Part shown: piece after piece, positions 1 to 64,000 of the stretch | How positions within the stretch are numbered: the stretch's first letter is position 1 | Layout: the number at the start of each line of letters is the position of its first letter | Source of the DNA: a virus | Taxonomy: Duplodnaviria > Caudoviricetes | Length of the DNA: 64,000 nucleotides | Reading direction: 5' to 3' (one strand) | IMG/VR virus record: IMGVR_UViG_3300018089_000001 | Coordinates: 121,487 to 185,486 of that record | Position numbers and translations under genes: made by a program | The notes under the pieces: generated by a model | Database searches by the model: none | Seen by the model: the letters and a program-made list of their open reading frames with translations, nothing else | What the model was told of the DNA's origin: nothing

Positions 1-2199
1 CGGCGGGGAGCCGGCCGAGGCGAACGTCTGGGAGCCCCTGATCCCTGACTCGGAGGTCCAGGGGACGTCTGATCCGAATGCGCTGTTCCTGGGGGTCGAG
101 ACTCCGGCATTAGGAGAGCCGGCGAAGTTCCCGCTGGGGGATCCGAAGAGATGCCGCGGGTTCGGAGTGGAGGCGCCGTCGCTGAACACGGTCCGCATCC
201 CACGGTCCTTCTGCCAGACGGCGTAGTTCCGCATGAACTGGCCGCCGTCCAGGCCTCCACCCGAGGCGGGGTCGTTCCCATCGGTCGTGCTATCGAAGAT
301 CGCGGGCCCCTCCCAGAGCAGGAAGCTATCGCGATAGAACCGGTTCACGTTCGACCCGGTCCCCGCGTACATGCGACGGAACCCCTCGTGGATCCCGGCG
401 AGGAAGGAGAACGTGTCGCCGGGCGAAGTGTACACGCGGACCAAACGGGGGTCGTTCCGGATGGGATGGGCATTCCCCCAGGTCAGGTTCGGACACCTGA
501 TGGCCACGCCGAGGTTTCCGAGCGGGTACGGGTCACCGGAGGACGACCCCTGGATCAGCTCCACCCAGACCTTGACGTCCACGAGCCTCCCCGACGCGCT
601 CACTGGGATGAGGATCGAGGCCGGCGCCCAGGCGGATGACTGCTTGGACGACCCCTCTCCGGGGACCAGGGCGTCCTCGGCGACTCCGGTGACGGTGCTG
701 AACAGGGAGCCGCTGGCGGCGACGAACGACTGCGGGACCCAGGAACCGGACCTGATGACGGTGTCAGAGGCGGAGGCGGACTTCCGGACCATGATGGTCT
801 GCAGCCTCGCCTCCTTGCTGAAGTGCAGCGTCGCCGAGGCGGGGACCGGGGAAGACTCCAGCGGAGCAGTTCCGCTGGTGAATGTGTTGAAATACCTGTT
901 CTCGACGTCACTCGACGAGAGAGACACCGCGACGTATGCCTGATTGAAACCGATCGACGCATGGGTCCAGGAAGGACTCTCGAACGTCCCCGTCAACCCC
1001 GCATCGATCACGGTGACCGAGGGGAATGGAATCCTCTCGATGTTGCTCACCGGTTGGGCCAGCAGCGTCGCGGCGAGCTTGCTCTTCTCGTATCCCCTGC
1101 CAAGGGTCACCGATCCCTGAATCAGCAGGGATGACGATCCGATGACCGGCGAGTACGGCTCGTATGAGACGTTTGGACTGATTAGCGACGACATCACGCT
1201 GCCGCTGACCCTGAGGGAGTCGATGTCTGGGGCGTGCTGGACCTGGGCCCTCACAGAGCTGTTGAACTGCGGTGAGCCCGTGACGACCCCTCCCAACTGA
1301 CGGGCGAAGTTCTCAAGCGCCTGCGTCATGTTCACGAGCACGCCGGAGGCAACGGCGGAGCCCGTGCTCATGTAAAGCGCCGCCATATCGAACGTTTCGT
1401 TGGCTCCGACCCACCCGGTCTGCCCGTAATAGAAGTTCGCTGACGCGGTGATGAAGCCCCCGGGGACCGGGGAAGTGTTGGCGATCAGGGTCACACCCGT
1501 GTCAAGGGACCTTATTCCGAAGCTTGCGACCCTTTGTGAGTAATCGATCCCACCCAGGGCGACGTGCCACTCACCCACCCTGAATCCCGCCGTACCGCCA
1601 GGCACGTCGCACTCGAGGAAACCGAAAGTTCCGGACCCGATGAACTGGTACGTCGTGCCGTCCCGTCCCGCAACGACCCAACCCTGCCTGAAACCCCCGT
1701 CGATCTTCCCGAAGACGTTACCGAACGACCCGGTGAACGACCGCCACCGCCCCACATACCCGAAGAGCAGGTCGGAACCAGTCAGGATGTTGAAGTTAGC
1801 CCCACCATCGAAACGAGATCCCCGGGAGCTTCCAGTGAACGTGACCGCGAGGTCGCTGCCGCTCAGCCACCCAAGGGTTCCGTAGACCGCGTTCCCACCG
1901 GTGCTTGTATCGAACTGGAGGGCCAGCGGGGTTGACGGAGTGAACGAGGCCGTGAGGGACCCGGTGGTCTCATCCATGAGCCATCCGTAGTCCCAGCGTC
2001 CGAACCCGATGGCCGCAGCCATCTGGACGGATGAGCTCGGGTACACTCCCGCGGGGATGTTCGGCGTGACCATCACCGACCCCGGTCGGGTCCGGGTAAC
2101 CGAGGGACCGGGAACGAATCCCGCGGCCGGTGAGACGCCACGGCGGCCGTTCGTGAACCGCATCCCGCGACGGGGCCTGTAAACCTTGGTCTTCTTCAC
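1..2199 (-). CDS. virion structural/tail protein (partial, runs off window start)
   Basis: Not in ORF track. GTG overlapping the stop of the upstream gene (GTGA); hand-translated from 2199 to ~780 without a stop (MKKTKVYRPRRG..., Ser/Gly/Thr-rich), continuation to base 1 assumed; follows baseplate genes. Confidence 0.7.
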   Translation of the reverse strand, partial: MKKTKVYRPRRGMRFTNGRRGVSPAAGFVPGPSVTRTRPGSVMVTPNIPAGVYPSSSVQMAAAIGFGRWDYGWLMDETTGSLTASFTPSTPLALQFDTSTGGNAVYGTLGWLSGSDLAVTFTGSSRGSRFDGGANFNILTGSDLLFGYVGRWRSFTGSFGNVFGKIDGGFRQGWVVAGRDGTTYQFIGSGTFGFLECDVPGGTAGFRVGEWHVALGGIDYSQRVASFGIRSLDTGVTLIANTSPVPGGFITASANFYYGQTGWVGANETFDMAALYMSTGSAVASGVLVNMTQALENFARQLGGVVTGSPQFNSSVRAQVQHAPDIDSLRVSGSVMSSLISPNVSYEPYSPVIGSSSLLIQGSVTLGRGYEKSKLAATLLAQPVSNIERIPFPSVTVIDAGLTGTFESPSWTHASIGFNQAYVAVSLSSSDVENRYFNTFTSGTAPLESSPVPASATLHFSKEARLQTIMVRKSASASDTVIRSGSWVPQSFVAASGSLFSTVTGVAEDALVPGEGSSKQSSAWAPASILIPVSASGRLVDVKVWVELIQGSSSGDPYPLGNLGVAIRCPNLTWGNAHPIRNDPRLVRVYTSPGDTFSFLAGIHEGFRRMYAGTGSNVNRFYRDSFLLWEGPAIFDSTTDGNDPASGGGLDGGQFMRNYAVWQKDRGMRTVFSDGASTPNPRHLFGSPSGNFAGSPNAGVSTPRNSAFGSDVPWTSESGIRGSQTFASAGSPP

Positions 2200-5105
2200 T
2201 CGTCATCCCCGCGGTCAACGATCGTAATCGAGCCGCTCACCTCGATGCGACCCTCGACGATCGGCCTGAGTTGGTACTGGTATTTCGGCCGCTCAAGCAT
2301 GTGGCTCTCGACGATCAGCTCGTCACCCTTGAACTGGGCCCGCGCGGGCAACAGGCGCTCGACGAGCGTGGCGAAGCTGGAATCAAAGAAGTCCAGCATG
2401 TCGACGAACACCCTGAAGTTCAGGCGACCCTGGAGCCTCTTGAAGTAGGTCTCCCTCATCTGCCTGATTCCCTCGTAGTCCTCGCGGTACTTGTTCACAG
2501 GCAGTCCGATCACCCGGGTGAGCTCATCGTACGAGGTCATGATGTGGGAGATGTCCTCGTTCAGGGCGTCGTACATGTTGAGCTCAAGGGAGACGAATCG
2601 CTCGTCTCGATACGCGTCGAACGGGTCGATGCGGGAACCGCTAAACACCCGGACCTTCTCCTGGTTCCAGCCGTAGTCGATCCCGGGGATGTACGCGTAG
2701 TCCTCGAGGAACTTGGTGAAGTTCACCTGGCTCGGACGGAAGCCACCGGCGGTCCCCGTCACAGAGTTCAGGGTGGAGTCCATCAGCGAGAACGACCCGT
2801 TCGCGTCGGCCGTGGAGGCGTCCGCCATCCGCCAGTGAACAATCAAGTCGGAGTTTCCGATCGAGACGTCGCGTCCATAGCTCTCGAAGTGGGCCGCGTG
2901 CGCGAACAGCTCAGACGCTGACAGGTCGGTGTCCCAGAGGCGTAGCTCCTGGGCCCAGAACTGACCGCTAGATGGGACCAGTACCGAGCTACCGACCTCC
3001 ATGAGTCTGTATCCGCTCGCGGCGTCGGATGCCGTCAGCAGGCTGGACGTCGAATAGGCGAGGTCGCCGGCGTCGTAGCGGATCGCCCGGAGCGAGTTCA
3101 GGCCCGTTTGGGTGTTCCGAGTGAATGAGATGTTGTAGAAGTTGTCGTCGAACAGCGAGGCCGAGGTCAACTGGACCCTCCCGAAGGAGGAGGTGACGTA
3201 GACGTTCCCTGTCTCACTGGAGGCCCCGGCCTTCTCGTACCAGGCGGCCACATACGTCGTGCCGCTCGAGAGAGTCCAGAGGGCTCCGGAGAGTTCGGTC
3301 GGGACGAGCGTCGCATCCGTCGAGAGAGGGAACCTCACCCGCAGTTCGACGGAGAAGCTCGACCCGCTTGGGATCAGCGCGCTCGTTGCCTGAACGGTCG
3401 ATCCGCTCAGGAACGTCAGCGCGTAGACGCTCTTCTCGGCGGTGACCCTAGTGAGGGGTAGCGTCGACTCGTCCTTCCGCGCATACTCCTTCAGGCGGAT
3501 GAAACCGTTGTCTGCCCCATACGAACGCAGGAGCGCCCGCACCGACTCCGCGGTGCCCTTAGTCTTGTAAATGTACGGGAGGTTCTGGAGGACGCGGCGC
3601 CAGAGCTGGGACTTCACCTCAGACAGCCTCGTCTCGAGCGAAGCGTTGGCGTCCGGACCGACACGCACGTTCCTCCCGACGAAGTACCGAAGCGCGTCGG
3701 TGTTGGCGAAGCTCCCCTGAAGCTTCCACCCCAGGAAGTCGCCGACCCCCTCGAGGAGCCCGTCGGGCGCCTGATCGAAGTCACCGAAACTAACGCGATG
3801 CAGGTTCGGCAACTGGTTCACGTACAGCTTGATCCTGTCGAAGTGCCTGGCCAGGGTCAGCGCGAAGCTCGAGAACACCGCCTGCGAGGTCGGGTCGGGA
3901 CCGGAGAAAGCCTCGGGAAAGAGGGTGAAGATCAGGCTGGGATTGCTGCGGTCGTAAAGCACCCCTGACTGCTGGGCGTCCACGATGTACGAGACGACGT
4001 TTGGATCGTCAAGGCTCAGTATCGGGTCCGCGACGTCATTGACGTACGATCCCGACCCGAGGACGCCGGAGAAGAAGGACTGAATCCTTCCGTCAAGCGA
4101 GTGGCCCGACCTGTCCCTGACGACGCTGGCGTATGTCGACGGGGTCTGCGGACTCGCGTCGTTGAACTGCCACGACGCGAGGAGGTCCGACTGGGCGTAA
4201 ACCTTCCTGTTGTAAGTTCCGCTGAGCTGCTGGGAGGTGCGGGCAGCGGACCAGACGCTGACCGAGTCGAGGCTGCCCGTGAATGGCCGGACCACCTTCC
4301 CCGAGACGGACCCGGAGCCCATGTAGAATGACCCGGATGCGAGGTCAAACCTGGACTGTAGAAGCAAGCTGGCGCTCGACACGAGGACCGGAAATGTACC
4401 GGTGGTCCCCACGTAGAGGGAGACGCTGCCTGTCGCTGTCGTATGGTCAATGACGGCGGCGAAGAACGACGGCATCGCCGCGAGCGCCCCCGTGACGGTG
4501 ACGCTAGTCGACCCCGAGACCACCTGGAACCCTATCGCCGAACCGGTGGTGAACACGGTGTAACCGTTTGAGGTCCCCTGCCGGAGCTTCTGGAACACCA
4601 CGAGCACGTCGTTTGACCCCGTCATGGGGGGCACGTGGACCCATCCTTGTACGGAGAGCGACCCCGTCCCGGGGCTCATGAATGACGTCCGGGAGGAGCC
4701 GTCCTGCGTGCCCACGTCATCGACCCTGACGTATGACGCGGAGACCGACGGGTCGAACCTAAGGTGACCGGACCAGCTCGGCCACCCGCTGAGAAAGAAC
4801 CGCTGGAAGCCGTCGAGTGAGTTCAGGAACTGCTGGGCGTCGTCCGCCGTTCCGCCGACAGGGTACGAGTTCAACACGTCATCCGCCGTGAGGGTCACGT
4901 ACGACTCCGCGGAGTTGAACGTGACGAAATTGGCGAAGTCAGAGTAGTCGACGAGCAGGTCGACGCTGTCGCTTCCGGAAGACAGCGTCGAGACGAGGGC
5001 GTTCTCGGAGTCGACGTCGGAGAACGATGACGCGTGCTGGTCCTGCACCGCGGCCGAGCCGCCGGCCCCGATGGTCCCATCGAATAGCTGGAAGATGTCC
5101 GGCAT
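2196..5105 (-). CDS. baseplate wedge/tail protein with LamG (ConA-like) domains
   Basis: FTGSLDSVSVWSAART and QELRLWDTDLS LamG-like motifs; YIYKTKGTAESVRALLRSYG baseplate wedge motif. Confidence 0.7.
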   Translation of the reverse strand: MPDIFQLFDGTIGAGGSAAVQDQHASSFSDVDSENALVSTLSSGSDSVDLLVDYSDFANFVTFNSAESYVTLTADDVLNSYPVGGTADDAQQFLNSLDGFQRFFLSGWPSWSGHLRFDPSVSASYVRVDDVGTQDGSSRTSFMSPGTGSLSVQGWVHVPPMTGSNDVLVVFQKLRQGTSNGYTVFTTGSAIGFQVVSGSTSVTVTGALAAMPSFFAAVIDHTTATGSVSLYVGTTGTFPVLVSSASLLLQSRFDLASGSFYMGSGSVSGKVVRPFTGSLDSVSVWSAARTSQQLSGTYNRKVYAQSDLLASWQFNDASPQTPSTYASVVRDRSGHSLDGRIQSFFSGVLGSGSYVNDVADPILSLDDPNVVSYIVDAQQSGVLYDRSNPSLIFTLFPEAFSGPDPTSQAVFSSFALTLARHFDRIKLYVNQLPNLHRVSFGDFDQAPDGLLEGVGDFLGWKLQGSFANTDALRYFVGRNVRVGPDANASLETRLSEVKSQLWRRVLQNLPYIYKTKGTAESVRALLRSYGADNGFIRLKEYARKDESTLPLTRVTAEKSVYALTFLSGSTVQATSALIPSGSSFSVELRVRFPLSTDATLVPTELSGALWTLSSGTTYVAAWYEKAGASSETGNVYVTSSFGRVQLTSASLFDDNFYNISFTRNTQTGLNSLRAIRYDAGDLAYSTSSLLTASDAASGYRLMEVGSSVLVPSSGQFWAQELRLWDTDLSASELFAHAAHFESYGRDVSIGNSDLIVHWRMADASTADANGSFSLMDSTLNSVTGTAGGFRPSQVNFTKFLEDYAYIPGIDYGWNQEKVRVFSGSRIDPFDAYRDERFVSLELNMYDALNEDISHIMTSYDELTRVIGLPVNKYREDYEGIRQMRETYFKRLQGRLNFRVFVDMLDFFDSSFATLVERLLPARAQFKGDELIVESHMLERPKYQYQLRPIVEGRIEVSGSITIVDRGDDE

Positions 5106-6466
5106 CAGGCGACCTTGAACCGGACGCCGCCGTCGATCACCTGCTGCCGTCCCTGATCGAAGACCAGGAAGACGATCCTGTACGAGTTACCCGAGTGCAG
5201 GTTCCGCATGAAGAAGCGGAAAGAGTTGCCGTTGGCCCCGTAGGACAGGCGCGTGTGCTGCAGGCTACCGGTTCCGAAGGGAACGACCCTCTCACGTGTC
5301 GAGTCATTCTCGATCGCGTAGTAGGCCTGCTCGACGATGTACGGCACGGACCCCAACGAGGCGGTCTGGAACACAGGCAACGCGTGGGCCCGTCTCCTGA
5401 ACATGACCTCGAAGGTCACCAGCTCATCGGGCATGTACTCGTCCTGTAGGTTCCTAACGCGAGCGGTGAGCGGCTGCTGGGCCACCGAGGCCGCAGGACC
5501 CGCGGGGACGAACGAGAAGTTTCCGGTGAGGAAGGCGTATGACCCCGATCCCCACGAGTCGAAGAACACGGAGCCGCTGTACGAACCGGTGGCGAGGGAG
5601 AACGACGCACTGTACAGGCCCGTTCCGACATGCGACGCAGTGAGCACCCGAAGGGCCCCGCTTGCGTCTGAGATGCCCACCGTGACGAAGTTACCGGGGA
5701 GGTCCTGGTACGTCCCACCGACGATATTGTAGAGCCAGAGGGACCCCGTCCGACCCCATTGCATGTTGGACCGGTCGTCCCTGACGTAATCGGCCGCGCG
5801 GACCTCGATGTACGGCGCTCGGTCGGAGAACGACGTCTGGCGCGAGTAGAACTTCTTTTGGAAGTAGTCGGTGTACAGCGAGTCTGCCTCGATCGAGGCC
5901 GGCAGCGTCACCCCGACGCCGTTGTTCGCTAGGGTGGAGCTGATCCAGGCCTGCACGATGGGAGTGACGTCGACCTCGAGGTCCTCGAAGCCGGTATCGA
6001 AGTGGACGGAGGCAGTGGGGGACGTGGCGAAGTCCCCGCCGGGGACCGTCCAAAAGGACGTCGAGGTTCGCTTCGTCCAGTTGGCGAAGCCCAAGTCGCC
6101 CAGGCGGATGACGTCCTGGCCGGTGCCCTCGTCCCATCCCGAGGCCACGGGCCGGACGAGGAGGTCGAAGCTCGACGGCTGCGTGCACCCCGCGGTCTTG
6201 TGGTTCATCCGCAGGACGAACGACTGCCCGACCGGTATGTCCCCCGAGGCGGTCAGGGCCGAGAACTCCGAGAGATCGAACTGGAGGAGGGCCCGTCCGA
6301 GGCTCGAGGAGGCGATGTCCGTCGTTGCTCCGGAGACCCCGGCCAGCTTGAACACATCCAGCTCCTCCGAGGCCCCCAGGTTCGATCCGGTAGCCCGCAC
6401 CGCCGACCGCGGCGGGTAGGCATTCGTGATGAACGTGTCCCGGACGGGATAGATCCGAAAGATCAC
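5105..6466 (-). CDS. DNRLRE-domain virion protein
   Basis: DTFI..NLG..RALLQFDLS..WDEGTG..DVTPIVQAW..FYSR pattern. Confidence 0.6.
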   Translation of the reverse strand: MIFRIYPVRDTFITNAYPPRSAVRATGSNLGASEELDVFKLAGVSGATTDIASSSLGRALLQFDLSEFSALTASGDIPVGQSFVLRMNHKTAGCTQPSSFDLLVRPVASGWDEGTGQDVIRLGDLGFANWTKRTSTSFWTVPGGDFATSPTASVHFDTGFEDLEVDVTPIVQAWISSTLANNGVGVTLPASIEADSLYTDYFQKKFYSRQTSFSDRAPYIEVRAADYVRDDRSNMQWGRTGSLWLYNIVGGTYQDLPGNFVTVGISDASGALRVLTASHVGTGLYSASFSLATGSYSGSVFFDSWGSGSYAFLTGNFSFVPAGPAASVAQQPLTARVRNLQDEYMPDELVTFEVMFRRRAHALPVFQTASLGSVPYIVEQAYYAIENDSTRERVVPFGTGSLQHTRLSYGANGNSFRFFMRNLHSGNSYRIVFLVFDQGRQQVIDGGVRFKVA

Positions 6467-8289
6467 TTCGCGCTCCCAACGATGTCACGGGTCGGATACT
6501 TCACCTGAAAGACGGCCTCGGGTGGACAGACCAGCATTCCGTCCTGGAGGTTATCGGCGACGTTGAACCGGTCGTCGGAGTACGTGACGCCGTCCGAGGA
6601 CCCGAAGACATTCCTGAAGGAGAGCTCGTACACGGAGACGACCCCCGCGGTCCCGTTGAGCACGGCGATCACGTCGGAGACGATGATCGGCTGCCCGATC
6701 TGCATCCTGTCCTGGGCGAAGTAGTCGGCCAGCCTGTCGGTGCACGAGAGGAGCACCTCGGACCGGTTCCTTCCCGGGGAGACCGTGATCCCAAAGTGCA
6801 CCCTGATGTCAAGGATGTCGCCGTCGAGGATGTTGATCCCGTCGGTGAGGAGCTTGAACTGGCGCAGGTATGTGGCCAGGTTTGACTTCAGGGTAGGCGT
6901 GGCCTTCGCGAGTACGCCGTCAACGTCAAGCGCGAGGACGTGGATGTCATACGCGAATCTCCCGACCGCGGAGGGCTTCACGAAGACCTTCTCCGGTCTC
7001 CCGAACTTCGCTGGGATCGAGAGGCACCTCGCCACGACGTCCTCGCGGGTGACGACGCGCTGCTGGGCGGCGAAGAAGGCCGCGGCGTTGGCCTTGATCT
7101 CCCTGATCGTCTCGGCTCCTCCCCCTCCCGTCATGGCCACCTGGTTCAGGCATCCGATCGACCCCTCCACGCGGCCCTTCGTCACCGGATCGAGGTTCGT
7201 GGAGGCGAAGCTGAGGATCGCGTTGGAGACCTGCCGGACCGTCCGGGCCGGCACGTTTGTCTCAGCGCCTCCACCCACCCGGTAGGTCACCGTCAGTGTC
7301 GTGTTGTGCGGCGACAGGCCGAGGCTGCGGGTGCGCAGGAAGTTCTGGGGATCTATCGCGAAGCTGTTGAACGTCCTCCGCCCGGCCAGCGGGAGGGAAT
7401 AGGAGGCCACGTTCGGAACAAGCTCGTCGTCGAAGCTCACCCCGTCTCCTGAACCGAAGACCAGGGTGGAGACCCCCGTCTCGATGTCGCGGTCGACGAC
7501 GAACCTATACGGGGCAGACTGGAGCCTGAGCACGTATGGCACGGTATCGACGTCGCTATTGGTGTTCGTCTCTGGGACGAAGACCCAGTCCTGGGCGAGA
7601 TAGTCCACCTCGAACCACTCGTTCCCCTGGGAGTCGACAACGCTGATCACCTCGATCACGTCGACCTGGCCCAGGTCGATCCTCCGAAAGGCCTGGAAAT
7701 CGGTGACGCTGAAGTTCTCCGTGACGGTCCGGCCGGCCACCACGTCGACTGTCCTCTGGATAGCGAACGACGTCGGAACGCCCGTCGTGGCGTCGAACGA
7801 TGAGCCCGTGACCGCCCTTCCGATCGACGCGGAGAACGGGACGTCGTCCAATGTCTCGAATGGAGTCCCGTTCTTGGCGATCCCCTGCGAGCCTTTCATG
7901 AGAACGGGGGTGTATGAGTCGTCGGGGACCACGTTTCCGAATTGGTTGACAGTCGCTGGCACCACGAGGGCCCATGAGAGCTGCCCGACCGACGGGCGCT
8001 TGCCCTGCGGCCGATAGCCGCGGGACTTGGCGTTCGCGATGACGTTTCGTAGCTGGGTCGCCGAGTCCCCGCCCTCGTTGTAGGCCTGGTCGATGTAATA
8101 GTTCAGGCCGTCGCCCACGTACGCCGCGAACTCCAGGAGGGCCATGCCCGCTGAGGACTCGTTGAAGTCCGTGAATGAGCCCGTGGCATACGCGTTCGCA
8201 TACGTGATGAGGTCCCGCTTCAGCGACTTGAAGTCGCGGTTCAGCAGGCTGACGATCCTCTGCTTCCTAACGTCGAGTGCCATCGGCAA
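6463..8289 (-). CDS. baseplate wedge subunit (T4 gp6/baseplate J-like)
   Basis: DFKSLKRDLI..DFNESSAG..YVGD; FGSG; YRVGGG; AQQRVVTRED. Confidence 0.9.
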   Translation of the reverse strand: MPMALDVRKQRIVSLLNRDFKSLKRDLITYANAYATGSFTDFNESSAGMALLEFAAYVGDGLNYYIDQAYNEGGDSATQLRNVIANAKSRGYRPQGKRPSVGQLSWALVVPATVNQFGNVVPDDSYTPVLMKGSQGIAKNGTPFETLDDVPFSASIGRAVTGSSFDATTGVPTSFAIQRTVDVVAGRTVTENFSVTDFQAFRRIDLGQVDVIEVISVVDSQGNEWFEVDYLAQDWVFVPETNTNSDVDTVPYVLRLQSAPYRFVVDRDIETGVSTLVFGSGDGVSFDDELVPNVASYSLPLAGRRTFNSFAIDPQNFLRTRSLGLSPHNTTLTVTYRVGGGAETNVPARTVRQVSNAILSFASTNLDPVTKGRVEGSIGCLNQVAMTGGGGAETIREIKANAAAFFAAQQRVVTREDVVARCLSIPAKFGRPEKVFVKPSAVGRFAYDIHVLALDVDGVLAKATPTLKSNLATYLRQFKLLTDGINILDGDILDIRVHFGITVSPGRNRSEVLLSCTDRLADYFAQDRMQIGQPIIVSDVIAVLNGTAGVVSVYELSFRNVFGSSDGVTYSDDRFNVADNLQDGMLVCPPEAVFQVKYPTRDIVGSAK

Positions 8290-8295
8290 TCTACC

Positions 8296-8682
8296 TCACA
8301 CCGCGGGGAAGTTCACGACCAGGTTGATCGGGACGTTCCCGTAGACGATCTCCAGCCTGATCCTGAAACCAGGGTCAGGGACAGACGGATCCTCGCTCGA
8401 GAAGGCCACGAAGACCCCCTGGAGCCTCAGGAAGGGCATCCACTTGGCCAGTTGGGACTGCACCCGCGAGGCGATCGAGACCTTCAGGGAGCTGGTCATC
8501 GGCTCAAACAGGAACTCCCGAAGGTTACATCCGAAATCGAAGTGCATCACCCGTTCGCCCCAGTTAGTGACGAGCAGCGAACGGACGTTCGACTTGATGG
8601 CCTCGACGATGCTGTCGCTCGACTCGAGGTACCCGATGGAACCGGTGGAGAGCGCGAAGGGAAAGCTGACTGAGATCGACAT
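8296..8682 (-). CDS. gp25/GPW-family baseplate protein
   Basis: LLVTNWGERVMHFDFGCNLREFLFEP. Confidence 0.9.
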   Translation of the reverse strand: MSISVSFPFALSTGSIGYLESSDSIVEAIKSNVRSLLVTNWGERVMHFDFGCNLREFLFEPMTSSLKVSIASRVQSQLAKWMPFLRLQGVFVAFSSEDPSVPDPGFRIRLEIVYGNVPINLVVNFPAV

Positions 8683-8683
8683 C

Positions 8684-9124
8684 CTACGTGACCGGGACCA
8701 CGGAAGGCACTCCCGCGGGAGTCACAACCGTGACCGCGATGCCCAGCGTGTAGGTATGGAGTGCATCCGCAATCGCAGACAGGGCCCTCTCTGGGTCCGT
8801 GTTCCGCAGCTGGGACTGCCCGACCGCTCGCAGGGCGGGTGAGAGCAGCGGCACGAGCGTGGTCGTGCCGGCCAACCCGGGTCCCGCCCATGCGACGGCG
8901 GTCCACATGGCCCGGAGGGTCTGGTCGAGGGCGTCGAAGAACGGACCGGCGGTCGGAATGGGAGCCAGTGCCGTCGGGACGGTGCCTCCCGCGACCGCGG
9001 ACTTGGCGTACGAGGCGTACGCTTGGGCCCAGAGTCGCACGGCCTCAGCAGACGACCGTGGCATCCCCTCCTTCCTGAAGAGGGGTCGGAGGGCCGAGCG
9101 CAGGGCATCCGCCGAGACGCTCAC
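8684..9124 (-). CDS. hypothetical structural protein
   Basis: Translationally coupled ORF in baseplate operon. Confidence 0.6.
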   Translation of the reverse strand: MSVSADALRSALRPLFRKEGMPRSSAEAVRLWAQAYASYAKSAVAGGTVPTALAPIPTAGPFFDALDQTLRAMWTAVAWAGPGLAGTTTLVPLLSPALRAVGQSQLRNTDPERALSAIADALHTYTLGIAVTVVTPAGVPSVVPVT

Positions 9125-9708
9125 CGCGCCCTGCTTCGCTGGGAGAAGACGGCCGGCGGGAGGGGCGGAGGCGGCCCGGAGGGCCCCGCGGGAGTCGGAA
9201 TGACCACGGAGTCCCAGAAGGTCGAGAACTGGTCCGCGAGGATCAGCCGCTCGCTCGCACCCTCTCCCAGGAAGACGTCTCCCTCGATCACCACCCGGCC
9301 GGATGACTCAATCAGGAGGTACGCCTTGCCGACCGAGACCTTCAGGTCAGTCCGAGGCGTGATGCGGATGCAGTCAGCCCGGAGCATCGCGGCGGAGACC
9401 GCCCGCGACTCCCGGCCGATCGCGGAGGTCCCGGCGACTGCGTCCGGATCGGTCTTGGCGGACAGGTAGAGGGTCGACCGGTCCCGATCGAACGACGGGT
9501 CCCCGGCGTCCCTGCCGACGACCAGGAGGGCCGCGCCCGCGGCCCTTCCAGCCCCGGGGGAGTCGACTGAGCCGTATCCGCTGTCGACGGACCCCGCCCT
9601 GTCCCTTCCCAGGAGGAGGGTGGCGTTGTTGGCTCCTGCCAGGAAAGCGTCACCGGTCCTCCGGGAAAGCGAGGGGACGTCCTCGAACACCATGTCGCGC
9701 GACATCAC
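9121..9708 (-). CDS. baseplate spike C-terminal-like protein
   Basis: Beta-strand repeats and C-terminal IPTPAGPSGPP apex-like motif; next to gp25. Confidence 0.55.
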   Translation of the reverse strand: MMSRDMVFEDVPSLSRRTGDAFLAGANNATLLLGRDRAGSVDSGYGSVDSPGAGRAAGAALLVVGRDAGDPSFDRDRSTLYLSAKTDPDAVAGTSAIGRESRAVSAAMLRADCIRITPRTDLKVSVGKAYLLIESSGRVVIEGDVFLGEGASERLILADQFSTFWDSVVIPTPAGPSGPPPPLPPAVFSQRSRAR

Positions 9709-10301
9709 CCGTCCTTAAAGAAGTCCATGCCGTTGGGCATGGGGGCGAGCGAGGCATGCTCGTCGCTCGTGTCGTACTCCGGTCCGTTCGGCTCGAAGAA
9801 GTCCATGCCGGTCCTCGGCGAGGACGGCGCGGTGTACGAGTCGGTCCCCTTGAAGCTGTTGGCCGAGTCCTGGCCGGGCACGCGGGACACCCAGACGCCG
9901 TGGTCCATCCCGGTCCCCTCGAAGACCACGTAGACGTGCTCCCCCGGCGAGACCGGGATGGACAGCTGGTCAGCGGACAACAGCGGCCAGAACACCCGCG
10001 TGTCCGCGTCGTCAAGGAGCCTGTCGAGGCCGTCCGTGAGGATGCGACCCTTGATCGATCCCCGGGGATTATCCGGACCCACGGTGGCACCGTAGTGTCT
10101 CGACCGACCGCTCCGGTCCGTCACGTCGATCCCACCGGAGCCGTCCTTGTTCTGGAGCAGGCCTCCCTCGAGGTCCACGGCGAGGACGACTGCCCGATGG
10201 TAGTGCCGGGACGGCCCGTGCTCACCCCGAGCAGCGCGGACGAGCAGGTCCCCAAGGATCAGCTCAGGCCGACGGTACCAGTCATTCCCCCGCCCGTTCA
10301 T
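9705..10301 (-). CDS. baseplate hub/gp5-gpV N-terminal OB-fold-like protein
   Basis: RGSIKGRI..WPL..IPVSPGEHVYVVFE. Confidence 0.6.
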   Translation of the reverse strand: MNGRGNDWYRRPELILGDLLVRAARGEHGPSRHYHRAVVLAVDLEGGLLQNKDGSGGIDVTDRSGRSRHYGATVGPDNPRGSIKGRILTDGLDRLLDDADTRVFWPLLSADQLSIPVSPGEHVYVVFEGTGMDHGVWVSRVPGQDSANSFKGTDSYTAPSSPRTGMDFFEPNGPEYDTSDEHASLAPMPNGMDFFKDG

Positions 10302-10452
10302 GCTCGCTCAGCTCCCCCCGGATGACCCTGGCCTCCTCCCGGAGATGAGCGAGGCGGATCCACTTCGGGCCGATCTCGCGGACGATGGAGTCCATCTCCG
10401 AGGCGATGGCCAGCAGCCGGCGTCCCCGCTCGATCGCCTCAGTTCGATCCAT
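10282..10452 (-). CDS. small hypothetical protein (MDRTEAIERG...)
   Basis: Overlapping helical ORF filling the gap between neighbours. Confidence 0.5.
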   Translation of the reverse strand: MDRTEAIERGRRLLAIASEMDSIVREIGPKWIRLAHLREEARVIRGELSEHERAGE

Positions 10453-10753
10453 CCTCGGCCTCCTTGAACGGCATCCCGATCTCCTTGGCGATCTCGTCGG
10501 AGTCCGACGAGTCGTCCTCGGAACTCGGACGCCGGGCAAGCGCCTTGACGAGGGTGGCCTTCACCTGATGCTGTCGGGTCGCAGCGTCCATGAGCTTCGC
10601 CACGTACTCAGCGATGCCGACCCGACCGTCCGAGTACTCCTCGATCAGACGGTCGAGGAAATCGGTCAGACGACCGCGGTCGTCCCCGATGTCCCGGACC
10701 AGGTCCTCGACGATCTCCGAGAGCTTCCGCTCCTCGTCATCCCTCTTCTCCAT
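10439..10753 (-). CDS. hypothetical protein
   Basis: Coupled ORF after sigma factor. Confidence 0.6.
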   Translation of the reverse strand: MEKRDDEERKLSEIVEDLVRDIGDDRGRLTDFLDRLIEEYSDGRVGIAEYVAKLMDAATRQHQVKATLVKALARRPSSEDDSSDSDEIAKEIGMPFKEAEDGSN

Positions 10754-11411
10754 TGTCGAACCTTCCCCGGAAGGCCTGGTACAACTCCTTCATCTGGTTG
10801 ATGTTGTGGGTGACCTGCTTGGTGGTCAGACCCGTCATCTCCTTGATGTAGAGGAACACGGCCTTCCGGTTGTAAATACTGACCAGATGGGGATTCTGGA
10901 GAAGGAAGACGATGGCGTCCAGGACCTGGACCTCCTGCGGCTTCTTCAGGACGGTCCGCCACCTGTCCATGTTTCTGAACAGGGACACCCAGAACTCCCG
11001 CTCCACGATCCTGTCCTCGTGGGAGGCCAGCACCAGGGACGGGTCGTTCCGGACCACATCGTGGTCGATCCCGTAGAAGTTCTCCGTCTGCTGCTTGAGC
11101 CTCTTGTTCTTGTCCCTGATCCGACCCACGAACCAGTGCTTGACCACCACGTTGAAGTACGAGAAGGCCTTCTTCCCCTTCATCGGATCGAACTTCGGGA
11201 GGGTCTCGAAGACCGTCGAGAGGCACTCGTCCTTGAGGGTGTCGGGGTCGTCGATCTTGTAGAACCCGTAGAGGTACATCTGGCTCTCGATGAGCTTCGT
11301 CAGGGCCGGCCTGATCCCCTCATCAAAGATGCGGTTCTTCGTGGCCGGGTCCTTCTCCGCCACGAACTCCGCGATCTTCGCGTCCACCTCTGGTCCGAAG
11401 TACATCGGCAT
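10737..11411 (-). CDS. phage late-transcription sigma factor (T4 gp55-like)
   Basis: LPKFDPMKGKKAFSYFNVVVKHWF resembles gp55 region-2 FDP..FxYF motif. Confidence 0.75.
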   Translation of the reverse strand: MPMYFGPEVDAKIAEFVAEKDPATKNRIFDEGIRPALTKLIESQMYLYGFYKIDDPDTLKDECLSTVFETLPKFDPMKGKKAFSYFNVVVKHWFVGRIRDKNKRLKQQTENFYGIDHDVVRNDPSLVLASHEDRIVEREFWVSLFRNMDRWRTVLKKPQEVQVLDAIVFLLQNPHLVSIYNRKAVFLYIKEMTGLTTKQVTHNINQMKELYQAFRGRFDNGEEG

Positions 11412-11414
11412 CCT

Positions 11415-11729
11415 TCACTCCACGTCGGGCCTGGGAAGGGGCCTGTCGTCCCTCGGCGGAGCCGCGGACCGCACCGCCCTCGTGATCTGGTCAATCTCCT
11501 CCAGGGCCCGCACGTTCCTGTTGTGGAACGAGACGACCTCCGGGTTGTCGGTGAGCAGGTCCAGGGACAGCATCCTCCTGAGATCCTCGGCGTAGCCGAA
11601 GAGCACGGGCATGATCTGCTGCCAGATCGAGTCGAACTCAAGCAGCCGCTTGGCAGCCCGAAACAACAACACCCCCAACGCCCCGTTGGCGATGAGGGAG
11701 AGGACTAGGAATACCACAACCCAGATCAA
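11415..11729 (-). CDS. membrane-anchored hypothetical protein
   Basis: N-terminal hydrophobic helix. Confidence 0.6.
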   Translation of the reverse strand: MIWVVVFLVLSLIANGALGVLLFRAAKRLLEFDSIWQQIMPVLFGYAEDLRRMLSLDLLTDNPEVVSFHNRNVRALEEIDQITRAVRSAAPPRDDRPLPRPDVE

Positions 11730-11926
11730 GCGGACCCCTTTGAGTACCCGTCGGTGGCCCAGCCACCGCCCTTGAGGTGAAACGCGGGAGCCGATATCAG
11801 CATCCGCATGGCCACCTGTCCGTCACACCCCTCCTCGCAACAGAGGGGATCCGACTCGTCGTGGACCGACCTCTCGAGCTCCACGGTGACCCCACACTTT
11901 GGGCACCTGAAGTCGTATCGGGCCAC
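11726..11926 (-). CDS. FmdB-family zinc-ribbon protein
   Basis: YDFRCPKCG..C..C..ISAPAFHLKGGGWATD. Confidence 0.85.
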   Translation of the reverse strand: MARYDFRCPKCGVTVELERSVHDESDPLCCEEGCDGQVAMRMLISAPAFHLKGGGWATDGYSKGSA

Positions 11927-11928
11927 AC

Positions 11929-12120
11929 TCAGCTCCAGAACGAGGGCCCGACGGACTCCCGCCAGGGATCAGAATTAGGACTCAGCGAGAGCTTCCCGTC
12001 CCTCTCGACGAGGTCCATGTCACGCAGCAGCTGGGAGATGTCGACCCCCTCAGCCAGGCCCTTTCGCAGGCACGCCATGATGCCCAGGAGGGCGTCGTCA
12101 GCAAGCTTCACAGGTTCCAT
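11929..12120 (-). CDS. hypothetical protein
   Basis: Coupled small ORF. Confidence 0.55.
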   Translation of the reverse strand: MEPVKLADDALLGIMACLRKGLAEGVDISQLLRDMDLVERDGKLSLSPNSDPWRESVGPSFWS

Positions 12121-13025
12121 CCCAACAGTCCAATGGTTGCACCCAGGTCAGCGATGGCCGTCCTGGGCTTCGTAACTACGGTCGCGGCGGCCGCATTCGC
12201 GAACTGCGTCGCGGTATAGATGTCGCGTCCCTCGACCATCATCGCAGCCAGGCCTGCAAGGAATGTGTCCCCGCACCCACACACGTCGATCTCATCGACG
12301 ACATGGGCCCTCATCCGCACGGTGTGGCAGACGAACGTGCCCGGCTGCTCCGTCTCCCTCCGAGTGGTGACGCGGACCCCGCCGGGGCCGTCCGTGACCA
12401 CGAGGAAGCTGAAGAAGTCCTCGGGGGAGTGGTGCCTCTCGAGGGCGGCCTCCCACTCCATTCGGTTCAGCTTGGCGAGGAGCGTGCGTACGCCGCCCGA
12501 AGCGAAGGACGTGAGGTCGGTCATCTTGGTGTCGACCAGCAGCTTGCTCCGGTGCTCCATGAGCAGGGGTAGGGAGGCGCCGACCGTCCCCGAGCCGTAG
12601 TCAGACATCACGATCAACTCGGGATCGCTTCCCGCGAGGTACTCCTCAAGCGAGCGACGGACGGCCTTCGACTGGAAGTCGTAATAGTCCGACCCGTCCA
12701 CACGAAGCAGCGTCTCGCCACCCATGATCACCCGCTCCTTGCAGAGCGGCTCGTCGAAGATGCAGCGCTCGACGTCAACCCTGCTCCCAGAGAGGAACTT
12801 GATCAGGCGCGCGAGCGGCGCGTCAAGGACCCCGATCAGGTCGACCTGGATCTTCGGTGCTAGGGCCGCGAGATTCAGGGCCACGTTCGCGGCCCCACCG
12901 GGCCGCACGTTACGCCCGATCTCGACCACGGCTCGAACCGACGGGGCGTCCGGACACATCTTCTTGAAGACGCACTCCCGGTACACGTCCGCGATGATGT
13001 CACCGATTACTAGGACCCTCTTCAC
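12108..13025 (-). CDS. hldA: heptose-7-phosphate kinase (RfaE domain I, PfkB family)
   Basis: VLVIGDIIADVY, PGGAANVALNL, SDYG, DVCGCGDTF, ANAAAA. Confidence 0.85.
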   Translation of the reverse strand: MKRVLVIGDIIADVYRECVFKKMCPDAPSVRAVVEIGRNVRPGGAANVALNLAALAPKIQVDLIGVLDAPLARLIKFLSGSRVDVERCIFDEPLCKERVIMGGETLLRVDGSDYYDFQSKAVRRSLEEYLAGSDPELIVMSDYGSGTVGASLPLLMEHRSKLLVDTKMTDLTSFASGGVRTLLAKLNRMEWEAALERHHSPEDFFSFLVVTDGPGGVRVTTRRETEQPGTFVCHTVRMRAHVVDEIDVCGCGDTFLAGLAAMMVEGRDIYTATQFANAAAATVVTKPRTAIADLGATIGLLGWNL

Positions 13026-13028
13026 TCC

Positions 13029-13493
13029 TCACGCTCCCAATAAGGAGGTGGTGGACCAACCGGGAAGCAAATCCACAGTCCTCACCTCGCTACCCGACCA
13101 TCGTATCACTGTACTCGGATCGTAGTCTGAGCCCTTGACGACGAGAGGCGGCTTGAGCATGTCCATGAGCCGCTGGGGCGTCCGCTCATCGAAGATGACC
13201 ACGGTGAACGGCCAGAAGAGATGACTGAGCAGGTCCGCTCGGCTGGAGTGGGGAACGACTGGCCTCCCAGGCCCCTTCAATCCCCTCACCGATTCGTCGG
13301 AGTTCAGGGCGACGACGGCCTGCAGGCCCTGCATGTGACACAGCACAGACAGGTGCCGGAGGAGGTGGATGTGCCCGGAATGAAGCACGTCAAAACATCC
13401 GTTGGCCACCCCACACCTTCCTTCAAGGAGGCGCAGGAGTGTGCTCTCCTCGAGGGCATCGAGATGGATGACCCTCCGCGAGACCTCATTCAT
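13029..13493 (-). CDS. hldC: heptose-1-phosphate adenylyltransferase (RfaE domain II)
   Basis: NGCFDVLHSGH, LNSDESVRGLKGPGRP, VKGSDY, STT. Confidence 0.9.
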   Translation of the reverse strand: MNEVSRRVIHLDALEESTLLRLLEGRCGVANGCFDVLHSGHIHLLRHLSVLCHMQGLQAVVALNSDESVRGLKGPGRPVVPHSSRADLLSHLFWPFTVVIFDERTPQRLMDMLKPPLVVKGSDYDPSTVIRWSGSEVRTVDLLPGWSTTSLLGA

Positions 13494-14493
13494 CGGTGAC
13501 GGCGCGGCCCTTCTGGGACTCCCAGTTGCGGTCCTGACGGATTCCCAAGTTGCGACGATGCAGCGCCTTGAAGAGATTTCCCTTCAACCCATCGTCTGCC
13601 ATGTTGCCGACCATGTCCCTAGAGCAACCGAGCTGTTCCGAGATGAACGCGAGGCTCTGGGTGTCCTTGACGAAGCAGTGGCCACCGTAGCCGAGGTTCC
13701 CATCGGGCCCCGGGACGCCCATGTGACTCGTCCCGATCCTCCGGTCGAGCTGCGTGAGGAGCTTGACCGTTTCATAGTCGACCCCCAGCCTCTGGCAGAT
13801 CAGGTACAACTCGTTCGAGATCATGACTCGCGCCGTCAGGTGGACATTCGTGGACAACTTGGTCATCTCGGCCTCCTCAGGGGAGCAGTGGACGATCGCC
13901 ACCGGTCCATCGGGATGACCCGCGTAGGTCTCCGCCTGTCTGTCGGGCCAGACCCCCTCGAAGTACTTGAAGACCACCCGGGCGTCCTCCAGGTCACCGC
14001 CGAGAAGGACCCGGTTCGTGGTCTTGAAGTCCCGGACCGCGTTGGCCTCCGTCAGAAACTCGGGCGAGAAGAGGAGCCTGAGCGCGTACCTGTCCTGCAT
14101 CTTCCGAGTGAAACCGGGCGGGACGGTGCTCTTGAGGACGACGACGAAGTCGTCGAGGGACCTCCCGAGCTTGATGGTGGCGTTCTGGATGTCCTGGAGG
14201 ACGCTCTCCACGATGCCTGTGTGGCACTCTCCCGACGGTCTCATGGGCGTCGGGACGGCCACGAAGATCACCTCGGCGTGGGCGACCACGCCGAGGATTT
14301 CTGGAGAGAGCAGCACCTTGTTCAGTTCCTCGCGTCCCTCGTAACCGGCCTTGTCATAGACAATGACCCCACCGACGTGCGGCCTGAACAGCTCGACGAC
14401 CGCGTTACCGATGAAGCCGTACCCGACCTGTCCGACAGTCGCCTTGGAGATGTCGAAGTCCTCGATGAAGGTCGGGGAGTTGATGTCGATCAC
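13486..14493 (-). CDS. ugd: UDP-glucose/GDP-mannose dehydrogenase
   Basis: GYGFIG, VPTP, KSTVPPG, SPEFLTE, GYGGHCFVKD; start moved to coupled GTG. Confidence 0.9.
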   Translation of the reverse strand: MIDINSPTFIEDFDISKATVGQVGYGFIGNAVVELFRPHVGGVIVYDKAGYEGREELNKVLLSPEILGVVAHAEVIFVAVPTPMRPSGECHTGIVESVLQDIQNATIKLGRSLDDFVVVLKSTVPPGFTRKMQDRYALRLLFSPEFLTEANAVRDFKTTNRVLLGGDLEDARVVFKYFEGVWPDRQAETYAGHPDGPVAIVHCSPEEAEMTKLSTNVHLTARVMISNELYLICQRLGVDYETVKLLTQLDRRIGTSHMGVPGPDGNLGYGGHCFVKDTQSLAFISEQLGCSRDMVGNMADDGLKGNLFKALHRRNLGIRQDRNWESQKGRAVTDE

Positions 14494-15536
14494 TTCTTGC
14501 CCTCGCTGAAGAAACGGTGGAATCGCTGGGCCTGGACCGCCCAGCTCTCGGTCAGGGCGAAGCTCCTGGCGTTGTGCCCGAAGTCCTCCCACTGCCCGGA
14601 TGAGACCAGCCTAGATATCGCCTCTGGCCACACCGAGGGGTCCGCGACGATGCCCGTGAGGCCGTCCTCGATCAGACGGGACGGGGACCCCATGCTCGGG
14701 GGGTACAGCACGAGGCTCCCGGCCGCCATCGCCTGCCGGTGGCACCGGGAGGACGGCTCCAGAAACGTCGAGGAGTACGGCAGGACCCCCGCCCCGTTGA
14801 AGAGGTCCCAGAGCAACGGGCCGTTCCGTAGCCCCGGCATGTGTCGGACCCCGGGATGGCTGAAGAACGGCTGGAAGCGCGTCACTGACTCGGGCCTGAC
14901 GTAGTCCGGGTAGGTCACCGTAAGGTGAAACCGCTGATCCATCCGCCATAGGCGGAGGAAGGGGTTAATGAGTGCCTCGAGCCCCCTGCCTGGGTCGGAG
15001 GCCCACAGGAGGTGATGGGGGTCCTTGGCCTTGGGGTGATACACCTCGGTGTCCACGCCGAGCGTGAGGCCCTCGTAGAGGCGTGACTCCGGTATGACTC
15101 CTCGCATCTCGCGGCCCAACTGCTCCCTGTGCCACGTCGGAAAGACGAGTATCCCGTCGAGCTGGCCGTCGAGGAAGGCCCTCGAGACGGGTCGCTTCCA
15201 ATCATCGCCGTACGAGTGGTCCTGGGACAGGAGGACGTTCCTAGAGAGCGGATCGTAGAGCTCGTCAAACCACCGGCGCCAGTGGACGACAACGTCGTAG
15301 GAGTCCTTCACGACGTCACGGTAACTCGCCTCCGTGATGCAGCGGATCGAACCACCTCCAAGCGCCGAAAAGTCCTCGGAGTACGCGATCGGCTCGGGAT
15401 GGACAAGGTCCACGTCGATCCGAGCGTGACGGGCGTAGTACCAGGGAAGCTCGAGGTGGTACCGCACGAAGGTCGGCCAGTACCCTGCGGGCATGTCGGA
15501 CGGGGAGCGCTTGACTCCGACAAAGGCGACCCTCAT
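14490..15536 (-). CDS. glycosyltransferase (GT4-like)
   Basis: WASDPGRGL, YSSTFLEPS..QAMAAG. Confidence 0.75.
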   Translation of the reverse strand: MRVAFVGVKRSPSDMPAGYWPTFVRYHLELPWYYARHARIDVDLVHPEPIAYSEDFSALGGGSIRCITEASYRDVVKDSYDVVVHWRRWFDELYDPLSRNVLLSQDHSYGDDWKRPVSRAFLDGQLDGILVFPTWHREQLGREMRGVIPESRLYEGLTLGVDTEVYHPKAKDPHHLLWASDPGRGLEALINPFLRLWRMDQRFHLTVTYPDYVRPESVTRFQPFFSHPGVRHMPGLRNGPLLWDLFNGAGVLPYSSTFLEPSSRCHRQAMAAGSLVLYPPSMGSPSRLIEDGLTGIVADPSVWPEAISRLVSSGQWEDFGHNARSFALTESWAVQAQRFHRFFSEGKK

Positions 15537-16132
15537 CCCCAGAGGTCCCCCTTCTCAAACCTGCACTTCAGGCTCCAGTTTGCGGCCTGGTGCTCCTGCT
15601 CCTCGATGATGTCGAAGCGGAGGCCACAGGCAGCGGCCTGCTCGATCAGACTGGAGAACGTGAAGCAGACGTGGTGAAAGTTCCCCGGGTAGTCCTGCCC
15701 ACCGAACATGCGCCGGACGGCGGCCTCGAGGACCTCCTCGTACGCCTGGCCGCAGTTACTGCACTGAGCGCTAGGCCTTCGATCGGAACCGTGGTCATCG
15801 ATATATCCCTGCATCCATTCCCCGCAGCGATTGCATTGGAACCTGCCGCGTCGGCAGATCACCGCCCCGAGAATCTCCGCGTCAGGGACCTGGATGACCA
15901 ACTGGCCGCCGGGCCTAAGGATCCGGTAACACTCCATGAGGATAGCCGCGGTAGAGCCGTACGGAAAGTGCTCGAGGAAGTCCAACATCAGGACTTCCTC
16001 GACGCTCTCTGAATCGAACGGCCACGGGAACTTCGACAGGTCAGTCACTCTGTCGACTCCAGGCAACTCTCGGGAGTCCACGTTGACGTATCCCGGCCTG
16101 ACGTCGGTTCCGCATCCAAGGTTGATCCTCAT
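15533..16132 (-). CDS. SAM-dependent methyltransferase
   Basis: INLGCG, FLEH, RILRPGG; CxxC..CxxC insert. Confidence 0.85.
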   Translation of the reverse strand: MRINLGCGTDVRPGYVNVDSRELPGVDRVTDLSKFPWPFDSESVEEVLMLDFLEHFPYGSTAAILMECYRILRPGGQLVIQVPDAEILGAVICRRGRFQCNRCGEWMQGYIDDHGSDRRPSAQCSNCGQAYEEVLEAAVRRMFGGQDYPGNFHHVCFTFSSLIEQAAACGLRFDIIEEQEHQAANWSLKCRFEKGDLWG

Positions 16133-16383
16133 TCCTCCGCCTCCTGCTTGAGGATCTCGGCCTTTCTCTCGGGACCACCGCGGTTATAGTTCCCGACGGA
16201 ACCGTCGGAGCGCACGACCCGGTGACAGGGGACCGTGGGATCGTAGTTGCGAGCCATAATCGATCCCACGGCCCGGACGGCGCCTTTCGAGACGCCAGTG
16301 GCCAGGGCGACCTGCGTGTAGGTCATGGTCTGCCCCCGGGGGATCTTCCGGACGACCTCGAGCACCCGTTCCTTGAATGTCAT
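16129..16383 (-). CDS. ogt: O6-methylguanine-DNA alkyltransferase (MGMT C-terminal domain)
   Basis: IPRGQTMTY, RAVG, PCHRVV active site. Confidence 0.9.
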   Translation of the reverse strand: MTFKERVLEVVRKIPRGQTMTYTQVALATGVSKGAVRAVGSIMARNYDPTVPCHRVVRSDGSVGNYNRGGPERKAEILKQEAEE

Positions 16384-17297
16384 CGGTTCCTCTCGATGAA
16401 GTCGACAAGTTGCACCGCCCGGTTATTGGGTCGATGTTTGTCCATGACGGCGTCGTACATCCACTTGCCGAGTTGCTCATGACGGGCCAGTGCGAACTCG
16501 ATGCTCGGAACGAGCGTGTCCTCGGAGTGGAACGGAATGAACGGAATGTCCGTCCGGTCGCCTCCGTAGATGGAGTTCGAGACGAGGGCGGTGCGGGTCA
16601 TCGCCACCTCGAAGTGACGGCACTGGAGCCCGTAGCCGCTCCCGAAGGGTTGGCCGACGTCGGTGGCATGGTTCAGGACGACCTTCGAGCGCTGGTAGAT
16701 TTCGACCGTGTCGCCGTACAGCCCGTCCCTGCGCGCGTCGCCAGGGTAAATGCCGCCTGAATAGACGAACATCCACCCCCTCTGCCTGGCGGCCTCGGAG
16801 ACGATCTCACACATCCTTCGTCGCGAGGAGTGGGCCACCGGATCACCCACGCTCCCTATGAAAGACACGTCGATGTCCCGCGTGATCGGCTCGGGGGAGG
16901 GGCAGTAGAGCTCGTCGTCCGCGGTGAGCAGCAACGTCTCCGCCGCGCGGTAGCCCATTGACCTGGCGACGCCGGCACCGTGGTCATCGAAACTGAGCAG
17001 CAGGTCGGCGTACCTCCGCATGTCCAGCATCATCTGCCGGATGTGGGGGAAGCGGGCGTCGTCGGGCTGATAGACCACGACGGGTCCCTTGAGGCCTCCC
17101 AGGTGGTGCTCGCCTCCCACGCAACTCTTAAAGACGACGGTCACGTCCGCGTCAACTTCAAGGGCCGACCATTGGGCCGGGTGGTTGGGGTCGATCGTGT
17201 TGACCGAGTGGCCCATCCGCTTCAACCCCTTCGCGAAGGCGATCTCCGTGCCGAAGGGGGCGTTGACGACGAACGGCCCGATGAGGTTCAGTTCCAT
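16380..17297 (-). CDS. glycosyltransferase (CgeB-like)
   Basis: DIDVSFIGS, YQRSKVVLN, RHFEVA. Confidence 0.75.
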   Translation of the reverse strand: MELNLIGPFVVNAPFGTEIAFAKGLKRMGHSVNTIDPNHPAQWSALEVDADVTVVFKSCVGGEHHLGGLKGPVVVYQPDDARFPHIRQMMLDMRRYADLLLSFDDHGAGVARSMGYRAAETLLLTADDELYCPSPEPITRDIDVSFIGSVGDPVAHSSRRRMCEIVSEAARQRGWMFVYSGGIYPGDARRDGLYGDTVEIYQRSKVVLNHATDVGQPFGSGYGLQCRHFEVAMTRTALVSNSIYGGDRTDIPFIPFHSEDTLVPSIEFALARHEQLGKWMYDAVMDKHRPNNRAVQLVDFIERNR

Positions 17298-17409
17298 AGG
17301 AAGCTCCCGGGGTCATACCCCAAGGCGATCGCCGCCCATTTCGGAGGCAGGCGGCAGGTTATCGCGGCAAAGTGCGCCGCCCCTACCCAAGCCCACATCT
17401 CAAGCCACG

Positions 17410-17775
17410 TCACGGCTCGATCCGATAGCTATCGGAGTCCTCGTGGTGGCTGCTGAACTCCACGAGCACCGCTGGTACGGTGAGCGCCGTAATGCGATGC
17501 GGGGTATTCGGAGGAATCACGATGGAGTCCCCCTGGTCAAGCACGTGAGTGAGGGAGGCCGCGTTGCCGGTGTCGACGATGGTGATGCCGAAGCGACCGG
17601 ACTCGACGTACATCGTCTCATGCTTGACGGCGTGGAAGTGCAGGGACGTGGATCCGTTCAGAACCTCGAAATGCAACCGCTTGCCGCAGTAGAGGTGATT
17701 GTTGACGATCCACTCCTCCCAACCCCAGCGCTTGCTCGGACTGTGCCTGTCGAGCAGGGTCTCAACGCTTGCCAT
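17410..17775 (-). CDS. cupin (sugar isomerase-like)
   Basis: KRWGWE, SLHFHAVKHETMYV, PHRI, DSYR. Confidence 0.8.
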   Translation of the reverse strand: MASVETLLDRHSPSKRWGWEEWIVNNHLYCGKRLHFEVLNGSTSLHFHAVKHETMYVESGRFGITIVDTGNAASLTHVLDQGDSIVIPPNTPHRITALTVPAVLVEFSSHHEDSDSYRIEP

Positions 17776-18694
17776 AGATCTCCTCGATCCCTTCGCGGGT
17801 CGACGGGGAGCCGAGTCCGCAGTTCCTCGCCTTGATCCCGGCGCAGGTGTAGTCCTGGTACCTCCCGACGACGCTCGGGGGGATCTGCACCTCGAGCACG
17901 TGGGTCCGCAGGTTATTCGTCGCCTGCATGATGTAGTTGTCGAGGTCCCTGAAGGTCGTGGCGAAACCGGTCCCGAGGTCCTCGATCTCCCGGTGCGTCG
18001 GCTCGTCGTGGTCCCTCGTGAGCATCTCGGCGTAGGCCACGACCTTCTCGGCCACCGTCGTCACGGGGACGAAGTCGCGGGCCGCGTCGAGGCTGTGGAC
18101 GTCGATCAGGGTCCCCTTCCGGTACGCCTGCGCGATCTTGAAGGGCATGGAGGCCATGGCCCCCTTGTGGTCCTCGTTGGCCCCGAATACGTTGAAGAAG
18201 CGCAGGATCGCGAGCTCCCCCCGGGACTCCATCAGCGCCCGCTCGGCGAGCGCCTTCGACAGTCCGTACGGGTTGTTCGGGAACCCGCGCGCCCCGTACA
18301 CCGCGGCGCTCGAGGCGAAGACAATGCCAGGAACGAGTGAAGTCGGGTTGCGGTTGCAGGCCTCGACGAGGCGCCGCGTGTAGTCCACGTTCCGGTAGAA
18401 CAGGTCGCCGCTCTGGCCCATGTCAGTCGTATCGACCACCGCGCCGAGGTGCACGATCGCGTCGGGCCGGTAACCCTCCCCCAGCCACTTGAGGAACTCC
18501 TCGGGACGCAGGACGCGCTCAGCCCGCGAGAACGTCCTGTAGACTGAGGGGAGGATCGAGGCGTGCATCTCCTCGAACCTCGACACCTGCGCGTCCCAGA
18601 AGTCCACGAGAACGGGCGCGTGCCCCCGATCGATCAGCCGGGAGGCGACCTCCTGCCCGATGAAACCGGCAGCTCCAGTCACGACGATCACCAT
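17762..18694 (-). CDS. hldD: ADP-L-glycero-D-manno-heptose 6-epimerase-like
   Basis: TGAAGFIG, ASSAAVYG, YGLSK, RFFNVFGANEDHKGAMASM, YQDYTCA. Confidence 0.85.
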   Translation of the reverse strand: MVIVVTGAAGFIGQEVASRLIDRGHAPVLVDFWDAQVSRFEEMHASILPSVYRTFSRAERVLRPEEFLKWLGEGYRPDAIVHLGAVVDTTDMGQSGDLFYRNVDYTRRLVEACNRNPTSLVPGIVFASSAAVYGARGFPNNPYGLSKALAERALMESRGELAILRFFNVFGANEDHKGAMASMPFKIAQAYRKGTLIDVHSLDAARDFVPVTTVAEKVVAYAEMLTRDHDEPTHREIEDLGTGFATTFRDLDNYIMQATNNLRTHVLEVQIPPSVVGRYQDYTCAGIKARNCGLGSPSTREGIEEIYGKR

Positions 18695-18697
18695 GCC

Positions 18698-19585
18698 TCA
18701 CCCCCACACGAACTTCGCGAAGTCATCCGCCACCGCCTCGGGCTCACGCTGGTCCCTGAAGAACTCATGGACCATCCACCTGGAACACCACGGGCGGTTC
18801 TTCGTGGCGACGTTCTCGTAGGCCATCAGGCCGAAAGTCGGTCGATCGAGCGAGGCCGCGACGTGCATCATGCCGGTGTCGTTCCCGAAGTACGACCCGC
18901 AGCGGGCGACCTCCAGGAAGGCCGATGAGATGTTCGCCGTCACCGGTCCCAGGTCACCCACCTCACGGGAGATGGGGATGATGGTCTGGGCCAGGTCGGC
19001 GGCGTTGCCGGTGGCTCGAAACCGAGCGGTCGGCCGCAACTCACGACACCGCCTGATGAAGCGAACGTACCGATCGTTACCCCAATGCTTCGTGCTCCAG
19101 AAGCTGGCCGCGTCGCGCTTGAAGCCCAGTCCGAGGTACACCAGGTCGGGATCGACGTCGGGCCTCGTCGAGATGAACGACAGCGCGGGAGTCTCGCCCG
19201 AGAACCCGAGCTGCCTGGCATCGTCCATCTGGTACTCCACCTCGTGCTTCAGCCACGAGGAGAAGCCGAGGACCGGCGAGAAATCGGGACGCGGACGACA
19301 GTCGATGACCGCGTCCGCGTCGAAATGGGTGCCGTTGGTCCAGCGGCCATCGAAGGGGATGGCCATGACCGCGACGTCGTACCGCTGCCCGCCCGCGTTA
19401 GCGAGGTGCAGCTTCTCGATGAAGCCCCCGCGCTGCAGCTCGAGGAACACGTCGATGGCCCCGGCGTCGTCCGGGCCGTGCCCGGCGAGGACGTCCACGG
19501 TGCCAAGCGTCCCGAGGGCCTTGATCATCGGGACGCTCATCACGGCATTGCCGATCCCGAAGGTCTTTCCGACGAGGACGCGCAT
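18698..19585 (-). CDS. GT9 heptosyltransferase-like
   Basis: GIGNAVM..P, KHWG, GNDTGMMHVAA. Confidence 0.85.
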   Translation of the reverse strand: MRVLVGKTFGIGNAVMSVPMIKALGTLGTVDVLAGHGPDDAGAIDVFLELQRGGFIEKLHLANAGGQRYDVAVMAIPFDGRWTNGTHFDADAVIDCRPRPDFSPVLGFSSWLKHEVEYQMDDARQLGFSGETPALSFISTRPDVDPDLVYLGLGFKRDAASFWSTKHWGNDRYVRFIRRCRELRPTARFRATGNAADLAQTIIPISREVGDLGPVTANISSAFLEVARCGSYFGNDTGMMHVAASLDRPTFGLMAYENVATKNRPWCSRWMVHEFFRDQREPEAVADDFAKFVWG

Positions 19586-20298
19586 CAGGGCTTCTGGCAG
19601 CTGAAGACGAGGTCCGGGACCGACATCTGCACCGCGGGGACCAGCGACACTCCGATCCACAGAGGAGGCGGCGGGTCGAACCGCAGTCCGTCGGTGTGCA
19701 TCCGCATGTCCGCGAAGCCCGCGTTGGCGAAGATCTGCCGCATGTCGTGGAGGTTGTAGAACGCCACGTGCCCCCCGTGGTACACCTCGGTGTCACCCGA
19801 GGTGTGCGGGAAGACGCCGTTGACCACGAGGCTCTGGAGGTGCCGCCAGTACTGAATGTTCGGTGTGTTAATCAACACCCGACCACCGGGTCTGAGGACC
19901 CGATGACACTCCCTCGCGAATTTCTCCGGATCAAGGACATGCTCGATGAAGTCGAGCGCCGTGATGAGGTCCGCCGAGCCCTGTTCGAACATGGAGAGGC
20001 CGATGGCGTCGACGTTAGCCAGGACGAAGCCACTGCCTTTTGCCAAAGCGGGAGCCCGACAGGCCTCAGCGATCTCAACAACGTATCGATGCGGAAACAG
20101 GTCGCGCAGGGAGTATCCGAGGTTTCCAGTGGCGCCGCCCACATCGACCAACACCCCCGATGTAGGAAAGCCTCCAGCGCGGATCAAAGCGGCAGCCCGA
20201 TCGATGCGGCCGTTCCCTCCGGAGTACGGAGCAGTCGCTGACTCCTCACCTTTCCGCGCAGCGAGATCGTCGTAGAGTTTCTTGAACGCATCAGGCAT
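19585..20298 (-). CDS. SAM-dependent methyltransferase
   Basis: DVGGATG, DFIEHVLDP, RVLRPGG, NTPN. Confidence 0.85.
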   Translation of the reverse strand: MPDAFKKLYDDLAARKGEESATAPYSGGNGRIDRAAALIRAGGFPTSGVLVDVGGATGNLGYSLRDLFPHRYVVEIAEACRAPALAKGSGFVLANVDAIGLSMFEQGSADLITALDFIEHVLDPEKFARECHRVLRPGGRVLINTPNIQYWRHLQSLVVNGVFPHTSGDTEVYHGGHVAFYNLHDMRQIFANAGFADMRMHTDGLRFDPPPPLWIGVSLVPAVQMSVPDLVFSCQKP

Positions 20299-21352
20299 CT
20301 TTTAGCCATTCTACCACATCACGCCAGCGGGCCTTCACGGAGAGGTCGTCCAAGGCACGGCGGTGGCCCTGTTCAGCGATCTTTTCCCTATGAACGGGGC
20401 CGCTGTGCCTCGTGTCATAGGGAGAGATTCCGAGGAACCAGCGTATCTGGTTCTCCAACTGGTTCTCAGAACTGAAGTATGCGCAGTGAACGAGGCCCTG
20501 AAAGTCCTCACGCATGCCCGGATCGTCGATCTCCTGCGAGAGCATGAATGAGCCGACGTAGGGGATCTCGTAGGCCCGCATCGTCTTGCCACGGTCGGCT
20601 GCACCACGGAGGTTCAGGGCGATCCGCGACCTCTGGATGACGTCGAAGTACTGGGCCTTCGGGACGAAGTTCCCGAACGAGTCCGGCTCAGTCTCGAGAA
20701 CCAGATGCAGGCGTAGATCCGGGAAGGCGCGTCGAATGAACTCGACGTACCGCTGCCTGTCCGGATGGCTGTTGTACCCGATGAAGGACACGTCGATGTC
20801 CTTCGCGGGGGGCTCCGCGGGCCTCGTCCAGTAGTGATCGAAATTGCACGACCACCCGATCCGGCGGGCCTTGAAGGGTAGGGTCGCGTAGCCGGGATAC
20901 CAGTTGTCGAGCAGCATCGCCTGCAGCCTGTCCCCGTACAGGGAGGCCACGAACTCCGGGGAGTGGTTCCAGAAGCGGTCGTGGCCCGCCACGACGACGA
21001 CGCGGGCGTCCGTCGTATGGAGGCCGAGTATCCGGTACCTCTGGAAGCTCTCCATCCGCTCGTCGAGCCAGATGCGGGTGATGGGAGCGACATCGATCGG
21101 GCGCACCCTCTTTCCACCGACCGTCAGGCCGCGATCGTCGGGGATCGACCGCACGAAGCCGAGGGTCCTCCGTTCGAGGCCCCAGTCGGGTTGCCTCGTC
21201 CCGTTCAGGACGTCCCACCACTCCCGGTGCTTCTCCTTGTACGGCACGTCGACCAGGTTGACGCCGTTGGCGAGCAGCCCAGCGCGGCACAGGTCGAGTG
21301 ACCAGTCTCCCCCGTCACGCAGGTCGATCAGGAACTCCAACCCGTCAGGCAT
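20291..21352 (-). CDS. glycosyltransferase (CgeB-like)
   Basis: DIDVSFIG, RSRIALN, RAYEIP. Confidence 0.75.
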   Translation of the reverse strand: MPDGLEFLIDLRDGGDWSLDLCRAGLLANGVNLVDVPYKEKHREWWDVLNGTRQPDWGLERRTLGFVRSIPDDRGLTVGGKRVRPIDVAPITRIWLDERMESFQRYRILGLHTTDARVVVVAGHDRFWNHSPEFVASLYGDRLQAMLLDNWYPGYATLPFKARRIGWSCNFDHYWTRPAEPPAKDIDVSFIGYNSHPDRQRYVEFIRRAFPDLRLHLVLETEPDSFGNFVPKAQYFDVIQRSRIALNLRGAADRGKTMRAYEIPYVGSFMLSQEIDDPGMREDFQGLVHCAYFSSENQLENQIRWFLGISPYDTRHSGPVHREKIAEQGHRRALDDLSVKARWRDVVEWLKDA

Positions 21353-22019
21353 CGAAGTCCTCGAAGTACCGCGACGGGATCTGGGACAGGAACGTCCGCA
21401 TGTGGTGTAGGCCGATGTTCGTCTCCCACGTCCAGTGGAGGGTCAGGACGACGTCGTGGCCCCGGTCGCTCTTCTCCATCATCCGGAGGTGCGACTCGCG
21501 CGTGAGCAGCTCGTCGCAGCGGCCGTACTCGTGCGGGGCGACGCTGTGGACACACATGCCGCCGAAGAAGTCCCGGACGTCCGTGTCCGTCTCCGGGCCC
21601 GAGGTGAACCACCGGAAGCCGACCTCGTCGAGAAGACTCGCGGTCCGCCAGTCGATGACGTTCCGCGGGGGCATGTAGATCCTGACGGGCCTGTTGACCA
21701 CGGCCTCCAGAGCGAGGCGATGGTCCTCGAGCTGGCCGGCGACCTGCCTCGTCGAGAGGTACGGCTCGAACTGGTTCCCGCCGCTCCTGTCCAGCCGCGC
21801 CTCGTCGTGGTCCGTGCCGTGCATGCCGATGACACAGTCAGTCTCCCTCTGCAGGGCCAGCAGGTCCTCCGCCGTGCACCTTCCGGGGATGACCCCAAGG
21901 AGATACCTCTTCCCGCCGATGAGCGCGCTCAGCTCACGGTGGAACTCACGGAAGGCCGCCAGCGTGTGCTGCGGCTCCCCCCTCGTCTGGGGAAAGTCGT
22001 CCACTCGTACTCTGATCAT
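21345..22019 (-). CDS. polysaccharide deacetylase-like (DUF2334)
   Basis: RVDD, GVIP, MHGTDH, YMPPRN, TLHW. Confidence 0.7.
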   Translation of the reverse strand: MIRVRVDDFPQTRGEPQHTLAAFREFHRELSALIGGKRYLLGVIPGRCTAEDLLALQRETDCVIGMHGTDHDEARLDRSGGNQFEPYLSTRQVAGQLEDHRLALEAVVNRPVRIYMPPRNVIDWRTASLLDEVGFRWFTSGPETDTDVRDFFGGMCVHSVAPHEYGRCDELLTRESHLRMMEKSDRGHDVVLTLHWTWETNIGLHHMRTFLSQIPSRYFEDFDA

Positions 22020-22632
22020 GCGGTTTCCTCAGGATGATCTCGATGGCGTACTCCCCCACGGGATGCACGTCCTCGGGAAGGGTGTAGTCGTAGCCGGCGT
22101 CGATGACCCGGAAGTCCATCACGTCGACGTTCCCCAGGGCGTTGGCGCACTCGCCGACCAACGAGAGCGTGTGGGGATCCTCGTACCTGTCGGGCAGCCA
22201 GAAGCTGAGGTGCCCGCCGCCTCCCTCGCGGTCATGGGGGTTCCAGCGACTGGGATGGGTCCTCCTCTTCTCGTAGAGGTCCCGATGGGGGACCGCGACG
22301 ATGAGGTTGCCGCCGGGCTGGAGCACCCTCCACCAGTTGCGAAGAGCCGCCCGAGGATCGGGGAGGTGTTCGAGGATGTGGGAGGCGTAGACGGTGGCGA
22401 AGGAGCCGTCGGGGATTCCCGCAAGGGTCTGGGCGTCCCGCGGTCCCGGGCTATTCACGCAGGTCAATTGACTCTCACTCTCGACGTAGGTCCACTGGTA
22501 ATCCCAGTGGACCGTCCCCAACAGCGGAAGCGGGTCGACGCCGGATCCGATGTCCAACACCGGTAGTCGGACGAACCGCTGATACCACTGTTCCTGCATC
22601 CTTCGCGGATGCGCCTTGCTGGTCTCAGCCAT
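21946..22632 (-). CDS. SAM-dependent methyltransferase
   Basis: LDIGSG, SHILEH, WRVLQPGG. Confidence 0.8.
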   Translation of the reverse strand: MAETSKAHPRRMQEQWYQRFVRLPVLDIGSGVDPLPLLGTVHWDYQWTYVESESQLTCVNSPGPRDAQTLAGIPDGSFATVYASHILEHLPDPRAALRNWWRVLQPGGNLIVAVPHRDLYEKRRTHPSRWNPHDREGGGGHLSFWLPDRYEDPHTLSLVGECANALGNVDVMDFRVIDAGYDYTLPEDVHPVGEYAIEIILRKPHDQSTSGRLSPDEGGAAAHAGGLP

Positions 22633-23293
22633 TGAGGACCCTCTCCATCGCGGGCAGGACGACCTCCCCGTAGATCGCCTCGGGGCGCAGGTGGACGCCG
22701 TCATCGGAGACGAACCGCGCGGCGTCGGGCGGGCAGATCACATGGACCCTACTCGATCCCACGATGAGCATCTCGGGCAAGACGGCCGTCAGGAACCTCC
22801 TGAGCGTCTCCATGCGACCGAAGGCCAGGTTCCCGCAAGGGGCGTTGAAGTGCGCCGGCGTCTCCCCACCGAGGGGATAGTGGAAGCCGAAGTACACGAA
22901 GACGTTCCCCTTGACCCTTCCGGTGGCGAGCAGGTCCTCGTCTATGAACGACCGGTATCGCGTCACCAGCTCGAACGCCTTGGCCGCCATGAGCGTGTTA
23001 TCGGGACGGAAGTACCGACGGTTATGGTACCGCATGTCGACCTCTCCGAAGACGAGGCCGACGTTCTGGACGCCGCCCTTGTCATCCAGGGTCGCAAGGA
23101 CGTGCTTCCGGGCACCCCTCTCCGAGTCTTCATGCAGGAGACCCCACATGGTGGCTCCCGAGAGCTCGCTGCCGGTCGTGTCCAGGGTCACGATCCCACG
23201 CTCCTCATGGAACACGCCGGGCTCCCCGGTGTTCAGGAACGGAAAGAAGACCCGCCAGTGTGAGTCCCCGAAGACATACACCTCATGCGACAC
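22625..23293 (-). CDS. SGNH/GDSL-like hydrolase or acyltransferase
   Basis: FGDSH, FGEVDMR, DGVH. Confidence 0.6.
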   Translation of the reverse strand: MSHEVYVFGDSHWRVFFPFLNTGEPGVFHEERGIVTLDTTGSELSGATMWGLLHEDSERGARKHVLATLDDKGGVQNVGLVFGEVDMRYHNRRYFRPDNTLMAAKAFELVTRYRSFIDEDLLATGRVKGNVFVYFGFHYPLGGETPAHFNAPCGNLAFGRMETLRRFLTAVLPEMLIVGSSRVHVICPPDAARFVSDDGVHLRPEAIYGEVVLPAMERVLNG

Positions 23294-24314
23294 GCTCGAT
23301 CTCCTCGACGTAGGAGCGCCACTCAGAGCAAAATCGTTCCGATGATAGATCACGCTCAACAAGCATCCGGGAGTTCGACGAAAACCTATCATGAAGAAAT
23401 TCGTCAGCGAGACATGCGCGAACTTTCTCTAGGGTGACCCCCGGCTTCCTTTCCTTCCGATCAATGACTGTTCCTAGCCATGGAACAGACCAAAGATAGC
23501 CCACGTCGTATCCAACAACTGGAACTCCGCAAGCCAATCCCTCAGCCACAAACATGCTGTTGCCCTCAAATGCTGAGGGATGGACAATGAGGTTCGCCTG
23601 GGATAGGACTTCCGGTTTCGTCCAGAGTCGATCGGAGAAAAGTTGGAACATCCCATAGGCTTCGTCGAGGCTCAGCACGTCGGCGTCGAGTTCCCTCTGG
23701 AGGAGCTCAATGTGGTCCCACCCCTTGTTCAGGTTCGATCGGTCGTTGACCCCATGGAGGATGAGCGGGCGGTGTAGATACGAACACACATACTCACGCG
23801 GTCGATAGAGCGTCGTGTCCACGCCGTTGTTGATCACGCGATTGACCGCGAAGCCCCACTGCAGACGCATCTGCTCGGCGATGAAGTCTGAGACTGCCGT
23901 GATCCGCTTCCCGAGTTTAGTCCACCGCCGCCTGAACGACACCTGGGCCGCGTGGTGCAACGGCATGTCGGGTTCCCTACCCGCCAGGACGTCCTCATGA
24001 GTCAAATGCGACCAGATGCCGTGGCTGTGACTGATCGCGAACGGGAGGGCGTCGAGGCCGTCGGCCCAGAACCCGTCGGCCACGACCACGTCGTCCAGGC
24101 GGACCTTCCGCGACGCGAGCAGGTACTGGTTCAGGACCCGCGCCTTCTGCCATTCGGACAGCAGGGCGTCCGAGCCCGCGTCGTGTGGGCAGTCGTCCCA
24201 GCAGAAGTGCCGGCACTCGCGCTCGGGAAACGAGGCATGGAGGTCCCGATTGAACTTCGGGACCCCGCCGCCGGCGTCGAGACCGGTGTATGAGACCGTG
24301 ACGAGGCGACGCAT
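23283..24314 (-). CDS. glycosyltransferase GT4
   Basis: AVSD, NNGVD, PSAFEGNSMFVAEGLACGVPVV. Confidence 0.85.
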   Translation of the reverse strand: MRRLVTVSYTGLDAGGGVPKFNRDLHASFPERECRHFCWDDCPHDAGSDALLSEWQKARVLNQYLLASRKVRLDDVVVADGFWADGLDALPFAISHSHGIWSHLTHEDVLAGREPDMPLHHAAQVSFRRRWTKLGKRITAVSDFIAEQMRLQWGFAVNRVINNGVDTTLYRPREYVCSYLHRPLILHGVNDRSNLNKGWDHIELLQRELDADVLSLDEAYGMFQLFSDRLWTKPEVLSQANLIVHPSAFEGNSMFVAEGLACGVPVVGYDVGYLWSVPWLGTVIDRKERKPGVTLEKVRACLADEFLHDRFSSNSRMLVERDLSSERFCSEWRSYVEEIERVA

Positions 24315-24736
24315 CAGAAGGAGCCGCTGAGGACGGTGACCCGTCCGACGTCCTCGAGCGACCCGCTCCAGTTGAGCGGCACCTTCACGAGGTGAACCTC
24401 ATCGGTGAGACCCCGCCCAACATACACCGGGAAGTTACACACGTATAGACGGCCGATGTATGCGCCACGCGCATGCACCTGCTCCGAGGTCACCGTCACG
24501 GGCTTGAAGAGCGCCGAAGACTGGAGGACGCTTCCCACGTTTTCAGAGGTGACGATGCGGTACTGGTCATCAAACTCGACGCCGCTGTCAGACACGGCCT
24601 GGGCCATGTCGCTCACGGTGAGCGCCAATGTCTGGAACCAATCGCGCGCCGTGCCTGCGAATGTCCCTGAGACGGGTGTGCCCGTCGTCTCATCGACAAA
24701 ACTGCCCGGGACGCGACACCAGAAATACTCAACCAT
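24314..24736 (-). CDS. hypothetical protein
   Basis: Coupled ORF (MVEYFWCRVP...). Confidence 0.55.
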   Translation of the reverse strand: MVEYFWCRVPGSFVDETTGTPVSGTFAGTARDWFQTLALTVSDMAQAVSDSGVEFDDQYRIVTSENVGSVLQSSALFKPVTVTSEQVHARGAYIGRLYVCNFPVYVGRGLTDEVHLVKVPLNWSGSLEDVGRVTVLSGSF

Positions 24737-25541
24737 TGCGGATCCTCTCCTTGTCGGCCTCGCTCTCCGGCAGCTCACGCTTGAGCCACGTACTCCGATC
24801 GTAGCCTGCGTGTTGGACAAGACCGGGGACGACCAGGCAGGTGCGACCGGTCCGACAGACGGAGTTCTCGTGGTTCCTAATGAGCCACCAGTCGACCCCG
24901 CTGCCAATCCCGTCGTTCGGCTTCGCGCGGACCCGACCGGTCTCCGGATCGAGACGGGGGATCGGCATCATGCTCTCCCAGTACTGACGGGTCCCCAGCA
25001 TCTGGGCGGCCCTGATCCAGTCCTTGAGGAGCATGCCACCCGTCAGGTTGTACTTGATCGGATGCTCCACGCACTCCAGACCGGTGGCGAAGCCGACGTT
25101 GTAGAGCCTCTCGTAGGCCCTGAAGCGGGAGGCGAGCAGCGGCAGCCAGTTCGGGGTGTATAGGAGGTCGTCCTGACACATCACGACATACGGCGCCACC
25201 CTCTCGGGGTCTCCGTGGGTGGGATGGGCGTACCAGTCGTTCACTGACTTGATGTGCGCGATCGCCCGGTTGATGGTCGGACCGAGGCCCTCGTTCTCGT
25301 TGGACCGCAGGATGTAGTCGGCGTTCATCTGCAGTTGCCGCAGGTACTTCGTCTGGACGGACATCTGATAGGCGGACATGTCCTCCGGAGAGACCCCCTC
25401 CGTGTGTCCGTCGAAGCATAGCGTCAGGCGAAACTGGCTCCTCTCCGTGTTCTTTAGAAGGGAAGCCAGAGACGACACGGTGAGCGGGATACGCTCAGCG
25501 GTCGGTTTGATCGTGACGAAGATGTCAGCTATCAGCGCCAT
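24729..25541 (-). CDS. glycosyltransferase GT2-like
   Basis: FDG, NEGLGPTIN, QDD motif, VQHAG. Confidence 0.7.
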   Translation of the reverse strand: MALIADIFVTIKPTAERIPLTVSSLASLLKNTERSQFRLTLCFDGHTEGVSPEDMSAYQMSVQTKYLRQLQMNADYILRSNENEGLGPTINRAIAHIKSVNDWYAHPTHGDPERVAPYVVMCQDDLLYTPNWLPLLASRFRAYERLYNVGFATGLECVEHPIKYNLTGGMLLKDWIRAAQMLGTRQYWESMMPIPRLDPETGRVRAKPNDGIGSGVDWWLIRNHENSVCRTGRTCLVVPGLVQHAGYDRSTWLKRELPESEADKERIRNG

Positions 25542-25860
25542 CGGTGGGTCCTTGCTTACTCGGATCACCCGGGATGTAATCGCAGATGTACCCGACCTTC
25601 TGGGCCCTCATCATCGTCTCATAGAGGTTGGGCTTCCCGATTCCAGCGATCTCCTGCATCCGGCGATATCCCCTCTTGACTCGCCAGCGGTAGTACAGAT
25701 ACCACGCCGCGAACCGGAAGGCCCTCTTCGCGTAGTGCTTGGCCCTTCGGACAGCGCGGCTGAACCGCGAGTTCCCCGGCCTCCGGGGCTTGAGGGGTCC
25801 GTAGCTCATCTGGACCGCGAGCATCTCGAGCGGCCGATCGTCCCTCACTTCCCAGCCCAT
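25525..25860 (-). CDS. hypothetical protein
   Basis: Coupled ORF (MGWEVRDD...). Confidence 0.45.
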   Translation of the reverse strand: MGWEVRDDRPLEMLAVQMSYGPLKPRRPGNSRFSRAVRRAKHYAKRAFRFAAWYLYYRWRVKRGYRRMQEIAGIGKPNLYETMMRAQKVGYICDYIPGDPSKQGPTDGADS

Positions 25861-28800
25861 CAGACCCATCCCTTCATCGAGGCCGGCGCCTCGATCTCCA
25901 GTTCGAACGTCGCGGCGGGCCCGTGCTCCCCGCCTCTCTTCCTGAGTTCCTCGGCCTTCCGCGCGACGTCGTCGTCGGTCGTCACGTCCGGAAACCTCGG
26001 CTCCGGTGGGGTCTGATACAACACAGACCACTGCTTGTCCCAGAAATCCCGGAAGTTCCGGACCTTCCGCGGGAGGTCGGCCCAGCTGTAGTGCCAGACT
26101 GACGGCAGCGAGGCGAACAGGGCGTTCATCTGCCGCCCGTATTCCGCCGGGTCCCGCTGGCGCAGCCCGTCGAGCTCCTTGGTATAGAACCCGCGGTGCT
26201 TGACATGGTCACCGGTGACCATGTCGATCAGTTCGCACCCGTCGGACATGCCGCGCTTGGCATAGATCCTGCCGGTCTTCGGATCGATGACCCGCGCCTG
26301 CGCGTTGATCCCGTGGGTGATGCGCAGGTTATTCCGACTGAGCCGCCACTTCCAGGAGTGGCGGTCGGTGCGGACATGCCTATCGTCCCCCCAGAGCTCG
26401 ACCACTGGGAGATGCACGACGTCGACGTCGGCGGGGAACCTCTTGCAGAGCTCGCGAATCTTCCCGTAGTCCCGCTCGTGGACCACCTCGTCCGCGTCCT
26501 GCTGCCAGAGGAACTCCGTCTCGGGGGAGACCATGGCCCGGCCGAAGGCCTTCTGCATGCCGTCCATGCCGGGCTCCTCGGGGTCCCACTCACGCGTGAT
26601 GAGCTTCAGCTTCCCGACGGCCAGGGGATGCAGCATCGCCAATTCCTGGACTTTCTCCCGGCTGCCGTCCGTCGACCCACCGTCCACGACGATCACCTCG
26701 TCGCAGAAGCCGAGCATACTGACGATGCTCTGGACATACGGATAGCCGTGCGTCAGCGGATTGAGGATGTGGGTGTAACCCGCGATCCGCGGCCTGTACG
26801 GCTTGAACCTGACCTCCTGACCGGGCCTGAGGCAGTCCATCGCCTCGAGGAAGACCCGCTCGACCGGGATGCCGTTGATGCACGGGTCATCGGTGTCGAC
26901 GGCGCAGGTGTCCTTGTAGCAGGCCCGCTCGCAGCCCTTCCGGTCAGTCGTCTCGATGAGACGCAGGCGCCGCGAGGCGTCATACACGAGGGTCCCGCAC
27001 GCGATGCCCTCACGCTCCATCTCCGCGAGCTGGAAGTCCTTCGGACCGGTGCTCCGGGGGTATGAGCTGCCAAAGATCGCGATGACCTTGCAGCCGACCG
27101 CGTTCGCCACGTGCATCGGGTAGGAGTCGATGCAGGCGATCGCGCCGACGTCGTCCAGGACGGAGACCAGCTCGATGTGGGACCGGCCCCTCGCGTCGAA
27201 ATCCACGGGACCCACGGGGACGTCGTCGGAGGCCCCGACCTGGACCACCTTGATCCCATTGTCCCGCAGGTTGCGCACTAGCTCAGACCAACCGGCCCAC
27301 CGGCGGGCCGTCTTCTGGCCACCGGCGTGGACCGCGATCCAGGCGCCCACGTTCAGTCCCGGAAACTGTACCCGGGAGAGCTCGCTTCCCCTGGGAAAGA
27401 CGGGCGGCTGGGCCTCGACGCCGCAGTGGTTCGCGAACTCGTCGATGAGGTTCCTGCCCCGTCCGCGGTGGACCCAGTTCGACCAGGCCATCTGGACCGC
27501 CAGGTTCGGGGTGTAGACCTCGTCGAAGATGTCCTCGAGGATCGAGACGTCCTGCATCCAGGGCTGCCACTCGAGCAGCTCATCCACCAACAGGGAGCCG
27601 TCCCCGAGTCGAAGGTCCCTCACGATGTCGAAGTACCTGGGGGAGGTGGCGAAGTAGACCCGATGTCCCGGGTGCTTGTCCCTCAGGGCCCGCACGACGC
27701 CAGTGCTGAGGAAGATGTCCCCGGCTGACATCGGCATGGTGTAGACGAGCGCGGGACCCTTCTCCCGGACCCTGCGCCTGTTCTCGCGGACGAAGTCCCT
27801 CCGGGACTTCGGGGACGCCTGGGCCAGCTGGTCGACGCCCCGCGCCAGCAGGTCGCAGAAGGCCGCTCCGGCGGAGGCAAGCGAGTACCGCTGGGCGATG
27901 TGCTGGGCCAGTTCGGCGGCCCACTGGCGCGGGGTGTCTGAGTTCAGGGCCATCTTCTGGAGCTTGACGCAGACGTCGGTCTCCCTGGGCACGGCCCAGT
28001 TCGTCCCGGCCTCCATCACTCCCTCCCAGGCGCACTCCTGGGGGATGGGCTGCATGTCACACTCGAAGGGGACGAAGAGGCGCTTCCCGTCCTTGTGCAG
28101 GAAGTCGAGGTGCCCGGACCAGTTGGTGGCCATGACGGGCAGGCCGCACGCGGCCGCCTCGATCATTGGCAGGCCGAAGCCCTCGCCGTGGGTCAGGCTG
28201 ACGGCGGCGACCACGCGCGGGTCGTTATACAGCGCGGCCATCTCCGCCTCGGAGAGCCTGCCGTGGATGACCCGGATCGTCGGGAACTCCCCGCAGCCGG
28301 TCGAGGCCTTGATCTCCGCCACCCGCCGCTTGACGAGCTCGAAGTCCACCGTGGAGTAGTTCACGATGGAGGTCTTCAGGACCAGGCCGACGGACCTGCT
28401 CCCGGCGAAGGTCTTGCAGAAGTACTCGACCAGCCGCGTGACGTTCTTCCGGTCCTTGCCGTGTGGCTTGTCGAGGCCCAGGCCGACGAAGACGAAGCTC
28501 CGCTGCGGGAGGTCGTACTCGGTCAGCGTCGCCTCGGCCGGACGGTACACCGAGGTGTCGACGCCCTCCGGGATGACCATGATCGGCTTCTCGAGGTGGA
28601 GCTTCGACCCGTCGGACCCCTGGTACTCGACCATGAACGACGTGCGGGAGTGCTCCGAGGGGACGACGACGACGTCGACCTCCTGGTTGCACTTCATGAT
28701 CCACTGCGGCGAGACCCGGTCGACCTCGATCCCCGCGGTGACCCCGATCGTCAGCGGGGCCCGTCGCTTGAACTCGTTCGGAATCGTGACCTGCACGGCG

Positions 28801-29012
28801 ACCTCGGGGTCGGCGTGGGTGCCCTGCAGAGCCATGATCCAGACGAACTCCGTCCCATTCAAGATCGGCGTGTCCCCCCATTTGATCGACTCGACGCGTA
28901 CGTCGTACAGTCCGGTGTCGACGACGGACCTGAGCAGCTGACGGGCATGGACGCCGTAGCCGGAAGCAGTCAGAACGGGACCGGTGAACTGGAGCCTCGT
29001 CTTCGCCATCAT
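25860..29012 (-). CDS. multidomain glycosyltransferase GT4-GT9-GT2 fusion
   Basis: SGYG..GEGFGLPMIEAAACG (GT4); SAGD..IDSYPMHVA (GT9); VVDGGSTDGS..QDADE (GT2). Confidence 0.85.
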   Translation of the reverse strand: MMAKTRLQFTGPVLTASGYGVHARQLLRSVVDTGLYDVRVESIKWGDTPILNGTEFVWIMALQGTHADPEVAVQVTIPNEFKRRAPLTIGVTAGIEVDRVSPQWIMKCNQEVDVVVVPSEHSRTSFMVEYQGSDGSKLHLEKPIMVIPEGVDTSVYRPAEATLTEYDLPQRSFVFVGLGLDKPHGKDRKNVTRLVEYFCKTFAGSRSVGLVLKTSIVNYSTVDFELVKRRVAEIKASTGCGEFPTIRVIHGRLSEAEMAALYNDPRVVAAVSLTHGEGFGLPMIEAAACGLPVMATNWSGHLDFLHKDGKRLFVPFECDMQPIPQECAWEGVMEAGTNWAVPRETDVCVKLQKMALNSDTPRQWAAELAQHIAQRYSLASAGAAFCDLLARGVDQLAQASPKSRRDFVRENRRRVREKGPALVYTMPMSAGDIFLSTGVVRALRDKHPGHRVYFATSPRYFDIVRDLRLGDGSLLVDELLEWQPWMQDVSILEDIFDEVYTPNLAVQMAWSNWVHRGRGRNLIDEFANHCGVEAQPPVFPRGSELSRVQFPGLNVGAWIAVHAGGQKTARRWAGWSELVRNLRDNGIKVVQVGASDDVPVGPVDFDARGRSHIELVSVLDDVGAIACIDSYPMHVANAVGCKVIAIFGSSYPRSTGPKDFQLAEMEREGIACGTLVYDASRRLRLIETTDRKGCERACYKDTCAVDTDDPCINGIPVERVFLEAMDCLRPGQEVRFKPYRPRIAGYTHILNPLTHGYPYVQSIVSMLGFCDEVIVVDGGSTDGSREKVQELAMLHPLAVGKLKLITREWDPEEPGMDGMQKAFGRAMVSPETEFLWQQDADEVVHERDYGKIRELCKRFPADVDVVHLPVVELWGDDRHVRTDRHSWKWRLSRNNLRITHGINAQARVIDPKTGRIYAKRGMSDGCELIDMVTGDHVKHRGFYTKELDGLRQRDPAEYGRQMNALFASLPSVWHYSWADLPRKVRNFRDFWDKQWSVLYQTPPEPRFPDVTTDDDVARKAEELRKRGGEHGPAATFELEIEAPASMKGWV

Positions 29013-30073
29013 CCCCTCGCGATGATCAGGCCGGAGCTGCCGGCCCCCATCTTCCGCTCGTATGCGTCCAGGACCTCGAGGCCCTGGAACAGATCGATCA
29101 TCGGCTCCCAGCCGAGGACGTCCCGGGCCTTGGTGACGTCGGCGAGCGTCACGTTCGCTTCACCGGGCCTGGGTGGGACGTACTCGACGTTGACCGCGCT
29201 ACTGATCATCGCGTTCGCAAAGTGCCGCGCCTCGATGATCGAGGCCAGCTCCGCGATGCTGTAGTTGCGGCCCGCCCCGATGTTGAAGACCCCCGTGGCC
29301 TCGTGGTTCATCATGGCGAGCATGTTCGCCCGCACGACGTCCCCCACGAACGTGAAGTCCCGCCGCTGCGTGCCGTCACCGACGATCGTCATCCTCTGCC
29401 CGAGCCTGAGCTGGCGGCGGAAGATCGCGATGACAGTGGCGTACCGGCCCTCCTCCTGATGACGGGGTCCGTAGACGTTGAAGTACCGGAGGCTGACGGT
29501 GGAGATCCCGTACAGCCGGTGGTATACGTCCATGACGTCCTCGCCCGCCTTCTTGCTCACGCTGTACGGGTTGAGGCAGTCAGTGGGAAGGTCCTCGTGT
29601 AGACCCTTCACGTGGGGACCCGGCTTGGGCCCATCAGGAGAATCAACGCACCAATGATGCCCATCGTAGTTTGGGTCAAAAACCCAATCATTCCTTCGAC
29701 CGTACGCCGACGAGCTCGCGGAGTAGACGATCCGGGCCACGCCCATCTGCCGGGCCGCCTCGGCCACGTTCACCGTGCCAACGACGTTGGTCTCGACGGA
29801 GTGCCGCGGGTCGGCGATGCCCGTCTGGATGCGGGAGTCGGCGGCGAGGTGGAACACGCACGATGCGTGGTCGCACGCCCGCCTGACCAGGTCGAAGTCC
29901 AGGATCGAGCCCCGGATGACCTGCAGCTTGGGATGCCGCCGCCACCGCTCGAGGTTGGCGTCCCGACCCTCGGAGAAGTCGTCCAGGACCCGGACCTCCA
30001 TCCCCTGCGTGAGGAGCTCGTCAACGAGGTTCGAGCCGATGAAGCCGGCCCCGCCCGTCACGAGGACCGGCAT
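29009..30073 (-). CDS. NAD-dependent epimerase/dehydratase (GalE/WbpP-like)
   Basis: TGGAGFIGS, YSVSK, RYFNVYGP, RDFTFV. Confidence 0.9.
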   Translation of the reverse strand: MPVLVTGGAGFIGSNLVDELLTQGMEVRVLDDFSEGRDANLERWRRHPKLQVIRGSILDFDLVRRACDHASCVFHLAADSRIQTGIADPRHSVETNVVGTVNVAEAARQMGVARIVYSASSSAYGRRNDWVFDPNYDGHHWCVDSPDGPKPGPHVKGLHEDLPTDCLNPYSVSKKAGEDVMDVYHRLYGISTVSLRYFNVYGPRHQEEGRYATVIAIFRRQLRLGQRMTIVGDGTQRRDFTFVGDVVRANMLAMMNHEATGVFNIGAGRNYSIAELASIIEARHFANAMISSAVNVEYVPPRPGEANVTLADVTKARDVLGWEPMIDLFQGLEVLDAYERKMGAGSSGLIIARG

Positions 30074-30387
30074 CAGAACTCTCCCTTGAACGAGGGGGGC
30101 TCGGTAGCCTCGGCCTTCTGGACCACGGTCCCGAGGAAGTTCTTGATCAGGCAGGTCTGGATCGTCTGGTTACCGATCCTGTGGGACGTCACTCCGATCA
30201 TGTCACAAAGGACGACGTCCCCCGCCTTGAACCCGTCGGCCTCAGGAGCGTTCTCGTCGAGTGCGACGATGCTCGCCAGGCGGTACTGGTTCGTAACGTT
30301 GCCGGGAACGTACAGGCTCCCGACCTTGTCCGCCTCGTCGATCGTCTTGATCCAGGCGTACCTGTTGCGTGGCTTCAGTTCGAACAT
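30073..30387 (-). CDS. groES: co-chaperonin GroES-like
   Basis: LKP..GSLYVP..IVAL..FKAGDVVL; ~100 aa. Confidence 0.7.
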   Translation of the reverse strand: MFELKPRNRYAWIKTIDEADKVGSLYVPGNVTNQYRLASIVALDENAPEADGFKAGDVVLCDMIGVTSHRIGNQTIQTCLIKNFLGTVVQKAEATEPPSFKGEF

Positions 30388-30395
30388 GGTCTCCT

Positions 30396-31721
30396 TCAGA
30401 TGCTGGCCGTCCTCAGTCCGATCTTACCACGGCGGGAGGCGTGTTGTTCCATGGCCTTGGTCAGGCCGGCGTCCCAGCCATCGAGCATGGTCTGCATGCC
30501 AAAGGTCCTGGTCGCCCACTCCCGGGCCTCCAGTCCGATCTTCCGGCGGGCCGTGCGGGGGATCCGATAGACCTTCTCCAGGGCGTCGGCGACCTGGTCG
30601 TCGTTGACCCGGTCGTCGTAGATGTACGGGACCTGCTGCGATCCCACGAGATTGCGGGCCGCTGGAAAGACCGGCACGCCCCACCACCTGTGGGTGTTCC
30701 TCCGGGACTTCGCGACCTTCGTGAGTCTCTCCTGGTCAGAGAAGTCCCGCTGGTCCTGCCACCAGTCACCGACCTGAAACTGCAGGCCGCCGGTCATGTT
30801 CACCACGATCGGGGTACCCGCGTAGAGTGCCTCGAGGGTGCCCAACCCGAAGCCCTCGTTGTTACTGATGTTGATCACGCAGTCAGCACAGTTGTACATC
30901 ACGTTCAGCTGCGAGGCGTCCACCCGTCCCTCCGAGAGGAGGAGGAGGTCCTGCACATCGAGCCTCCTCGCGACCGCGTTCACGTCCTGGCCCTCGGGGT
31001 CACCCGGGGCCGTGTGCATGAGCAACGCGACGCGGTCCCTCCCGACTCGCTTGGCAAGCCGAGCGAACGACTCGAGCACGTCGCCCGTCATCTTCCGCCT
31101 GGCGTTGCGGTTGTTCCACATCAGGATGAACTCGCGGGAGGCGAAGGGTCCGTAGTGGCGCCGACGGGCCTCGAGGACCTCGCTCTCCGGGAGGGGCCTG
31201 AACAGGTCGGCCGGCTCCGCGTGGGGGACATAGCTGTACCGCTCCTCGGGATACCCGAGTCCCTGGAGGATCCCGAAGGTCTTCAGGGACAGGGTCATGA
31301 TGTAGTCCGTGGCCTCGTAGATGGGCCGGTTGAACTCGGGAGTCGGGTCGTTGTCCCACACGTGCCAATAGACGAGGGGGCAGACCGCCCGCACCTCGTC
31401 CTCCATCTCCCAGACCCAGTAGAAGAACCTCGGGTCCGTGAAGAGGACCACCGCGTCCGGCTTCAACTCCGCGAGCATCCGCCGAAGCTTGTCCTTGTCC
31501 CCGTGCCCGTCGACCGGATGGATCACCCAGTTGCCCTCCCCGAACTCGTCAGGGGACACCTGTTGGGGTGTGTAATCCGGGTGTTTGATCGCCCCGCCGA
31601 GGCAGGTGAAGCTGTACTTCCCTGTCTTGAGCAGGCCGCTGATTGTATATTTCGCTTGAATGCCGACGCCTGACGGAACAAGCGGGTGGTCACTGAGCCA
31701 GAGTATCTTCTTGCGGGTCAC
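30396..31721 (-). CDS. glycosyltransferase GT4
   Basis: NRNARRK, NEGFGLGTLEALYAGTP. Confidence 0.85.
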   Translation of the reverse strand: MTRKKILWLSDHPLVPSGVGIQAKYTISGLLKTGKYSFTCLGGAIKHPDYTPQQVSPDEFGEGNWVIHPVDGHGDKDKLRRMLAELKPDAVVLFTDPRFFYWVWEMEDEVRAVCPLVYWHVWDNDPTPEFNRPIYEATDYIMTLSLKTFGILQGLGYPEERYSYVPHAEPADLFRPLPESEVLEARRRHYGPFASREFILMWNNRNARRKMTGDVLESFARLAKRVGRDRVALLMHTAPGDPEGQDVNAVARRLDVQDLLLLSEGRVDASQLNVMYNCADCVINISNNEGFGLGTLEALYAGTPIVVNMTGGLQFQVGDWWQDQRDFSDQERLTKVAKSRRNTHRWWGVPVFPAARNLVGSQQVPYIYDDRVNDDQVADALEKVYRIPRTARRKIGLEAREWATRTFGMQTMLDGWDAGLTKAMEQHASRRGKIGLRTASI

Positions 31722-31742
31722 CCCGTAAGTGGCCTCGGCGTG

Positions 31743-32627
31743 TTACTCAGACCGCGGGCAGTGCTCGGTTCCGAGGAAGGGGCACGCGGCGCGTCTCTCC
31801 TGCTTGGTCCGCCGGTCTATCCAGACCCTCTCGCACGCCTCGGGGTTCTTCTCGTATGCGTACGAGTGCATGCCCGAGATGGACCTCTGCATGTACTCCA
31901 GGGCCTGCTCCGTGGCCCTCGGTCCCGCGGAGACCTTCCGGACGTCCACCGTCAGCTCGTCCGCCGTCCGGGGGTCCTTCTTGAGGAGGATGAAGGCCAC
32001 CGAGACGTTCCTCGGGTCGGCGCCCATCGTCTTACAGAAGAAGTGCTTGTACAGGAGGAGCTGGGAGATCACCTCCATGTCCTGGAACTTCTGGGCCGGC
32101 CAGCCCCAGGAGCATGTCTTGAAGTCAGCGATGTAGATCACCGTCTTCCGCTTCAGACGCTTCACGAAGGTGATGTCGATGAAGCCCTTGAACATCATCT
32201 CCAGCCCGTCGGTGCGGGAGATCGGCTGCATCAGCCGCATCTCAGACACGAGGCTCCTGATGCCCTGCAGCTCGGGATGCCTGAGGCAGTCCCGATAGAA
32301 CCGCTCGATGAAGGGCCGGACCCGATAGGCCTCCTCCACGTCGGAGGAATGGGTCAGGTTCAGCTCGAGGAGTGAGCGGTCGTACATCTCCAGGGCGTGC
32401 GCGGTGGCCTTGGCCACGTCACCCGGGGAATCAGGATCGTACAGGATCTCCAGGCCGGCGTGGACGGCCTTGCCGAACTCTATCTGGAACGATCGGTCGT
32501 CTGGGGCCAGCCCGTAGACCTTCGTCAGGAGCCAGCGCCACTGGCACTCGTTGAAGAGCCTGAGCTCGCTGAAGGAGACGTGCTCCCGGAGCTGTCCGCA
32601 GAGCGGCAGGTGGACCCTTCTTGACAC
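31743..32627 (-). CDS. PD-(D/E)XK nuclease (RecB/Cas4-like)
   Basis: SFSE..CQW, GKAVH, GFID..IADFKT, QLLLY, C-terminal Cys. Confidence 0.85.
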   Translation of the reverse strand: MSRRVHLPLCGQLREHVSFSELRLFNECQWRWLLTKVYGLAPDDRSFQIEFGKAVHAGLEILYDPDSPGDVAKATAHALEMYDRSLLELNLTHSSDVEEAYRVRPFIERFYRDCLRHPELQGIRSLVSEMRLMQPISRTDGLEMMFKGFIDITFVKRLKRKTVIYIADFKTCSWGWPAQKFQDMEVISQLLLYKHFFCKTMGADPRNVSVAFILLKKDPRTADELTVDVRKVSAGPRATEQALEYMQRSISGMHSYAYEKNPEACERVWIDRRTKQERRAACPFLGTEHCPRSE

Positions 32628-32776
32628 GGCCTCTCCTCTCCCAGGTACTGGGCGTTCATACCGCAACACTCGTCTCCGCAGAATGTGAGCCCGCAGTGCG
32701 GACACTCAGAGGGTGACGCGCCCTTGAAAATCGCACCGCATCCGTAGACCGGATCGCACCCATACCACCAGGTCAT
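32525..32776 (-). CDS. small Cys-rich protein
   Basis: MTWWYGCDPVYGC..CPHC..CGDECCG; overlaps next gene. Confidence 0.35.
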   Translation of the reverse strand: MTWWYGCDPVYGCGAIFKGASPSECPHCGLTFCGDECCGMNAQYLGEERPCQEGSTCRSADSSGSTSPSASSGSSTSASGAGS

Positions 32777-32919
32777 CAGGGGAACCTCGCGGCCCGCTGC
32801 AGGGTCCGCCAGTCCCGCATGACGATCCGCGGGCCGGGCCAGTCGCTCCGGAGATCGATCGGAACGAACCCGGAGCGGGTCAGGCGGAACCACCCGATGC
32901 CGCGGAACGTCAGCATCGG

Positions 32920-33282
32920 TCAGTGCGTCTTATCGATCGCGACCAGGGTCACGCCCTCCGGGCAGTGCCCCCTCTTCACCTCGACGAACGTGCTGTCCGC
33001 CCGGAACGCTCCGATGATCCTGTGCTCCTGTCCGTCCAGGACCACGCGGTCGGAGGCAGTCGCCTCCGCCTCCGCGGCGCGGGCGGTCTCGTACTTCCTC
33101 ACCGCGGCCGCGGCGACCTTCAGCCTCTTCTCGAGGTCGTCGGCCCGCTTGGTCTGGTACGAGTGCTTGTCCGTCTGCTCCTTGAGCAGGGCCTCCAGCT
33201 CCGCGATGCGCGTGTCTCTCTGCTGGACCTGCACGGCAAACTGGTCGATCACCGGTACGTCCACGGGAACATTCTCTGGCAT
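32920..33282 (-). CDS. coiled-coil hypothetical protein
   Basis: ORF with TAAGGT-N6-ATG. Confidence 0.65.
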   Translation of the reverse strand: MPENVPVDVPVIDQFAVQVQQRDTRIAELEALLKEQTDKHSYQTKRADDLEKRLKVAAAAVRKYETARAAEAEATASDRVVLDGQEHRIIGAFRADSTFVEVKRGHCPEGVTLVAIDKTH

Positions 33283-33378
33283 ACCAGTACCTTACCACGC
33301 GGACGAATTGTTTGACGCGGAAACAAATCGGGCCCGACGTCTCCGTCGGGCCCATCGAACACCGCATCACGTGCAACC

Positions 33379-33466
33379 TGGCGGATGGCAGAGGATTCGA
33401 ACCCCCGGCTTTCGCTGACCCGCGGCTAGCAACCGCGGTCCCGGACCGACTCCGGGTTTGCCATCC
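33379..33466 (-). tRNA. tRNA-Ser(GCT)
   Basis: Cloverleaf, long V arm, encoded CCA. Confidence 0.85.
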
Positions 33467-33468
33467 AA

Positions 33469-33645
33469 TTACAATCCGAGTTCCTTTCGAGCCTGGCCCA
33501 TCGTCACATGGTAAGTGACCGTGGCCTGATGCCACCCCTTATCAGGGATGACGACAGAATCCTGGAACCAGCGAAACACCGCGTCGTCTGGAAGATGCGA
33601 CATCGCGGCCACCAGCTCCTTAAGGGTCGTGGTCTTCGTTTCCAT
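33469..33645 (-). CDS. small hypothetical protein (METKTTTL...)
   Basis: 58-aa ORF filling the space between two tRNAs. Confidence 0.5.
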   Translation of the reverse strand: METKTTTLKELVAAMSHLPDDAVFRWFQDSVVIPDKGWHQATVTYHVTMGQARKELGL

Positions 33646-33647
33646 CG

Positions 33648-33716
33648 TCGCGGCGGGGAGACTCGAACCCCCGGAGATCGCCTTATGAGAGCGTCCCGGC
33701 CCCTGGCCTCGCCGCG
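33648..33716 (-). tRNA. tRNA-Met/Ile2(CAT)
   Basis: CTCATAA loop, GGTTCGAG T arm; short D arm. Confidence 0.65.
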
Positions 33717-33777
33717 ATGTCTAGCGGGCCCCAGCGGGCCCGCGGAGTGACTCAAACTTGACAGGCCACCTTCCCCA

Positions 33778-34227
33778 TCACTTAGAGATGGCGATGGCGT
33801 AGAAGGCCTCCGACTCATTCCGACAGCGCCACCGCCTGATCAGGGCGGGCCGCGAGAGGGAGTGGACGCCGTTCTCCGCGAGGTTGCGTCGCGTCCGGGC
33901 GGAGTCCGCCACGATGACCCGGCCACCAACGCTCGCCACGACGGCGACCCAGTGCCTCCACTGGTCGATGCAGACCAGACAGGGCCGGCCCTCGGCCACG
34001 TTGGAGCGGACGAAGGCCCAGGCGGCCGGTCCGTCCATGCCGCCCCAGGGGGTGGCCTTCAGACCGAGCCCGCGGATCGCGCGGATGAGCTGCGACTCGT
34101 CCGTCCCGTCGGGACCGGACTCCGCCAGCCGCCTCACCCGCGACTCGGAGACGCGGACGCCGAGGGCCTGACAGGCGTTGACGACCGCAGCCGAACCGCA
34201 GCTCCACTCCGTGGCCTGATACCTAAT
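33778..34227 (-). CDS. C39-like cysteine peptidase (probable ATT start)
   Basis: RYQATEWSCGSAA..GT..HWVAV..VADS catalytic C/H/D. Confidence 0.75.
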   Translation of the reverse strand: MRYQATEWSCGSAAVVNACQALGVRVSESRVRRLAESGPDGTDESQLIRAIRGLGLKATPWGGMDGPAAWAFVRSNVAEGRPCLVCIDQWRHWVAVVASVGGRVIVADSARTRRNLAENGVHSLSRPALIRRWRCRNESEAFYAIAISK

Positions 34228-34254
34228 CTCGAGTCCCTGCTATATCTGGGGAGC

Positions 34255-34977
34255 ATGGCTGGAATATACTCGCTGATCGATCCACGGACAGGAATCGTAA
34301 GGTACGTGGGGAAAACTACACACTCTCTTAGTAAGAGGTTGAAATCTCACCTTGGAGACCGCAGCCAAACCGCAAAGACTCGCTGGATCCATGAACTGCT
34401 CTCAGAGAGCATGTCTCCATTGATCCAATGGCTCGAAGAAGGAGACCTCAATCTCAACGAGAGGGAGATCTGGTGGATCAACCAACTACGATCAGAAGGT
34501 GTGGACCTGACGAATAGCACCGACGGAGGCGACGGCGGAAGGATCGAACTGGATGTACAATCGAAGCAACGCTGGATCGAAAAACTCTCTCTTCGTAGAC
34601 GAGAATGGTGGCAACGTGCCAGCATTGATGCAAAGCAGAAACAGGCAGCGTCTGTCTCGCAACACTGGCAAAACCTCTCCAACGAAGAGAGGAGCATCAG
34701 ATCTGAATCGATCCGAAGCGGACTCAAGGGGATGCCCTCCCCGCTTAGGGGGCGCAAGCAGTCTGAACAGCAGAGAGAGCGCCTGAGGAGCGCTCTCTCT
34801 GACCCATCTGTCAGATCAAAAATGTCAGAGGCGCGGAGAGAATGGTGGAAGAAAAACAAGGATAGGCCAAGACCACCTGTCGCTGACTCAACTCGAGAGA
34901 AACTACGAAAGGCTGCCCTCAAAAGGGAGGAGCGAAAGAGGTCCCAGAGGGATTCGAACCCACGACCATCCCGTTAG
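34255..34977 (+). mobile_element. GIY-YIG homing endonuclease with NUMOD3-like tail
   Basis: GIYSLIDPRTG.VRYVGKT..RLKSH, E..WI, LTN..GG; lower GC. Confidence 0.85.
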
Positions 34978-35013
34978 AACCGGGAAGCTCTTGTCCACTG
35001 AGCTTATGGGACC
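34939..35013 (-). tRNA. tRNA-Arg(TCT)
   Basis: Cloverleaf, loop GTTCTAA. Confidence 0.85.
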
Positions 35014-35014
35014 C

Positions 35015-35091
35015 TGGAGTGCGACCTCGGGATCGAACCGAGCAACAGGCGGGTTGCAGCCGCCGCCCTTCATCCAGCCGGGACGTCGCAC
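35015..35091 (-). tRNA. tRNA-Cys(GCA)
   Basis: Loop CTGCAAC, U73, CCA. Confidence 0.85.
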
Positions 35092-35101
35092 AGAACTTCG
35101 T

Positions 35102-35371
35102 TCAGAGGATGCGTCTCAGGAAGTTGAGGAGCGCGTCCGCGTGGTCGTGGGAGAGGGAGAGCAGGCCGCGGAGGCCGCCGTGCGTCGGACTGGCCGTCCG
35201 GTCCCTGTCCAGGACCTCCCAGAGGGCAGCCCTCTCCAGGGGGGAGAGGACGACCGCCTTCGGATCGAGGTAGCCGCCGAGGGCCTCCGTGACCGCCACG
35301 AGGCCCGCCAGCGGGTCCTCGTCGGGAAACGGCCCACCCGGGAAGATGGGTTCGTCAGTGGTCTCACTCAT
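35102..35371 (-). CDS. hypothetical protein
   Basis: GGAGG SD upstream of MSETTDEP. Confidence 0.55.
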   Translation of the reverse strand: MSETTDEPIFPGGPFPDEDPLAGLVAVTEALGGYLDPKAVVLSPLERAALWEVLDRDRTASPTHGGLRGLLSLSHDHADALLNFLRRIL

Positions 35372-35386
35372 CTCTGGATTCCTCCG

Positions 35387-35457
35387 TAGCCCTGTGGAGA
35401 ATCGAACTCCATCCCGATGATTGAAAATCATCTCGACTGCCGTTATCTGACAGGGCC
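35387..35457 (-). tRNA. tRNA-Glu(TTC)
   Basis: Loop TTTTCAA, T arm GTTCGATTC. Confidence 0.8.
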
Positions 35458-35943
35458 TCTTGCTTTCCGCAGTGCCTTCGCTCTCGTCGAGAGAGGGAAT
35501 TTCCCCACATTTCGACCGCTGTAGGTCGATGTAAGGGCATGACACATCGCACAAAGCAACCTTAGGTTGCTTCGATCGTTGTTGTCTGGGTTTCCGTCAA
35601 TGCGATCCATCTGGATTGGAGCGGGCTGGCCCAACCACTCCATGATTCCACAGTTCTCGCAGCGACGTCCCATTTCACGTAGCAGATGAAGTTTACGAGC
35701 GCCGTCTGATTTCAGAGCACCCCAGCTGCGATCCATCACCGGAATCACACGGATCTTACAAAGATTGCAGTGGACCTTTGTGCCAAACTCGCGATTGTAC
35801 ACAGCACCACATTGCGTGCAAGTTCTAAACTTTCGGAGGCGCTCACCGACATCGCGCTGTGAACACTTCCTTGAGCAAAACCGTTTACGCGATGATGGCT
35901 TGACTTGAAATGAAATTCCGCACTTACAAGTGCGATCTTCCAT
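35443..35943 (-). mobile_element. HNH endonuclease with N-terminal Zn fingers (catalytic His replaced by Arg)
   Basis: CENC..QMDRIDGNPDNN..NLRLLCAMCH. Confidence 0.8.
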
Positions 35944-35991
35944 ACGTCCTTCCGTTAGACTGACGGGGCCAAGCTGCCATAGAATTATGCC

Positions 35992-36219
35992 ATGAGGGCA
36001 TGCATCTACGTTCCGTTCGTCTCCTGTCGAGGCGTGGAGTACGAGCTGGAGATCGAGCCGTCCGACGACGGACGGATACACGCGGTGGGACGCTTCGTCG
36101 AGGACGAGCGGGGGACCGTCACGGCCGAGCCGCTCGGACTGAGCTGGGACGGCCTGATCCCCATGTCGCAGGACCTGCGGGTCGCGATCGTCAGCTGGCG
36201 ATCCGATCCGGGAAACTAG
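35992..36219 (+). CDS. hypothetical protein
   Basis: TAGAAT-N6-ATG; high-GC3 ORF. Confidence 0.6.
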   Translation: MRACIYVPFVSCRGVEYELEIEPSDDGRIHAVGRFVEDERGTVTAEPLGLSWDGLIPMSQDLRVAIVSWRSDPGN

Positions 36220-36221
36220 GG

Positions 36222-36294
36222 TGCGGACGATGGGATTCGAACCCACCACCCCCTGATTGGCAACCAGGCGCTCTACCGAATGAGCTACGTCCGC
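36222..36294 (-). tRNA. tRNA-Gly(GCC)
   Basis: Loop TTGCCAA. Confidence 0.9.
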
Positions 36295-36334
36295 GTGTCA
36301 GCAGGCTACTACCCGGCCTGCCAGCGGTATCAGT

Positions 36335-37951
36335 TCACTTCACGAAGCCGGCCATCTCGGCCGCGAACCTCAGGATCCCCTCGCCCCAGCCGCCGAGGAC
36401 GTACGTCCGCCGGTAGAACTCGGGCATGATGGTGTCCTGGTAGCCGGCGACCTGCACCAGGAAGACGTTCACGTCGGGGTTGACCTCAGCGCGGTACTTC
36501 CTGACCAGCTTGGCGACGTCGATGTGGCGACCGTCCCAGGCGTAGTCGCGGTACTCACCGGGCTTGATCCCGTACAGGCCGCCGTGGCCCGCCTGCATGT
36601 CCGAGAACACGAAGACGTTGTCCCACCTGACCTTGCCCGCGATCGCGTCCCGCCAGAACATCCAGATCCCGTTCTCGGTGGACTGCCCGATGTCCCGGGC
36701 CAGCGACTCCGCGCGGGCGAGCTGGTCGAACGCCGAGGCGAGCTTGCGCACCGGAAAGACCTTGAGGTCGTCGCCGAAGACTCCGAGGCTGCCCTCGTCG
36801 GACGCCATGGCCGCGATGATGCCGGTCAGGTTCGCGATCGTGGACACCCGCATGCTTCCCATCGAGGAGGTGGTGGCCCCCTGCGCCGAGCCGCTGTTGT
36901 CACACAGCGAGATCGTCCTGCCCGGGAGACGCGGGACGTTGTCCAGCGAGGTACGCAGGCATCGCTCGATCGCATCGAGCACGGTGGCCGGGGCGATGTC
37001 CTGGACGGCCAGGTACGCCGAGTAGTATCGGAACGGCAGCTGCTTGCCCGCGGCCGCGCCCTCGACGAGCTTGTCCACGAAGACCGACGGGTCGATCCCC
37101 TTCTGGAGGACGTTCCGCACGTTCCTGAGGAGAGCCATGTGGCCCATCACGTCGATCGCCTTCCGCCAGTTCTCCGGGGTGGAGCCGCCGGTCGAGATGA
37201 TCGACTCCCAGGTCTGGTCCGTGGAGACCAGCTTTCCCTTCATCAGGGCGTCGAGCGCCGCGGTCCGCTTGGGATGGACGAGGTTCACGACGTCGAGCGT
37301 CTTGACCGTCCGGTTCTCCATGCGGTACTTGGCGAGCTGATACTCCGTCAACCGCGTCAGCTTGTCCGCCCACGCCTTCTTCAGCGAGTTCGGGATGGGC
37401 GCGTCCTTGCCGAAGCGCCAGACGTGATAGGCCAGCCCCACCGCCGGCTCGTCGGCGCGCTGGATGATGTCCGGCGCGTACTGCCGCACCAGGCCGGTCC
37501 CGCGAACCTTGGGGTGACGCGCGGCCCGCACGAGGATGACCTGCGGGGTCGTCCTGATGTGCTCGGCCTGCCGCAGCCGCACGGCCTCCTTGAGAGTGCG
37601 GACCGGATCGTGGTCGAGGGCCCGGTCGATGGCCGACTCGATCGCCTCGGCCGGCGTCTTCCCACGCCACTCCTGGGGATCGATCGCGTCGAGCGTCTTC
37701 CGCAGCTCGACGCGCTGGGCGTCGGTCAGGAAGGACGGGACCGATGTGTGGTGAGGCACCGGTCGCTTGACACGCCTGTCCTCCGGATCGGCCTCGTAGT
37801 ACTTCGGCTCACCGAAGAAGCACGAGCTCGCGGCGATCCTGAGGGCCTTGACGGGATCGTTGATGTCATATGACTCGCCGCCCATCCAGTTCAGGTGAGG
37901 CGTCGGCGCCTCGGGCGCCTGCTTGGTCTCGTGGAACCGGGACATCGTCAC
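36335..37951 (-). CDS. rsr: Ro60/TROVE-domain RNA-binding protein (TROVE + vWA)
   Basis: YQLAKY, TWES.IS, MGHMALLRNVRN, QLPFRYYSAY, DNSGS (MIDAS), SDMQ. Confidence 0.92.
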   Translation of the reverse strand: MTMSRFHETKQAPEAPTPHLNWMGGESYDINDPVKALRIAASSCFFGEPKYYEADPEDRRVKRPVPHHTSVPSFLTDAQRVELRKTLDAIDPQEWRGKTPAEAIESAIDRALDHDPVRTLKEAVRLRQAEHIRTTPQVILVRAARHPKVRGTGLVRQYAPDIIQRADEPAVGLAYHVWRFGKDAPIPNSLKKAWADKLTRLTEYQLAKYRMENRTVKTLDVVNLVHPKRTAALDALMKGKLVSTDQTWESIISTGGSTPENWRKAIDVMGHMALLRNVRNVLQKGIDPSVFVDKLVEGAAAGKQLPFRYYSAYLAVQDIAPATVLDAIERCLRTSLDNVPRLPGRTISLCDNSGSAQGATTSSMGSMRVSTIANLTGIIAAMASDEGSLGVFGDDLKVFPVRKLASAFDQLARAESLARDIGQSTENGIWMFWRDAIAGKVRWDNVFVFSDMQAGHGGLYGIKPGEYRDYAWDGRHIDVAKLVRKYRAEVNPDVNVFLVQVAGYQDTIMPEFYRRTYVLGGWGEGILRFAAEMAGFVK

Positions 37952-37980
37952 TGCCTTTCTCTCGGAGGAGTGGAGGAGTT

Positions 37981-38047
37981 GGCGGAGGAAGGGCGGGCGC
38001 GGTGTTTTTCACCCAATAGAAGTAACCGCTCCCAAGTCACTGCCGCC
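37981..38047 (-). ncRNA. Y-RNA-like 1 (Pro TGG-like loop)
   Basis: GGCGG/CCGCC stem, CAGTGA..CGGTTACTTC..GAA..TTCCT scaffold next to TROVE. Confidence 0.7.
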
Positions 38048-38050
38048 TAG

Positions 38051-38118
38051 CGCATCCGGATCGAATTGAACGACCATCTCCCGATGTTGAGTCAGGGCTC
38101 TGCTTGAGCTACGAACGC
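38051..38118 (-). tRNA. atypical tRNA-like gene, anticodon CAA, short V arm
   Basis: Cloverleaf with 5-nt D loop, loop CTCAACA. Confidence 0.5.
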
Positions 38119-38125
38119 AAGTCGC

Positions 38126-38260
38126 ACGTCGGAGAATACCGCCCACGGTGTGTTAGCGTGCTACCGTTACACCAAGGACCCATGGAGTGGGCCCCCCAGG
38201 ACTTGAACCTGGACCTCTCTCTTACAAGGAGAAGTAACCGCAGGACATCACTGCCGACGT
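38126..38260 (-). ncRNA. Y-RNA-like 2 (YrlA-type) containing a circularly permuted tRNA-Thr(TGT)
   Basis: Scaffold plus anticodon arm, T arm, loop-closed acceptor stem and D arm in permuted order. Confidence 0.8.
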
Positions 38261-38271
38261 ACGGAAAGTGT

Positions 38272-38363
38272 CGCAATGCGAAGGAAGTCGACGACGGGTT
38301 TTTCGTTTTCGGTTGAAAACCGAATGATGTTGAAGTAACCGTCACCATCACTGTCGCATCGCG
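38272..38363 (-). ncRNA. Y-RNA-like 3 (Glu TTC loop)
   Basis: Scaffold plus TTCGG-TTTTCAA-CCGAA hairpin. Confidence 0.72.
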
Positions 38364-38366
38364 TCG

Positions 38367-38435
38367 TGCTCCCGGACCGAGTCGAACGGCCGGCCTCCCA
38401 GACCAGCTGGGCGCTCTACACTGAGCTACGGGAGC
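38367..38435 (-). tRNA. atypical tRNA-like gene with 5-nt anticodon loop (CTGGT, Thr-like)
   Basis: Good acceptor/D/T arms; CCCAG-CTGGT-CTGGG. Confidence 0.55.
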
Positions 38436-38439
38436 TAAA

Positions 38440-38503
38440 GGGGAAGGAAGCTCGGAGCGGGGTTGTTCTTGGCATGAAGTAACCGCTTACCGTCACTGTC
38501 CCC
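38440..38503 (-). ncRNA. Y-RNA-like 4 (Gly GCC loop)
   Basis: Scaffold plus TTC-ATGCCAA-GAA; CATAAT 5 nt upstream. Confidence 0.72.
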
Positions 38504-38539
38504 AAGCCATTATGGCACTGTCGTTAGCAGTGCCGCTCG

Positions 38540-38612
38540 AGCGACCGGCGGGTCTCGAACCCGCCACCCCACGGTTGGGAACCGTGCGTTCTACCGGATG
38601 AACTACGGTCGC
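38540..38612 (-). tRNA. tRNA-Gly(CCC)
   Basis: Loop TTCCCAA. Confidence 0.9.
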
Positions 38613-38617
38613 GTCGG

Positions 38618-38689
38618 AGCAGGAGACGGGACTCGAACCCGCAGTCTTCTGGTTGGAAGCCAGGTGCCCTGCCGTTGGGCCACTCCTGC
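38618..38689 (-). tRNA. tRNA-Gly(TCC)
   Basis: Loop CTTCCAA. Confidence 0.9.
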
Positions 38690-38693
38690 AAAC

Positions 38694-38991
38694 GGTCACG
38701 GGCGAGAGGTGTGCTGTCACGCCAAAGACTCAGACGGAGCTGTGTCGGCCATGGTCCGACTCATCGCCTCGTCGGAGGGCCCACGCCGTTCAAGGCGAGC
38801 GTGGGATCCGATCTGCGCCCTAATCCGCCGTTCCCAGCGGTCTCCGTGGGGACAGGCGCGGTGCCTTGATACGTCCGCGCCCTTCCTTACGCCCGGGTCA
38901 GAAGCCTTATCGCCCTTCGCTGCCGGGACCCCGTCGTCACTCTTTAAAGGATGGCTGCTCTTAGGCCAACCTCCCTATCGCTCTCGTGACC
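38694..38991 (-). ncRNA. ~300-nt RNA mimicking the 23S rRNA L11-binding (H43/H44) domain with a large insertion
   Basis: GGAGGTTGGCCTAAGAGCAGCCATCCTTTAAAGAGT...GCGTGACAGCACAC; ends pair GGTCACG/CGTGACC. Confidence 0.7.
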
Positions 38992-39068
38992 TGGTAGCGC
39001 ATCCGGGTGTCGATCCCGGTTTTCCCGGCTGAGAACCGGGCGTACTAGCCAACGTGTACTAATGCGCC
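38992..39068 (-). tRNA. tRNA-Glu(CTC)
   Basis: Loop TTCTCAG; CCA; T loop starts with A. Confidence 0.8.
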
Positions 39069-39069
39069 G

Positions 39070-39145
39070 TGGCGCCCCGTACGGGAATCGAACCCGTCTT
39101 GACCCGATCGACAATCGGGCGTCCACGCCAGTGGACCTACGAGGC
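39070..39145 (-). tRNA. tRNA-Asp(GTC)
   Basis: Loop TTGTCGA; GCCA end. Confidence 0.85.
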
Positions 39146-39153
39146 ATTCAGAG

Positions 39154-39227
39154 TGGGCCGCCTCGGACTCGAACCGAGAACTGTCTCCTTAAGAGGGAGG
39201 TGCGATGCGCTATTTCACCAGCGACCC
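39154..39227 (-). tRNA. tRNA-Lys(CTT)
   Basis: Loop CTCTTAA. Confidence 0.85.
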
Positions 39228-39333
39228 GAATAGTTCCCGGTCTCTCCCGGGCGTCAAGCCTCATCTGAGCGGTTGGGCTTTCTCCTCTGCACCGCGTGTC
39301 GCCCGGTGTGCTCCGGCGCCGGCCAAGACTGCG

Positions 39334-39415
39334 TGGGAGACCGTGGAATCGAACCACGTCGTGCATGACGACCGCTGATTTACAGTCAGGTGCCTTACCG
39401 GTCGGCCAGTCTCCC
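39334..39415 (-). tRNA. tRNA-Tyr(GTA)
   Basis: Loop CTGTAAA, long V arm. Confidence 0.85.
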
Positions 39416-39522
39416 AATCGATCACCCGGATGGACTGGCATCCCCCGGGATCCCCGATGCTCTCCTGCCAGGGATCACATCGAGCGCCGCGCTCTGCCTT
39501 AAGAGGGCCACGCGGCGTCTAG

Positions 39523-39600
39523 TAGCGGAGCCTTGGAATCGCACCAAGCTATTCCGGGTTATGAGCCCGGCCCTGAATGCACTAGCTCAGGTTGCCCGCA
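39523..39600 (-). tRNA. tRNA-Met(CAT), initiator-like, divergent
   Basis: CCGGG-CTCATAA-CCCGG with 3 G-C pairs; irregular acceptor/T loop. Confidence 0.6.
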
Positions 39601-39720
39601 TAAACTCGGCCGTCTCTCCGGCCTGTCACGACTGTTCCCGGCGTGGACCAACTCACTTGTTCCCCGACCCGTGATCAGCGGGCCGACTGACTATCCGGAG
39701 GCTCGTCGTCTCCTTGGTCG

Positions 39721-39794
39721 AGGTTCCGGAGGGACTCGAACCCCCACTCATCTCGTTAGGACCGAGGTGCCTTGTCCTGTTGGGCTACGGAACC
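39721..39794 (-). tRNA. tRNA-Arg(CCT)
   Basis: Loop GTCCTAA. Confidence 0.85.
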
Positions 39795-39799
39795 GCTTG

Positions 39800-39870
39800 T
39801 ACTCCGGGAGGGACTCGAACCCCCAACTCCCCGCTCATAGGGCGGGAACTCTACGTTGAGTTACCGGAGC
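39800..39870 (-). tRNA. tRNA with anticodon TAT (Ile-AUA?)
   Basis: CCCGC-CCTATGA-GCGGG; good cloverleaf. Confidence 0.65.
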
Positions 39871-39884
39871 ATGTGGCCATCATA

Positions 39885-40049
39885 TCACCTCGGTGGACGG
39901 ACGGAGGTCAAGGCCGCGAGGTTGAAGTTTCCGTCCCCGCTCCGCTTGGCGCGGTCGCCACGTGGCTTCTCGAACTGGCCCAGCCGACGCTTCCACCACA
40001 GGAAGAACGTCTGGGCGCAGTGGAAGCAGGTGCTGTCGCAGTGCTGCAT
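39885..40049 (-). CDS. small Cys/His protein (MQHCDSTCFHC...)
   Basis: AGGAGG SD, 54 aa. Confidence 0.55.
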   Translation of the reverse strand: MQHCDSTCFHCAQTFFLWWKRRLGQFEKPRGDRAKRSGDGNFNLAALTSVRPPR

Positions 40050-40068
40050 CGCGACCTCCTTGTTTTTG

Positions 40069-40140
40069 TCGAGGTGACAGGGATCGAACCTGCGACTCCC
40101 AGGCCCCCAGCCTGGTGCGCTACCGCTGCGCTACACCTCG
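40069..40140 (-). tRNA. tRNA-Pro(GGG)
   Basis: Loop CTGGGGG. Confidence 0.9.
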
Positions 40141-40146
40141 ATATCG

Positions 40147-40230
40147 TGCCAGTGGTGGGACTCGAACCCACACGTCCTCGCGGACACAGCGACCTCAACG
40201 CTGCGCGTCTTCCGACTCCGCCACACCGAC
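40147..40230 (-). tRNA. tRNA-Leu(GAG)
   Basis: Loop TTGAGGT, long V arm. Confidence 0.9.
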
Positions 40231-40296
40231 ATAACTGCTGGAGCTCCCCGCTGCCCGGGACTTGCGCATCGGACGCGCGTTCGACCGATGGCTCCA

Positions 40297-40374
40297 TGGT
40301 CTAGGTGAGAGGGCTCGAACCTCCGAACCTCGCGCTCCCGAAGCGCGCGCTCTACCGAACTGAGCTACACCTAG
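40297..40374 (-). tRNA. tRNA-Pro(CGG)
   Basis: Loop TTCGGGA, CCA. Confidence 0.9.
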
Positions 40375-40569
40375 ATGGCGCCCCGATTTACTGCAGGCCT
40401 CGGGGCCACGGCACACTTGAAGTTGAAATCGACTGCGGGGGCTTTCCACATGTTCCCCGCGATGATTCGTCGGCTAGGGACCGCCGCGAGTGGTCCCCCG
40501 GTCCCCGCGAAGGACCGCCAGGCCTAGAACTTAGTCCTCCCCGGCACGTACTCGGGGACGTCGACTCCG

Positions 40570-40653
40570 TGCCGGTGGGGAGACTCGAACTCCCACGGGG
40601 TTTCCCCCACCACGTTCTGAGCGTGGCGCGTCTTCCGACTCCGCCACACCGGC
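40570..40653 (-). tRNA. tRNA-Leu(CAG)
   Basis: Loop CTCAGAA, long V arm. Confidence 0.9.
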
Positions 40654-40659
40654 ATTCCG

Positions 40660-40726
40660 CGGGCCCACCAGGACTCGAACCCGGCTCAGCGGTTTTGGAG
40701 GCCGCCATCCTCCCTGAGGTGGACCC
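40660..40726 (-). tRNA. tRNA-Trp(CCA)
   Basis: Loop CTCCAAA; short D arm. Confidence 0.75.
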
Positions 40727-40734
40727 AATCGAAG

Positions 40735-40806
40735 TCGGGATGACTGGTGTCGAACCAGCCGCCTCCTGTGCCCAAGACAGGCGTCGCTCCCCGCGACTAC
40801 ATCCCG
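40735..40806 (-). tRNA. tRNA-Pro(TGG)
   Basis: Loop CTTGGGC. Confidence 0.85.
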
Positions 40807-40838
40807 ATGTTGACGGATGGCGTGGTCTTTGCCGGGTT

Positions 40839-40849
40839 ATTGTACCACA
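40839..40849 (-). promoter_or_regulatory. extended -10 promoter (TGTGGTACAAT) inside tRNA array
   Basis: TGn-TACAAT in intergenic gap. Confidence 0.45.
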
Positions 40850-40896
40850 CCTACCGACGCGATCACCTCTCGGCGTCACCGCTCGGTTACCCATCG

Positions 40897-40968
40897 TGCG
40901 GCCTAGTGGGATCGAACCACTGGTCTCCGCCGTGTCGAGGCGGTGCCTTCCCGCTTGGCCAAGGCCGC
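40897..40968 (-). tRNA. tRNA-Val(GAC)
   Basis: Loop TCGACAC. Confidence 0.85.
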
Positions 40969-41014
40969 ATTAGCCCGAAATTTCCAGCCTCGGGACGGGG
41001 CATTCTTCTAGGCG

Positions 41015-41082
41015 TACCCCATAGAGGACTCGAACCTCTCCTCCGTGGTTCGTAGCCACGGGCCTGATCCTTCAGATGGGGC
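41015..41082 (-). tRNA. tRNA-Arg(ACG)
   Basis: Loop CTACGAA; short D arm. Confidence 0.8.
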
Positions 41083-41093
41083 GTGTCGCTCGG

Positions 41094-41161
41094 TGCCTCG
41101 TGGGAGAGTCGAACTCCCTCGTCACCCTTCGGAGGGGCGAGTCTGTTCCGTCAGACGAGGC
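41094..41161 (-). tRNA. tRNA-Arg(CCG)
   Basis: Loop CTCCGAA; short D arm. Confidence 0.8.
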
Positions 41162-41162
41162 G

Positions 41163-41236
41163 TGGTGGGGAGGGATGGGTTTGAACCACCATCCAACGGC
41201 GTTTGGGCCGCCCGTTCTCTCTTGACGTACCTCCCC
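41163..41236 (-). tRNA. atypical tRNA-like gene with 6-nt anticodon loop (CCAAAC)
   Basis: Perfect GGGGAGG/CCTCCCC acceptor + ACCA and T arm; no readable anticodon. Confidence 0.55.
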
Positions 41237-41237
41237 G

Positions 41238-41313
41238 TGGTCGCTGGGCCCAGAGTCGAACTGGGTTCTCCCGCTTTTCAGGCGGGCGCTTGGACCTCCC
41301 AAGCTGCTCAGCG
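41238..41313 (-). tRNA. tRNA-Phe(GAA)
   Basis: Loop CTGAAAA, CCA. Confidence 0.85.
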
Positions 41314-41318
41314 TTCCG

Positions 41319-41392
41319 TGCGTGGTGAGGGAATCGAACCCCCGCGTCGTCTCCGTGTAAAGGAGATGCCTTTCCGACTTGGCCAACCACGC
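41319..41392 (-). tRNA. tRNA-Val(TAC)
   Basis: Loop TTTACAC. Confidence 0.9.
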
Positions 41393-41396
41393 GTCG

Positions 41397-41467
41397 TGCT
41401 TCATAGAGGGGTCGAACCTCTGTGGGTCGCTTATCGGGCGACTCCTCTGCCGTTGAGGTAATGAAGC
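41397..41467 (-). tRNA. tRNA-Ile(GAT)
   Basis: Loop CCGATAA. Confidence 0.85.
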
Positions 41468-41472
41468 ATTCG

Positions 41473-41545
41473 TGGATCCCAGGGGACTCGAACCCCTCGC
41501 CTCCAGCGTGCCACGCTGGCGCTCTCCCGGATGAGCTAGGAACCC
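41473..41545 (-). tRNA. tRNA-Ala(GGC)
   Basis: Loop GTGGCAC; G3:U70. Confidence 0.85.
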
Positions 41546-41657
41546 ATTGATCTCAGAAACTCTGCGTATCGGAGGTAGCGGATCAATCGGCCTCCCTTTC
41601 GGTATGAACGGCCCCGCCACAGCCTCTTCTCCGGATTGTGCCTGCGCTTCTTCATCG

Positions 41658-41729
41658 TGGAGGTGAGGGGAGTCGAACCCCTTACTCGGCCTTGCGAAAG
41701 CCGCGTGTTCCCAATTATACCACACCCCC
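41658..41729 (-). tRNA. tRNA-Ala(CGC)
   Basis: Loop TTCGCAA; G3:U70. Confidence 0.85.
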
Positions 41730-41809
41730 AAAAGGTGGGCCTCGTACGCGGAGGGCCCGGTCCACGGCCCATACGCAACCCGTACCGCGCTCACGGTTGC
41801 ATGGAAAGT

Positions 41810-41961
41810 TGGGACCGCCCGGGCTCGCACCGGGTGCACAGGCGGGTCAGCTACTCCCGCGCCTCGCGAGGTCTCCGCGACGCCGTGTCCGATTCAAAGT
41901 CGGGCGTGCGTCCGTGTTGGCGGGGTCGTCCGGCCTTCCAGCCGTCTCCCGTCTCGGTCCC
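41810..41961 (-). ncRNA. oversized tRNA-like RNA (~150 nt) with Gln TTG-like loop
   Basis: GGGACCG/CGGTCCC-A acceptor, CCCGG-TGCGAGC-CCGGG T-like arm, CCGA-CTTTGAA-TCGG. Confidence 0.5.
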
Positions 41962-41965
41962 GTAA

Positions 41966-42136
41966 TCATCTCTGCCCGTCGTCGATCAGCGAACACGGAC
42001 ACTTGTGTTTCACAGGCAGGATGCACCTACCCTTAGACCTCATGGTCCCATACCGAACCCGAATGAATTCGGGACACCGATTCGGGTCATTCCGCTTCCA
42101 GGGGTTGTCTCCCCATTGCGGAGTGCGTCTCTTCAT
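41966..42136 (-). CDS. small basic hypothetical protein
   Basis: 56-aa ORF between RNA genes. Confidence 0.35.
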   Translation of the reverse strand: MKRRTPQWGDNPWKRNDPNRCPEFIRVRYGTMRSKGRCILPVKHKCPCSLIDDGQR

Positions 42137-42141
42137 CTTCG

Positions 42142-42214
42142 CTCCAGGAGCAGGGCTCGAACCTGCCAACACGTAGGTAACAGCTACGCGGCTAACCAAA
42201 TCGCCTTTCCTGGA
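42142..42214 (-). tRNA. tRNA-Asn(GTT)
   Basis: Loop CTGTTAC; U1-A72, G73. Confidence 0.85.
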
Positions 42215-42218
42215 AAGG

Positions 42219-42291
42219 AGGGCCGTGTAGGGATCGAACCTACGACCAATCGGTTAACAACCGAACGCTCTACTCTCTGAGCTAACGACCC
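42219..42291 (-). tRNA. tRNA with GTT anticodon on a Lys-like body
   Basis: GGGTCGTTAGCTCAG..; loop TTGTTAA. Confidence 0.8.
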
Positions 42292-42297
42292 ATTCGG

Positions 42298-42369
42298 AGC
42301 TGGCGGCGGGACTCGAACTCGCATCGGGCGGTTTACAAGGCCGCCATGTTGCCATTACACCACGCCAGC
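42298..42369 (-). tRNA. tRNA-Thr(TGT)
   Basis: Loop CTTGTAA. Confidence 0.9.
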
Positions 42370-42375
42370 ATGCAG

Positions 42376-42446
42376 TTCAGGGTGAAGGACTCGAACCCTC
42401 ACAGCGGGGGTCAAAGCCCCGCGTCCTGCCGTTAGACGAACCCTGA
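42376..42446 (-). tRNA. tRNA-Gln(TTG)
   Basis: Loop CTTTGAC. Confidence 0.9.
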
Positions 42447-42452
42447 ATGTAG

Positions 42453-42523
42453 TTGAGAGGGTAGGGATCGAACCTACACCCTTCGGGTCAGAACCGAAGA
42501 TCCTTCCACTAGACGACCTCTCA
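42453..42523 (-). tRNA. tRNA-Gln(CTG)
   Basis: Loop TTCTGAC. Confidence 0.9.
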
Positions 42524-43016
42524 ATGATCGCTGGTAAACAATATTCTTGGAGCCGAACGTCGGAGTCTGCGAGTGACAGTTTGGACAAATGATGCGGAGG
42601 TTCTCGCGTCGGTTGTCACGCTTATCTCCGTTGATGTGATCGACCTGCAAGCGAAGCGGAGCGCCATTCCATGTCAATCCCTGTCCGCACTCGCATCGTT
42701 CATCCCGACCGTCATCAACCAGTAGTCGGAGCAGACCACCGCTCTTGAATCTCGTGTCTTTTTGAAAGACACGCTCTCGATATTCTGGAGTCGATCGGTG
42801 CCGTCGCTTCGATGAGCCGTAGTAGGGAACCAACTCGATCCCCAACTCAGACATCCTCATACGGAGAACCGCGTACCCAATTCGACCGTATCCCAAATCA
42901 GACAAGCCGCGAATGACATCGGCAATGTATCCCGATCGATTCGCGAGCTCCCTCAGAGTCTCTTCCGGACAGTTGGCGATTCTTGAAGCTGCACTATTTG
43001 CACGCCGTCGACGCAT
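42474..43016 (-). mobile_element. HNH homing endonuclease
   Basis: CECG..LQVDHINGDKRDNRRENLRIICPNCHSQT; lower GC. Confidence 0.88.
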
Positions 43017-43028
43017 TTTACCATTTAG

Positions 43029-43101
43029 AGCTGCCCACGGGGATCGAACCCGTCGCCTCCCGCTTACGAAACGGGCGCGCCTCCGTTGGCGCATGGACAG
43101 C
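43029..43101 (-). tRNA. tRNA-Thr(CGT)
   Basis: Loop TTCGTAA. Confidence 0.9.
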
Positions 43102-43106
43102 AGTCG

Positions 43107-43181
43107 TAGGCCCCCTCGGACTCGAACCGAGAACTCGCCGGGTAAAAGCCGGGTGCGATTACGCGATTTCGCCAGGGACCC
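43107..43181 (-). tRNA. tRNA-Lys(TTT)
   Basis: Loop CTTTTAC. Confidence 0.85.
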
Positions 43182-43186
43182 ATGAG

Positions 43187-43260
43187 AGCTGGTGATGGGG
43201 ATCGAACCCACATCCTATCGCATACCAAGCGATCGTACTTCCGTCCTGTACTTCACCAGC
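43187..43260 (-). tRNA. tRNA-Thr(GGT)
   Basis: Loop TTGGTAT. Confidence 0.9.
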
Positions 43261-43419
43261 AGAGTCGTCGCGGATAGGGGACTCGAACCCAGCACACCGA
43301 CTTCGTGCCGGCCCCCCACCATGAGAGCTCATGGCCGTGAAGCGGCGCCGCCGCACATGCCACTCGGTGCTGTCCTCCGCGTGCTGGACAGTTTTGCCAC
43401 GTGTCCGGGTGGGGTCTCG

Positions 43420-43491
43420 TGCGGACGGCGGGATTCGAACCCGCAGCATCTGGATTTTGAATCTGGACCGTAGACCTATCTCGTCGTCCGC
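43420..43491 (-). tRNA. atypical tRNA, anticodon CAA, short V arm, mismatched anticodon stem
   Basis: Perfect acceptor and T arms; loop TTCAAAA. Confidence 0.5.
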
Positions 43492-43523
43492 ATGGCGGGC
43501 CTTTTTGAGAGATGCCCAGCTCT

Positions 43524-43598
43524 TGGGGTGATCGACGGGAGTTGAACCCGCTCCCCCAGGGACACAACCTGGGATGCAGCCGTTACACCTCGATCACC
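43524..43598 (-). tRNA. tRNA-His(GTG)
   Basis: G-1:C73, CCA; loop TTGTGTC. Confidence 0.9.
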
Positions 43599-43600
43599 GG

Positions 43601-43670
43601 TGCGCGGGGGTAGTCTTGACCTACCAATTTCCGGATAAAAACCGGACGTGTTGCATTACACCACCCACGC
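43601..43670 (-). tRNA. second tRNA-Lys(TTT)-like, divergent T loop
   Basis: TCCGG-TTTTTAT-CCGGA; T loop GTCAAGA. Confidence 0.65.
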
Positions 43671-43739
43671 TCAGTGGGGCTCGCAACCCCACGTTGCACA
43701 TGATACGATATTCGATTGTCAGGGAACCCGGAAACTATG

Positions 43740-43824
43740 CGGAGCGTTGAGGATTCGAACCCCTGCCCTCTCGGGCCTCCCGGTTTTCGAGGCCGGTGCC
43801 GGCACCCGACCGGCTTAACGCTCC
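43740..43824 (-). tRNA. tRNA-Ser(CGA)
   Basis: Loop CTCGAAA, long V arm. Confidence 0.88.
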
Positions 43825-43841
43825 AATTTTTTGCTATCCTA

Positions 43842-43979
43842 TCACTTCTTCGAAAGCTCGAGGGCCCTCTCTACGATCTCCCGAATCATGTTTCTCGAGT
43901 ACTCTCGGACACCCTCGTCCATTCGATGGACGTCGTACCTCTCCTCGAGTATCCTCTCGACGATTTCCTCTATCGTCAT
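43842..43979 (-). CDS. small acidic helical protein (MTIEEIVERIL...)
   Basis: 45-aa ORF between tRNAs. Confidence 0.5.
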   Translation of the reverse strand: MTIEEIVERILEERYDVHRMDEGVREYSRNMIREIVERALELSKK

Positions 43980-43983
43980 CTCG

Positions 43984-44068
43984 CGGATGGGGTGGGATTC
44001 GAACCCACGGAACCTTTCGGCTCTCCCGGCTTCCAACCGGGTACTATAGACCGCTCTGCCACCCATCC
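43984..44068 (-). tRNA. tRNA-Ser(GGA)
   Basis: Loop TTGGAAG, long V arm. Confidence 0.9.
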
Positions 44069-44073
44069 GAATC

Positions 44074-44574
44074 TCACTTTGCGGAAGAAGCAGGAGTCGA
44101 ACCCAACCCCCTAAGGGGCACCTGACGTTCAAAATCAGTAGCCGGCCTCTCGGCTTTCCTCTTCCATTTCAACTTCTTACTACGATAAGTTTCAGTCTGC
44201 GAGTGACAGTTGGGGCAAAGAAGCTCGAGATTGACTAACCGATGATCCGTGCTGACTCCATTGACATGATTCAATTCGAGTGAGAGTCTCGAACCATTCC
44301 ATTCAGAGAGTCCACACTTTTCGCACCTGTATTGTTTCAGCCCTTCCTTGACCAACCTGATTGAGAGCTTTGCAGTAGCATACTCAGGGTGCCTCCCATT
44401 GAGAATGTCATCGAGCTGCTTCTTTTTCCCCTGGCCACTAGACTTCTTGACTCGGTACAAACCGAACTTAGTAGCGAGATCTCTGAACTGTCGAAAACCG
44501 AGACCGAGCTTTGCTGCGGCCTGTCCCATATTCGCAGTGACAGCGATAGCCTCTTCGAGTTGCTCCCTTGTCAC
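44074..44574 (-). mobile_element. HNH homing endonuclease
   Basis: CEKC..LELNHVNG..NLELLCPNCHSQT; low GC. Confidence 0.88.
44082..44165 (-). tRNA. tRNA-Ser(TGA)
   Basis: Loop TTTGAAC, long V arm. Confidence 0.8.
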
Positions 44575-45116
44575 GCTGACCTTCGCCGGCGTCCCTCCGC
44601 GTGCGGCTTACGCCGCTCCTCCTTGTGCTTCACGGCGTGGTCCGCGGCGTGGGACGCCGCGAAGGCCTCCGGCTTGATGACCGCGTTGAAGCCCTGCCCC
44701 ATGACCAGCCCGACGAGCTCCTCGACGTACTTCGAGGACTTGTGGGCCGGGTCGGTGTTCGCGTCGATGTGGACCGCGCTGACGTTGATCGGGACGTGCG
44801 TCCCCACCTCGGGGTTCGAGGAGAGCTCCATCGCGAGCTCGACCGACCGCCAGACCTCCTTCCAGAGGCGCTCACGCAGGACGTTGACCCGCGGGATCCG
44901 CTCCCGGCAGAAGAAGACGCGTCCGCCCCTCCCAGGGCCGTCGCCCGTGGTCTTGTGGAGGACCACGACGGTGACGTACTCGGTGACGGCCTTGACCTGC
45001 TGGCTGTCGCAGGCGACGATGACCTGGGCGTGTGGGAAGTCACGCAGCTCAAGCTCGATGGCGGACCGGAGGTCCACCTCTTGCCCAGACAGCGTCTTCC
45101 ACTTCTTCTCGATCAC
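44571..45116 (-). CDS. ykuK: RNase H-like YkuK-family protein
   Basis: VACDSQ, GGRVF, LRERLWKEVWRS, HIDAN, IKPEAFAASHAAD; AGGAGG SD. Confidence 0.85.
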   Translation of the reverse strand: MIEKKWKTLSGQEVDLRSAIELELRDFPHAQVIVACDSQQVKAVTEYVTVVVLHKTTGDGPGRGGRVFFCRERIPRVNVLRERLWKEVWRSVELAMELSSNPEVGTHVPINVSAVHIDANTDPAHKSSKYVEELVGLVMGQGFNAVIKPEAFAASHAADHAVKHKEERRKPHAEGRRRRSA

Positions 45117-45322
45117 ATCGTCCTCCTTTTGAGGCCATCCTATCCCGGCTTTGACCCGGGCGGACTCGATGTGGTCGTTCCCGGGCTCTCTAGCTCAATT
45201 CCCCTGCGGGGCGAACGCGCGGCTCTGAAGCACGATGCCGCCGACGGTCCGCTTGGACCAATCGTAGCACTCGTGCCTGGCAGGCGTATTTGAGAGCGAG
45301 AGCATCATCGGGTTACTCTTCT

Positions 45323-45328
45323 ATTATA
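45323..45328 (-). promoter_or_regulatory. -10 element (TATAAT) heading the ykuK/tRNA transcript
   Basis: Perfect TATAAT with upstream A-tract in an intergenic gap. Confidence 0.5.
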
Positions 45329-45358
45329 GGCCGGTCGTGTGTAGACGGAAGTCTTTTT

Positions 45359-45844
45359 TTACGTGGCCGGGCACGCCTCGAGCGTCAGGCCATCCGCTGA
45401 GACATACTCCCGGAAGTGGGCCGGAGCGCTGAGGCCACTCAGGAACTCGATCGTCCAGTACGCCAGGTCATAGGGTCCCCTGGCGCTCCCCGGCTTGATG
45501 TACGGGATCTCCCGGGCCACCTGCTCGATGGAGGCCCGGAGCCACCGGTCCCGGGGAAGGCACTCCGCCGAGTCGACGGACCAGAGGGCCTGGACGACTC
45601 CGTCCGTAAGCAGGACCTCGGCCACGGCGTCGCGGTCCTCCGGCGGCTTGTCCTCGTCCGGCGGGAAGACCGAGCTCAGTGTCCTGTAGATGTGCGGCCG
45701 GAACCTCCACTCCCGGAACCTCTCCAGGGAGCCGGGGACGGCCCAGGCCATGAAGTTGGGGCCGGTCGCGATGAACGGTCGCAGGCCGCGGACCTGGGGA
45801 TGGACGTCCCAGCAGTACCGCTGGATGAGGAACTCACGCGTCAC
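45359..45844 (-). CDS. hypothetical protein
   Basis: ORF in coupled run. Confidence 0.6.
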   Translation of the reverse strand: MTREFLIQRYCWDVHPQVRGLRPFIATGPNFMAWAVPGSLERFREWRFRPHIYRTLSSVFPPDEDKPPEDRDAVAEVLLTDGVVQALWSVDSAECLPRDRWLRASIEQVAREIPYIKPGSARGPYDLAYWTIEFLSGLSAPAHFREYVSADGLTLEACPAT

Positions 45845-46193
45845 GGTTCACCACCCTCGTCTTGCAGAGTCCGCAGGAGAACCACTGGGCCTCCTCGAAC
45901 GTCATCGGGTCGTCCGACGCCCGCCACCCCTCGTAGAGCCGATGGGCCATCGGGTGCGGACACATGACGCCCCAGCCGTGGAGCGTCTCGACGTAGATCT
46001 GCCCGACGTTCCAACGGGCGGCCCCCGCGGAGTTCGTGATGAACTCCTGCGTCAGGAGGCCCTGGACTTCGGGCGTCAGATCGCTCCAGCGCAGCAGTGG
46101 TCCGGTGCGTCGCGCTGCCTGGAACGAGTTGCGGTGTAGGGCCAGCGCGCGCTGGTCAGTTCTTCGGCTCCCACTCTTCGTCGGGGTCGTCAT
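45834..46193 (-). CDS. hypothetical protein with C-terminal Zn ligands
   Basis: CPH..CGLC. Confidence 0.5.
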   Translation of the reverse strand: MTTPTKSGSRRTDQRALALHRNSFQAARRTGPLLRWSDLTPEVQGLLTQEFITNSAGAARWNVGQIYVETLHGWGVMCPHPMAHRLYEGWRASDDPMTFEEAQWFSCGLCKTRVVNRDA

Positions 46194-46446
46194 CCGCCTC
46201 AATGTCCTCGAAGGCTATGAGTTGGCTTCCCAGGAAAAGGACGGCCTCGCTCACCGCCTGGTACTGGAGAGCGAGGGCGAGGGCCTTGGCCTCATCGGAA
46301 TCTGGAGACCTGATCTCGGCCTCGGCGCGGAGCATCAGGTGGTCGAGGACTCCCGAGAGGGCCCCCTCGATCTGCTCCCGCGTCATCGTGCTGTGGACCG
46401 CCATCTCGCGGGCCACAATCTGCAGTGGACTCAGCTTGTTATCCAT
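46156..46446 (-). CDS. hypothetical protein
   Basis: Coupled ORF. Confidence 0.6.
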   Translation of the reverse strand: MDNKLSPLQIVAREMAVHSTMTREQIEGALSGVLDHLMLRAEAEIRSPDSDEAKALALALQYQAVSEAVLFLGSQLIAFEDIEADDDPDEEWEPKN

Positions 46447-46886
46447 TCGAGGTACTTTCGTAGCTCCTTGTCCGTGGGTCGGACGTCGAGCTCTCCTCGA
46501 ACAAATATCCGGTAGCTGTCGGATCCGTACTTTCCGATTCCAGGCAGGTCCATCGGGTCCCGACCGTCCCAGAGACAGGCGTACGCCGCGGACATCCGCC
46601 GCAACGCCTCGGCCCTCCTGTTCTGGAGTCCGAGCTGGCTCAGCAGCGTCCGCAGCTCCTCGGGATCCGCCGTCGCCATGTGCAGGGGCGTCGGCCAGAG
46701 GGCGAAGAGGTCGCGGTGGACGGACTCGAAGGCCCGCCCGGTGCAGAGGTTGAGGCAGACCGCGCAGCAGAGGACGGCCCAGGGATCAAAAGCGTATCTC
46801 TCTTGAAAAAGGTTCAACGGAGAGATCAGCTGTCCTTTTTTCCGTAGCGCGTACTCCAGAATTTTTGGTGTTGGGCCTCGCTCCAT
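46431..46886 (-). CDS. MBD4-like HhH-GPD DNA glycosylase
   Basis: SPLNLFQE..DPW..LN..LGL..R..LPGIGKYGSDSYRIF..PTDKELRKYLEW. Confidence 0.85.
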   Translation of the reverse strand: MERGPTPKILEYALRKKGQLISPLNLFQERYAFDPWAVLCCAVCLNLCTGRAFESVHRDLFALWPTPLHMATADPEELRTLLSQLGLQNRRAEALRRMSAAYACLWDGRDPMDLPGIGKYGSDSYRIFVRGELDVRPTDKELRKYLEWITS

Positions 46887-47284
46887 TTCCTTCCTGCAGT
46901 GTGTTTGTTGCCCTTCATGCGATTTGAGAGATACGCGCTGTATTCCGGCGAACCAAGTTTCATGCGAACCTTAGGTTGCGGCGCATCGGAATAATCTGCC
47001 TGCAGGTAACGGATAGCAGCCTCTAATACTGACACGTCTTCCTTGAACAGTCCGATCGCGTGATTGCAATCATTGCAAAGTAAACCTCGAATGCGGTTTG
47101 TAATGTGACAGTGATCGACAGAAAGATTACGAATGGAGCCGTCACGCTTTCTAGTCTTCTCTGCCTTACCACAAATCGCGCAAATTCCACCTTGCTTTGA
47201 ATTCAACTGCTCAAAGATTTCCTGCGTCGCCACGCCGCTTTTGGCGATGATTCCCAGCTTAGCTTTCGGAGGAAATTTCTTCAC
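46826..47284 (-). mobile_element. endonuclease VII-type homing endonuclease with NUMOD3-like tail
   Basis: QGGICAIC..LSVDHCH..IRGLLCNDCN..IG; AT-rich. Confidence 0.85.
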
Positions 47285-47299
47285 AACGGCTTCCGCGGG

Positions 47300-47653
47300 T
47301 CACGCGTCCGGGATCGCGTCAAGGCTGTGCCCACCGTGGCGACTCTTGATGACCCTAAGCCTGCCGTCGTCATAGACGCCGATGATCACGTCGGCGTCGT
47401 GTTTCTCGGAAAGCCTGAGAGTGGAGCTGACGTGCCATACACCGAGGTAATGGCGCCATATCCACCAATTCCCAGACCGACCTCGGCAGTCCCGTTCGAT
47501 CCCTGGACGCTGTACCGCCGGAATCTTTGGCAAGACCCTGCGCCAACACGAGACGTCGGCCGCCGCGGCAGGGGGCCTGAGGTCACACTCGGCGGAACAG
47601 GCCACGCTTGTGAAGAGCTGGATCATGGGCGCGGAGCAGTTCGGACATTGCAT
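47300..47653 (-). CDS. Zn-finger protein, paralog A
   Basis: CPNC..LFTSVAC; WRRVLPKIPA; VIKSRHG. Confidence 0.65.
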   Translation of the reverse strand: MQCPNCSAPMIQLFTSVACSAECDLRPPAAAADVSCWRRVLPKIPAVQRPGIERDCRGRSGNWWIWRHYLGVWHVSSTLRLSEKHDADVIIGVYDDGRLRVIKSRHGGHSLDAIPDA

Positions 47654-47674
47654 GCGTCGACATCCGTGTTGGGG

Positions 47675-48037
47675 TTACGCGTCAGGAACTTCTTCGATGC
47701 GGCAGCTCCCGTACCGGTTCTTCACCACGCTCAGCGTGCCGTCGGGATTGACCCGTGCCATCATAGCGCAGTAGAGGAGGTCGTCCCGTGAGACCCCCCG
47801 CTCACAGTACCATATCGGTCCAAAGACCATCATCGGCATCTCCCATACGAACCACTCAACGCCGCCCCACCACAGGGCCTTCTGCTCGACTACGGGTCTC
47901 ATAATCGCAGGGACCTTCGGGAGGATCCGGCGCCAGTCCGAGCTCACGGGACCCTTGCCGCAGCGATCGTTCGGGCAGTACACGCTCGTGAAGAGCGGAC
48001 GTAGATCGGACCCGCACGTGGGACACTCCCGCGTCAT
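47675..48037 (-). CDS. Zn-finger protein, paralog B
   Basis: CPTC..LFTSVYC; WRRILPKVPA; VVKNRYG. Confidence 0.65.
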   Translation of the reverse strand: MTRECPTCGSDLRPLFTSVYCPNDRCGKGPVSSDWRRILPKVPAIMRPVVEQKALWWGGVEWFVWEMPMMVFGPIWYCERGVSRDDLLYCAMMARVNPDGTLSVVKNRYGSCRIEEVPDA

Positions 48038-48870
48038 GCCCGCTGACACCTCCCGCAGAGGAACGTCGCCCGCCCATCGAGCTGGACCCTCGTGACGGCT
48101 TCCCCACAGGAGCCACACGCGGAGCGTCTGTAGACTTTCAACCAGGAGTATGTGACCTGCGGGATGGAGTGAAGCACAGCACACCGCAGGGCCTCGTGGA
48201 GCACAGGAATGAGGCCTGGGTAGACCTGGTTGGCCGGTTGGCGGGGATCGACGCCCGCGAGGTGGCAGGCCTCGTTCGCGTAGATGTTGCCGATGCCCGC
48301 GATGAACGACTGGTCCATCAACAATGACTTGACGGGCCGCCGGCAGTTCACAACGCCGTCCGCGAAGTGTCGGAGCGACGCGACTTCCCGACCATGGAGC
48401 ATGTTAGGAGTCCGCATCAATTCAGGACCGACATCGGGCAGCATCCCACTCATCTCCATGCTGCCGAAGAGGCGGGCGTCGTGGAAGCGCAGGACCCGCC
48501 CGTCCCCGAAGAGGAACCTCACCCGCACGTCCGAGTCGGACGGCTCACGGGCCCCCTCGACGTAGTCGAAGGTCCACGGCTCGTGCTCCCAGTCGAAGTA
48601 CCCCGTCATCGCGTTGTGGACGCGAATGTAGAAGCAGCGTGAGTCCGGGTCGTCCTGATACGGGATCAGGAAGAGGACGACCTTGCCGACCCTGCAGACG
48701 TCCCGCACGGGAAGCGGATTGAGGTACCAACCGTCAGCTCCCGCGGGACCCTCGGGACACGCGAAATACTTCCCGTTCCACCTGACGGTCTCCAGGCCGA
48801 CGAGGGTGTTCCCCACGGCGTAGCGCCGGACGACCCCGGTGATCGCGTCGACCTCAGGCAGCTCTGGCAC
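48034..48870 (-). CDS. mutM: formamidopyrimidine-DNA glycosylase (Fpg/Nei)
   Basis: MPELPEV, DARLFG, LLMDQSFIAGIGNIYANE, C-terminal Zn finger. Confidence 0.93.
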   Translation of the reverse strand: MPELPEVDAITGVVRRYAVGNTLVGLETVRWNGKYFACPEGPAGADGWYLNPLPVRDVCRVGKVVLFLIPYQDDPDSRCFYIRVHNAMTGYFDWEHEPWTFDYVEGAREPSDSDVRVRFLFGDGRVLRFHDARLFGSMEMSGMLPDVGPELMRTPNMLHGREVASLRHFADGVVNCRRPVKSLLMDQSFIAGIGNIYANEACHLAGVDPRQPANQVYPGLIPVLHEALRCAVLHSIPQVTYSWLKVYRRSACGSCGEAVTRVQLDGRATFLCGRCQRA

Positions 48871-49177
48871 GGCGTCGCTCCCTCCACCATCGGCGGAACG
48901 CGCCGAGCGGCCTGACCTCGAGGAGCCACTCGCCCCGCAGGACGATCCGGCCCTCGTGGACCCGCGTCACGATCCCGAAGACGTAGCGGTCCCCGAGGGC
49001 CACGCCGGGGAAGGACGACTCGGAGTCGACGATCCTGATGTCCAGGTCCCGCTCGTAGCCCAGCGCCTCGAGGCGCTTGACGGCGGCGTCGATGGCCATG
49101 ATGATCGACCGGGTCGTCCGGTCGATCGCCGCGATCGGCTCCGATCCGTCGACCTCGATGACGTCCTCGCGGTCCAT
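48854..49177 (-). CDS. hypothetical protein
   Basis: Coupled ORF. Confidence 0.6.
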   Translation of the reverse strand: MDREDVIEVDGSEPIAAIDRTTRSIIMAIDAAVKRLEALGYERDLDIRIVDSESSFPGVALGDRYVFGIVTRVHEGRIVLRGEWLLEVRPLGAFRRWWRERRRARAA

Positions 49178-49488
49178 CAGTTCGTCCCCTCGGCCGGGGG
49201 CGCCAGGGCGCCGGCGACGAGGTGTCCGTTGAAAGTGAGCTGTGGGCCGTCCGCGCTAGGCTCCATCCGCCAGAGCTTCCGCGCGTCGTCGAGGACGCCG
49301 GCGAACTCCTCGTTCGACACCCCTTCACAGACCAACGCGCCGGCTACGGCGACGGCCAGGGCGCTGGAGGCGTGACGGACATCGAAGCCGTCGCTGGCGA
49401 GCTGGAGAACCAGCTTTCTGAGCGTGGTTCGGCCGGCTTCGACCAGCTCCGCTGCCTGCCGTAGGGTCATGTTCTCACCATTTGCCAT
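49177..49488 (-). CDS. hypothetical protein
   Basis: TATAAT-N6-ATG start (MANGENMTL...). Confidence 0.6.
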   Translation of the reverse strand: MANGENMTLRQAAELVEAGRTTLRKLVLQLASDGFDVRHASSALAVAVAGALVCEGVSNEEFAGVLDDARKLWRMEPSADGPQLTFNGHLVAGALAPPAEGTN

Positions 49489-49564
49489 TTTTGGATTATA
49501 AGCCGGCCGGGAACAGCGGGAGACGGACGCGCCCGCCAAGGCGACAGCGATATAATCTTTCTTG

Positions 49565-49981
49565 ATGGGGAACCCCGGAAACCAGCGGATACTCTTCCTC
49601 GACGACTCCGCGTGGCGACACGCGGAGTTCCTGAGGGTCACCGAGTCGAGGGGACTCGAGATCCACAGGGCCCACACCGCGGAGGAAGCGATCAGGCTCC
49701 TAAACGAGCGTGAGTTCCACCAGGTCTTCCTGGACCACGACCTCGACGAGTCCGACGTCATGTGTCGGGTGGGAGAGCCCACGGTCGCTGCCACCGGCAT
49801 GGCGGTGGTGGACCACATCCTCAGCATGGAGCGACCCCCGCTCAACGTGCTGATCCACAGCTGCAACGCGCCCGCCGCCACCGAGATGCATCTCAGGCTC
49901 GACCGGCATCCCGCCGGGATCAGCGTCAGCCGCTGCCCGTTCCCGTTCCTACTGCAGGCGCTGGGGTCGCAGAGACGCTGA
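49565..49981 (+). CDS. cyclic-phosphate-processing receiver-domain protein
   Basis: ILFLDD, FLDHDL, TG, IHSCN..M; divergent TATAAT promoter. Confidence 0.8.
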   Translation: MGNPGNQRILFLDDSAWRHAEFLRVTESRGLEIHRAHTAEEAIRLLNEREFHQVFLDHDLDESDVMCRVGEPTVAATGMAVVDHILSMERPPLNVLIHSCNAPAATEMHLRLDRHPAGISVSRCPFPFLLQALGSQRR

Positions 49982-50360
49982 CGCGTCCGACGCCGGGTCT
50001 AAACCGGACGTGCCAGGAGGGCACGTCCGGGCGACCCGCCGCCCTGTAAGTCTCGAGCCTCCGGTGTCCGTCCCAGAGCGACGGCGGGCCGTCGAGCGTG
50101 GCAGCGACCAGCGGGACGGAGTCGACGTCACCCCGCCTACCCAGGAGCTGACGCAGGGCGGGGTACCCACCGGGACGCACGGCGTGTCCCCGCTTCGGGT
50201 TCGTCCGCCACCCCGTCGACAGTGGGATCCGCTCGAAGGAGACCTCGCAGTCGAGGCGGCCCGGCGCGAGCGCCGCCTCGATCCGCGCCGCCGTGAACTC
50301 CGCGATGGCCCTCGCGTCGTCGTCGTACCGGCGGTCCCAGGTCCTCACGGCTGAGGCCAT
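49926..50360 (-). CDS. ParB-N-like protein
   Basis: LWDGHRRL. Confidence 0.55.
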   Translation of the reverse strand: MASAVRTWDRRYDDDARAIAEFTAARIEAALAPGRLDCEVSFERIPLSTGWRTNPKRGHAVRPGGYPALRQLLGRRGDVDSVPLVAATLDGPPSLWDGHRRLETYRAAGRPDVPSWHVRFRPGVGRVSVSATPAPAVGTGTGSG

Positions 50361-50400
50361 GAGGAGTCCGACGAGCTCACTCCGGCTGAGGGGGCGCCCG

Positions 50401-50655
50401 TCAGTAGACCTCAGGCTCGCCCTCCGCGGGTCCGGCCGACAGGCCGGACATCAGGTCGTCGTAGTCGTCCATCGTCAGGGTCCTCCCCTCGCCCGCCAGC
50501 GACTCGATCGCCTCCGCGAGCCGATGGAGCGCGACGTCCCCGCTGGCCTCCTCCCGGCTCCACTCGAGGAGCCTGATGAGGAGCTCCATGTCGACGGAGA
50601 GGCCGCGCGGCGCGCGGGCCTCCCGAAGCACGAACAGGCGGGAGACGCGGGTCAC
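50401..50655 (-). CDS. hypothetical protein
   Basis: DMELLIRLLEWSREE..DVALH. Confidence 0.55.
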   Translation of the reverse strand: MTRVSRLFVLREARAPRGLSVDMELLIRLLEWSREEASGDVALHRLAEAIESLAGEGRTLTMDDYDDLMSGLSAGPAEGEPEVY

Positions 50656-52727
50656 CGGCCCCTCCCCACGACCCTCATGATCTTGGCGAGGCCGGACTTC
50701 GGGGCGAAGTCCACGGGCTCCGTGTTGGGTCCCTCGTCCATGCCGTACATCGGGAGAAGTCGACCGATGCCGACGGGACCGCGCTTGGACGGATCGGGGG
50801 CCGGGTCCTCCTCGCAGTCGGCCACCGCGTCCTCCATCATCGCGACCAGACGGGTCGCGGCGCTCTCGTTCGCGGCCGGTCCGCCCGTCTCGGGGTCACG
50901 CCCGTCGTGCTCGAAGACCGCCCGGGCCACAGTCAGGAACTTCTTGACCATGATGCGCGGGACCCCGCGGCGCAGCACGATCGTGTAGACGTCGTCGATG
51001 TTCGCGGCCCTCCGGATCTCACTGAAGAGGGGGTCGCTCGCGTCGAAGTCCTCGAAGCCCCTCGCCTTGGGCATGTCGGTCAGGATGTCGTACATCGCCG
51101 CCTCGGCGCGCAGGCCGTTCTCGTCGGGACGGGGCAGCCAATCGGGGACGGCTCCGGTCCCCAGCGCGCTGGGGACCGGAGCCTCTGGCTCTATCTCCTG
51201 CTCCTCCTCGGCCGGCTCGTCCTCGACGGGCTCGCCCTCCTCCTCCGGCTCCGCCGTCTCGTACTCCTCAGGCACCTCGAAGGCGTTCCCGAAGCCGAAG
51301 AGCGCGACGGAGAGGGCGTCGCGGAACCCCTTGCGGGGCCTGTCACCCCACGCGTCGGCCACCGCAGCGCTGAGGGCGTCCTCGTCCTCGGCCGAGGAGG
51401 CCGCCTCCCACAGCGGGTCGTCCGGGCCGACGCCGTACTCGTTCACGAGCCGATACATCGCCTGCTCAGGGGCGGAGCCGGTCGGATCCGTGGCGGGGGT
51501 CCAGTCCGGGAAGTCTCCGGCCGCGGCCTCCTCGGTCTCCCCCTCTTCCCCGGGGGCCTCCTCCTCGCCCCCCTCGCCGCGCATCTCGGCCTCGAGGTCG
51601 GGGCCGCCCTCGCTGGGCGGGTCGAGGAGGCTCGGCCAGTTCTCCGCGAGCCACTCGTGGATCCCGGCGTACTCGTCGTCGAACTGCTCGTCCCCCAGCG
51701 TCTGGAGCTCCACGCCGGAGTCCGGCGGGATCTCGTTGCCCATCGCGTCGGTGACCGTCGCGGACTCGCCGTCCCAGGTCACCCTACCGGGAGAGAGCCT
51801 CCCCTGGTAGCGGAGCATCGCCCGCAGCTCGATTCCCCCGGGGGCCTCCCCTCCCTCGTCACCGCCGACGTCGACGTCGGCGAACGGGCTGGCGGCGTCC
51901 GGTTGGGTCTTGTCGGCGGCGTCGTCCTCCCACTCCGCGGGGTCGACGTCGGCCTCCGCCTCCGGCTCCGGGGCGGGCTGGGGAGGACGCGGCCTGAAGC
52001 CCGGCCGGCCGGCCTGCGAGAGGTCCGTGCGCGGCTGGCCCACTTTGAACGGCGTGGCGGGCTCCTCGGGGGCCGCCGAGGCCCGGGCCGCCAGCTTCCT
52101 CTCCGCGTCCTGCACGTCCGCCTGGTCGGCCCGCCCGGAGTTGACCAGGTGCTGGCTAGCCACGAGCATGGCCTCGGCCCGCATGCGGGCCGGAAGCGTC
52201 ATGACGGACCGCATGACGGAGTTCATGTCCGTCATGGCGCGCCACTGCGCCAGCTGCCTCTTCAGCTCGATCCCGCCCATGTACTCCTCGAGCTTGTCGA
52301 GGGCGTCGCCGACGGGGTCCTCGGCCTCCATCTCCGGGGCCTCTTCCCCCGTGGGGGCCTGCCGCAGCGGGGCGTCGAGGCCCCACTGGTACGAGGCGGC
52401 GCCCCTGAATCCACGGCGACCCGACCTGGTGATGACCAGCGGACGATCCTGGGAGAGGCCGTACCGCGCCTTGTCCCGGTACCGTTCCTTCGAGGACTTT
52501 GGGTCGTACTTCGCGACCCACTTGTTGAAGATGGTCGAGAACTGCTGCTCGGTGCCCATGCCTCCGGCCGCGGTGTAGATCCGGTAGGCGTCGCGGATCG
52601 TGAAGCTCCGCGGCTCCCCGGTCTCCGGGTCGATCGGCTGCTTCGCCGCCCAATCAAGCACCGCCCAGGAGGCGTCCCCGCGGGTCCGGGCCATCTCAAT
52701 GAGATCGTAGAGCTCGAGGAGCGTCAT
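50652..52727 (-). CDS. large acidic protein with internal repeat (possible virion/ejection protein)
   Basis: 691 aa, Glu/Pro-rich linkers, two DWxP..AMY..DPL repeats. Confidence 0.75.
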   Translation of the reverse strand: MTLLELYDLIEMARTRGDASWAVLDWAAKQPIDPETGEPRSFTIRDAYRIYTAAGGMGTEQQFSTIFNKWVAKYDPKSSKERYRDKARYGLSQDRPLVITRSGRRGFRGAASYQWGLDAPLRQAPTGEEAPEMEAEDPVGDALDKLEEYMGGIELKRQLAQWRAMTDMNSVMRSVMTLPARMRAEAMLVASQHLVNSGRADQADVQDAERKLAARASAAPEEPATPFKVGQPRTDLSQAGRPGFRPRPPQPAPEPEAEADVDPAEWEDDAADKTQPDAASPFADVDVGGDEGGEAPGGIELRAMLRYQGRLSPGRVTWDGESATVTDAMGNEIPPDSGVELQTLGDEQFDDEYAGIHEWLAENWPSLLDPPSEGGPDLEAEMRGEGGEEEAPGEEGETEEAAAGDFPDWTPATDPTGSAPEQAMYRLVNEYGVGPDDPLWEAASSAEDEDALSAAVADAWGDRPRKGFRDALSVALFGFGNAFEVPEEYETAEPEEEGEPVEDEPAEEEQEIEPEAPVPSALGTGAVPDWLPRPDENGLRAEAAMYDILTDMPKARGFEDFDASDPLFSEIRRAANIDDVYTIVLRRGVPRIMVKKFLTVARAVFEHDGRDPETGGPAANESAATRLVAMMEDAVADCEEDPAPDPSKRGPVGIGRLLPMYGMDEGPNTEPVDFAPKSGLAKIMRVVGRGR

Positions 52728-52774
52728 GTCACTGCAAGGTATGCCGCGGATGGTTGGTGTGGTACCATAGGGGG

Positions 52775-53098
52775 ATGTTGATAGCCATGACGGTCGTCGC
52801 CTCCCTGTTCGCCTACGCCTTCGTCGGGGGCGTCGTCCACCGGGCGCTCGTCCTCCACGGGAACCGCGTGACGGGCAACGTCGAGGACGTCGCCGCCTGC
52901 ATCTGGCCGCTCATCCCGGTCATGTTCCTGGTCAGCTGGACGTATTCGGTGCTGAGGTGGGCGTTCGTTCAGCCGATCCGGGCCGGCCAGCTGGTACCCG
53001 AGCTCCCGGGTCGGCTGCTCGCGTGGGCCCACTCACGGGAATGGAGGCCGGGCCGAAGACGGGGCGACCGCATCCCGCCGGCCCGCGTGGTCCGGTGA
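52775..53098 (+). CDS. membrane protein
   Basis: Two TM segments; TGGTACCAT-N6-ATG. Confidence 0.6.
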   Translation: MLIAMTVVASLFAYAFVGGVVHRALVLHGNRVTGNVEDVAACIWPLIPVMFLVSWTYSVLRWAFVQPIRAGQLVPELPGRLLAWAHSREWRPGRRRGDRIPPARVVR

Positions 53099-53314
53099 GG
53101 CGGCCCTGCCCGAACTGCGGGGCCGAGGTCCCGGTCGTCCCGGGCTTCCGCAACTTCACGGTGGCCCACGTCCGGCCTTCGCCGGCGCCGGTCGTCGGGC
53201 AGCGGAAACTCGTGTTCTGCCTTCCCGCGGTCCAGCGGGGTCCGGGCTGGGAGCTGCCCGAGTCGACCCGGCGGCAGGCCTGGGAGGACGACTCGCTCTG
53301 GGACGGGCTCTAGC

Positions 53315-53848
53315 TCAGGGACCCCAGGCGATCAGGTTGCCGTGCCCACGCCCGCGGTCGTCGAAGCGGGTCCCGAAGACGCGGGTCGACATCCCGATCG
53401 ACTCGAAGTCCGCCGGGGCGGGACCCCAGTGGTGGAACTCGGGGTCCGCGGGGTCCCTCCCTTGCGGCTGGAACCCCCACGGGCAGGAGACCAGCACGCG
53501 GCGGTGCTCCCCCATGAGGCGGGTCAGGCACGCCAGGGCGTCGGCCCGGGGGACGTGCTCGGGACCCTCGTCCCAGAAAACCAGGCCGAACGAGCGGCCG
53601 GCGAGGGGCCTCGGGTCCCGGACGTCACCCCTGATGAGGTCGGACGTGTGGCGCGTCGCGGACGCGAGTCCGGACTCCATGACGTCCATGACGGCCAGGG
53701 AGGGCCCGCCGAGGGCGGCCCGGAACTCGGTGGCCCACCACGGACTGGTGTCGCCCCGATGGCCGACGTAGAGGAGGGAGCCCACGGGGGCGCGGGCGGG
53801 GGCCCACTCGCGGGCCAGGAAGTCGAAGGCGAGGCCGACGGTCGGCAT
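53315..53848 (-). CDS. methyltransferase-like protein
   Basis: LLYVG, MDV, GDVR, PEHV, SCPWG. Confidence 0.65.
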   Translation of the reverse strand: MPTVGLAFDFLAREWAPARAPVGSLLYVGHRGDTSPWWATEFRAALGGPSLAVMDVMESGLASATRHTSDLIRGDVRDPRPLAGRSFGLVFWDEGPEHVPRADALACLTRLMGEHRRVLVSCPWGFQPQGRDPADPEFHHWGPAPADFESIGMSTRVFGTRFDDRGRGHGNLIAWGP

Positions 53849-53882
53849 GATGGACAGGTATGGCCGGTGGTAGGATGGGGAC

Positions 53883-54251
53883 ATGCCACCACCGCCATCC
53901 AGGGGAGACCTGGAGGACATCTTCTGGTCCGCCGCGCTGGCCCTGCTCAGCGGACGGGCAGCCGTCATCCACGGGGACATGGGGCGTGAGTCCCGCTACC
54001 CGCAGGTCAGGCTGGACATGCGCCTGGTCATGGCCGACCGGGACCCCGTACCCGACGACCCGCGGCAGCTCCGGCTGGCGGTGGCGACGATGCTGGCCGA
54101 ACGGATCGGGATGCGGCTGACACCGACGGCCCCGCCGACGACCGGCACAGTGTCCGTGTCAGCCCCCATCGCGCCGGACCAGCCGACCCAGCCGCCCCGG
54201 AGGGACGAGGACGACAGCCGGACCAGGTTCTCGCTGCTGGAGCTCGACTGA
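53883..54251 (+). CDS. hypothetical protein
   Basis: TGGTAGGAT-N6-ATG; ends RFSLLELD. Confidence 0.6.
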   Translation: MPPPPSRGDLEDIFWSAALALLSGRAAVIHGDMGRESRYPQVRLDMRLVMADRDPVPDDPRQLRLAVATMLAERIGMRLTPTAPPTTGTVSVSAPIAPDQPTQPPRRDEDDSRTRFSLLELD

Positions 54252-54481
54252 TGGCGGGGACGACGGCCGAGGGGATGCGGGCCGCGCTGCGGGCCGCGAT
54301 CACGGACAGGGACAGCGCGGCGTACGTGGAGGGGATGGAGGCCCTGCTGGAGACCGAGGAGGGACCGGGGTGGGCCACGGAGGGACTCGCGGAGGACGAC
54401 CTGGAGTGGACCTCGCGCCACATGCACCTCCGGACGACGGAGGACGGGAGGGTCGTGATGTCCCTCCGGGTGCTCGATTGA
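54251..54481 (+). CDS. hypothetical protein
   Basis: Coupled ORF. Confidence 0.55.
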   Translation: MAGTTAEGMRAALRAAITDRDSAAYVEGMEALLETEEGPGWATEGLAEDDLEWTSRHMHLRTTEDGRVVMSLRVLD

Positions 54482-54777
54482 CGGGCGCCGGGTGCTGGCG
54501 GGGGGCCGACCCGGGCTGCTCGGCCGGCTGCAACACGGCCTGGGGATGGGCCTGCAGCTGCGGGGCCCAGCACGACCGGGAGACGTGCGGCGCGGAAAAC
54601 TGCCGGCGCTGCTGGGAGGCCGAGTGGCCGCGGCAGCGGGCCCAGTTCATCGTGAGGGTGACTCCTGATGGCCGGGAGCTCTTCCAGTGCGTCGGGTTCG
54701 ACCGGTGCGGGTGGTGGGTGGAGATCAGGGACGGGGCGTGCGAGGAGTGCGCCCAGACAAAAGGAGATGAGGAGTGA
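54478..54777 (+). CDS. Cys-rich hypothetical protein
   Basis: Multiple CxxC; TTG start coupled. Confidence 0.5.
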   Translation: MTGAGCWRGADPGCSAGCNTAWGWACSCGAQHDRETCGAENCRRCWEAEWPRQRAQFIVRVTPDGRELFQCVGFDRCGWWVEIRDGACEECAQTKGDEE

Positions 54778-54956
54778 AAAGACAATTGACTGCGCGTGAG
54801 CACGCGCTCAACCACATGCAGCAGAAATTCTGTAGGATCCTGAAGCAAAGGCCTGTCGAAGAACAGGTGGAAGGGATGAGGCAGTTGCTGGGGGACATCC
54901 TCGATTTTCTGCGCAAGCATGATGTCTCCCCTCCTCAACAAGTTGAGGTAGAATAA
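54774..54956 (+). CDS. small hypothetical protein (lower GC)
   Basis: GAGGAG SD, GTG start. Confidence 0.5.
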   Translation: MKRQLTAREHALNHMQQKFCRILKQRPVEEQVEGMRQLLGDILDFLRKHDVSPPQQVEVE

Positions 54957-54960
54957 CCAC

Positions 54961-55260
54961 ATGCCGAAGACACTCGCGGCCGCCCTCGTCATGGCGGCCC
55001 TCCTCCCCCTCCCGTCATGCAAGCGCGTGCCCTCCGCCGAGGTCCCGCCCCCGGTGGCCAGGGGCTCCTGCCTGGTCAACCGCTGGTACGGCGGGGTCGC
55101 CGTCGACCAGGACTGCAGCATGGGCGGCTACGCCTGGCACTGCACCCAGGCGATCGGGGACGACTCCCCGGCGGCCTGCACCCGCGGCCCCGAGGTCGGG
55201 GAGGCCCCGGCCCGGGTCGTCCCGAACCCGACGCCCGCCGACGCGGGGGCGAACCCGTGA
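54961..55260 (+). CDS. putative lipoprotein
   Basis: Signal peptide ending LPSC. Confidence 0.55.
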   Translation: MPKTLAAALVMAALLPLPSCKRVPSAEVPPPVARGSCLVNRWYGGVAVDQDCSMGGYAWHCTQAIGDDSPAACTRGPEVGEAPARVVPNPTPADAGANP

Positions 55261-55514
55261 GGACCGCGTACGTCGTGACGTGGTGCGGGTACCTGGCCGA
55301 CCCCAAGCCGACCCCCCGCCTGACGCCGGACCGCCCGGCCGCGGTCGCCGAGGTCGAGCGCCTCCTCGGCCGGGAGACCGTCCGGGCGCTCCCGGAGAAC
55401 ACGCGCGCGGTCCGGGAGTTCCTCGAGGGCCGGCAGTCCTGCCTGATCGCCTGGTCGGCCCCCTTCCCCCACGGGGGGCCGTTCGCCTTCGTGACCGAGG
55501 TGGAGGTCCCGTGA
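55257..55514 (+). CDS. hypothetical protein
   Basis: Coupled GTGA. Confidence 0.55.
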   Translation: MRTAYVVTWCGYLADPKPTPRLTPDRPAAVAEVERLLGRETVRALPENTRAVREFLEGRQSCLIAWSAPFPHGGPFAFVTEVEVP

Positions 55515-55966
55515 CGGACCGCGAGTGCTTCGAGGCCGTCCGGGCCCACCTGCTGGCCCAGGGACGACGGGCCACCCTCGGGGACACCGGCCGCTGCCGG
55601 TACCGCGTCGTCGAGCCCGACGGGACGGTGCTGCGGTGCGCCGTGGGGTGCCTGGTCCCGGAGGAGGAGTACGTCGAGGGCATCGAGGGCTGCCCGGCCC
55701 ACGACATCGCGCCCTTCCTGACGGACGCGGGGGTGCTGCCCCCGTGCGCCGCGCGTCCCGATGCCCACGCCCGGCGGCTGACGCTACTCCAGCGGCTCCA
55801 GCGGGTCCACGACGCGGTCGACCCCGCGGGCTGGCGGGACGCGCTGGACCGCCAGGCGGGATCGTTCCACCCCGACGGGGCCCTCGCGGCGCTGCCCACG
55901 TGGGACGAGACGGTCGCGGCCGCGGGCCTCATCGGCCTCATCGGCCATCCGGTCCCCCCGAAGTGA
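55511..55966 (+). CDS. hypothetical phage protein
   Basis: HLLAQG..CRYR..CAVGCLVP..LQRVHD. Confidence 0.65.
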   Translation: MTDRECFEAVRAHLLAQGRRATLGDTGRCRYRVVEPDGTVLRCAVGCLVPEEEYVEGIEGCPAHDIAPFLTDAGVLPPCAARPDAHARRLTLLQRLQRVHDAVDPAGWRDALDRQAGSFHPDGALAALPTWDETVAAAGLIGLIGHPVPPK

Positions 55967-55984
55967 CCTCCCAGGAGCCCGGCG

Positions 55985-56350
55985 CGCGGGAGGGGAAAGC
56001 CGCCGAGGCCTCACGGGAAAACCCCCCGGGACCGTCGCGGGGAAAGAGGAGCCGAGGCGGTCCCGCGGGAAAACGGGGTCCCGGCTTCAGTGACAGGAAA
56101 GCCGTCGCGGTCCCGCGGGAAAAACTCAGGCCACGGCGCGCGGGGGGTAAGCCGGGCCCCAGGAATACCAATATTCCCCATGAACCCAATACCATTATTG
56201 GTATTGAAATTTTTGGAATTCAACTATTTAAAATTGGAATATAATATACATTCATAATAAAGGAAAGGGTATATAGGTATTAATTTTGGTATTATAATTT
56301 TGGTATTTCAATAGGAATTATTAGAATTTAATATCAACCCATAATAAAAC
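55985..56350. other. GGAAA repeats followed by an extreme AT-rich island (origin/packaging/UP-like)
   Basis: Six GGAAA(AA) units, then ~190 nt almost all A/T with TTGGTATT/TTGGAAT repeats. Confidence 0.6.
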
Positions 56351-56452
56351 GCAACCCAGTGGAGGGGTGGTCCGTCGTGGGCTCGAGTCACCGCACACCG
56401 GCCGAACCGGGATGTCCCCGGGGTCGGACCGGAGCCAGGAGACTCAAGCACC

Positions 56453-57007
56453 ATGTCGACCAAGATCCAGACCCCCGCCTACGCCCGCTTCGTGAACCAG
56501 CTCGTCGCCAAGTTCCAGTCCCTCGACATCCCCCTCGTCCCCGTGGCCGAGGAGGGCGCCAAGGACGGGTTCCACGGCAACGAGGGGTGGGTCCTGTTCC
56601 AGGTGATCGGCACCGAGGACAAGCTCTACGCGCGGCGGACCAGGGGCGGTGACCCCACGACGATCCACACCAGCATCCCCTTCGACCTCATCCCCCCGGC
56701 CCTCGTCAAGGAGGACCTCCGGGGCAAGGTGGGGAAGATCGAGGCCTCGATCAAGGTCGACCTCGAGGGGATCGCCTCTGGGCTGCTCCCGGTGTACAGG
56801 GACCGCCTCCTCAACGGCGACAAGCTCCGCGCCTCCAAGGCGCCCGTCCGGCGCGCCTCCGGGGGCGCCTCCCCGGCGGCCCTCGACTCCTCCGAGCGCG
56901 CCGAGCTGGACGCCCTCCGGGCCGCCCAGGCCGCCCAGAAGGCCCAGTTGGAGCGGGAGGAGGCCGACCGCCGGGCGGCCGCCGAGGCCTCGGTCTTCCA
57001 GGCCTGA
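56453..57007 (+). CDS. hypothetical early protein
   Basis: AGGAG SD; strongly C3-biased codons. Confidence 0.75.
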   Translation: MSTKIQTPAYARFVNQLVAKFQSLDIPLVPVAEEGAKDGFHGNEGWVLFQVIGTEDKLYARRTRGGDPTTIHTSIPFDLIPPALVKEDLRGKVGKIEASIKVDLEGIASGLLPVYRDRLLNGDKLRASKAPVRRASGGASPAALDSSERAELDALRAAQAAQKAQLEREEADRRAAAEASVFQA

Positions 57008-57213
57008 GGCCCCGCCTCCGGGCGTCGCAACCGTGAGGCGCCTCACCGAAAGACCCCGGCCCTCCGCCTGGGGGAAAGCGGTGTTTCCGGCGCCCGCTGT
57101 CACTGAACAACATTCGAGGCCCCTCCCGGGCCACTGACCAGGAGCACGACCGGCCCTTGGCCGTCCCTCCTCCTGGCCGGTAACGCGGGAGAGACCGCGA
57201 GAAGGAGGCCGCC

Positions 57214-57390
57214 GTGGCCGAGACGAGCACGAACGAGTCCGAGACCCTCCGCTTCGCCCGGGCCCTCCGCGCGGAGATCGACCGGGAGTACTACCACGCC
57301 GACTCCGGCCCGGTCTCCGAGGCCCTGCTGGCCGTCCGGGACGCGATCGACCGGGCGATGGAGTCGGCCCTCGGGGTGGTCCGGGACTAG
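57214..57390 (+). CDS. small hypothetical protein
   Basis: AAGGAGG SD + GTG. Confidence 0.6.
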   Translation: MAETSTNESETLRFARALRAEIDREYYHADSGPVSEALLAVRDAIDRAMESALGVVRD

Positions 57391-57769
57391 GAGCGACGGG
57401 GCCCGGAGGGGGCTCTGAGGGACTCCGGGGGGCTCTGAGGGGCCTTCACAGCTTTCAACTCCGCTTGAAAGTTGCGGGGTCTCCCGGGCCCGACTGGGCC
57501 GCCGGGCCTCGGGGACTCCCCCTCCCCCTCCCATCCCCCACCGGCGCCACGGTCCCGGCCGCCCCGCGGCCCGTCCGGGGGGACGGGCCGCGGGGCGGCC
57601 GGTCCGCCGCTCCGGGTCCCCCGCGCGCGCGTGGGGGGTAAATATGATGCCGTCCCCCTCTGGGGAGCCGGGGCCCGTCCGCGGGTCAAACCGGTCACCA
57701 TCCCACGCGGGGGGGACGGCCTCCGATCGGGTCCGGAGTCGACTTCCCTCCGGACCGGACAGGAGCGAC

Positions 57770-58000
57770 ATGCACTACGTCGTCCAGCACCTCCGGCTCG
57801 ACCGGCGGGACCGGGAGACCGGCCACCCCGTGGTCGACCTCCGGCTCTACGCGGACCCCGCCGTCGCCTGGAGCGAGGCGGCCCGGCTCGCGGGCATGCA
57901 CGGGCTCGGGGCCCACGGGACCGACGGCTCGGGCCGGCCCCCGGCGTACGCCGGGCCGGCCGGGTCGGTCGACGTCGTCCCGCTGGAGGTCCGGTCGTGA
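57770..58000 (+). CDS. hypothetical early protein
   Basis: After repeat leader. Confidence 0.65.
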   Translation: MHYVVQHLRLDRRDRETGHPVVDLRLYADPAVAWSEAARLAGMHGLGAHGTDGSGRPPAYAGPAGSVDVVPLEVRS

Positions 58001-58398
58001 CCCGGGCCACGCTCTCCGTGCGGAGCCCCCTCGGGTACGGGGACGTCGGGGACGGGTGGCGGCGGCGCCGCTCTTGCGGGGGGAACTGAGGTGGAGGGGG
58101 CCCTCGGTTTCGTCCGCTGGTACGTGCTGGCCCGGCTGTCGGCGGTGGCCCTGGAGCTCGGCCGGTCCGCGGACGGGAGCCCCCCGCCTGACGCGGCGGT
58201 CTGCGAGGCCTGGTACGCGCTCAGCGACCTCGCCTACGTCGCGCTGCGGGACGGGTGATGCCTCCGGGACGGAGGCGAGGGGAGGGCCGGACGTGTTGCG
58301 GGGCCACGGGTCCCGCCGTTCCGATCGGGTCCGGGAACGGGCGTATGGTCCGCATCCGCGGATCGCTCGCCCCCTCCCCCGGGTCCGACAGGAGCGAC

Positions 58399-58599
58399 AT
58401 GGGTGACATCGATGTTGTCGCGGCCGGCGCCGCGCCGGCGGTTCCGACGGAGCGGGGGCGGCGGGCGGCCGCCGGGGAGGAGGCCGCGGCGCGGTGGTCC
58501 GCCGCGTGGCGGGCCTTCGTCGACGGCGCGGTCCGGTGGTACGGGGCCCGCTGCCTGGCCGGGGAGGGGCCCGAGCCTCTCCTCCGGGACCCCCGGTGA
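58399..58599 (+). CDS. hypothetical early protein
   Basis: After repeat leader. Confidence 0.55.
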   Translation: MGDIDVVAAGAAPAVPTERGRRAAAGEEAAARWSAAWRAFVDGAVRWYGARCLAGEGPEPLLRDPR

Positions 58600-58986
58600 C
58601 GCGGTGGGCGCTCGCCGCGTGCGCCGTCCTCGGGCTCGTCGGGTACGCGGCGGCGGGGCCCGGGACGGGCGGCCCCCGCGCCGCGGTCGACGAGGCCTGC
58701 CTGTTCCTGGCGGGCCTGCTCGTCCTCGTCGGGGTCCTCGGGGCCGGGCCGTGAGGGCCCGCGGCTCCGGGGCGCCGCCGGCGGTCGCCGGGGTCGTCGT
58801 CCGGGTCGTCCACGACCCGGGCTCCGGCGCCGAGGCCGCGCTGGCCGCCCTCCTGGTCGAGCTCGCCGACCGGCTGCGGCGGGTCCCGGGCGTGGCGGCG
58901 GTGCGGGTCTCCCTCGGGTGAGGGGGGGGGCCCGCCGCTCCGATCGGGCCCCGGGTCCACATCCCCCGGGACCGGACAGGAGCGAG

Positions 58987-59304
58987 ATGACCAAGAGCGA
59001 GCGGTACGCCGTGACCGTCTTCCACGGCGAGTCGGAGGCCATCCACGCGGTGGAGGGGCCCGCGGTCGGGGACCTGACCCGGGCCGTGCTGGGGTGCATC
59101 CCCGGCTGCCGGGTGCTGGTGGGCCCGGAGGGCGACGCCCGGTCGCCCGCGGACACCCTCGGGGGCCTGGTCCGGACCCTGGTCGGGATGATGGCCCGGG
59201 GGGTCGACCCGGCCACGCCGGTCCGGGTGGCCGCATACGGGGCGACGGAGCCGCGGCGGCCGCGGCCGGACGCGGAGCACGCCCGCGGGCGGGTGCTGCT
59301 GTGA
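58987..59304 (+). CDS. hypothetical early protein
   Basis: After repeat leader. Confidence 0.65.
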   Translation: MTKSERYAVTVFHGESEAIHAVEGPAVGDLTRAVLGCIPGCRVLVGPEGDARSPADTLGGLVRTLVGMMARGVDPATPVRVAAYGATEPRRPRPDAEHARGRVLL

Positions 59305-59427
59305 ACCGGGTCGCGGTCGAGCGGCGCTGCCACTGAGGGCTCCGGCCGCCGGACGGCGGTCCCGGGGACGCCGGGGGGGCACCCCCGCCGCGCCCGGGGG
59401 TTCCGTCCCCCGAGAGGAGAGGATGAG

Positions 59428-59583
59428 ATGCGAACTGTCCTGATCGTGTTGGGGCTCGCCGCGTGCGGGCCCGCGCCGGTGGCCCGCACGGCCGCCCTCC
59501 GCGTGACCGTCACCGCCGTCTGCCCGGCCGAGCCCGCCCGTCCGGTCGCTCCGGCCCCGGCGGCGGCTCCGGTCCGCCGGTGA
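59428..59583 (+). CDS. small lipoprotein
   Basis: MRTVLIVLGLAAC lipobox; GAGGAGAGG SD. Confidence 0.55.
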   Translation: MRTVLIVLGLAACGPAPVARTAALRVTVTAVCPAEPARPVAPAPAAAPVRR

Positions 59584-59963
59584 GGGCCCGGGAGGACCGG
59601 GGTTGGGTCTGGAAGTCCCCCCCGTCCGACGCCGGGGACGCGGGGGACGTCGAGCGGGAGCTCGCCCTCAGGATGCGGATCGAGGCGCTCCGCCGCGACG
59701 CGGTGCGGGCCGTCGGGCGGGCCATGGCCGCCGTCCGGGCGGGGCGCCCGTGATCCTCCTCCTGGAGGTCGTGGGCGCCCTGTTCGGGCTCGGGCTGCTC
59801 GGCTCGGGGGCCCTGCTGGTGCTGTGGGCGCTCTGGGAGCTCGTCTCGGCGCCGCTCCGGCGGGACGGGTGATGTTCCCGGGCGGGGGCCGCGGGCCCGC
59901 GGGACGGTCTGAGGGGACTCCCTCCGGTCGTCCCGCGGTCCACACGGACCGAGGAGGAACGCG

Positions 59964-60485
59964 ATGTCTCAGAATGACGCGGGGCCGCTCGCGGCGGCCA
60001 TCGGGGCGCTGCTGGCGGACCCGAGCGCGCGGCTGCTGCCGCTGATCCTGAACCCCCCGGCCTTCCCGGGGGAGGAGGAGTGGGCGTTCTACGACGCCGT
60101 GGTCCGGCCGCTGCTGGAGCGGCACGGGTGGGTGCTCGAGGACGAGCACGTCCCGATCGCCTGCGCGGAGCACTGGCGGATCGAGCTGGACAACATCAAC
60201 GAGAGCGACGTGGACGAGGGGCCGCTCGGGTCGATCGCGGCGGCGCTGCTGCTGATGGAGCCCGTCTCCGACGCGGCCCGGGCGTACCGGGCCGACCCGG
60301 CGACGCTCACGCCGCTCGCCGTGGCCGTGACGCCGCTGGTCCGGGCGGTGATCGCGGAGGTCGGGCGACTGGGCCGGGCCGCGCCCCTGAACGTGGACGT
60401 CCCCGGCGAGGGCCTGTCCGCGTACGGGGCCTCGGACATGTTCGCGGCGGTCGTCCGGGACGCGGGGGGCGGGTCAAAGGACTGA
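59964..60485 (+). CDS. hypothetical protein (MSQNDAGP N-terminus)
   Basis: GAGGAGG SD. Confidence 0.7.
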   Translation: MSQNDAGPLAAAIGALLADPSARLLPLILNPPAFPGEEEWAFYDAVVRPLLERHGWVLEDEHVPIACAEHWRIELDNINESDVDEGPLGSIAAALLLMEPVSDAARAYRADPATLTPLAVAVTPLVRAVIAEVGRLGRAAPLNVDVPGEGLSAYGASDMFAAVVRDAGGGSKD

Positions 60486-60547
60486 CCGGGGGAGCCGGTC
60501 GCGGCTCCGATTGCGGGCCCGTTGGGCCCGGAACAGGAGACACGACG

Positions 60548-60931
60548 ATGGACGGGAAGCTCAGGAGCGACTATCCGATCGACCTCAATGCCCTAGAGGC
60601 CCTCGCGGGGGAGATCCGGGACGACGTGGGGGGATACGCGGCGACGCTGCGGTTCATGGTGGACCTGCGGTACTACCAGGTCTGCCGGGGACTGCGGGTG
60701 TCCCGGGAGGGTGGACTGGACAGGTCCGCCAACCGGGGCTGGACCTCGGCCCACATGGACGAGCTGCTGGCGAGGGCCCGGGCCGAGGCGGGCCGCCTCG
60801 ACCGGTTCCTGGCGGCCCTCTCCCCGGCCGACTTCGCCGGCGGGCCGACGTTCCTCGAGAACCTCGAGGCGTGGGTGGCGGACGGGATGCCCGGACCGGT
60901 CGAGGACGGGCCCACCCCCTGGCCGGACTGA
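60548..60931 (+). CDS. hypothetical early protein
   Basis: After repeat leader. Confidence 0.7.
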   Translation: MDGKLRSDYPIDLNALEALAGEIRDDVGGYAATLRFMVDLRYYQVCRGLRVSREGGLDRSANRGWTSAHMDELLARARAEAGRLDRFLAALSPADFAGGPTFLENLEAWVADGMPGPVEDGPTPWPD

Positions 60932-61020
60932 CGGGACGGAGGGCCCGCGGGGCCCACGGGAGCGTCGGAGCGGGGACGCTCCGGCGCCCCCGTGGTCCGA
61001 ACGGACCGAGGGAGGAAGCG

Positions 61021-61260
61021 ATGTCTCAGAATGACGCGGGGCCGCGGGGGCCGGCCGTCGGCTCCCCGACGGCCGGGCGGAGGCGGCTGGCGCTGCGGCC
61101 GCTGACGCTGCGCGGGCTCACGCTGCGGGACGACGGGGCCGGTCCGGCCCCGAGCGGCCGGGGGTGCACGGGCGTCGGCTGCACGGGCGTCGGCTGCACC
61201 GGCCGGGGATGCAGCGGGGGCGGGTGCTCGGGCGGATGCGACACCCGGAGGGGGTGCTGA
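61021..61260 (+). CDS. lanthipeptide-precursor-like peptide
   Basis: GGAGG SD; leader RRRLALRPLTLRGLT; core of seven S/T-x2-3-C units. Confidence 0.65.
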   Translation: MSQNDAGPRGPAVGSPTAGRRRLALRPLTLRGLTLRDDGAGPAPSGRGCTGVGCTGVGCTGRGCSGGGCSGGCDTRRGC

Positions 61261-61329
61261 CGGCGGGGGAGGGGGCGGCGCCCCCGATCGGGTCCCGGAC
61301 GACGCCGGGACCGGACAGGAGGAACCGCG

Positions 61330-61791
61330 ATGAGTGAGAAGAGAAGCGCCGCGGCGGCGCTGCTGCAGGCCCTGCTGCACAGGCTGGACGCCCGTGAGAC
61401 GGACGCGGCGAACAAGCGTCACCGGGCGCTGGACCCGGACACGAGGGCCGTCGAGGGCGCCCGGCTGTCCGTCTTCAGCGAGCTGCGGGAGGACGTCCGG
61501 GCCGTCCTCGGGCAGCTCACCGGGGAGGAGCCGCCGGCCCGGCGGTATCCGCTCCGGACCGTCAGTGTCACGTGGCACACGACCCACCCGAACGTCGCCC
61601 GCCGGCGGATCGACCACCTGCGCCAGGCCCATCGGATGGACGCGGCGACCCCCGAGGGGCTCCTCGGGCGGGCCCTTTGGGCCGTCGAGTGTTACCTCCG
61701 ATCGGACGACTACTCCGGTCTGGAGGAGGCCGAGGCGCTGGTGCTGCGGCTGGCGGAGCTGGCCGGGCTCCCGCTGCCGGGGGACCCGTGA
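61330..61791 (+). CDS. hypothetical early protein
   Basis: AGGAGG SD in repeat leader. Confidence 0.7.
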   Translation: MSEKRSAAAALLQALLHRLDARETDAANKRHRALDPDTRAVEGARLSVFSELREDVRAVLGQLTGEEPPARRYPLRTVSVTWHTTHPNVARRRIDHLRQAHRMDAATPEGLLGRALWAVECYLRSDDYSGLEEAEALVLRLAELAGLPLPGDP

Positions 61792-62165
61792 CGTCGGGGC
61801 CGCTGTACGCCGCGCTGCGGCACGCGGGCCGCAGGGGGTCATACCACGTGACCCTGGACGTGTACGCCGACCCGGAGTCGGCGGCGCTGGTCCTCCTGCT
61901 CGAGCGGGACGGCCACCGCGGGATCGGACGGGCAGCGCCCCCCGGACCGGGACGGGTCGCCGTGCCCTCCCCGTACCCGGGGTATGAGATGGACGTCGAT
62001 CCGCTCGAGTTGGCCGCCATGGCGGCCCAGCTGCGGGCCGGGGCGCCGCTGTCCACGCGTCGGGACCCCGACGACCCGGACTACTCGGAGGAGGACGGGT
62101 GGGGCGAGGCCCACCTGATCGCGGTCTCCCCACCGATGCCGGGCCTTCCGGGGGCGCCGCCGTGA
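61788..62165 (+). CDS. hypothetical protein
   Basis: Coupled GTGA. Confidence 0.55.
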   Translation: MTSGPLYAALRHAGRRGSYHVTLDVYADPESAALVLLLERDGHRGIGRAAPPGPGRVAVPSPYPGYEMDVDPLELAAMAAQLRAGAPLSTRRDPDDPDYSEEDGWGEAHLIAVSPPMPGLPGAPP

Positions 62166-62377
62166 CGGTCTACGTCCTCTGGACGCCGTCCGCGGTCTGG
62201 ATCGCCCCGGGCGTCACGGCCGCGGACGCCGCGGACCAGATGCTGCGGGCGATGGGCCCGGACCACGAGCACCGCCGGTTCCTCGAGGACGGCGCGTACC
62301 GCCGGAACCTGGTGGGCACGCCGAACGCGGTGAGGGTCGTCCGGACGTTCGCCGCGTCGGACCTCGCGTACTACTAG
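62162..62377 (+). CDS. hypothetical protein
   Basis: Coupled GTGA. Confidence 0.55.
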   Translation: MTVYVLWTPSAVWIAPGVTAADAADQMLRAMGPDHEHRRFLEDGAYRRNLVGTPNAVRVVRTFAASDLAYY

Positions 62378-62395
62378 GGGGCCGTCGCTCCGGTC

Positions 62396-62468
62396 GTTTA
62401 TGGAATTTCATTCCATGTTTTTGGAATTTATTGTTCTTCCATAATACACCGGATTGGTGTGTTGTTGG
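62396..62468. other. second AT-rich island
   Basis: TGGAATTT x2, shared with the 56.2 kb island. Confidence 0.55.
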
Positions 62469-62548
62469 GGTGTCGCGCGCGTAGCGTCGCGCCGATCGGA
62501 CGTCGGAAAAGGGCGAGTCCTTCTCCCCGGCGTCGGACAGGAGCGACG

Positions 62549-63256
62549 ATGGCGATGAAGCTGAGGATCGTGATGTACGACGACGCTCTACCGGAGCATC
62601 TGCGGATCGAGCCATCCGGTGGGATCGGGATCGAGCTCGACCCGCGCGTCGAGTCCCGGATCATCCAGGAGGAGGTGTGGACGCAGACGGTCTGGCCCGA
62701 GGGGGAGTCGCCGCTGGCGGAGATGCTCGCGCAAGCGACGGACCCGACGGGTCCGGGCGAAGCGGTTCGGAGGATGTTCCTGGTGGTCCGCCACGTGCCG
62801 CACTCCCCGTCGGGAATCATGGCGTTCGCGTCCCCGGCGGAGGCCGGGGAGTACCGGGACCCCGACGGGGGGACCTTCGAGACCGTCACGGAGAGGGGGG
62901 TCCGGCGGGTCCTCGGGACCTGGGCGACGGTGGACCCGCGCGGGTTGGAGCCCGGGCCGAGGGCCCTGAGCGAGTGCGCCTGCTCCGGCCTGGGACCGGG
63001 GCTCGCCTACCCGACCCACCCGCCGGAGAGCGGGACCCGGTTGGCCGGACCCCGGCTCTCCCAGTGGTGGCCCGGGACGTACCTGCTCTACCAGCGGGGC
63101 ATCGAGTACTTCCGTCCCGGCGAGGAGCCGGACTGGCTGGCGCGGCCGGGTTCACCGCCGGCCCTTCGCCACAGGGTGGGCATGCTGCCTGCCTACCGCG
63201 ACGAGGCCACGGACGAGCTGGTGCCCGTGCTGCGGGTCCCAGAGAACCAGGCCTGA
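62549..63256 (+). CDS. hypothetical early protein
   Basis: After repeat leader. Confidence 0.7.
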   Translation: MAMKLRIVMYDDALPEHLRIEPSGGIGIELDPRVESRIIQEEVWTQTVWPEGESPLAEMLAQATDPTGPGEAVRRMFLVVRHVPHSPSGIMAFASPAEAGEYRDPDGGTFETVTERGVRRVLGTWATVDPRGLEPGPRALSECACSGLGPGLAYPTHPPESGTRLAGPRLSQWWPGTYLLYQRGIEYFRPGEEPDWLARPGSPPALRHRVGMLPAYRDEATDELVPVLRVPENQA

Positions 63257-63465
63257 TGCGGGGTCGAATCCAGGTAGTCCGGATCGGTGCGATCGCGGTC
63301 GCTCTCGTCCCGGACACCCCGGAGCGGGTCGAGGCCGGCCACTGGGGCGCGCACGTGACGCGGTGCGGCAAGGGCGCGCCGGTCCGGGTGTTCGTCCGGG
63401 CGCTCGGCGGGACCCTGGTCATCCAACACATCGAGGCCGACCGGCTCGCCTCGATCGGGGGGTGA
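63256..63465 (+). CDS. hypothetical protein
   Basis: Coupled TGATG. Confidence 0.5.
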   Translation: MRGRIQVVRIGAIAVALVPDTPERVEAGHWGAHVTRCGKGAPVRVFVRALGGTLVIQHIEADRLASIGG

Positions 63466-63554
63466 GGACGGGGAGGCCCACGGGCCCACGGGATCGTCGG
63501 AGGGAGCGTCCTCCGGGGACCCCGTGGTCCAATGGACCGGAAGGAGAGGAACGC

Positions 63555-64000
63555 ATGGAGAAGACGAGGGAGCTCGTGACGCAGGCGCTACGGGCGACGA
63601 TCGATCAACTGGCCGAGCTGCGACAGCTGCTCGACGGGGGGCTCGTGTCGGATGCGGAGGTGGCCGTCGCGGCGGTCGACCTGATGGCGACCCGTTGGAT
63701 GACATCGGAGATGCGGGCCCTGTACCCGCAGTCCGTCGGGGCCGTGACGCCCACGCGGCCGACGCTGGTCCACTTCCTGCCCGACGACCGGACGATCGGG
63801 CCGTTCCTCGACGAGGCCGCGGCGTCGCGGTGGCTGCACGACGTGCCGAACGCGCTGTTCGACAGCGTCGAGCGGCTCGAGCACGCGCGGGCCAACGCCG
63901 ACGTCCTGCTCTCCAAGCTGGAGGGACCGGACACGCCGCCGGACGCCCCGGTCCCGGAGATCACGTACCCCTCGGAGTGGAACGCGGACCTCGAGCCGGA
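63555..64000 (+). CDS. hypothetical protein (partial)
   Basis: MEKTRELVTQ..; hairpin + AGGAGAGG SD. Confidence 0.65.
   Translation, partial: MEKTRELVTQALRATIDQLAELRQLLDGGLVSDAEVAVAAVDLMATRWMTSEMRALYPQSVGAVTPTRPTLVHFLPDDRTIGPFLDEAAASRWLHDVPNALFDSVERLEHARANADVLLSKLEGPDTPPDAPVPEITYPSEWNADLEP

What the first reader, a model, noticed from the sequence alone, without database searches (positions are those of the whole stretch)
61021..61260. Phage-encoded lanthipeptide-precursor-like peptide without a nearby synthetase
Seen: MSQNDAGP...RRRLALRPLTLRGLTLRDDGA-GPAP-SGRGC-TGVGC-TGVGC-TGRGC-SGGGC-SGGC-D-TRRGC; each of seven Cys has an upstream Ser/Thr. Known: a basic LxLxxxTLxxL leader plus S/T-xxx-C repeats is typical of class I lanthipeptide precursors. 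Inference: hijacks or titrates host LanB/LanC, or yields a phage RiPP. A metal-binding peptide is an alternative.
Basis: partly seen in the sequence, partly recalled or inferred. Interest (0 to 1): 0.75.

Follow-up and report, generated by a model that had tools for sequence, protein, structure and literature searches.

The report
Orphan lanthipeptide-like precursor gene in phage
A large soil phage carries a real, conserved 79-codon gene that looks like the precursor of a ring-stitched bacterial peptide (lanthipeptide), but the assembled 185 kb of the phage has none of the enzymes to modify it, so it probably depends on or interferes with host enzymes; this is untested.

Summary
Window 61021-61260 (+) is a 79-codon ORF with a GGAGG ribosome site and 94% GC at third codon positions. 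All 7 Cys have Ser/Thr 4 or 3 residues upstream.

Only two other protein clusters in billions are true relatives. Both come from soil metagenome contigs: one is clearly a related phage, the other sits beside a gene of a phage DNA-modification family. All three keep an RRR-L-x-L leader, five [S/T]-G-x-x-C pentads, SGGC and a final T...C. The conserved residues use different codons, so selection acts on the peptide, not on the 15-nt DNA repeat.

The leader resembles the LxLxKx5L leader of class I lanthipeptide precursors weakly but in an order-specific way. It fails the curated NCBIfam model for that leader.

No LanB, LanC, LanM, YcaO, radical-SAM, MNIO or kinase gene was found in the 185-kb contig. 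The contig ends 2.7 kb downstream and is about 91% complete.

My best reading is an orphan precursor that host enzymes process, or that jams them (confidence about 0.4). The main rival is an unmodified metal-binding peptide.

Unchecked notes from this scan describe similar orphan precursors in other phages.

The parts
60934..61020 (+). Structured 5' leader module: a long bulged hairpin, a GGTCC-N4-GGACC hairpin, then GGAGG at 61011-61015. Related copies lie at 59877-59963 and 63466-63553.
   Evidence: Direct repeats; alignment. Fold is -60.7 kcal/mol, z = -3.5. The consensus fold has 22 pairs, 5 of them with compensatory changes. No Rfam family matches.
61021..61260 (+). The peptide gene: 79 codons plus TGA (protein P0005).
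   Evidence: ORF and translation; GC3 0.94. Two homologue clusters show a purifying-selection codon pattern.
61021..61047 (+). First 8-9 codons (MSQNDAGP). They were duplicated together with the 5' module and are shared with the unrelated 173-aa gene at 59964.
   Evidence: The homologues P0002 and P0004 lack this N-terminus.
61078..61152 (+). Leader region, residues 20-44: RRR-L-A-L-R-P-L-T-L-R-G-L ... GAGPAP. It aligns to the LxLxKx5L leader of class I lanthipeptide precursors. Part of it is a 15-nt tandem repeat (61082-61128).
61153..61257 (+). Core region, residues 45-79: five [S/T]-G-x-x-C pentads, SGGC, then D-T-R-R-G-C. The 15-nt tandem repeat lies at 61155-61217.

Best explanation
The gene encodes a stand-alone ('orphan') precursor-type peptide of a rare family so far seen only on phage or phage-like contigs.

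The N-terminal part is a recognition leader of the class I lanthipeptide LxLxKx5L type, with the motif Lys lost. The C-terminal 35 residues are a substrate-like core made of six back-to-back [S/T]-G-x-x-C or S-G-G-C units and a last T-x3-C.

If a LanB-type dehydratase and a LanC-type cyclase act on it, each Ser/Thr would be dehydrated and joined to the Cys 3-4 residues downstream. The product would be a string of up to seven small thioether rings.

The assembled phage contig encodes no such enzymes. The peptide would therefore be processed in trans by host enzymes, or would occupy them.

Shown: the gene is real, the family exists, the conservation pattern is periodic, the leader resemblance is weak but order-specific, and the enzymes are absent from the contig.

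Inferred: binding to a host enzyme, dehydration, ring formation and any biological effect.
For: Real gene:
- Ribosome site and GC3 0.94.
- Two homologue clusters at 45-59% identity, in contigs of 62% and 73% GC.
- 16-24 of 34-38 identical residues per sequence pair use different codons.

Periodic conservation:
- S/T, the next Gly and Cys are conserved; the two inner positions are free.
- The number of units is the same in all three sequences, with no indel over 29 columns.
- S and T interchange at two positions, so the hydroxyl group is what is kept.

Leader resemblance:
- The family profile hit one place in 401 Actinomycetota genomes (E 5.9e-5). That place is a true class I precursor (NF038153, 30.3 bits) in a lanA-lanA-lanC-lanB-S8 protease cluster.
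- The same cluster type recurs on four further contigs (L104, L105, L106 and an ENA contig without DNA).
- hhalign of the family against 32 such precursors gives P 4.6e-4 over 27 columns.
- Leader against leader scores 15.9, versus 6.2 +/- 1.5 (maximum 12.4) in 300 column shuffles.
- 1 of 3000 residue shuffles matches the real score.

Other:
- No confident fold, as expected of a precursor: AF2 pLDDT 46.8, ESM Atlas 0.27.
- Precursors encoded far from their enzyme are known for prochlorosins (PMC7268733).
Against: - No hit to NF038153 or to any Pfam, NCBIfam or PHROG model for any of the three peptides.
- A leader-only HMM scores most true L1a precursors near zero (median 1.6 bits, best 8.4). 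High-GC off-frame translations reach 9 bits.
- An off-frame fragment of the phage itself scores 16.8 bits with the full profile.
- The motif Lys is P/A/A in the three peptides, and there is no Gly-Gly site.
- In none of the three contexts is an enzyme gene next to the peptide gene.
- The host is unknown.
- hhalign probability is only 33%.
Confidence: 0.4

Rival explanations
1. The peptide is an unmodified cysteine-rich peptide that chelates metal (Zn, Cu, Fe) or buffers thiol/redox chemistry in the infected cell, like a metallothionein. The basic N-terminal part would serve another role, such as binding a host target.
For: The core is 20% Cys and rich in Gly, Ser and Thr. It has no predicted fold on its own. 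No modifying enzyme is encoded in the contig or beside either homologue. The gene sits in an arm of small ORFan cassettes.
Against: Metal binding explains conserved Cys. It does not explain why every Ser/Thr stays a hydroxyl residue and every following Gly is invariant, while the residues between vary freely. It also does not explain the order-specific leader resemblance. No metallothionein family matched at E <= 10.
Confidence: 0.28
2. The peptide is a precursor of another modified-peptide class, processed in trans. Two candidates: azole formation at the C-T and C-S dipeptides by a YcaO cyclodehydratase (microcin B17-like), or radical-SAM thioether links.
For: Every Cys is followed by Thr/Ser-Gly. 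G-C-S-G is a known bis-heterocycle site in microcin B17 (my own knowledge, not tested here). The LxLxKETL-type leader is also carried by TIGR04149 radical-SAM substrates: the true lanA of L099 hits that model weakly.
Against: No YcaO or radical-SAM gene is in the contig. The residue before Cys is variable (G, N, F, A, T), unlike the Gly preferred in microcin B17. The only bacterial look-alike found lies in a LanB/LanC cluster.
Confidence: 0.12
3. The peptide is a decoy. Its leader occupies a host dehydratase that makes an anti-phage lanthipeptide and so blocks a chemical defence. The final product does not matter.
For: Class I lanthipeptide clusters with anti-phage function are widespread in Actinobacteria (bioRxiv 10.1101/2024.06.26.600839). 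The gene lies in an arm of small cassette genes behind strong ribosome sites.
Against: The core differs from the lanthiphage motif TxDxCxxxCxxxC. The strings CSGGC, GCSG, RRRL and ETLR do not occur as peptide sequence in the stored supplements; GCTG occurs only inside DNA sequences. A decoy would not need a strictly conserved core. The host and its defences are unknown.
Confidence: 0.12
4. The ORF is not functional: either a chance frame over a tandem DNA repeat, or the real gene lies on the opposite strand (61026-61415).
For: 15-nt tandem repeats underlie much of the ORF. Many translated tandem repeats elsewhere mimic the core. The minus-strand ORF has GC3 0.88.
Against: The homologues keep the peptide while changing codons, and keep the leader and C-terminal motif that repeats alone do not give. 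The ribosome site is strong. All neighbouring genes are on the + strand.
Confidence: 0.05

Closest known systems
Class I lanthipeptide precursors (LanA) with the LxLxKx5L leader (NCBIfam NF038153 lant_leader_L1a, Pfam PF28317; Walker et al. 2020, PMC7268733). Example here: the Actinomycetota clusters in L099, L104, L105 and L106.
   Same: Both are short peptides with no fold of their own. The leader has Leu at the same three spacings and an (E)T-L-R-x-L stretch. The core has Ser/Thr 3-4 residues before Cys. The GC content of the source DNA is similar: 70-72% for the clusters against 72-75% for the phage arm.
   Different: The phage peptides fail the curated model. They lack the motif Lys and the Gly-Gly end, and carry RRR instead of KK. 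The core is a regular pentad repeat unlike any of the 32 relatives aligned. No lanB or lanC is nearby. The gene sits in a phage.
Prochlorosin-type precursors, encoded far from the single modifying enzyme that serves them
   Same: The precursor gene stands alone and would depend on an enzyme encoded elsewhere (PMC7268733 notes this for prochlorosins).
   Different: Prochlorosins are class II (LanM) substrates with Nif11 leaders, and both partners lie in one bacterial genome. Here the enzyme would belong to another genome, the host's.
Anti-phage class I lanthipeptides ('lanthiphages') of Actinobacteria (bioRxiv 10.1101/2024.06.26.600839)
   Same: Class I lanthipeptide chemistry tied to phage-host conflict in high-GC Actinobacteria.
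   Different: Those are host-encoded full clusters with the core motif TxDxCxxxCxxxC. No similarity to them was found.
Microcin B17 precursor McbA and other Gly/Cys/Ser-rich azole peptide precursors (my own knowledge)
   Same: A Gly-rich core with Cys-Ser and Cys-Thr dipeptides, and a leader plus core layout.
   Different: No YcaO, dehydrogenase or scaffold gene is present. The residue before Cys is not fixed as Gly. The leader type is different.
Metallothioneins
   Same: Small and Cys-rich, with Gly, Ser and Thr between the Cys, and unfolded without metal.
   Different: No family match. The peptide has a conserved basic leader, and strict conservation of Ser/Thr and Gly as well as Cys.

Membership tests
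Class I lanthipeptide precursor, LxLxKx5L (L1a) leader type | Scores above the curated cut-off of NF038153 (22 bits) | tested here: not met
   No NCBIfam hit for P0005, P0002 or P0004 even at E <= 10. The true lanA of L099 scores 30.3 bits in the same test.
Class I lanthipeptide precursor, LxLxKx5L (L1a) leader type | The L-x-L-x-K-x5-L motif in the leader | tested here: inconclusive
   The three hydrophobic positions are kept in all three peptides (the second is Val in P0002). The Lys is P, A, A. Profile-profile P is 4.6e-4 with probability 33%. None of 300 column shuffles is as good. The leader-only HMM gives a median of 1.6 bits on true members.
Class I lanthipeptide precursor, LxLxKx5L (L1a) leader type | [quoted passage not shown] | tested here: not met
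   GG is invariant in all 32 relatives. The window peptide has only G-A-G-P, and the two homologues have none.
Class I lanthipeptide precursor (any leader type) | Core with Ser/Thr and Cys at ring-forming distance | tested here: met
   All 7 Cys have S/T at -4 or -3, conserved in the homologues.
Class I lanthipeptide precursor (any leader type) | lanB and lanC in the same locus or genome | tested here: not met
   PF04738 and PF05147 give no match at E <= 1 in the 185-kb contig. The LanM domain search (PF13575) also found nothing, but its control found nothing anywhere, so that blank carries no weight. Neighbours of the homologues carry none. The contig is about 91% complete and ends 2.7 kb downstream.
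Class I lanthipeptide precursor (any leader type) | Dehydration and thioether rings in the product | not testable with these tools
   Needs mass spectrometry of the peptide from infected cells or from co-expression.
Lanthiphage (anti-phage class I lanthipeptide) precursors | Core motif TxDxCxxxCxxxC with a conserved Asp | tested here: not met
   The motif is given. The phage core has no such spacing. The protein strings do not occur in the stored supplements.
Azole-containing linear peptides (microcin B17 type) | YcaO cyclodehydratase available | tested here: not met
   PF02624 gives no match in the contig.
Radical-SAM-modified Cys-repeat peptides (SCIFF, CXXX-repeat, ranthipeptides) | Radical-SAM maturase, and a family-model hit for the peptide | tested here: not met
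   PF04055 gives no match. No NCBIfam hit for the peptides.
Metallothionein | Match to a metallothionein family; metal binding | tested here: inconclusive
   No Pfam hit at E <= 10. Metal binding cannot be tested here.

The most novel reading that the evidence does not exclude
Phages of high-GC soil bacteria carry orphan lanthipeptide-type precursors. These either use the host's own LanB/LanC to make a phage-specified multi-ring peptide, or jam a host lanthipeptide pathway that defends against phage. Either would be a peptide-level takeover of host natural-product machinery.
Probability: 0.15. Interest if true: 0.85.

Novelty: new variant of a known kind. Interest (0 to 1): 0.55.

Why it matters
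Modified peptides are usually treated as products of self-contained bacterial gene clusters. A phage gene that supplies only the substrate would imply one of two things: phages can redirect host peptide-modifying enzymes, or they can block them. That is directly testable by co-expression and mass spectrometry. It bears on the recent finding that Actinobacteria use class I lanthipeptides against phages.

The core is also of interest on its own. If modified, six or seven consecutive 4-5-residue rings with only the ring-forming residues conserved would be an unusually regular scaffold.

The case rests on three sequences and on a weak leader resemblance, so it is a lead, not a result.

Tried and rejected
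Searches that found nothing:
- Phage GenBank records (INPHARED), by DNA and by protein, for the peptide, its neighbour and the arm: no match.
- IMG/VR scans with the two neighbours and with the family alignment: no relatives.
- PDB sequence search: none.
- Rfam on 56-64 kb: none.
- Lanthiphage supplements: no matching peptide strings.

Hits rejected as spurious:
- The metagenome and genome pattern scans gave 14 loci. Two (L011, L012) were the known homologue contigs again. The other twelve (L009, L010, L013-L022) are only translated tandem repeats, with no leader or C-terminal motif.
- The whole-library HMMER hits P0001 and P0003 are Cys-free proteins.
- The pattern CCGATCGG-N10-40-GGACAGGAG in IMG/VR gave 72 single chance matches, and none holds a family member.
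- A second profile hit in the phage (16.8 bits) is an off-frame fragment without Cys.

Structure and complex prediction:
- AF2 (pLDDT 46.8) and the ESM Atlas model (0.27) give no usable fold, and the Atlas structure neighbours are meaningless at that confidence.
- Complex prediction of the peptide with the N-terminal 780 residues of an LxLxKx5L-type LanB gave no verdict (score 0.09 against a mark of 0.32). It counts neither way.

Expression:
- No RNA holder is listed. The only run holding the DNA is the probable source, a peat metagenome.

Readings considered and dropped:
- Tat or Sec signal reading of RRR-L-x-L: charged residues interrupt the hydrophobic stretch (sequence).
- Pentapeptide-repeat fold: no Pfam hit, only about six repeats, and the inward-facing position is variable.
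- The neighbour at 60545-60931 as a DinB-type thiol transferase: 17 bits, below the cut-off, and it has only one His.

Full report
Setting. The window is the last 64 kb of a 185,486-bp linear IMG/VR virus record rated about 91% complete. A baseplate wedge protein relates it distantly to T4-like myoviruses. The only public run that holds the stretch is a peat metagenome, probably the source. The first 50 kb of the window have 63% GC. The last 14 kb have 72-79%.

Independent Logan contigs of that run have the same depth on both sides of the GC jump (12.1 and 12.4). They break at about 49.8 and 51.15 kb, with a 1.4-kb piece of depth 9.7 between. The high-GC arm therefore most likely belongs to the phage, but the join is not bridged by one contig.

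The observation. GGAGG lies 5 nt before the ATG. GC at the three codon positions is 0.70/0.80/0.94. All neighbouring genes are small + strand ORFs with the same third-position signal. All 7 Cys have Ser/Thr at -4, or at -3 in SGGC; 3 of 20000 shuffles of the core do as well. In the window, part of the leader and the core are 15-nt tandem DNA repeats. On this sequence alone the regularity could be a by-product of repeat expansion.

The family. An exhaustive HMMER search of 1.84 billion representative proteins gave four hits. Two are Cys-free proteins and spurious. The other two are true relatives: P0002 (76 aa) and P0004 (106 aa). A word-indexed search of 5.8 billion clusters with the alignment found the same two and nothing else.

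All three peptides share these features:
- RRR followed by L/V-x-L/V and a further hydrophobic ladder;
- then, without any indel, five [S/T]-G-x-x-C pentads (the first Cys is Tyr in P0002);
- then S-G-G-C;
- then x-T-x3-4-C.

Over the pentads and SGGC, S/T is kept in 18/18 cells, with S and T interchanged at two positions. The next Gly is kept in 18/18 and Cys in 17/18. The two inner positions are identical in 0/5 and 1/5 columns.

Between pairs, 16-24 of the 34-38 identical residues use different codons, including AGC against TCG, TCC and TCA for Ser. The homologues sit in DNA of 73% and 62% GC. This is selection on a peptide, not a repeat artefact. It also excludes the minus-strand ORF. Twelve other loci from the pattern scans are only translated tandem repeats without leader or tail.

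Context of the relatives. P0002 lies on short soil contigs (L004-L006). There the gene is preceded and followed by the same CCGATCGG-hairpin-GGACAGGAGCGA cassette leader that separates genes in the window's arm. A neighbour on that contig is weakly like the window's 61330-61791 gene. That contig is a related phage.

P0004 lies on L007/L008, translationally coupled (ATGA overlap) to a 79-aa gene. It sits behind a 5-hmdU DNA kinase-like gene (PF18723, 4.4e-45), a family known from the thymidine-hypermodification pathways of phages. None of these contexts holds a peptide-modifying enzyme.

In the window the peptide gene is preceded by a different leader module. That module was duplicated together with the first eight codons (MSQNDAGP) and is shared with the unrelated gene at 59964. 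So the family-level peptide starts at about the RRR.

Enzymes. Six Pfam models gave no match at E <= 1 anywhere in the 185 kb: LanC (PF05147), the LanB N-terminal domain (PF04738), YcaO (PF02624), radical SAM (PF04055), MNIO (PF05114) and protein kinase (PF00069). The LanM domain model (PF13575) also found nothing, but it rang in no control genome, so that blank carries no weight. The neighbours and other arm ORFs have no Pfam or PHROG family, apart from two sub-threshold hits and a cyclic-phosphate receiver domain at 49562. The gene lies 2.7 kb from the contig end and about 9% of the genome may be missing, so enzymes beyond the end cannot be excluded.

The leader. A six-frame search of 401 Actinomycetota genomes with the family profile gave one hit at E <= 1e-4. 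It is a peptide beginning M-E-R-R-K-L-E-L-N-K-E-T-L-R-N-L ... G-G. That peptide passes NCBIfam NF038153, the class I lanthipeptide leader L1a (30.3 bits against a cut-off of 22). It sits in a lanA-lanA-lanC-lanB-subtilase cluster. Only 2 of the same 401 genomes carry that leader at all. One of the two, G003, is unpublished; none of its sequence is used here. The same cluster type, with 2-6 tandem precursors, recurs on four other contigs: L104, L105, L106 and an ENA contig for which no DNA was fetched.

Profile-profile comparison of the three phage peptides with 32 such precursors aligns RRRLALRPLTLRGL to KKLELNKETLRxL, with P 4.6e-4 and probability 33%. Restricted to the leaders, the score is 15.9, against 6.2 +/- 1.5 (maximum 12.4) for 300 column shuffles. 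One of 3000 residue shuffles reaches the HMM score. This is the LxLxKx5L motif that Walker et al. describe as a second class I leader motif, next to the long-known FxLD (PMC7268733).

Four caveats apply:
- The phage peptides do not hit NF038153 themselves.
- The motif Lys is P/A/A and the Gly-Gly site is missing.
- A leader-only HMM scores most true members near zero.
- High-GC off-frame translations can reach similar scores.

I read the resemblance as real but weak. It could reflect distant descent from a host lanA or convergence on the same binding mode.

Structure. AF2 with the three-row alignment gives pLDDT 46.8, and the ESM Atlas model gives 0.27. So the peptide has no fold of its own. 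That fits both a precursor and a metal-free metallothionein.

Interpretation. The best-supported reading is an orphan, lanthipeptide-type precursor. Its leader would dock on a LanB-type dehydratase. Its core offers six or seven S/T-to-Cys pairs at typical ring distances. The strict conservation of the hydroxyl residue and the following Gly, beside free inner positions, is what a modification-driven core predicts. Metal binding alone does not predict it. Because the assembled phage contig has no enzymes, the peptide would act in trans on host machinery, either as a substrate or as a blocker. I give this about 0.4.

Rivals and their weights:
- an unmodified metal- or redox-active peptide (0.28);
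- another modification chemistry in trans, azoles at the C-T/C-S dipeptides or radical-SAM thioethers (0.12);
- a pure decoy against lanthipeptide-based anti-phage defence (0.12), attractive in view of the lanthiphage work but without any sequence link;
- a non-functional ORF (0.05).

Known and new. The thing works like, and may descend from, class I LanA precursors with LxLxKx5L leaders, but it fails their membership tests. The pentad-repeat core has no counterpart among the relatives aligned, or in Pfam, NCBIfam, PHROGs or the PDB. I found no paper describing stand-alone lanthipeptide-type precursors in phage genomes. Unchecked notes of this scan report similar orphan precursors with this leader type in other phages. 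If those hold, this is one more, divergent, case of a recurring pattern. I rate it a new variant of a known kind, with moderate interest: a clear, cheap experiment exists, but the present evidence is three sequences and a weak leader match.

Noticed in passing
window 59877-59963, 60934-61020, 63466-63553: Three copies of a structured 5' leader: a long bulged hairpin, a GGTCC-N4-GGACC hairpin and a GGAGG site. The fold has z = -3.5. The consensus has 22 pairs, 5 of them with compensatory changes. No Rfam family matches. Two copies extend into the coding sequence, giving the shared MSQNDAGP start.
   Followed up: partly
window 57723, 58321, 58940, 61284, 62492; L004 1320-1366 and 1620-1690: A CCGATCGG-hairpin-GGACAGGAG(CGA) cassette leader precedes most genes of the arm. 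Within this genome the combined cassette occurs only in the arm; CCGATCGG alone also occurs elsewhere. The same module flanks the peptide homologue on a soil contig from another sample, so it is conserved in a related phage.
   Followed up: partly
window 56180-56350 and 62398-62448: AT-rich islands (17-28% GC) with TTTTGGAATTT and CATAATA(AA) repeats inside 75% GC DNA. The TTTTGGAATTT motif occurs nowhere else in the 185-kb genome.
   Followed up: partly
window 49800-51200: GC rises from 63% to 72% here. Independent Logan contigs break at 49.8 and 51.15 kb, with a 1.4-kb piece of lower depth (9.7 against 12) between. Depth is equal on both sides, but the join is not spanned by one contig.
   Followed up: partly
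window 50000-64000: Nearly every ORF of the high-GC arm lacks any Pfam or PHROG family, including a 691-aa gene at 50652-52727 (-). Two ORFs give sub-threshold hits: 60545-60931 to DinB_2 (17 bits) and 61330-61791 to CecR_C (21.5 bits).
   Followed up: partly
L099 9451-14370; L104; L105; L106 7806-13517: Uncultured Actinomycetota carry class I lanthipeptide clusters with 2-6 tandem LxLxKx5L-GG precursors, then lanC and lanB. In L099, L104 and L106 (and on an ENA contig without DNA) a 920-975-aa ceramidase-like gene lies upstream on the other strand; L105 is too short to show this. This leader type was first described for Bacteroidetes.
   Followed up: partly
L007 3-1713: A sigma-54 activator-like fragment (GAFSGA, Fis-type HTH) overlaps by 11 nt the start of a 5-hmdU DNA kinase-like gene on the contig that holds the P0004 homologue. 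This is an odd pairing for a phage or mobile element.
   Followed up: no
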